A stretch of DNA of 26,277 bases from a virus (Duplodnaviria > Caudoviricetes). The notes under the pieces are model-generated. The model searched no databases and was not told the origin of the DNA. It saw only the letters and a list, made by a program, of their open reading frames with translations. The stretch's first letter is position 1. Each line of letters opens with the position of its first letter. The translations under genes were made by a program, and so were the position numbers. The stretch lies in the IMG/VR virus record IMGVR_UViG_3300002091_000103, positions 1-26,277 of that record. The stretch is one strand, 5' to 3'. Shown here piece after piece: positions 1 to 26,277 of this stretch.

Positions 1-176
1 ACTTGTGTCTCACGATGCTCCCAATCGCTGTACAGCATATTGGTTCGAGCAAGGAACTCAATCTTTTCGTTGAGGCGTTTGATTTCAGCATCTTTGTCGT
101 GATAACTGAGGGTGCAGTTGTCGTAATTTTCACAACAAGTATCAACCATCCCATTGGGGCAAGTAGTTTTGTTCAT
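1..176 (-). CDS. hypothetical phage protein, runs off window start
   Basis: ATG at 176 with AAGGAG RBS and ATGA overlap with the upstream stop. Reads MNKTTCPNGMVDTCCENYDNC... and is open to the window edge. Read by hand, not in the ORF track. Confidence 0.6.
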   Translation of the reverse strand, partial: MNKTTCPNGMVDTCCENYDNCTLSYHDKDAEIKRLNEKIEFLARTNMLYSDWEHRETQ

Positions 177-307
177 GTGTTCTCCTTTGATTTATTTATC
201 CAACACATCCAGTGGTACACAGTCCCTGAGTCATTGTAAAAATGATCTCCCACCTTGAATAGACCAAAGCATCTCGGGCATTGATGCGGTTTAAATAAAT
301 CGTTCAT
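173..307 (-). CDS. small putative Zn-binding protein (44 aa)
   Basis: MNDLFKPHQCPRCFGLFKVGDHFYNDSGTVYHWMCWINKSKENT*. CxxC...HxxC pattern, overlaps both neighbours by 4 nt. Confidence 0.6.
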   Translation of the reverse strand: MNDLFKPHQCPRCFGLFKVGDHFYNDSGTVYHWMCWINKSKENT

Positions 308-516
308 AAATTTTTATCCTTGAGTTTGGCTTCAGTTATGAGTACAGCATCTATCGGGACTTCAAGTGCAATATCTTGCCGTTCATCATCCGTCAGCCCA
401 ACCCAAGTGCGTTTTGCTACCAGTTTTGCAAAGGGTTCAAAGCGTGTATCAAATTTTGCTTGATGTTCTTCAAAACCAACCTGTCTAGCCATCTCTATGA
501 TTTCTTCTTTAGTCAT
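304..516 (-). CDS. hypothetical phage protein (MTKEEIIEMARQ...WVGLTDDE type)
   Basis: ORF track, GGAGG RBS. Paralogous to 670..867. Confidence 0.75.
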   Translation of the reverse strand: MTKEEIIEMARQVGFEEHQAKFDTRFEPFAKLVAKRTWVGLTDDERQDIALEVPIDAVLITEAKLKDKNL

Positions 517-673
517 TCTTTACCTCCATGTATATACCAAAAAATATCTTTAACATCCATTTTTGAAAAGAATTAGGTGGTTTTGGTACATAAGAGTGAA
601 AACAAAAATTGCTGTCTTCTCCAAATTTAATAAACACATTCGGTTTAGGTGGAATAAAAAATTCATATGTCAT
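509..673 (-). CDS. hypothetical protein (54 aa)
   Basis: MTYEFFIPPKPNVFIKFGEDSNF...GIYMEVKND*. Fills the gap exactly with start/stop overlaps. Confidence 0.6.
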   Translation of the reverse strand: MTYEFFIPPKPNVFIKFGEDSNFCFHSYVPKPPNSFQKWMLKIFFGIYMEVKND

Positions 674-867
674 TCTTGTCCCCTTGCTCGGATTTGTTCT
701 GCAATTCCTTTTGGGCTACCTTGCCACGGTTCCTCGCAAATCTTTGCACACGCCTCATGTTCTTTTTCTGCTACCAGTTTGGCAAACTCATAAATGAAAT
801 GCTCTCCGCATAGTTCTTCGTGAACCTGCGCCTTTCTAGCCAGTTCAATGATTTCATCTTTAGTCAT
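670..867 (-). CDS. hypothetical phage protein (MTKDEIIELARKA...EHEACAKIC)
   Basis: ORF 670..882. The likely start is ATG 867, which overlaps the upstream stop and matches the N-terminus of 304..516. Confidence 0.75.
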   Translation of the reverse strand: MTKDEIIELARKAQVHEELCGEHFIYEFAKLVAEKEHEACAKICEEPWQGSPKGIAEQIRARGQE

Positions 868-1031
868 TGCAAGGGACTCCACTTTGTTTTAGGTTCATTT
901 GCGTGTTTAAGATAAAAGTTCATCAAGAATGAGAAAACTTGCACATACGTCATTTGTATGCCGCAGTCAGCTTCTAGCCTTTTTTTGATGACATCCACCG
1001 AATCAGGCAAATATAACGTGATTCTTTTCAT
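864..1031 (-). CDS. hypothetical protein, possibly ribbon-helix-helix-like
   Basis: MKRITLYLPDSVDVIKKRLE... The alternating RITLYLP strand followed by helices suggests RHH (inference). GAGG RBS before ATG 1031. Confidence 0.6.
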   Translation of the reverse strand: MKRITLYLPDSVDVIKKRLEADCGIQMTYVQVFSFLMNFYLKHANEPKTKWSPLQ

Positions 1032-1336
1032 ATTAGTTCCTCTTGCCACGGTTCACCTATCATTTTCTTTATGTTGAACAATTCTTTGTGCTCTGGGTAG
1101 TGTTTACGCCATAACCGCGCATAAAAGGCAATAAATTCATTGCTGATCTTAAAGTCCTCACCCGTGGTCAAAACGTAAACCTCCCATCTGATGCGGTTAA
1201 TGATTAGCCAATGGCTGATCTTTTTGCGCCCACTTTTTACCGCTTCCAAGCTAAACCGTTCAAAATATTTCCATATTACTGGGTTATTTTTGTGCCATTC
1301 GTCAAATAGCGCCTGTCTAACTTGGAATGGTTGCAT
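1028..1336 (-). CDS. hypothetical phage protein (102 aa)
   Basis: ORF track, GAGG RBS, coupled to both neighbours. Confidence 0.75.
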   Translation of the reverse strand: MQPFQVRQALFDEWHKNNPVIWKYFERFSLEAVKSGRKKISHWLIINRIRWEVYVLTTGEDFKISNEFIAFYARLWRKHYPEHKELFNIKKMIGEPWQEELI

Positions 1337-1443
1337 TATTTCCTCACTTCGTTTTTGTAAAACTCAATGGCCATCGTAGCAACAACCGCCGTCATTATTG
1401 AGCCTGCTAAAAATCCTGCTATAAATACTGTTAATTCAATCAT
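1336..1443 (-). CDS. small membrane peptide (35 aa)
   Basis: MIELTVFIAGFLAGSIMTAVVATMAIEFYKNEVRK*. AAGGA RBS, one hydrophobic segment. Confidence 0.55.
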   Translation of the reverse strand: MIELTVFIAGFLAGSIMTAVVATMAIEFYKNEVRK

Positions 1444-1452
1444 TTTTGTTCC

Positions 1453-1734
1453 TTAGAATGGCAGGTCGTCGGCCATGCTGTCAAAATTAGCCGCAGGGCG
1501 TTTCGCCTGTGGCCGTGGATTGGGCACACCGCCGTCATCACGTGGTTTAGGATCGTTTAAATAGCCCCACCCGTCCCATCCGCCTTCTTTTAAGGGGATA
1601 GTGTCCAGCTTGAGCATTGGGCCGTTAGAAGTTTCAATAATCGATCCAATACGTGTGTACCGATTTTTTTTCATGCCCTCCGCATTGGTGTATGAGCCTG
1701 TGATAACGCTGATTTCTTTGAGTAACTTAGACAT
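1453..1734 (-). CDS. SSB-like single-stranded DNA-binding protein
   Basis: Acidic C-terminal tail ...SMADDLPF resembles the SSB-Ct motif DDDIPF. Lies in the erf/exonuclease module. Confidence 0.65.
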   Translation of the reverse strand: MSKLLKEISVITGSYTNAEGMKKNRYTRIGSIIETSNGPMLKLDTIPLKEGGWDGWGYLNDPKPRDDGGVPNPRPQAKRPAANFDSMADDLPF

Positions 1735-2341
1735 TGAATTTCCTTAAAATTTCTACTTTCTTACTAACATCATCTAAAAATTGGGTAATTTCTAGTTCTA
1801 ACATCTTTACATAAGTGGGATCGTATTCAACCTTGACCACCAATATTTGCAAATTCTCGGGAAACCTTGGGTCAAAACTCACAAAATCACACCATTCCCG
1901 CCCAGTACACGCCATTTGCCACATCATTTGCGGTATGTATTTAGCAGGCGCTTTGCCACTTAACAAATATTCCATGTGGGTTTTGGATTCTGGGCACTTG
2001 ATCTCAACCAGGCCATTCTTGCCCACCAATCCGTCTGGGCTTGCGCCTGACATTTCAATGGTTGGATGGTCAATAAATCCCACCTCATCCACAAACACGC
2101 CACGCTTTAACTCATAGGCTTGTCTGGCCATTGGTTCGGTTTCTGTGCCCCATTGCATTGCGGCGTTGCTATAAAACTCCGATTGCTTGTTGGTCAGACG
2201 CTCTAAAATCAATTGTGTGGCGTAATTGTCTCGGCTGGCACTTGCGCCTGTTTTGGTCTTGGCTATTACGTCAGCTACTCGACTGGCCGTAACTCGACCA
2301 AGTCTTTGTTGATGCCATGCTTCTGTTCGTTGTTCAATCAT
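1727..2341 (-). CDS. YqaJ-like / lambda-exonuclease family protein
   Basis: Motifs QRTEAWHQQRLGRVTAS, AMQWGTETEP, GASPDGLV, LVEIKCP, YIPQMMWQM, WCDFVSFDPR. Start placed at MIEQ (2341). Confidence 0.92.
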   Translation of the reverse strand: MIEQRTEAWHQQRLGRVTASRVADVIAKTKTGASASRDNYATQLILERLTNKQSEFYSNAAMQWGTETEPMARQAYELKRGVFVDEVGFIDHPTIEMSGASPDGLVGKNGLVEIKCPESKTHMEYLLSGKAPAKYIPQMMWQMACTGREWCDFVSFDPRFPENLQILVVKVEYDPTYVKMLELEITQFLDDVSKKVEILRKFNV

Positions 2342-2456
2342 CGTGATCTTCCTCAATGTTTTCATAATGTCCGCAAATAGCACAATGCAAATGTCTGCGG
2401 GTCTCAGTTATCTCCAACTCACCCAATGGGCAAACTGGGCATGAAATATCATCCAT
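2334..2456 (-). CDS. small Zn-ribbon protein (40 aa)
   Basis: MDDISCPVCPLGELEITETRRHLHCAICGHYENIEEDHDD*. Two CxxC motifs, overlaps erf stop and exonuclease start by 8 nt each. Confidence 0.65.
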   Translation of the reverse strand: MDDISCPVCPLGELEITETRRHLHCAICGHYENIEEDHDD

Positions 2457-3021
2457 TTAAAAGTCCTTTCAATTCATCTTTTACTTTAACAACCATGTCT
2501 TCCCATTGTTTTTCGCTGTGGCAAGCCTGAAACGCTATTTTGTAACTAGCAAATAATTGTTCTGTTGTTTCACATTCACGCATTTTGTCAATCAATAATC
2601 CTAGCTTTTCAGGCTCTACGTGGCTTTTGATGGGTAAACTGGGCTTTTGTTTGGATGCCTGGTTGCCGTCATCGTCTTCAGGAGCTATGCCACAAGCGGC
2701 CATTAAGCTATAACGGCGAGCATAAGTTAAAGCTGAGGCGTAACCTTGAGGATCGTGCTTGATAGCAGGAAAGTGAAGGAGACCGCATTCGAGCATTTCA
2801 CCTGATTCGTGAATAAAGATTGTTTCAAGAATGATGCCGTTTTCGCAATCGTAAGTTTTCTGTAAGAGATAAATCCCATTGTCATTTAAAGCGTCTATAA
2901 CCGCCTCCACGCACCCTGCTAGGTCAACGTACCTAGATTTAAAATGAGGGTTCACAGACTGCTTTAAAGCAGGATTAAACGCCTTCTGTGCTTTAACAAG
3001 TGCTGTTGCTATTTCTTTCAT
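2449..3021 (-). CDS. erf: ERF-family single-strand annealing protein
   Basis: Motifs NPHFKSRYVDL, IHESGE, DPQGYASALTYARRYSLMAACGIAPEDDDGN are the ERF signature. Confidence 0.93.
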   Translation of the reverse strand: MKEIATALVKAQKAFNPALKQSVNPHFKSRYVDLAGCVEAVIDALNDNGIYLLQKTYDCENGIILETIFIHESGEMLECGLLHFPAIKHDPQGYASALTYARRYSLMAACGIAPEDDDGNQASKQKPSLPIKSHVEPEKLGLLIDKMRECETTEQLFASYKIAFQACHSEKQWEDMVVKVKDELKGLLNG

Positions 3022-3212
3022 ACGTAATCCTTAGTTATTTCTTTGATTTCTTCAATTGTTGATTCAAGTTCTTGTCTTAAAAACTCAACTTCAGCACATA
3101 AGCGCTCGGTCTGTGATTTGTAATAGCCACATTGAAATGCCAGGCTATCGTTAAGTTGATAATTTGACATTGCCTCTAAGCAAGCTGTTTCGATACGTTT
3201 AAATTCATTCAT
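3018..3212 (-). CDS. hypothetical coiled-coil protein
   Basis: ORF track, GGAG RBS, ATGA overlap with erf. Confidence 0.65.
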   Translation of the reverse strand: MNEFKRIETACLEAMSNYQLNDSLAFQCGYYKSQTERLCAEVEFLRQELESTIEEIKEITKDYV

Positions 3213-3380
3213 TTATGCTCTCCAGTAAAAAACATCTAACAACATAACCGCAAAACCTAAGATACTGACCAGGGTCATTGTGATTTCTAGTGTGTTTGCT
3301 TTGTGGTAAAACTTGATGATTGAAGCGCCATACTCCATAGTGTTAGGAAAGGCTTCGTTTAATGTTCTGTGATACTTCAT
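3213..3380 (-). CDS. hypothetical protein with C-terminal TM segment (55 aa)
   Basis: MKYHRTLNEAFPNTMEYGAS...LVSILGFAVMLLDVFYWRA*. AGGAG RBS. Confidence 0.65.
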   Translation of the reverse strand: MKYHRTLNEAFPNTMEYGASIIKFYHKANTLEITMTLVSILGFAVMLLDVFYWRA

Positions 3381-3487
3381 GGCTTTAAATCTCCTGTTGC
3401 GATTAAGGCTTGATTGATTATGTGTAGGGGGTGAGGAATGCCAACCTTTACCTCATCAAGGATTAGGTTGGCTTGTTGTTTAGACAT
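3377..3487 (-). CDS. hypothetical peptide (36 aa)
   Basis: MSKQQANLILDEVKVGIPHPLHIINQALIATGDLKP*. Overlaps both neighbours. Confidence 0.55.
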   Translation of the reverse strand: MSKQQANLILDEVKVGIPHPLHIINQALIATGDLKP

Positions 3488-3668
3488 TTTTTAAATCTAT
3501 GCGTTTAAATAAATCTGCTTGTTTGCTAGATTCGCATTTAACGCATTTATAAGAATCTATTTTGAATTCTTCCCAATTTGTAGACATTGGGGTTCTCAGT
3601 AAATTACGACCACACGCTGTTTTGCTTGTGAATCCTGAACCATACTTATGTAGATGTGTAACTCTCAT
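3480..3668 (-). CDS. hypothetical protein, first gene of leftward operon (His/Cys pattern)
   Basis: ORF track, TAAGGA RBS. H...C...CxxC arrangement suggests metal binding. Confidence 0.7.
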   Translation of the reverse strand: MRVTHLHKYGSGFTSKTACGRNLLRTPMSTNWEEFKIDSYKCVKCESSKQADLFKRIDLKNV

Positions 3669-3716
3669 TTAATTTCCTTAAAAGACCTCTTAGCGAATTG
3701 CTTAAGGCATGACTGA

Positions 3717-3816
3717 ATGTTAATCAAAATTAACCTTCTTGTGTAAGTATTTACCCTAATATGTTGTATTTATTTAAATGTGTTGTATTTTGGTTAATTC
3801 ATGTTAACATTAACAC
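3717..3816. promoter_or_regulatory. divergent promoters with two GTTAA-N6-TTAAC operator-like palindromes
   Basis: Palindromes at 3719-3734 and 3793-3808. Rightward TTGTAT (3783-3788) plus extended -10 TGTTAACAT (3802-3810). Leftward TAACAT -10 at the complement of 3717-3722. Confidence 0.6.
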
Positions 3817-3975
3817 ATGACTAAAGAACAAGCAATCAAATTAGCTGGCAACCAATACAAACTTGCAAAAATACTCGGTATTACAAGGATGGCCGTTTGC
3901 CAATGGAAACAAATTCCCCAAGCAAGGGTATGGCAACTTCAATTGCTACATCCTGAGTGGTTTTTAAATACTTGA
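3817..3975 (+). CDS. cro: Cro-like HTH transcriptional regulator (52 aa)
   Basis: MTKEQAIKLAGNQYKLAKILGITRMAVCQWKQIPQARVWQLQLLHPEWFLNT*. Classic Cro/YdaS pattern LAxxLGITxxAVxQW..IP..R..QL, at the divergence point. Below the ORF-track cutoff. Confidence 0.88.
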   Translation: MTKEQAIKLAGNQYKLAKILGITRMAVCQWKQIPQARVWQLQLLHPEWFLNT

Positions 3976-3991
3976 TTGCTTGTTTTTTGTG

Positions 3992-3997
3992 TATAAT
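3992..3997 (+). promoter_or_regulatory. consensus -10 box (TATAAT) immediately upstream of structured RNA
   Basis: Perfect TATAAT about 7 nt before the first hairpin core. No well-spaced -35 is evident. Confidence 0.5.
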
Positions 3998-4000
3998 TGT

Positions 4001-4164
4001 TTTTGTCTGAGTGGCATCAGACGAAAGACGCGGATTGTTGAACCCCATAGTTTCCTGTGTGGTCTTGTCAGACGGCAAACAATTCTTTTGATTCGCGTCA
4101 ATCGTTTGTTGTTGCTCTCGCCAAGAGCCAAGACCACAGAGTGAATTATGGGGTTTTTGCTTTT
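4001..4164 (+). ncRNA. structured RNA, C4/CI-like antisense/attenuator architecture
   Basis: Hairpin 4001-4010/4017-4026. Long branched stem AACCCCATAG 4041-4050 / TTATGGGGTT 4146-4155 and TGTGGTCTTG 4058-4067 / CAAGACCACA 4129-4138, followed by a U-rich tract. Upstream GACGCGGAT 4027-4035 pairs with loop ATTCGCGTC 4091-4099. Confidence 0.6.
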
Positions 4165-4388
4165 GGACAATCTAAATGCGGTACGTCGGTGGTTTAGATT
4201 GAGATACCCTGAAACACGAGCAAACCAAATCAGGGAACGTGGGCGAATTGCTAGAGCGTGGTGGTTTTAAATAGTCTGGCATAGTGCGATGCGATGACAT
4301 GGCTCCGAAGGGAAAGTCTCGAAAGCATAGAGCGAAACTGATGTTTTGACACGGTTAGGCTATGCTTTGCTCAAACAATCACCAAAGG
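4161..4388 (+). ncRNA. second structured non-coding domain of unknown function
   Basis: Stems CAATCTAAA/TTTAGATTG (4168-4201), CCCTGA/TCAGGG (4207-4235), TGCTAGA/TCTGGCA (4249-4281), AAAGCATAG/CTATGCTTT (4322-4368). No credible ORF. Confidence 0.55.
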
Positions 4389-4432
4389 GAAATACTTAAT
4401 ACATTAGATAAGTTAATTATTAAAGGATTGTT

Positions 4433-4627
4433 ATGCCAATATATTTAAGTAAAGAATTTGAAACTGAAGTAACTGGTGATGGATGTGGTTTTATTTGCAT
4501 TAATCAAAAGAATGATAAAGATGAAGAAGTTGTTATTTGGTTATCTACAAATCAATTTCAAACAATCTTTAATCATGAAAAATTTATATTAAAAGAAGCC
4601 TTAAATGATTCTTCAGAACCCAGTTGA
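4433..4627 (+). CDS. hypothetical protein (64 aa, AT-rich)
   Basis: ORF track, AAAGGA RBS. Confidence 0.65.
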   Translation: MPIYLSKEFETEVTGDGCGFICINQKNDKDEEVVIWLSTNQFQTIFNHEKFILKEALNDSSEPS

Positions 4628-4781
4628 CCATTACGCCAAACTAGCAATGATGCCTGAATGGATTGATTACGTTCGTTATCAGGTTAAACAAATGGAAAAA
4701 GACCAAAGCGGACTGTGGTTAGGTTTAGGCCAAGCAATAGCTGACAGAATTAAGGAATTAAATGAATCCGTACCTAATTAA
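4605..4781 (+). CDS. hypothetical protein (58 aa)
   Basis: MILQNPVDHYAKLAMMPEWIDYVRYQVKQMEKDQSGLWLGLGQAIADRIKELNESVPN*. Bridges two ORFs. Read by hand. Confidence 0.65.
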   Translation: MILQNPVDHYAKLAMMPEWIDYVRYQVKQMEKDQSGLWLGLGQAIADRIKELNESVPN

Positions 4782-5589
4782 AGAACCAACTTGCATTAGC
4801 TTTAGTGGTGGAAGAACATCAGGTTATATGCTTTACAAAATACTTGAGGCTCACAATATGAGCTTGCCAAAAGATGCTTATGTTACTTTTGCTAATACTG
4901 GAAAAGAAGAAGAAGCTACTTTACGTTTTATTCAAAGATGTTCTGATGAATGGAATGTAGATATTCATTGGGTTGAATACACAAATGATGAGCCTACATT
5001 TAAAAAAGTTACATTTGAAACAGCCAGTAGAAATGGTGAACCTTTTGAAGAATTAATTAGAAAAAGACAATATTTACCAAATCCAGTTTCAAGAATCTGT
5101 ACTGCTCAATTAAAAATACGCACAATTAACAAATATTTACGTTCTTTAGGTTGGACGGATCATAATGAAAATGAAGATTGGATGGGAATTCGTGCTGACG
5201 AGCCACGCAGAGCCGCCAAAATTAAAGATAAAAGTAGGATTCCTTTGGCAGTTTCTGGTGTAAGTGCTGGTGATGTAGGCCGTTTTTGGGATTCCCAACC
5301 ATTTAATTTGGAATTACCAAACATTAATGGTAAAACTATGCACGGTAATTGTGATTTATGCTTTTTGAAACCAGGCGCTCAAATATTATCATTGATTCAA
5401 GAAAAACCTGAAAAAGCTGTTTGGTGGGCAAAAATGGAAAAGTTAGGCGCTGAAATAGCATCCAATCCAAGTGGCGCAGTTTTTCGTCAAGATCGACCTA
5501 GTTACGCATCCATGCTTCAATTTACCAAAGAACAAACAATGATGTTTGATATTAATGAAGAAACAATCGCTTGCTTTTGTGGAGATTAA
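4762..5589 (+). CDS. phosphoadenosine phosphosulfate (PAPS) reductase-family / PP-loop protein
   Basis: ISFSGGRTSGY PP-loop, FANTGKE, RICTAQLKI, GIRADEPRR, GNCDLCFLK and C-terminal CFCGD. Confidence 0.85.
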   Translation: MNPYLIKEPTCISFSGGRTSGYMLYKILEAHNMSLPKDAYVTFANTGKEEEATLRFIQRCSDEWNVDIHWVEYTNDEPTFKKVTFETASRNGEPFEELIRKRQYLPNPVSRICTAQLKIRTINKYLRSLGWTDHNENEDWMGIRADEPRRAAKIKDKSRIPLAVSGVSAGDVGRFWDSQPFNLELPNINGKTMHGNCDLCFLKPGAQILSLIQEKPEKAVWWAKMEKLGAEIASNPSGAVFRQDRPSYASMLQFTKEQTMMFDINEETIACFCGD

Positions 5590-6009
5590 ATGTTTCAAGT
5601 AACATTCAAAGTTGACGGCAACCCCCAAGGCAAAGGCCGTCCACGTTTTGCACGCATGGGCGCTTTTGTAAAGACTTACACCGATGTCAAAACAAAATCT
5701 TATGAAGAACATATAGCTTTTTGTGCCAAACGTGCAATGGGGGCTTCAGAACCGCTTAAAACGCCCGTAGATGCGTTTATTTACATCTCTATGCCCGTTC
5801 CTATGTCCTACACCAAAAAACGCAAGGAAGCCTGTTTAAACGGATCGGAGAAACCTACCAAAAAACCCGATGTTGACAATGTAATTAAAGCGTTTTTGGA
5901 TTCCATGAACAAAATTGTTTACGATGATGACACTCAGGTTGTTAACTTGCATTGCACCAAAGTGTATGGTGAACCATTTGTTGAGGTTTTAATAAAGGAG
6001 ACAGAATGA
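5590..6009 (+). CDS. rusA: RusA-family Holliday junction resolvase
   Basis: PQGKGRPRF N-terminus. Catalytic motif KKPDVDNVIKAFLDSMNKIVYDDDTQV. Confidence 0.92.
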   Translation: MFQVTFKVDGNPQGKGRPRFARMGAFVKTYTDVKTKSYEEHIAFCAKRAMGASEPLKTPVDAFIYISMPVPMSYTKKRKEACLNGSEKPTKKPDVDNVIKAFLDSMNKIVYDDDTQVVNLHCTKVYGEPFVEVLIKETE

Positions 6010-6107
6010 GTACAGCAATTTTGGTTTTAGCCTTGTTTGGGCTAATGTGTTTAATCGGAATGGTAGGAATATTAATATGGGCAATGATCGAATCAATATC
6101 GCCTTAG
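6006..6107 (+). CDS. small membrane peptide (33 aa)
   Basis: MSTAILVLALFGLMCLIGMVGILIWAMIESISP*. AAGGAG RBS, ATGA overlap with rusA. Confidence 0.55.
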   Translation: MSTAILVLALFGLMCLIGMVGILIWAMIESISP

Positions 6108-6122
6108 GCTGGAGAAAACGAA

Positions 6123-6452
6123 ATGTCACCAGAAAAACACGCCGAATTCATAGGCAACTTTGCATCTGAATATGCCAAAGCCAAGTCCAACAGAATTGGT
6201 TTTGAATTAAAACTCAAGACTGCTAAAGCTATTTTGATGAAACAAGCGTATCTTGACGGTGTTACGCAAGTAGCCGCACAAGAACGTGACGCATTAGCAA
6301 ACCCTAATTACTCAGAATTAATTGATGAGTTAATGTTAGCTGTCAAAGAAGAAGAAACTTTGAAATTTCAGCTCGAATCGTCACGTTTACATATTGATGT
6401 GTGGCGCACTAGAGAAGCCTCAGAACGATTAGCAATAAGGTCACACGAATGA
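6123..6452 (+). CDS. hypothetical helical protein (109 aa)
   Basis: ORF track, GGAG RBS. Coiled-coil character, ends ...IDVWRTREASER. Confidence 0.75.
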   Translation: MSPEKHAEFIGNFASEYAKAKSNRIGFELKLKTAKAILMKQAYLDGVTQVAAQERDALANPNYSELIDELMLAVKEEETLKFQLESSRLHIDVWRTREASERLAIRSHE

Positions 6453-6673
6453 AATGCCCTGTATGTCACCGCAACGGTAAAACATTAGAAACAAGAACAA
6501 ACAATGATGACTCAAAAAGACGAAGATACGAATGTACGCAAGGACACAGATACAGCACCCGTGAAGTCTTATTTGAAAACCCAGTATGTGAGGAACAAAC
6601 GCTTATTAGAAGTAGTGTCAAGCCTCCAGTGCCAGCATTGTGGCCACTATCAGTCGCAAGCGTGTCACTCTAA
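6449..6673 (+). CDS. Zn-ribbon protein resembling the NrdR N-terminal domain
   Basis: MKCPVC...TLETR...RRRYEC..GHRYSTRE matches the NrdR/Ogr-like ribbon pattern. Confidence 0.7.
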   Translation: MKCPVCHRNGKTLETRTNNDDSKRRRYECTQGHRYSTREVLFENPVCEEQTLIRSSVKPPVPALWPLSVASVSL

Positions 6674-6908
6674 CTGGCATGGCGGTAAGGGTCGAGGCAT
6701 CAAGGCAAGCGATAACTACGTGGCCGCACTATGCCAATCTTGCCATTATGAGGTCGATCAAGGTCACCGATTAACAAAAGATGAACGTCAGACTATGTGG
6801 CTCAACGCACATTTGAAGACGCTCCACTTTCTTTTGATAACCGATCAATGGCCTAGAGGCGTGCCTGTGACCGATTTGTACTTAAAGAAGTACTTACCCC
6901 TTGCGTAG
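6561..6908 (+). CDS. DUF968/DUF1364 (YbcO-like) Zn-binding putative nuclease, start uncertain
   Basis: YVRNKRLL..V..LQCQHCG...QACHSN..GGKGRGIKASD....ALCQSCHYEVDQG. ORF is open from 6504, with possible starts GTG 6561 or TTG 6573. Confidence 0.7.
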   Translation: MKSYLKTQYVRNKRLLEVVSSLQCQHCGHYQSQACHSNWHGGKGRGIKASDNYVAALCQSCHYEVDQGHRLTKDERQTMWLNAHLKTLHFLLITDQWPRGVPVTDLYLKKYLPLA

Positions 6909-7115
6909 GGCTGGAATGCCTGCCTCGGGCTGTTTTATGCCTGCGTTGTGGCTGTGTGTTGGATGGGCGTGGCTCATGTCCGTTTTTTCGTGCTTTTTGA
7001 GTTCCTTCTCAATTTTCATCACGTGCTCACGCTCTTTTTGCCATTCTTTTTTAACGACAAAATGCTTGTCCATCTCTTGTTTGGTTTCACCCTTGGTGAA
7101 TTTGAAGTTAGTCAT
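6894..7115 (-). CDS. hypothetical protein, last gene of late operon
   Basis: ORF track, AAAGGA RBS. Converges on and overlaps the rightward operon. Confidence 0.7.
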   Translation of the reverse strand: MTNFKFTKGETKQEMDKHFVVKKEWQKEREHVMKIEKELKKHEKTDMSHAHPTHSHNAGIKQPEAGIPALRKG

Positions 7116-7126
7116 TTTAATTTCCT

Positions 7127-7558
7127 TTAAGAATAAACTCTTGTGCCTGCTTTATCGATAATCAATGCTTGTCTTCTAGGTTTGTCGCTAGGATGATTCG
7201 TAACAGATATATGCGTCCATCTGTCAAATTCTCTAATCACTTGATCGTAAGGTAATTCACTAGCAATAATAGCCTTCACTACTTCGTCAGGAACAAGCCC
7301 AGGCACACGAATATCAGCGGCACACCCAATCCGATGCTGAGAAGAATCCTTACTTCCAACTGCGTCATTGACGGCTTTTGACCGAAACGCTGAATTAACC
7401 ATGATAGGACTACCGTTAAGAAGTTCTTTAACTTGTTCCAAAAATTCTGCCAAACGCATAAGATTTGCTTTTTCAGATTCATTAGGTTCATTTGATAATT
7501 CCCTGTGATCGGTGTGTGTTAATTCTTCAAGAGTAAAATTTTTAGTTAGGATTGTCAT
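7127..7558 (-). CDS. endolysin, peptidase M15 family (M15A-like)
   Basis: NFTLEEL, SAFRS..VNDAVG...SQHRIGCAADI, WTHIS give the Zn-ligand pattern SxH..GxAxD...H. Start MTIL at 7558 with GGAG RBS. Confidence 0.88.
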   Translation of the reverse strand: MTILTKNFTLEELTHTDHRELSNEPNESEKANLMRLAEFLEQVKELLNGSPIMVNSAFRSKAVNDAVGSKDSSQHRIGCAADIRVPGLVPDEVVKAIIASELPYDQVIREFDRWTHISVTNHPSDKPRRQALIIDKAGTRVYS

Positions 7559-7766
7559 TCTTTTCTCCAATGTGAATGCCTGTAATTAAGCCAATAAATC
7601 CACCAACAATTGTTTGAAATGCTGGGCCAATAATGTCAAAAACTACTTTGTCATCAACTGTTGGGTCATAAACAGCTAATAAAAACATCCAAATCATGCA
7701 AGCCACTACACCCATAAGGGAAAATGTTGCCATGATGGTGATAGCACCTTTTAAAGTCCAATTCAT
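7542..7766 (-). CDS. putative holin (2 TM)
   Basis: 74 aa, two hydrophobic segments, between spanins and endolysin. Confidence 0.55.
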   Translation of the reverse strand: MNWTLKGAITIMATFSLMGVVACMIWMFLLAVYDPTVDDKVVFDIIGPAFQTIVGGFIGLITGIHIGEKNDNPN

Positions 7767-8203
7767 TGTGTGTTCCTCACTTCGTTGTAAATGTCGATGC
7801 AGGCGTTGAGTTGCCTGATGGCGTTGTCCCCGTCTGCGGTGATGGCGATAAGAGTTTGACTAACCTCTGGGTCAAGTTCGGCTCTGCTTTCTGTATCTCC
7901 TGCGGTAGTGGAGGTATTTTGGCAGGTAGAAACGGTGCGGGCGGTGAAGCGCAACTGACCAGTAGCAATGTCAGACTGTAATTTAGTGACTTCAGTTTTA
8001 GCATTTAGTGTCGCCTTTCTCAATTCATTGGCATGATTATCTGCCATCTGTTGCATTTGTTGCTCTTTATTTCTTTCCAATGCGTTCAAACGCGCAACTT
8101 CAGCTTCTTGCTCTACATACGCTTGATGATGGCCATAGAAATATGAACTAATGGTTAACCCCAATATTCCTACAATAACCCAAGGATTGAATAAACTAAA
8201 CAT
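7763..8203 (-). CDS. Rz-like i-spanin
   Basis: N-terminal TM, coiled coil, C-terminal ELDPEV..TLIAITADGDNAIRQLNACID typical of Rz. Confidence 0.85.
   Translation of the reverse strand: MFSLFNPWVIVGILGLTISSYFYGHHQAYVEQEAEVARLNALERNKEQQMQQMADNHANELRKATLNAKTEVTKLQSDIATGQLRFTARTVSTCQNTSTTAGDTESRAELDPEVSQTLIAITADGDNAIRQLNACIDIYNEVRNTQ
7777..8004 (-). CDS. Rz1-like o-spanin lipoprotein embedded in Rz
   Basis: Alternate frame wholly inside the i-spanin gene. Signal peptide with lipobox LLVSC, followed by a Pro-rich mature part. Confidence 0.78.
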   Translation of the reverse strand: MLKLKSLNYSLTLLLVSCASPPAPFLPAKIPPLPQEIQKAEPNLTQRLVKLLSPSPQTGTTPSGNSTPASTFTTK

Positions 8204-8445
8204 TACTTTTCATCCAGTTTTTTAATTAACTTTTGAACCTTGATCTCAGTTTGCCGAATGTCCGTGTACATCCACATCAAAACGGGCATAAAAAACAATA
8301 TAACCGCAAGCAATATCACAATTACGATGATGAAAAAGGAATCATCGCTATTATGCTTATCCACACCCAAAGAATCACCATTGCCGTTGCCATTCCCACC
8401 ATGATTCGTTGTTGAATTCGGTCTGTAACCTGTTTTCGTTGCCAT
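8203..8445 (-). CDS. membrane protein (1 TM), lysis region
   Basis: FFIIVIVILLAVILFFMPVLMWMY TM segment, GAGG RBS. Overlaps the upstream gene by 124 nt. Confidence 0.65.
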   Translation of the reverse strand: MATKTGYRPNSTTNHGGNGNGNGDSLGVDKHNSDDSFFIIVIVILLAVILFFMPVLMWMYTDIRQTEIKVQKLIKKLDEK

Positions 8446-9035
8446 GCCAACCTCTTTTGTTTGTCCAGTTCCTCTTTACGCGCCAGTTGCTGTTGGTTGG
8501 CAATGTGTCCGATCATCTTGTTTACACGGCTGTACAAATCCTTCATTTCGGCAGGCACGTGGTAAACCATGTATTCCCGCAATTCCTCATTCAGCTTTTC
8601 CATTTGTAAGTTAGCAATCACCAACTTAATCGCAATGTCTTGGCCTTCTTCGTTTCCAACCGTTGTGGCTAACGCCTCTTGTTCCTCCATGTAGGCTTTC
8701 AGGCCATTGTAAGCGTGGAAAAATTTCGTTAACGCATCCGCCACATCAGCATAAATTTTGTTTTCGTCAAACTCTGGCGCTTTTTGCTTTACTTTCTTTT
8801 TTGGTTGTTCTGCTTGTTGAACTGCCTTAACTCTTTTATTGCTAGAAAAAAGGCCAGTAAAGAAAGCCCAAATTCCTTTAACATCGTCTTGAGCCTGTTT
8901 AACATCACCTATAACACCATCGATTTCTTTTTTTGCATCGACAACGAACTGTCTACCTTCCTTGTACATTTCACATGATTCTTTAACCAGCTTAAATGCT
9001 GAAGAAGCCAATGCAACAAGGGTAAACGGATCAAT
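8322..9035 (-). CDS. coiled-coil protein with C-terminal TM, start non-canonical (ATT 9035 or TTG 9011)
   Basis: Frame is open from 9038. (I)DPFTLVALASSAFKLVK... with no ATG near the 5' end. Confidence 0.75.
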   Translation of the reverse strand: MDPFTLVALASSAFKLVKESCEMYKEGRQFVVDAKKEIDGVIGDVKQAQDDVKGIWAFFTGLFSSNKRVKAVQQAEQPKKKVKQKAPEFDENKIYADVADALTKFFHAYNGLKAYMEEQEALATTVGNEEGQDIAIKLVIANLQMEKLNEELREYMVYHVPAEMKDLYSRVNKMIGHIANQQQLARKEELDKQKRLAWQRKQVTDRIQQRIMVGMATAMVILWVWISIIAMIPFSSS

Positions 9036-9038
9036 TTT

Positions 9039-9233
9039 TTACATCCCAAAGAATTTGTGGAAAAACTGCCCTGCTACGTTAGGCCCTAGGAGAACAAGCA
9101 ACATGACGCCGTAGATTAAATACTCTATCTTTGTCATGCGCTTTTCCCCTTCCCTCAAAGAATTCGCAATTTCTTTATAGCGTTGATCGCAAACGGCCAC
9201 GTGGACGGCCAAATCCTTTTCAGTATCGCTCAT
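9039..9233 (-). CDS. small membrane protein, holin/XhlA-like
   Basis: HVAVCDQRY coiled coil followed by one TM (LIYGVMLLVLLG), at the head of the lysis cassette. Confidence 0.65.
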   Translation of the reverse strand: MSDTEKDLAVHVAVCDQRYKEIANSLREGEKRMTKIEYLIYGVMLLVLLGPNVAGQFFHKFFGM

Positions 9234-9781
9234 GTTTTTTGGATAAACGCCAAAGCGTAATAAAGTGGGTTATTGGTGCCTGAACTGGTAACTACGCCGC
9301 TAGATGCAAAACCACCGTTGTTACCCACAGAATAACTGTTACCCGCGCCCACCACAAATCTGTCTCTCAGATCAGGCGTGCCGTTTGAACCGTTACAAAT
9401 CACGTATCCCGTGGGAATTGATCCAATTGAACCAGACCACATAATAATACCGCCAGCCGGTACAGCACTAACCGATGGGGTTGTACCAATAATGCCGTAA
9501 AGATTGTCTAAAGTCTGAATAACGTTATTTGTAGCATCAGTCAAAACAAACTTGTAAGAATATCCGCTGGTTAACCAAATCTCACTTGGAGGACGGCCAT
9601 CAGTACCCAACACAATTGGATTGGTGTTTGCAATTGCGCCATTAACGTCCGTATACGTGTTTAAAGGCGTGGATGAGCCTGCTTGGTATGTGTAGATATA
9701 CCCACCGGCCAAAGGCACGTTGGGCGTGGTGCTAGACATGAATTGAAAACCATTGCCTACGGGTGAAAGATTGACGCTCAT
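9230..9781 (-). CDS. tail protein: virion-binding N-terminal domain plus tail-collar domain
   Basis: PLAGGYIYTYQAGSSTP..TYTD....NTNPIVL..DGR resembles the P22 tailspike head-binding position. VPAGGIIMWSG..IPTGYVICNGSNGTPDLRDRFVVGAG is a phage tail-collar motif. Confidence 0.75.
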   Translation of the reverse strand: MSVNLSPVGNGFQFMSSTTPNVPLAGGYIYTYQAGSSTPLNTYTDVNGAIANTNPIVLGTDGRPPSEIWLTSGYSYKFVLTDATNNVIQTLDNLYGIIGTTPSVSAVPAGGIIMWSGSIGSIPTGYVICNGSNGTPDLRDRFVVGAGNSYSVGNNGGFASSGVVTSSGTNNPLYYALAFIQKT

Positions 9782-9782
9782 G

Positions 9783-11660
9783 TTATTTTCCTATGTCTGA
9801 AAGTTTTGCGCCTGCACCAGGCTTTAGGGATTTCTTCACTTCTTGTTTTGCCGCGCGTTCTTGCAATAATTGTTGAGCAGGTTCTACAAACCGCCCCATA
9901 ATAGGCACTTGACCAGCTACTCTACTAGCATATTGTTTGGCCATTTGAACAGCGGTATTTGCTTCATTTACATATTGACCCGTTGGTCTAGCCTCAACCA
10001 ATTGACCAGCCCTGGCAATCTTTTTAAGCGTTAAAGCATCTTCACCAAACAAAGGCATCAATTTGCCGTTTACTTCAAGGTTTTCAATGGCTTTGTTAAA
10101 TCTTGCAGTCTTGAAGTTACCACTAGCGTCCGTGGCATCTTTCATAATAATATCTAATGCGCCTGCCCTCAAATGCTGAATGGCCGTAGGATCGTCTTTG
10201 AACAAATCCATCATTTTGGCAAAATCAGCATTCTTTGATCTTAAAACAGCACTTTGGATAAAGTCTTTTGTGTCTGCTTTACCATTAACAATGTCCGCAT
10301 AAATCTTGTTGTATGTTGGACTATCGGTATTAACCAAATCAAATTCTGCTTTGGCCACGCTTCTAGCTTTGTCTGCCAATGCTTTGGCTTCAACAGTTTC
10401 ACCAATCAAAGGCAACTTTTCCAATTCACCACGCACCAAAGTTAACGCATGAACAGCATTACCATCATCTGCTCTTTGTGCTTTGCGTGTTTCTCTAGCA
10501 ATTTGCGTGCGTAAGTTTTCGTATTGAGCAAAGTTCATTTCTTTGCCGTTAACATAAGAATCAATCTTAGACTTAATAACTGGCGGTAAAAAGTCAATAT
10601 CTTCTTTTTCAGTCAATGCTTTCATTGCGTTATTAGCAAATGTTTCGCTATCAACTTTGATTTTGCCCGCACCAAATTGATCTAACGCATCATAAGCCTT
10701 TTTAGTAGCTGATTCGTTTTCTTTAATTTTGTTGCCAACAAACTCCATTGCACCTTCAGCATTGGCCACATAATTAGGCGCAAATACATCAGGGGCAGTA
10801 ACTTCTTTTACATGATTAACGTTTTCTTGCAATGCTTTGTTTTGCTCATTAAATCTTTGTAAATACTCTGTTTGCGTTGCCCTTGCGTTTCGTTCAGTAG
10901 ATATTAAATTGGCATCTTCTGCCGCTTGGCCTAAAGTTAAACGTACTGGATACTTTAATGATTCAGCTTCGGTAATGTTGGTTAACGCTTTTTGATTTAA
11001 ATCTTTTGGATTGATTGTTTTTAATTCTTGCGCCAAATCAGGTGCGGCTTGTTGAATAGCTTGCTGTAAAACAGCTTTGTTTGTTGTGGCGGCCGCGCCC
11101 GCTGGTTGCAATCCACCCTTGGGTGTTATTGGTTCAATTCTAATTTTAGGCGCTTGAATAGGCTGTGGCTTCTGACCCATGCCCATGCCCATTACTTCAG
11201 GCACACCAACTGGCGGCAATTTACTAGCTTCAAATGCGCTTTGTAATTGCTGGATATATTCTTGACCTTGTGGTGTTGTTGGCTGGTAAGTTAAGGCTTC
11301 TTGAACTTGTTGAGCCGTTTTTTGTCCTGCTTGAATACCTTGTTGCGTTCCGTATTTACCGCTTCCAAAGGTGCCACCAATACCCGCCACAGCACCTAAT
11401 GGTGCGGCAACTAAACCAGACAATGCTCCTAGTCCTGCTTCACCTAAACCTATTGCTTTTTCAATAACACCAGGTTCTTGTTTGACTTTAGGTGTTTCAC
11501 CAGTCCCTAAAATTAATTGACCTAATTCGTCAGGCTTTTCTTCTTTTGGTTGTAATTGTGGATTTAAGCCACTCATTGAGCTTTTTTTAGGCGCAACAAT
11601 ATTAGGTTGTCTTTCAACCTTTGGCCTTTCACCAAGGATCAACTCACCTAATTCATCCAT
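9783..11660 (-). CDS. putative DNA ejection / internal virion protein (P22 gp16 position)
   Basis: 625 aa, Ala/Gln/Lys-rich and helical with a Gly/Ala amphipathic stretch. Third of three genes after gp10 (synteny). Confidence 0.65.
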   Translation of the reverse strand: MDELGELILGERPKVERQPNIVAPKKSSMSGLNPQLQPKEEKPDELGQLILGTGETPKVKQEPGVIEKAIGLGEAGLGALSGLVAAPLGAVAGIGGTFGSGKYGTQQGIQAGQKTAQQVQEALTYQPTTPQGQEYIQQLQSAFEASKLPPVGVPEVMGMGMGQKPQPIQAPKIRIEPITPKGGLQPAGAAATTNKAVLQQAIQQAAPDLAQELKTINPKDLNQKALTNITEAESLKYPVRLTLGQAAEDANLISTERNARATQTEYLQRFNEQNKALQENVNHVKEVTAPDVFAPNYVANAEGAMEFVGNKIKENESATKKAYDALDQFGAGKIKVDSETFANNAMKALTEKEDIDFLPPVIKSKIDSYVNGKEMNFAQYENLRTQIARETRKAQRADDGNAVHALTLVRGELEKLPLIGETVEAKALADKARSVAKAEFDLVNTDSPTYNKIYADIVNGKADTKDFIQSAVLRSKNADFAKMMDLFKDDPTAIQHLRAGALDIIMKDATDASGNFKTARFNKAIENLEVNGKLMPLFGEDALTLKKIARAGQLVEARPTGQYVNEANTAVQMAKQYASRVAGQVPIMGRFVEPAQQLLQERAAKQEVKKSLKPGAGAKLSDIGK

Positions 11661-13156
11661 CAAAGTTCCCCTGTTTCGGTTAGTTTCTTGATGTTATTGT
11701 ATTTGTTGTAAAACTGTTGTCTAGCCTGTGGATTAGACCCTAAAAGTTCATTGATGGCTTTGTTACGCTCGGCCTTGTCTTTTACGTTATCAAAAATGGT
11801 CATTGCTTCAAATACTTTGGAATCGGCATTAGCTGACCACATACGTTTGAACGCATTTAAATTGCTATCACCATATTTTTGTGCAAACTTAGATGCGCCT
11901 GTTGCTTGCATATCCAAGTTTTGAATATCAGCGTATGTTCTTCTTGCAATGTTTTTAAGGATTTCAGGAGGATAAGTCTCATCGCCATTGGCCATTTTTT
12001 GCAATTGCTGACCCGCAACGGTATCCATTGAACCGCCTTGCGCTTGGATATTAGCAATTTGCACATTGGCCAAATCTTTGCTCAATTGTTTATATTTTGG
12101 ATCGCCTGCTATACCTTTTAATGTGCGTGTTGCCGCACCTAAAACACCGCTAGAAAACAAATCTTCTTTTTCAATTTGTGTGGCCGCTTTTATAACTTCA
12201 TCAAGATTACGCCTAGACGTTGCCAAATCGGTTTGTCTAGTAGTTAATGAATTGCGATAAGTTGCACCCTTAGTTGCATCTGTATCTTCATTAGGTGCAA
12301 GTGGTCTAATGTCTCCTGCTTTGCGTACTGGGTAAGGCAATGACATTTGTGTTTGTGACACGCCTTGAGGCATTCCTTGAGGCAAACCCATTCCTGACGG
12401 CAACGGACCGCCTTGTGGCGCGCCTTGTGGCATTTGTGGTTGCATTTCTTGCCCGCCAATACCCAAAGGTTGGGCAGTACCTGTGGCAGGCTGAAATATG
12501 GCAGGCGCACCGCCAATCGTAGCAAGTTGTGGCGTTTGCAATGTTTGCTGTGATGTTGGTGTAATGCCTGCTTGAATAATGTTTTTTATTGCTTGCTGAA
12601 CATTTGGATGTTTTCCTGTAACAACTAAATTTTTTAATGGTGCAAATCTAGCTTCAGTTTTTAATTCATTCTCAGGATCGCTTTTGGTTAATTGCTTAAT
12701 TTCATTTTCAGCATCTTTTAAAACAGATAAAACTTCCGTTGGACTACCTTGTAATCTTTTATCGTTTACAAATCCACCTAATTTTTGATTAATTTGTGCG
12801 TTGTAATCTTTGTCGTAAGCAAATTGATCTGTTAAAGTTTTAATTTGTTGTTGTTTTGCTTCTTCTTTTGTTTTTGTAATTAAAGCTGGATTAGTTTCTT
12901 TTACCCTTTGTTCTTCTAATTGTTTTAAAGATATATCTAAAGGATTTGTTGCACGTAATTTATTTAATTCAAGTGCTTTTTGTTCAATTTCTAAAGGAGT
13001 ATTAGCACGTTGTCTTTGTATGTCTAATTGCGCCTTTTCTAACGCAATAGGCATCAATTGCTGTTGTTGCTTGTATTGTTGCAACGTGGATAAATCCCCC
13101 AACATATCGCTTAATTGCATAGGTTGGGTTGTTGGATAATTTGTAAAAGTTGCCAT
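11660..13156 (-). CDS. putative DNA ejection protein (P22 gp20 position)
   Basis: 498 aa, Gln-rich helical, with a PQG linker. Assigned by synteny. Confidence 0.62.
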   Translation of the reverse strand: MATFTNYPTTQPMQLSDMLGDLSTLQQYKQQQQLMPIALEKAQLDIQRQRANTPLEIEQKALELNKLRATNPLDISLKQLEEQRVKETNPALITKTKEEAKQQQIKTLTDQFAYDKDYNAQINQKLGGFVNDKRLQGSPTEVLSVLKDAENEIKQLTKSDPENELKTEARFAPLKNLVVTGKHPNVQQAIKNIIQAGITPTSQQTLQTPQLATIGGAPAIFQPATGTAQPLGIGGQEMQPQMPQGAPQGGPLPSGMGLPQGMPQGVSQTQMSLPYPVRKAGDIRPLAPNEDTDATKGATYRNSLTTRQTDLATSRRNLDEVIKAATQIEKEDLFSSGVLGAATRTLKGIAGDPKYKQLSKDLANVQIANIQAQGGSMDTVAGQQLQKMANGDETYPPEILKNIARRTYADIQNLDMQATGASKFAQKYGDSNLNAFKRMWSANADSKVFEAMTIFDNVKDKAERNKAINELLGSNPQARQQFYNKYNNIKKLTETGEL

Positions 13157-13165
13157 TATTTATCC

Positions 13166-14797
13166 TTATGCTAATGCTATAACCGTACCAGTTTTGGCAA
13201 GATTACTTAATAAATTAGCGTTGTTTACAGCTTGTGCGGTTTGTGCGCCTGCTTGTGAAGCCGCCAATCCTGTGGTGACATTTCCATAAGTTTGTGCCAA
13301 ATTGCTACCAACTTGTCCAACTTGACCAAGTGATGTTTGACCCAATCCTGCCGCATTGGAAAGGTTGCCATAAATATTTTGTCGTTGTGTTTGGTAGTTG
13401 TTAAACGCATTTTGATACGCATTACTTGCGTAATCTTGTGTGTATTTATTCAAGCCTTGAAGCGTATTACCGCTTAATAAACCACCACCAGCATTTGCCA
13501 AATTACGATTTGCACCTTGTCCTTGTTGCAACATAAAGTCGTAATTAGGTGCCAAGCCTGCTTGCAAATCTGCCGCATTGAATTGATGCGTAAGATAAGG
13601 GGCTTGTTTACCAATTTCACTAACAGCACCCGAACCAAGATTTTGGTATGGTTGTTCTGCTTGTGCGTATTGGTTATAAAACCCTCCTAATACATCATTT
13701 ACATTGTTTGCGGCAGTTGCTTGCGTGTTGGCCGCATTAGAAATTGCGTTATTTGTTCCTAATGTTCCTAATGTAGATGCTAAACCTACGCCAGCGGCGG
13801 CAGTTTGCAAAGGTGTTAAACCTAATGCGTTGGTTGCGGCGGCCGTTCCTGCGCCTGTTGCCGCACCAGTAGCCGCACCTGTTCCAGCACCCGTAGAAGC
13901 CAATGTACCCGCACCCACAACACCGGCCGTTCCTGCACCAATTGTTCCTGTCCCAGCCGCACCAGTAGTTCCCGCACCGGCAACTTCTCCACCAACAGCG
14001 CCGGTAGTTGCCGCAGTTCCAGCACCAACATCGCTTAACGCTGTTCCTGCGCCTGTGGCCGCACCAGCACCCGTTAATCCTGATAGCAATTGACTACCAC
14101 CATACAACAAAGCGCCCGCTTTAGCGGCATCGGTAAAATTACTTACTCCACCGGCAAAACCGCCTTCACTAGAATTTAATCCTACGTTATATACGTTACT
14201 ATCGGTAACTGGTGCAAGTGTTCCGTTTTGATTTAATCCAGTAGCAACTTGGACCATTGCGCCACTAGACAAAGGCAAATTAATTGCAACACCACCGCTA
14301 GGCGTTGTTGAAATTTGATAATTGCCATTAATTTGTTGGCCTGTTTTGGTGTTGTATAAATAATTTTCATCACCTGAAGAACCAAGTGACAAAGTGCCAT
14401 TGGCCAACGCAGTTGCCAATTCTGGATATTGGGATTGTGCTTGACTGATTAATCCTCCACCAGCTTGGCCGTAGCTGACACCCACGCCACCTGGATTAGA
14501 TGACGTAAAAGGCTGATTTACCGCAGGAGTGGGCGCACTTACGGGCGCAGGCGTTGGCGCAGGCGCGGCCACAGATTGCGCTACTTGTGCCACTTGTTGT
14601 GGGGTTACGCTCATGCCAGTTGCTTGGCTAATTGCGGCGGCAATTTGTGATTGAGACAGTCCCAAAGACAAACCAGCTTGCAAAATAGCTTGCTGGCCTT
14701 CTGGCGTGCCTATGTTGGCATTGATAAATGATGATGTTCCCGCAGGCAACCCCGCTAAGGCATCACTAACCGCACCGTTTACGCTTGATATGTCCAT
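13166..14797 (-). CDS. putative DNA ejection/pilot protein (P22 gp7-like C-terminal half)
   Basis: C-terminal PNYDFMLQQG...AGGGLLSGNTLQGL.KY.QDYAS..YQNAFN motif typical of gp7-like DNA transfer proteins. Long Gly/Ala/Thr linker. Confidence 0.7.
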   Translation of the reverse strand: MDISSVNGAVSDALAGLPAGTSSFINANIGTPEGQQAILQAGLSLGLSQSQIAAAISQATGMSVTPQQVAQVAQSVAAPAPTPAPVSAPTPAVNQPFTSSNPGGVGVSYGQAGGGLISQAQSQYPELATALANGTLSLGSSGDENYLYNTKTGQQINGNYQISTTPSGGVAINLPLSSGAMVQVATGLNQNGTLAPVTDSNVYNVGLNSSEGGFAGGVSNFTDAAKAGALLYGGSQLLSGLTGAGAATGAGTALSDVGAGTAATTGAVGGEVAGAGTTGAAGTGTIGAGTAGVVGAGTLASTGAGTGAATGAATGAGTAAATNALGLTPLQTAAAGVGLASTLGTLGTNNAISNAANTQATAANNVNDVLGGFYNQYAQAEQPYQNLGSGAVSEIGKQAPYLTHQFNAADLQAGLAPNYDFMLQQGQGANRNLANAGGGLLSGNTLQGLNKYTQDYASNAYQNAFNNYQTQRQNIYGNLSNAAGLGQTSLGQVGQVGSNLAQTYGNVTTGLAASQAGAQTAQAVNNANLLSNLAKTGTVIALA

Positions 14798-14808
14798 TTT
14801 TCCCCCAT

Positions 14809-15042
14809 TTATATATTGTAATACGGCACTTTAAATTGTTGACCGTTTACCGTTATATTTATGAACCCCACCGGATTGGCTGGCAATGTTGCCGATCCTG
14901 CCGTTGCGGTTGTTGCCGAGGAAAAGTTCAACAGATTCAAAAAGAATTGTTGCCATGCCCTAGTTGGCCGATTTGTTGTTTTATCCAAAAACTCAGATTG
15001 TGGATAAGGTTGTAATTGCGTGGTGTTTTGGGTAATGCTCAA
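14809..15042 (-). CDS. small virion protein downstream of gp10 (P22 gp26 needle position)
   Basis: TRAWQQFF N-terminal motif and C-terminal ATAGSATLPANPVGFINITVNGQQFKVPYY. Assigned by synteny. Confidence 0.6.
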   Translation of the reverse strand: MSITQNTTQLQPYPQSEFLDKTTNRPTRAWQQFFLNLLNFSSATTATAGSATLPANPVGFINITVNGQQFKVPYYNI

Positions 15043-17003
15043 TTTTCACCCCCAGACGCTTTCAAATTGGCAGAAACAATAACCGCCTTCACCGGATCGG
15101 TTACCACTACTTCAAACACTCGATCTCTTGCTGTACCCAATCTGCGCCAAATGGCACGATTTTGATATTTACCAGTTTGACCAATTGTCACCCAATGTTC
15201 GTTAGACCACGTAGAACCACCATCATCTGACCATCTTAACATTGCTTGCGGTAATGTGGTAGGTGTTGATGGGTTAATGGCAGACTGAATGCCTAAAGTT
15301 AATGTTTCATTGGCCAAAATGGTCAAAGTTGCATTGGGCGCTATGATGTATGGGGAAGAAATAAACAGATTGTTGGTTTGTGATAGACCGGTAAAGCCAA
15401 CGCCAGGCTGGAATTGAATCTGCAATTCTTCAAAATATTGTCTTTGAAAGTCGGCCACCAAATGCGGCGCACGTCTTACCCGTCTGGTGTAGTTGCCGTC
15501 ATCGGTGTACGTATTTTTGTCCAATTCGTAAATCTTACCGTTGGCATAATCCCCAATCAGCACCATGCCTTGAAACAACGCACTACAATTTCCACGGTGC
15601 CGCTGAAAGTTGTTCATTGTGTCAACATACAGCCATTTGTGCCACATACCTGATGCAATGTCAAATGCCCAAGTCAAATTGATGGTAGGAAACGAAACCA
15701 CGTAAACTTCGTGACCTTCTAGCTGATATGTCCACGCTATTGCATCATCAATGTATTGATTGACCAATGTATTTTCTACGGCGTGCGTGGATATGCGTGT
15801 GGGCTTATAGCCTTGCATCATCATTATTTCGCCTTGACCACGGACATTTCGTGATACATAGGCAAATGAATCGCCTAAACGCGAAACGCTAAATTGGGCG
15901 GCAATACCGTGTTGGGTAGAAGTGCCTGGTATTCGCTGAAATGGAAACGGAAACGCACCCACATCTGCCCACACCTCAGAACTAGCCTCACCCATCAAAT
16001 AAACTTCACGGTGATCGACAATCAAAGCCACCAAGTTATCAGGCGCGCCATCCTTGCTCGCAAATGACAATGCTTGACTAACTGGGCTAAGTGCGTCAGA
16101 TGCGCCCCATTGTTGGCTATTTGGTCTTGAATAAACAAAATAGTTGTCAATAATATCTACCGTTGTGCCACCACTAAACGCACCATCATTGGATGGAATC
16201 ACCGTAAAGTTAAGCGCATACATCGTGATTGATGCAACCGTTGTATTGGTAGAAACCGTATATAAATTAAAGCCACCGCTAGGGGTCAAAATGGCCGTCA
16301 CCATCGTGTTTGTGGGTACGCCTGTACCTTGTATGGTCTGACCTAAATAAACCGTTCCTGTGGTCGATAAAGTGGCATTGGTAGTGCCTGCCGTTAATGA
16401 AGCTGTGATCGTAGTGGCCGCACTAGAATTCATTAAAGTGGACGATACCGATTGAGATATATTGACCGTCCAGCTTGTGCCCGATCCAGCCGTAATCACC
16501 GTTTCTTGCGCTACCCCAACACCAAACAAAGCATTTCCAATTGCTATGGTGCCACTTTGTAAATTGCTAACCGTTAGCGTGGTGCCACTAATGGAACCAG
16601 TAAAAATGGCCGTTGAAATGGATGCAATTCGCCATGTATAGCGATAAGTGCCGTCCACAATGTAGACGTTAACGCCATTGTCAGTTACGTTAACCCGTCC
16701 GCTATTGGTGTTAAGAATACCAACAATGGTTGGGCTTAAATTGGATGAAAGCACATAAACATAAGCACCACAAACGGCAATCATTTGTTGGCCACCGCTA
16801 ACTGTACGCATACCGCGCACTTCGGCACCAGCCGGTAAAACCACTTGTGCTATAAGACCTGGCGTTGGATAAAGCGCAATAACCCCACGCTCACCCTGTT
16901 GTTTGGTAGGGTCAACTTCTGGGAAAAAGTTAATACATTCTTGATCGTTTTGGTAGATCGAGTTTGCTGTATAACTTGGGCCTACAAAACCAAAGTCGCT
17001 CAT
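15039..17003 (-). CDS. packaged DNA stabilization / tail hub protein, P22 gp10-like
   Basis: Motifs LYPTPGL, ASKDGAPDNLV, SSEVW..G..FPFQRIPG, RISTHAVE, YQLEGHEVYV, MLRWSDDGG.TWSNE, WRRLG.ARDRVFEV..TDPVK. Confidence 0.9.
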   Translation of the reverse strand: MSDFGFVGPSYTANSIYQNDQECINFFPEVDPTKQQGERGVIALYPTPGLIAQVVLPAGAEVRGMRTVSGGQQMIAVCGAYVYVLSSNLSPTIVGILNTNSGRVNVTDNGVNVYIVDGTYRYTWRIASISTAIFTGSISGTTLTVSNLQSGTIAIGNALFGVGVAQETVITAGSGTSWTVNISQSVSSTLMNSSAATTITASLTAGTTNATLSTTGTVYLGQTIQGTGVPTNTMVTAILTPSGGFNLYTVSTNTTVASITMYALNFTVIPSNDGAFSGGTTVDIIDNYFVYSRPNSQQWGASDALSPVSQALSFASKDGAPDNLVALIVDHREVYLMGEASSEVWADVGAFPFPFQRIPGTSTQHGIAAQFSVSRLGDSFAYVSRNVRGQGEIMMMQGYKPTRISTHAVENTLVNQYIDDAIAWTYQLEGHEVYVVSFPTINLTWAFDIASGMWHKWLYVDTMNNFQRHRGNCSALFQGMVLIGDYANGKIYELDKNTYTDDGNYTRRVRRAPHLVADFQRQYFEELQIQFQPGVGFTGLSQTNNLFISSPYIIAPNATLTILANETLTLGIQSAINPSTPTTLPQAMLRWSDDGGSTWSNEHWVTIGQTGKYQNRAIWRRLGTARDRVFEVVVTDPVKAVIVSANLKASGGEN

Positions 17004-17590
17004 ATCACCTCAGTTTCTTTGTACGATTGACCACAAAGCAAAGTTTTCATGCTTGGCAAACTTAATTCAAATTGTTTGGCTAAATCACTCACTTTTGCAC
17101 CATTTTTTCTAAGTTCTCTTGCTTGCCTAGCTTGCGCCATTGTTAATTTTGCTCTTGGCCCTTTATCACCGCTATAGTCTGGACAACGACCTTTTCTTTT
17201 TTTATCTTCCATGTTGTCTTTATGAGTACCCACCCATAAATGTTTTGGATTACAACAAATCGGATTATCGCAAGTATGCAAAACAAACCCAAATTTATTT
17301 GTAGATTTTGGAGCATTTAAGGTAATGATATTTGGAAAAGCAAGATCAAAAATTACTCGATGAGCAAAATACCCACGATCATTGATCCATGTTTTTCCAT
17401 AACCATCAGCATTTTTGTAACCTTTCCATTCCCAACATTCATTTTCACTACGTTTATCTACTTTACTCCACAATACATCGGGCGTATTTGCTGGTCTTCC
17501 TGCATTGTTTGCTTTTTCACCGTTCTTTTTTCTCCAATAATATGCTTTTGCATACTCACGTTTTTTTTGTTTAATTTTTAGATCATCCAT
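17000..17590 (-). mobile_element. free-standing HNH homing endonuclease-like gene
   Basis: WSKVDK...ECWEWKG...DGYG...AHRV...VLHTCDNPICCNPKHLWVGTHKDNMEDK plus a C-terminal AKLT.. HTH. AT-rich and inserted between gp4 and gp10. Confidence 0.9.
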
Positions 17591-17595
17591 TTAAT

Positions 17596-17623
17596 TCTCC
17601 TTAAAAGATGATCTATTTTATCA
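17596..17623 (-). promoter_or_regulatory. extended -10 promoter (TGATAAAAT) and AGGAGA RBS for HNH gene
   Basis: Minus strand reads ...TTTTATGATAAAATAGATCATCTTTTAAGGAGAATTAAATG. Confidence 0.55.
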
Positions 17624-17631
17624 TAAAACCT

Positions 17632-18603
17632 TCAGCGTGTAAAACCCCCACTAAGTATCCATCCCGCATCCTTGGCTTTGCTCATCAGTAAAGCATCTGG
17701 GAAGCGTGCAGATTGTACGGGTTTCATGTTAGTACGCTTGATGGTTGACTTGCCTTGCGCGGCAAATGCGTTCACCATTTGGATTTGCGTGGGGCTTGCC
17801 TTGCCGTACTGCGGCATCAATCGTTCAGCCAAACACCATTCCAATGCCGCTTCAAAGCCTTCAGGTAACAACATTGTGTCATTGATTGACGTATATTTGC
17901 TAAACAACGTATCGGCAAAAATGTGCATTTCGCCTTGCGCTGGATTAGGCCAAACGGTTAAATTGCCTAACGTTTCTGTTGGTTGGTAATAAAGCGCCTT
18001 TGGCCACGGACCGTTTAGCGTCTTTAAACCAATCATTTCATAATCTTCAACATTCAAAACGGCAACTGGATAATCCAAACCACCATTAATAATAGGCACA
18101 CCGTTGGAATTGGTGTTAATCCGCACAAAAGAACTATTGATAGACAATGGTCTTTGGTAGAACGCATTAATCGTTGTGGATGCTACGCTTTGGCTGATAT
18201 TTAACTGATATGTACCAATTTCATTAACATTACCGCCTGCGCCTGTTAAAAAGGACACTATCTTTGTGCCTGCGGTAATGCCTGTGCCACTTAACGTCAT
18301 GCCTGTGGCAATAGCACCAGATGTGATGCCGGTAACGGTTAAGACGTTGTTGGCAATTGATCCTGTAAATATTGCGCCAATTTGACCACCTGGTCCAATG
18401 GTGTATTGCGTCTGTCCTGATGTAAGTGTAAAGATGATTTCCGTTTTATAGAAAACCATCATCTGCTCATTTGACCATTGATCGAGCATTCGCGTCATCA
18501 TCGTGAACGCATCTTGCGCCGCCGCTGGGTCTGGTGTTTCCCCTGCCGCTAAAGCACCAATGTCTTTTAATGCTGAACTAATAATGTCAATCGGTGCCGT
18601 CAT
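17632..18603 (-). CDS. head-to-tail adaptor, P22 gp4-like, with inserted beta domain
   Basis: [17 protein letters not shown]......DA....MLDQWSNE N-terminus and [23 protein letters not shown]-terminus. Confidence 0.82.
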
Positions 18604-18612
18604 TTTTAATCC

Positions 18613-18918
18613 TTAAAACTTTGGCGTAAATACTTGTGGTTGCCAAGGCGGTATTACTTTGGGCTTTTGTAACGCTTCGTGTTGTTCCTTTAACCGATCA
18701 ATGATTACGCCACGGCCATCAACAATTTGATCTTCTTCAATCCATTCGCCTATCATTTCTTCGGTAACGTTTTCAAACTTTACCTGTGGGTCAACCTTTT
18801 TAAACGTCCAATATCCTTCAGTTTCCACCGTAATATCATTATCTGAATAGGAAACATGATACTTAACCGATGTGATTACACCGTCTTTTGCATCAATGTC
18901 GGATATTGCCCATTTCAT
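18613..18918 (-). CDS. tail-associated hypothetical protein
   Basis: MKWAIS...VITSVKYHV...FENVTEEMIGEW...PPW pattern, located in the tail cassette. Confidence 0.65.
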   Translation of the reverse strand: MKWAISDIDAKDGVITSVKYHVSYSDNDITVETEGYWTFKKVDPQVKFENVTEEMIGEWIEEDQIVDGRGVIIDRLKEQHEALQKPKVIPPWQPQVFTPKF

Positions 18919-19280
18919 TCAGTAACCTCTACCCAATTAGTTGTTTCTTCATTCCATGTGTATTTCTTGTCATCAGTAGGATATGCTACTGGCGCATCCC
19001 ACAAACAAGTTGATTCATTCAAGACCCATGAGTTGTATGGTTTAGGAGGAATAAAAGCATCACGGTCTTTATCGTAGGTATAACCAATACCCGCATAATT
19101 CTTTCTGATGTTGCCGTTGTAACTTGTTTTTACCCAAATACCACCAAGCAATCGTTCACAAAAGGCAATACCAATAGATTCTTTTTCTTCACCTTGAGCA
19201 GTTGAAGTGTCTGCATTACTAACCACAATGACTTGAGTCACCACGTTATTTGTATCTAAGCAAGCAAAATGCGCCATCAT
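18915..19280 (-). CDS. tail-associated protein (MAHFA...KTSYN..RKNYAGIGYTYD family)
   Basis: Recognisable motif family that typically follows Gly-rich tail proteins. Confidence 0.75.
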   Translation of the reverse strand: MMAHFACLDTNNVVTQVIVVSNADTSTAQGEEKESIGIAFCERLLGGIWVKTSYNGNIRKNYAGIGYTYDKDRDAFIPPKPYNSWVLNESTCLWDAPVAYPTDDKKYTWNEETTNWVEVTE

Positions 19281-19501
19281 CTACCTCCAAGTTCTTTAAT
19301 TTGTTCGTCTGTCCAAATGGTGTCGATTGATTCTTCAAAAGCCTTAATCTTTTCCATTGTTGCATCTATTTCTTCCCATGTTGGGCATGGTCTTGGGTCA
19401 TCCCATTCGGTAATATCTCGATTGGATATTTGCCATTTTGCATGGGGTCTGAGCAATTGCATGGCAGTATCAATGCCATAAAGTTGATAGATTTTTACCA
19501 T
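19277..19501 (-). CDS. XkdW-like small protein
   Basis: A..LRP.AKW......EWDDPRPCPT.EEI pattern, follows the tail protein. Confidence 0.6.
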   Translation of the reverse strand: MVKIYQLYGIDTAMQLLRPHAKWQISNRDITEWDDPRPCPTWEEIDATMEKIKAFEESIDTIWTDEQIKELGGR

Positions 19502-21060
19502 GTCAATATCACAATCCCTGAACCGCCATTACCTCCTAAAGCGGCAACACCTCCAGCACCACCACCTCCACCTGTATTGGAAGTTCCAGCAACGCCTACA
19601 GCACCAGAACCAGCGGCACCACCTCCTCCAGAACCGCCTACACCGACAGTAGTTTGTGCGCCACCACCACCTCCACCAGCATAAGTAACGCTTGTACCAC
19701 TATAACTGCTTGCAGTACCAGCACCACCATTGCCACCAGTAGAAGAAGTTCCATTTTGTCCTACTGCGCTTGCGCCTCCACCGCCACCTCCACTTGTTGT
19801 AGCAAGACTTCCAGAAAATCCAGTTCCACCAGCACTACCTTGACCTGATGGTGAAGCCGAACCACCTGAACTACCATCAGAACCACCACCACCTGATCCA
19901 CCGTTTTTGCCAGTTGTTGGGGTTCCATTGTAAGAACCACCGCCTCCACCACCAGTTGAAGTGATACTTGAAAAAACTGAATTTGATCCAGACGTTCCAG
20001 CGGCAGTACCAGATGCCACTCCTCCAGCACCAAGTGTTATTGAATAAGAATTTCCTGGTGTTACGCTTAATGATGTACCAGTTAAAAATCCTCCAGCACC
20101 ACCGCCACCTCCATAATAATATGCGCCAGAGCCTCCACCAGCAACTACCAAGTAATTGACACTTGTTACGCCTGTTGGTGCAGTCCATGAGCCTGAACCA
20201 GTAAAGATTGCTTTTGTTGTTGTGGATGGTACTAAATAAGAAATGATGACTACACCTGAGCCACCATTTTTACCATAACCAACATTAACACCACTTGCGG
20301 CAGAACCACCACCACCACCACCGCCTGTGTTTGATGTGCCTGTCGTAGATGTGTTTGTTGTGCTATTTCCTGTACCGCCACCACCATTACCGCCTGTGCC
20401 TGGTGTGCCTCCGCTGTAAGATGCGCCACCACCACCACCAGCATAATAAACGCTTGATCCGCTGATGCTAGAAGCTAATCCAACACCACCATTACCACCA
20501 ACATTAGTTAAAGCATCCGCACTTCCTGCGGCACCTGCACCACCGCCACCACACCCACCTTGTGAAGTTAAGAGGGTATTGCCACCAACATTTCCTTGAC
20601 CTGATGTTGCTGAACCGCCCGTCCAAGCCGTTCCATTTGTGCCATCTCCACCACCACCGCCTGATCCACCAGTTCCACCATTGCCTCGTGAATTTCCGTA
20701 TCCACCACCAACGGCGCCCGTACTTCCGTTAACAAGCGTTCCAATTAAACTATTTGAACCTTGTACTCCACTACCAGCAGAAGTTGCACCATTTCCACCA
20801 CCACCAACAGTAATTGTGTAGCTAGTTCCTGGGCTAACAGTCAAATTAGTTCCTGCTAAATAACCACCTGCACCTGCACCACCAGCAGAACCATTAATGT
20901 CAAATCCACCGCCACCACCGCCAGCCACCACCAAATAATCAATTTGCGTGACTCCAGCGGGGGCAGTCCAACTGCTTGTAGAGTTAAATTGTTGAATAAC
21001 TCTAGTGTAAGTGGCGGCCTTTTTAGCACCACTAAAGAAGAAATTAGGTGCGCCAAACAT
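19495..21060 (-). CDS. glycine-rich tail/receptor-binding protein with two tandem Gly-rich domains
   Basis: Two units, each F..S.SWTAP.GVT...YLVVAGGG...GGSG.VI. Start MFGAPNFFF at 21060 overlaps the upstream TAA. Confidence 0.8.
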   Translation of the reverse strand: MFGAPNFFFSGAKKAATYTRVIQQFNSTSSWTAPAGVTQIDYLVVAGGGGGGFDINGSAGGAGAGGYLAGTNLTVSPGTSYTITVGGGGNGATSAGSGVQGSNSLIGTLVNGSTGAVGGGYGNSRGNGGTGGSGGGGGDGTNGTAWTGGSATSGQGNVGGNTLLTSQGGCGGGGAGAAGSADALTNVGGNGGVGLASSISGSSVYYAGGGGGASYSGGTPGTGGNGGGGTGNSTTNTSTTGTSNTGGGGGGGSAASGVNVGYGKNGGSGVVIISYLVPSTTTKAIFTGSGSWTAPTGVTSVNYLVVAGGGSGAYYYGGGGGAGGFLTGTSLSVTPGNSYSITLGAGGVASGTAAGTSGSNSVFSSITSTGGGGGGSYNGTPTTGKNGGSGGGGSDGSSGGSASPSGQGSAGGTGFSGSLATTSGGGGGGASAVGQNGTSSTGGNGGAGTASSYSGTSVTYAGGGGGGAQTTVGVGGSGGGGAAGSGAVGVAGTSNTGGGGGAGGVAALGGNGGSGIVILTW

Positions 21061-21725
21061 TATGCAAACGCCTGTGCAAATGTGCCGTACCAAATTGAAT
21101 TGATACAAACAAAACTAATAACATCTGTTCCAGTTGTGGCCGTGGTTGTTATTGTTGGGGCAGTCCCACCAGGCCATTTAACGCCTGTAAACGTAGCCGT
21201 TCTTGAGCCTGTACCGTCTTGAATCAATTTAACAATGAATGATGTGCCACTTGTTGCCGTTGGCATCGTAAACGTGCAATTGCCAGTCAAAGTGTAGCTA
21301 AGAACCGTTCCGCTTGCCAAACTCAATGTCACCGCTGTGCTTGAATTAGCAATAGATGGGGCAGTTTCTGTGTATCCCGTGATAACTGGTGTTGTTAAAG
21401 TAGGCGTGTTGTTTAATGCAACAACCGTACCGCTACCTGATGTAGTGTAAGACGTGCCCCATGCCGAACCGGTGCTGTTTGCTATGCCTGCGCCTGGGTA
21501 AGTTTGTCCCGCAATCGTAGACCATGTTCCATCACCCCTTAAATAAGTAGTCGATGATGGCGTACCAGTAGCAGATAACATTGTGACTGTTACGGTTCCT
21601 GTGTCACCAGTAGTGACCATATTGCCGGTTGTGGCTGGTATTGTGATTGTTGCGGTGCTGGCTGTATTAGCACCCGTTAATGTGATCGATCCACCGCTAT
21701 TGGCTTGAAAGACTAGATTCGACAT
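21060..21725 (-). CDS. tail fibre-related structural protein
   Basis: Thr-rich. Contains TGTPSSTTYLRGDGTW and a C-terminal LIQDGTGSRT..F..VKWPGG.AP domain. AGGAG RBS. Confidence 0.72.
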   Translation of the reverse strand: MSNLVFQANSGGSITLTGANTASTATITIPATTGNMVTTGDTGTVTVTMLSATGTPSSTTYLRGDGTWSTIAGQTYPGAGIANSTGSAWGTSYTTSGSGTVVALNNTPTLTTPVITGYTETAPSIANSSTAVTLSLASGTVLSYTLTGNCTFTMPTATSGTSFIVKLIQDGTGSRTATFTGVKWPGGTAPTITTTATTGTDVISFVCINSIWYGTFAQAFA

Positions 21726-21763
21726 AACTACTCCTAATTTATAGACATTTTAAACGATTTCGC

Positions 21764-24049
21764 TTAAATAAGTCTCCATGTTGATGTGGCTGGAATTGTC
21801 ACCGATACGCTAGAGTTTAGCGTAAGTGGTGCAATAGATAAAGCATTACTATTTGCTGGAATTGAATAACTACTTGAAACCGTGTTGGAATTGACCTGAA
21901 AGCCATTTGTGGCCACCATTTCAGGTGAATTTAACTCACCCGAACTAGGGTTATATTTGTATTTTGTGCTACTGGTGTAAATTGTGGATGCCGTTCCACT
22001 TGTTGCATCTGCAAATAATGGGTATCTTGTGGCGTTTGTGGTTGTATCGTCCGTTATTGCGGTTGAACCGCCTGCCGTACTAGCAATCGTAATTGATCCA
22101 CTAGCGTTGGTAATGGTGATATTTGAACCAGCCGTTAGCGTTGATCTAGTAAATCCTGTTCCATTTCCAATATCCAACTGGCCATTTGTGGGGGTTGTCC
22201 CTAATCCAGTACCGCCATAAGCAATACCCAATGTTCCGCTAGAAATGTTTGTGGCGTTCAAGGCCGTTAGACTTGCACCTGATCCGCTAAAGCCTGTGGC
22301 CGTTAAAAGCCCCGTAAACGGATTAAATTGGTATTTGGTGCTAGATGTGTACTCAGTTGTTAAATTACCGCTTGTAGCGCTTGAAAACAGCGGATAACGG
22401 GTTGCATTCGTGGTTGTGTCATCCGTCACCGTTGCATAAGCCACCGGTGTTGTCCAAGTGGGTGTGCCTGTGCCTGCGCTTGTCAAAACTTGTCCGCTAG
22501 TGCCAGCACTTACAAAAGCCGTTGCACCGCTTCCTGTTTGATAGGGCACATAACCCGCACCGCCACCCGCCAAATTGGTTGCCGTGGTTGCGGTAGTGGC
22601 CGATCCAACCGACAAAGTAGATTGTGCAACGTATTGGGGCGCACTTGCACCAGCCGTCAATACGTAATTTGTAGTGCCCAATCCCAAAAATGTGGTCGTG
22701 CCAGACGCAGAATTGTAGGCCAAAGCCCCAGCCGTACCGCCTGCAATGTTAGTGGCCGTGGTTGCTGAAGTAACCGCACCGCTGACAATTGACCCCAAAA
22801 TTGAAGTTAACCAAGTAGGATTTGAATAACTACCTGTTGAGTAAAGCCCATTGGTAACGGTTGCCGCATTGCCAGAAATACCAATGCCCCATGTGCCTGT
22901 TGCATTTGTTCCTGTGGTTGATGGCGCACCAATTGTGTTGTAAGAAACCGTTAAGGCTGTGCCGCCATTAAAAGTTGAGCCTGATGTGCCACCAGAACCA
23001 GCATTATTAAACGTCAATGCCGCTGTGGTTGCAGATGCTGTTGTGGCCGTTGCCGCATTACCGCCAATATTTAAACTAGCGGCTGTGCCTGTTAATCCTG
23101 TGCCTGCGCCTGTGAATTGCGTTGTGGCCGTGATGGTTGTACCGCGTACCGTGGTTGCCGTGGTTGCGCCAACTGTTGTGTTATCTATTGCCCCACCAGT
23201 AATGGCCACACTAGATGCGTTTTGCGTGGACATTGTGCCCAAACCACTTACTTGCGTGTTAGCAATAGCAATGTCACTAGCTGACAATGAAGTTAATTGG
23301 CCTTGCGCGTTAACCGTGGCCGTCAGAGTTTTAGATGCCGATCCATAAGATGCGGCCGTCACACCCGTGTTGGTAATGCTAAACGTGTTGGATGATAGAG
23401 TTAATCCTGTACCCGCATAATACGTGCTTACTGCAGAAAATTGCACCCAAGGCATTGCAGTAACGCCAATTGTGCCCGTTGTTGTGGCCGTACAAACCCA
23501 GCCTGTATTGGCCTGCCCACCGTTTAGAACCACGGTGTAAGCGCCTGGTACCTCTGCCCATACATCTAAATCAACCGCCCTTGTCCATGCGCTTGCAGAT
23601 GCAATATAAATACCGTTTTGGCTTGATGTGCCTTGGTTTTTAACCAACACACGATCACCTGATAGCGTTGTATAGCCATCAATCGTTTGCAAGCCTGTTA
23701 AGCTAATGTTGGCCGTTGTACCCACTTGACACGCCGCTTTGGGTCCAAGACCTTGCGCTACGGCATCAACATAATATTTATTAGCAATATCCGTTGAATT
23801 AACTGGTGAAGTGGTAATTGTTCCAGTTGTTGTGGTGATATTGGTAAAAACCCCAGTAGACGGTGAATTTGCGCCTATTGGGGAAGAATCTAGTGTGCTG
23901 TTGGTAATTATCAGACCACTTTGTGCGCCTGTAATTGGAACGGTAAAAGGCTGACCCTGACCGATGAAAGTCTGAAACGTGCCGTCAACCGCAAAATATG
24001 CCTGTACCGGCAATAGGTTTTGGTCAACGGTTTTGTTAGGGTCTGCCAT
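21764..24049 (-). CDS. long tail fibre protein
   Basis: ANKYYVD, TTANI.L.GLQTIDG..L..GDRVLVKNQ...SQNGIY...AWTRA.D module. Internal repeats, Thr/Gly/Ser-rich. Confidence 0.8.
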   Translation of the reverse strand: MADPNKTVDQNLLPVQAYFAVDGTFQTFIGQGQPFTVPITGAQSGLIITNSTLDSSPIGANSPSTGVFTNITTTTGTITTSPVNSTDIANKYYVDAVAQGLGPKAACQVGTTANISLTGLQTIDGYTTLSGDRVLVKNQGTSSQNGIYIASASAWTRAVDLDVWAEVPGAYTVVLNGGQANTGWVCTATTTGTIGVTAMPWVQFSAVSTYYAGTGLTLSSNTFSITNTGVTAASYGSASKTLTATVNAQGQLTSLSASDIAIANTQVSGLGTMSTQNASSVAITGGAIDNTTVGATTATTVRGTTITATTQFTGAGTGLTGTAASLNIGGNAATATTASATTAALTFNNAGSGGTSGSTFNGGTALTVSYNTIGAPSTTGTNATGTWGIGISGNAATVTNGLYSTGSYSNPTWLTSILGSIVSGAVTSATTATNIAGGTAGALAYNSASGTTTFLGLGTTNYVLTAGASAPQYVAQSTLSVGSATTATTATNLAGGGAGYVPYQTGSGATAFVSAGTSGQVLTSAGTGTPTWTTPVAYATVTDDTTTNATRYPLFSSATSGNLTTEYTSSTKYQFNPFTGLLTATGFSGSGASLTALNATNISSGTLGIAYGGTGLGTTPTNGQLDIGNGTGFTRSTLTAGSNITITNASGSITIASTAGGSTAITDDTTTNATRYPLFADATSGTASTIYTSSTKYKYNPSSGELNSPEMVATNGFQVNSNTVSSSYSIPANSNALSIAPLTLNSSVSVTIPATSTWRLI

Positions 24050-24052
24050 AAC

Positions 24053-24394
24053 TTACGTTTGATCGCTCATTGGCATCACATACAAAGTGCTTGTAGTAGA
24101 ACCAATTGTAGTTACAGAAAATGAATCAGGCGGTACGGCAACAACCATTGGTGCTGACATACTGACCCCTAAAACAAATGAAGTGCTAGTGCTACCTGCG
24201 CTAGGCAAAACTGCCGCACCTGCGCTTGTGGGCGCAATGTTAACAGCAATCACATTTGAAGAAGTATTCAAAAATCCGCAATAGTTAATTTGATCGTTGC
24301 CTTTGGGCGTAATGGTTACGGCAGTCGATGAAGACGTGGTAACAGCAATAGCCGTTGTTGGCCCCGCAATTCTATATACAGACGTATTGGCCAT
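24053..24394 (-). CDS. putative virion structural protein (113 aa)
   Basis: Beta-rich Thr/Ser composition, in the late operon. Confidence 0.65.
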   Translation of the reverse strand: MANTSVYRIAGPTTAIAVTTSSSTAVTITPKGNDQINYCGFLNTSSNVIAVNIAPTSAGAAVLPSAGSTSTSFVLGVSMSAPMVVAVPPDSFSVTTIGSTTSTLYVMPMSDQT

Positions 24395-24396
24395 GA

Positions 24397-24723
24397 TTAC
24401 ACCGCATTAGTGGGTAATGGGCCTTCAACACGCGTCACTTGAAACACATACGTACCAGCCGCAGGAACAACCGCGCCAGAGGTAGTGTTAGCAAATTGCA
24501 TTGTTAAAACGCCTGCTGTCAAAACATCGCATTCAGCAATGATAATTCCTGCCGTTTGTGCGCCTTGTAAGCCAACAGCTTGAACAATATCGCTAGTTAG
24601 CAAACCAGCAATGTTGAATGTTTGTGCGGCTGATGTGTAGGATGCTACGGATACGGGCGTTAAAGACGGCCCCATGTAGAAAGTTTCGTGGGAATTTCCA
24701 CGTGTGATGGTCGTTGAGGACAT
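24397..24723 (-). CDS. putative virion structural protein (108 aa)
   Basis: AGGAG RBS, beta-rich, in the late operon. Confidence 0.65.
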   Translation of the reverse strand: MSSTTITRGNSHETFYMGPSLTPVSVASYTSAAQTFNIAGLLTSDIVQAVGLQGAQTAGIIIAECDVLTAGVLTMQFANTTSGAVVPAAGTYVFQVTRVEGPLPTNAV

Positions 24724-24745
24724 AAAAATCTCCTAAAGATAATGA

Positions 24746-24754
24746 ATTGTAACA
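24746..24754 (-). promoter_or_regulatory. possible extended -10 promoter (TGTTACAAT)
   Basis: TGn-TACAAT just downstream of the terminator and about 22 nt upstream of the ATG at 24723. Confidence 0.4.
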
Positions 24755-24763
24755 ATAAAACGG

Positions 24764-24799
24764 AAAAAAGCCACCCCTTTTGAGAGTGGCTCTTTTTTT
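24764..24799 (-). terminator. intrinsic terminator after capsid and decoration genes (possibly bidirectional)
   Basis: Minus strand AGCCACTCTC-AAAA-GGGGTGGCT-TTTTT. A T-tract is also present on the plus side. Confidence 0.8.
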
Positions 24800-24812
24800 A
24801 TTTACTCACAGA

Positions 24813-25253
24813 TTAAGGTAAAAATGTGAGGTCGTAACCATAGACAAATACGTCACACGTTGCGGCAATCGTAGTACCAACGTTAACATAAATGTTTGTT
24901 GGGTTAGAAATAGCTGTGTTGGGATTTGTTGCGGCGGTAATTGTCACATAAGGGCCACCTGTGTTGCTAGTTAAAGCGGCGGTAGTCAATATGGTCGAAC
25001 CTGTTTGGCCTACGCCTGTGTAAACGCCAACAGTAGCCGTTGCAATAGTGGTTGTTGCACCACTAGAGTTCAGGCCGTTGGTGATAACTACGGATGTAGG
25101 AACAAATTTGCTTACATCTAAAACAATAGATGCTGTGTCACCAGCAATAGCTAAGTTTACAGATTGTGCAGATGCAATCAAACGCAAGGCTTGGTTTGTG
25201 CCAAGTACCTGTGGGTGATTGCTTACCGTGGTTGCTGGTCCTGGATTTGCCAT
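24813..25253 (-). CDS. putative capsid decoration / head protein
   Basis: Immediately after the capsid gene and before the terminator. AGGAG RBS, beta-rich, ends DVFVYGYD. Confidence 0.65.
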   Translation of the reverse strand: MANPGPATTVSNHPQVLGTNQALRLIASAQSVNLAIAGDTASIVLDVSKFVPTSVVITNGLNSSGATTTIATATVGVYTGVGQTGSTILTTAALTSNTGGPYVTITAATNPNTAISNPTNIYVNVGTTIAATCDVFVYGYDLTFLP

Positions 25254-25278
25254 GTTAATTTCTCCTAAATGTTAAGGG

Positions 25279-26277
25279 TTAAGCGGCTACGCGGCAGGCC
25301 AACTCAGGATAGAGTGGTGCCCAACCATATAGCACGTCTAAACGTGTGGGAATCGAATCGTTATTAATTGTGTATTGCATCTTGTTACTCCACCTTTCGG
25401 TGTGGTGCTTCCGCTTCAGGTCGCACTCTAGGACTTCTTTTGTTATATCCTAGTTCAGACTATCGCATCCCTCGTAAGGGTTTTCTCACTTAGTCGTTCA
25501 GGCTGTATTTAAACTTGCCCCTTGTTGTCCACTTCTGGAGTTCCAAGTCAATCAGAGAAAATTTTCTATTAGGTCTTTACCTAAAAGCCGCCAACATTAA
25601 CGGACTACACGCATTGACAATCCAATCTCCTTATCACTAGCTCTACCTGCAAAATGCACACCTTCTGGAAGCTCTAAATCGGCTCATTTCTGTTACTTTC
25701 GGCTTTTGCCTACTGACCACTATTGTGGCGGGAGAAACTCTTCGGATTCTCCTCTCTGTCTTCTTGGGTTATAACAGAGTTCAGACTATCGCATCACCTT
25801 TCGGCGCCATCCCACTTAGTCGTTCAGCCTGCACACCTTTCGGTTGCTTGGCCCTTGTTACCCACTTCTGGGACTCCAAGTCAATCAGGGACGGTTTTCT
25901 ATTTACGCTACTTGTAAATAGCCGCAGTCGTTTACGGCAAGAGTGAAAGCATTCCGGTGCATGATGATGTTTTGTGGGCTAACTGTACCTGTGTTGTTAA
26001 ACGGTGTGACCGTTGAAGCACCAGCATTAGTAACGCTCACGTTCTGGAATTGACCAGCGGTAATGATAGCGGGGCTAACAGTTACCAAAGTCGTGCCAGA
26101 TGTGGCCACAGTCGCGGCGGCGGTAACAACAAAGTTTCTCAACTTGTTAGAACCATACGCTTGACGATTTTGTGGATTGACCGCATACACGTTAGCAATT
26201 TGGATTACATCGCCTTGGTTCAAGTTGCCAGCCGCAGTAGTTGCAGACAAAGCAATTGTAGAAGTTGATGCCCAACC
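25279..26277 (-). CDS. major capsid protein (P22 coat protein family), 5'-partial, spliced: exons 26277-25934, 25684-25600, 25377-25279
   Basis: Joined exons read ...PQNIIMHRNAFTLAV ADLELPEGVHFAGRASDKEIGLSMRVVR QYTINNDSIPTRLDVLYGWAPLYPELACRVAA*. GDVI.IA.V.AVNP, AFTLA and RLDVLYG are P22-coat-family motifs. Confidence 0.9.
25378..25599 (-). ncRNA. group I intron 2 in capsid gene (222 nt, no ORF)
   Basis: 5' exon ends CCGU, pairing with GCGG (U.G at the splice site). Terminal G in GUAACAAGAUG. P3 UUUUCUC/GAGAAAA, P7 GACUA/UAGUC, P8 CCCU-UACG-AGGG. P10 UGUUG pairs with 3' exon CAAUA. Confidence 0.92.
25685..25933 (-). ncRNA. group I intron 1 in capsid gene (249 nt, no ORF)
   Basis: P1 GCCGU/GCGGC with U.G at the splice site. 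P2 CUAUUUAC/GUAAAUAG, P3 CCGUCCC/GGGAUGG, P7 GACUA/UAGUC, P8 CGCC-GAAA-GGUG. Terminal G in GUAACAGAAAUG. Confidence 0.92.

What the first reader, a model, noticed from the sequence alone, without database searches (positions are those of the whole stretch)
25279..25960. Major capsid gene split by two tandem ORF-less group I introns around an 85-nt micro-exon
Seen in sequence: the capsid ORF derails after ...AFTLAV. Removing 25933-25685 (249 nt) and 25599-25378 (222 nt) gives a seamless P22-coat-type C-terminus (GT|A = Val, CGT|CAA = Arg-Gln) ending RLDVLYGWAPLYPELACRVAA*. Both inserts follow a U that forms a U.G pair in P1, both end in G, and both have P3, P7, P8, P9 and P10 helices. Retaining intron 1 stops translation after 9 more codons, and retaining intron 2 places a TAA directly after the exon, so both splicing events are needed for a full-length coat protein. 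Established: most described phage group I introns lie in DNA-metabolism genes (td, nrdB, nrdD, DNA polymerase), with some in terminase, lysin or psbA, and many carry homing endonucleases. Inference: two compact introns in the highly expressed capsid gene of a small podovirus-like phage is unusual, makes virion assembly splicing-dependent, and is invisible to gene callers.
Basis: partly seen in the sequence, partly recalled or inferred. Interest (0 to 1): 0.88.

Follow-up and report, generated by a model that had tools for sequence, protein, structure and literature searches.

The report
Capsid introns with coreless satellite relatives
Two short inserts break this phage's main coat gene and have the anatomy of self-splicing introns, so the phage likely cuts both out of its RNA to make coat protein; close relatives also carry a tiny insert with no catalytic part that likely borrows a neighbouring intron's machinery.

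Summary
Confirmed. Removing 25933-25685 and 25599-25378 gives a coat C-terminus identical over 62 residues to 25 of 77 uninterrupted relatives. Both inserts follow U, end in G and carry P1/P10 guides and a core whose helices covary across 61 family members. Rfam's cut-off misses them (16 bits), and also misses the experimentally spliced BAKA intron. Splicing here is inferred: no usable RNA was found. Capsid-gene introns have precedents (LittleE, Tuc2009, crAss-like phages). New here: the family occupies 15 mapped sites of this one coat gene, is ORF-less there, and favours capsid genes generally. Outside the window, relatives (one 93-95% identical over the coat region) carry a 32-41-nt insert without catalytic core in codon 40. 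All 51 copies sit 34 nt upstream of a full intron, with covarying P1, P10 and an exon tether; two loci hold a full intron at that site. It is likely spliced by the neighbour's core. The window ends before that site. This scan noted coreless capsid mini-introns before on other DNA.

The parts
25934..26277 (-). Coat gene exon, cut by the contig end (about codon 240 to 354 of a 414-residue relative); ends in the U of the 5' splice site of intron 1
   Evidence: Pfam P22_CoatProtein E 6.9e-07, phrog_283, 93% identical to L004
25685..25933 (-). Intron 1, 249 nt, no endonuclease ORF. P10 guide 25929-25926, P1 guide 25925-25921, P3 25894-25888 with 25813-25807, P7 25823-25817 with 25788-25783, terminal G at 25685
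   Evidence: same intron at the same site in 15 of 15 loci
25600..25684 (-). 85-nt micro-exon (last base of a Val codon plus 28 codons)
   Evidence: 100% identical to the matching stretch of the L004 coat protein
25378..25599 (-). Intron 2, 222 nt, ORF-less. P10 guide 25595-25592, P1 guide 25591-25587, P3 25561-25555 with 25487-25481, P7 25497-25491 with 25462-25457, terminal G at 25378
   Evidence: same intron at the same site in 14 of 16 loci
25279..25377 (-). Last coat exon, 32 codons plus stop
   Evidence: the tail of L004 matches Pfam coat positions 381-420 of 423
17000..17590 (-). Free-standing HNH endonuclease gene; a candidate helper for intron spread, no link shown
   Evidence: PHROGs HNH hits; no convincing match to the intron model there

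Best explanation
Both inserts are compact, ORF-less group I introns that likely splice themselves out of the coat-protein mRNA, each with its own catalytic core. Shown in sequence: each pairs its guide with the upstream exon (P1, with the U.G pair at the cut), pairs the next four bases with the downstream exon (P10), holds a P3-P7 core with the guanosine-site pattern, and ends in G. Inferred from established group I chemistry: free guanosine would cut at the 5' site and the upstream exon would then attack after the terminal G; both events are needed for full-length coat protein, and the early in-frame stops would keep ribosomes out of the folded RNA. The two are independent, optional elements of one divergent family that has settled many sites of this gene. 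In relatives one member has likely decayed to a 32-41-nt satellite that keeps only its guides and is predicted to use the core of the intron 34 nt downstream.
For: Exact restoration of the conserved protein. Core covariation. Guides differ by site and fit their own exons: own-exon score exceeds the mean with other sites' exons at 14 of 15 sites. Each intron occurs alone in 9 loci and both together in 5. A model built from the family finds the RT-PCR-verified BAKA intron (28.2 bits, E 7e-07, rough) and ends on its reported terminal G. Family members in other capsid genes carry homing endonuclease ORFs inside the core (6 of 9 antisense ORFs tested match LAGLIDADG).
Against: No spliced RNA or in vitro reaction for this phage. 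Rfam gathering score not reached. P4 shows only four clear pairs and J3/4 is longer than I recall for textbook introns. P10 of intron 1 has a mismatch. Covariation counts are inflated by relatedness of the sequences, and the family was collected with patterns fixed on P7.
Confidence: 0.92

Rival explanations
1. The inserts are group I introns but do not splice unaided: a host or phage protein, or the neighbouring intron, is needed for folding or catalysis.
For: Short P4, imperfect P10 in intron 1; translating ribosomes are reported to aid splicing of bacterial group I introns (PMC3073962, passages).
Against: Each intron occurs alone in 9 loci, so neither needs the other; both hold every core helix.
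Confidence: 0.2
2. The coat gene is dead or the inserts are assembly artefacts.
For: The window is a fragment with one copy of the sequence.
Against: The same inserts stand at the same bases in 15 and 14 other contigs with sequence variation; the exons keep an unchanged protein; stems covary.
Confidence: 0.02
3. The ribosome bypasses the inserts (a hop as in T4 gene 60, recalled) or they are excised at DNA level.
For: A stop codon follows each 5' junction closely.
Against: Junction 1 falls inside a codon; U...G ends, site-matched P1/P10 guides and a ribozyme core are not needed for a hop. In the mini-insert copies I inspected by eye, take-off and would-be landing codons do not match.
Confidence: 0.03
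4. For the satellite in relatives: it is removed by something other than the adjacent core (a freed intron acting in trans, or a protein), or its pairings are relics and those phages make no coat protein.
Against: The tether to the micro-exon tracks synonymous changes (166 of 171 Watson-Crick cells, shuffled maximum 158), which points to ongoing selection and to action in cis; the exons remain conserved.
Confidence: 0.3

Closest known systems
Mycobacteriophage LittleE capsid intron and BAKA/Optimus tail intron (PMC3706429; passages read)
   Same: Group I-type introns in virion genes, splicing shown by RT-PCR; the BAKA intron is 265 nt and ORF-less; my family model finds it and its 3' end; LittleE carries an antisense endonuclease, as do members of this family.
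   Different: One intron per gene; distant in sequence (28 bits against 180-217 for true members, which were in the training set); different hosts; no satellite in the passages I read.
Staphylococcus phage Twort orf142, three group I introns (via PMC10136302, first part read; PMC3073962, passage)
   Same: Several related introns in one gene around very short exons; exon skipping reported there.
   Different: Subgroup IA2; here P7 runs straight into P3 with no P7.1/P7.2 insertion (that IA feature is recalled); skipping the 85-nt exon here would shift the frame.
crAss-like phage major capsid genes with several group I introns (PMC7886860; passages) and Jug phage small introns (PMC12880540; passages)
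   Same: Multiple introns in capsid or other core genes; Jug introns average about 206 nt and splicing of 37 of 76 was supported by metatranscriptomes.
   Different: Large gut phages; crAss introns were found through their endonuclease domains; I did not test whether they belong to this family.
Small putative group I introns of Phialophora SSU rDNA, PaSSU (PMC3160393; first third read)
   Same: For the satellite: tiny inserts with P1, P10 and a pairing to the 3' exon.
   Different: 63-75 nt, said to keep P7 and to self-splice; fungal rRNA; no partner intron. The phage satellite is 32-41 nt, has no P7 and always has a partner.
Engineered group I spliceozymes (PMC4094466; abstract only)
   Same: Show that a group I core can remove a separate intron and join its exons.
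   Different: Artificial, and the ribozyme supplies the recognition sequences; here the satellite carries its own guides.

Membership tests
Group I introns | U.G pair at the 5' splice site within P1 | tested here: met
   Both introns
Group I introns | Terminal G at the 3' splice site | tested here: met
   Junction registers fixed by protein identity
Group I introns | P3-P7 pseudoknot with guanosine-site G-C pair and bulged base | tested here: met
   P3 covaries at 6 of 7 pairs; P7 invariant but selected by my patterns
Group I introns | P4-P5-P6 domain and P8, P9 | tested here: met
   Covariation in all; P4 only four clear pairs
Group I introns | P10 pairing with the 3' exon | tested here: met
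   4 of 4 pairs in intron 2, 3 of 4 in intron 1
Group I introns | Guanosine-dependent self-splicing | not testable with these tools
   Needs an in vitro assay
Group I introns | Ligated exons in RNA | tested here: inconclusive
   No RNA holder listed; eight runs laid were contigs of uncertain kind
Rfam RF00028 (as curated) | Score at or above 50 bits | tested here: not met
   16 bits for intron 2, no hit for intron 1; verified BAKA intron 28.6 bits
Subgroup IA2 (T4, Twort type) | P7.1/P7.2 stems between P7 and P3 (feature recalled) | tested here: not met
   Only three bases separate P7 from P3 in all 61 rows
Other group I subgroups (IB, IC, ID, IE) | Match to subgroup covariance models | not testable with these tools
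Endonuclease-encoding mobile group I introns | Homing endonuclease ORF inside the intron | tested here: not met
   Longest stop-free frames 82 and 40 codons; the antisense 73-aa ORF has no Pfam match; all 26 complete copies at the two sites are 222-253 nt
Group I introns (satellite insert in relatives) | Own catalytic core P3-P9 | tested here: not met
   32-41 nt, no core motif; P1, P10 and terminal G are present

The most novel reading that the evidence does not exclude
This intron family has produced a natural non-autonomous group I intron: a 32-41-nt satellite in coat codon 40 that kept its P1 and P10 guides and terminal G, lost the core, and tethers itself through a 9-10-bp helix to the 34-nt micro-exon so that the next intron's ribozyme splices it first and then splices itself. 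One core would serve two introns, a step from self-splicing towards a separate splicing machine. The satellite lies in relatives; whether the window's own phage has it cannot be seen.
Probability: 0.65. Interest if true: 0.88.

Novelty: new variant of a known kind. Interest (0 to 1): 0.62.

Why it matters
The two window introns alone are a known kind. They matter as markers of a large family (about 740 stored viral stretches by the tool's estimate) that Rfam's cut-off misses, that breaks capsid annotation, and that occupies at least 15 sites of one gene without its own endonuclease there. That makes an open question testable: how group I introns reach new sites. Six of 15 sites end in the same four bases, and two sites 15 nt apart hold 89% identical introns. 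The satellite, if confirmed, would be a natural case of one group I core splicing a second, coreless intron, which I found only as an engineered system. It needs only a 350-nt transcript to test.

Tried and rejected
RNA evidence: no RNA holder listed. Eight of nine listed runs were laid; all were contigs, none spanned the stretch, and the few joins across intron 1 carried other letters at the junction, as intronless relatives would. No evidence either way. Rfam: no match at gathering score in the window. Further family members in the window: none above 13 bits besides the two introns. Endonuclease-bearing or coreless versions at the window's two sites: none among 15 and 16 loci; 2 of the 16 were unrelated intact genes. 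Tree of 29 cores: poorly resolved; cores from one site do not always group, which suggests exchange between copies; it neither shows nor excludes one origin for the sites that share an end motif. Promoter scan: nothing above chance. P1-P2 folding of the window introns alone is not better than shuffles (z -1.3 and -0.9). PMC7431792 was irrelevant. An 11-nt insert upstream of another intron in one contig (L023/L159) could not be explained. Host: not established; one Burkholderiales MAG holds a related coat gene with an intron, a weak hint.

Full report
Observation. The window is a 26,277-base virus record whose end cuts the coat gene. On the minus strand the coat frame runs from the contig end to 25934, is interrupted by 249 nt, resumes for 85 nt, is interrupted by 222 nt and ends at 25279. 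The first piece matches Pfam P22_CoatProtein and phrog_283; downstream genes match head closure, DNA ejection, tail fibre, spanin and endolysin families. I fetched the 80 best of 582 confirmed relatives from a scan that covered 28 of 64 parts of the viral collection, plus three GenBank phages. In 77 of these 83 loci the 3' part of the gene is uninterrupted. The last 62 residues of the in-silico spliced window product are identical in 25 of the 77, differ at one position in 19, and match at 49 of 62 in the worst case. Junction 2 is unique; junction 1 has one equivalent slide and only the stated register gives U before and G at the end.

Group I anatomy. Rfam gives no match at gathering score and 16 bits to intron 2 in a permissive search. 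I therefore built the family. A pattern on the two P7 strands matched 124 stretches in 11 of 64 parts, about 740 estimated in all. An alignment of 61 diverse ORF-less cores, both window introns included, gives 98% of cells paired, 27 of 40 pairs with changes on both sides, 0 of 500 shuffles as high and 41-45% paired in slid registers. P7 is invariant but was fixed by my pattern; relatedness inflates the counts. Guides are site-specific: at 14 of 15 sites an intron scores higher with its own exons than on average with other sites' exons, though the best foreign exon pair often comes close. A model from this alignment finds no third member in the window. It finds the BAKA tail intron at 28.2 bits and ends on position 28,450, the terminal G reported with RT-PCR support in PMC3706429 (passages). 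Rfam gives that intron 28.6 bits, below its cut-off of 50, so the Rfam miss is no refutation. PMC11878797 (passages) also says that current models miss phage variants.

Distribution. Complete scans for anything inserted at the window's two sites returned 15 and 16 loci. All 15 hold intron 1; 14 of 16 hold intron 2 and 2 are unrelated intact genes. The 26 complete copies are 222-253 nt, so none has room for an endonuclease. Both introns stand together in 5 loci and each stands alone in 9. Twelve of the 80 close relatives carry a family member near or in the coat gene. I mapped 15 distinct sites in this gene, with inserts of 215-281 nt; my mapping required U and G at the ends, so that feature is not independent there. 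Of the 124 pattern loci, 36 lie in this coat family. Of 77 of the other 88 whose flanks I scanned, 33 match three other major head families, 7 tape measure, 5 ribonucleotide reductase and 1 portal; the rest were unassigned. Some of those members carry endonucleases: 6 of 9 antisense ORFs tested match LAGLIDADG_1 at E below 0.001 (4 above the curated cut-off), and one sense ORF each matches LAGLIDADG and GIY-YIG. In the species-genome collection only 11 matches came back, all in metagenome-assembled genomes.

How they spread is inferred. Six of 15 sites end in CCGU against 2.4% of all U positions (binomial 9e-07; 6 of 9 among all-GC triplets, 0.002), and introns at two sites 15 nt apart with the same four-base end are 89% identical. 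This fits movement guided by P1 pairing, for which PMC3984707 (passages) says direct evidence is lacking. Against it: intronless alleles at the window's sites often lack CCGU, so the motif may have been fitted after insertion; sites are not independent; and the core tree is unresolved. Homing by a free-standing endonuclease, such as the HNH at 17000-17590, is an untested alternative.

The satellite, found in relatives. Several loci showed a second, tiny break just upstream of an intron. A complete scan for anything inserted in coat codon 40 returned 53 loci. Fifty-one hold a 32-41-nt insert (19 distinct) with no core; all 51 are followed 34 nt later by the start of the codon-51 intron, whose core is seen in 47 and cut by the contig end in 4. 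The other 2 hold a full 226-228-nt intron at the same site with a homologous guide. The metagenome scan gave 28 satellites and 2 full introns in 30 loci, again all with the partner's start, but many are the same contigs. The insert follows U, ends in UUG, and pairs three ways. P1 shows three pair types at one position and P10 four, with every cell paired. A 9-bp tether joins its 3' part to the micro-exon: 166 of 171 cells Watson-Crick, shuffled mean 144, maximum 158; I chose the best register per sequence and it always fell 0 or 1 base after the guide. The exon side varies at synonymous positions. A further variant outside my patterns changes another P1 pair on both sides (L443). The three helices appear together in the minimum-energy fold of L358 (z -3.5). 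The codon-51 intron also occurs without the satellite, in a different sequence type, so the dependence is one-way. My reading: P1 of the satellite docks in the neighbour's core, with the tether and the neighbour's own P1 standing where P2 stems would be; the satellite is cut out, then the neighbour splices itself. This order is inferred and untested, and perfect co-occurrence could also follow from one inherited deletion. Link to the window: L358 is 93-95% identical over the coat region, has both window introns and the satellite; L443 also has all of them; L026 and L027 have both window introns without it. The window ends before codon 40.

Comparison with print. Capsid introns are known from LittleE and Tuc2009 and crAss-like phages (PMC7886860, passages); several introns around short exons from Twort (PMC10136302, first of six parts); abundant small introns from Jug phages (PMC12880540, passages). 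PMC12350094 (passages) concerns group II. An in-frame stop just after the 5' junction is usual (PMC3073962, passages). For a coreless intron served by a neighbour I found only fungal PaSSU inserts (PMC3160393, first third) and engineered spliceozymes (PMC4094466, abstract). Searches returned nothing relevant, in a library that lacks most subscription papers. I read no supplements; the intron tables of PMC11878797 and PMC12880540 might list this family. After I had reached this reading, the scan's own notes showed coreless capsid mini-introns on other genomes, some said to have RNA support, and a large family missed by Rfam. I did not check those claims and do not count them as support.

Verdict. 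Observation confirmed; group I introns, 0.92; splicing unshown here. The window's pair is a variant of a known kind. The family's reach and its satellite raise the interest to 0.62; the satellite mechanism has probability 0.65 and would merit 0.88.

Noticed in passing
L358:2028-2060 and 50 other loci; L443: Coreless 32-41-nt insert in coat codon 40 with covarying P1, P10 and exon tether, always 34 nt upstream of a full intron
   Followed up: yes
L361:1777-2002 and L362 (minus strand): Full-core intron at the same codon-40 site with a homologous guide; likely resembles the satellite's ancestor
   Followed up: partly
L023:1401-1411 (same contig as L159): 11-nt frameshifting insert after coat codon 35, following U and ending in G, upstream of a full intron in codon 48; one contig only, may be an error or an even smaller satellite
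   Followed up: partly
L025:2941-3219 and L079:1976-2256: Closely related introns (88-89%) at two sites 15 nt apart that share a four-base exon end; both have an extra hairpin in the P1 loop
   Followed up: partly
L097, L122, L123, L137, L149, L157: Single-motif LAGLIDADG ORFs on the opposite strand inside the intron core, in other phage genes (mostly another capsid family)
   Followed up: partly
L422:16824-17091 (MW202674.1): Family intron in a GenBank phage, annotated as two coat fragments plus a hypothetical protein
   Followed up: yes
L414, L415, L418 and seven viral loci (L117, L127, L129, L140, L143, L183, L205): Family members in tape measure genes; the three genome loci share a similar upstream exon and lie in gut-type Bacillota genome bins
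   Followed up: no
L416, L420: Family members in two archaeal genome bins (ammonia-oxidiser families by record title); host gene not determined
   Followed up: no
window 17000-17590 and 6504-6908: Two free-standing HNH-type genes
   Followed up: no
window 4762-5589: PAPS reductase-like gene next to RusA; Erf and YqaJ recombination genes at 1727-3021
   Followed up: no
window 3021-4762: 1.7 kb between divergent gene blocks without an ORF of 70 codons or more
   Followed up: no
window 24764-24796 (minus strand): Strong terminator-like hairpin after the gene that follows the coat gene
   Followed up: no
L073:41-250: Family intron at a further coat site near codon 104, not among the 15 mapped
   Followed up: no
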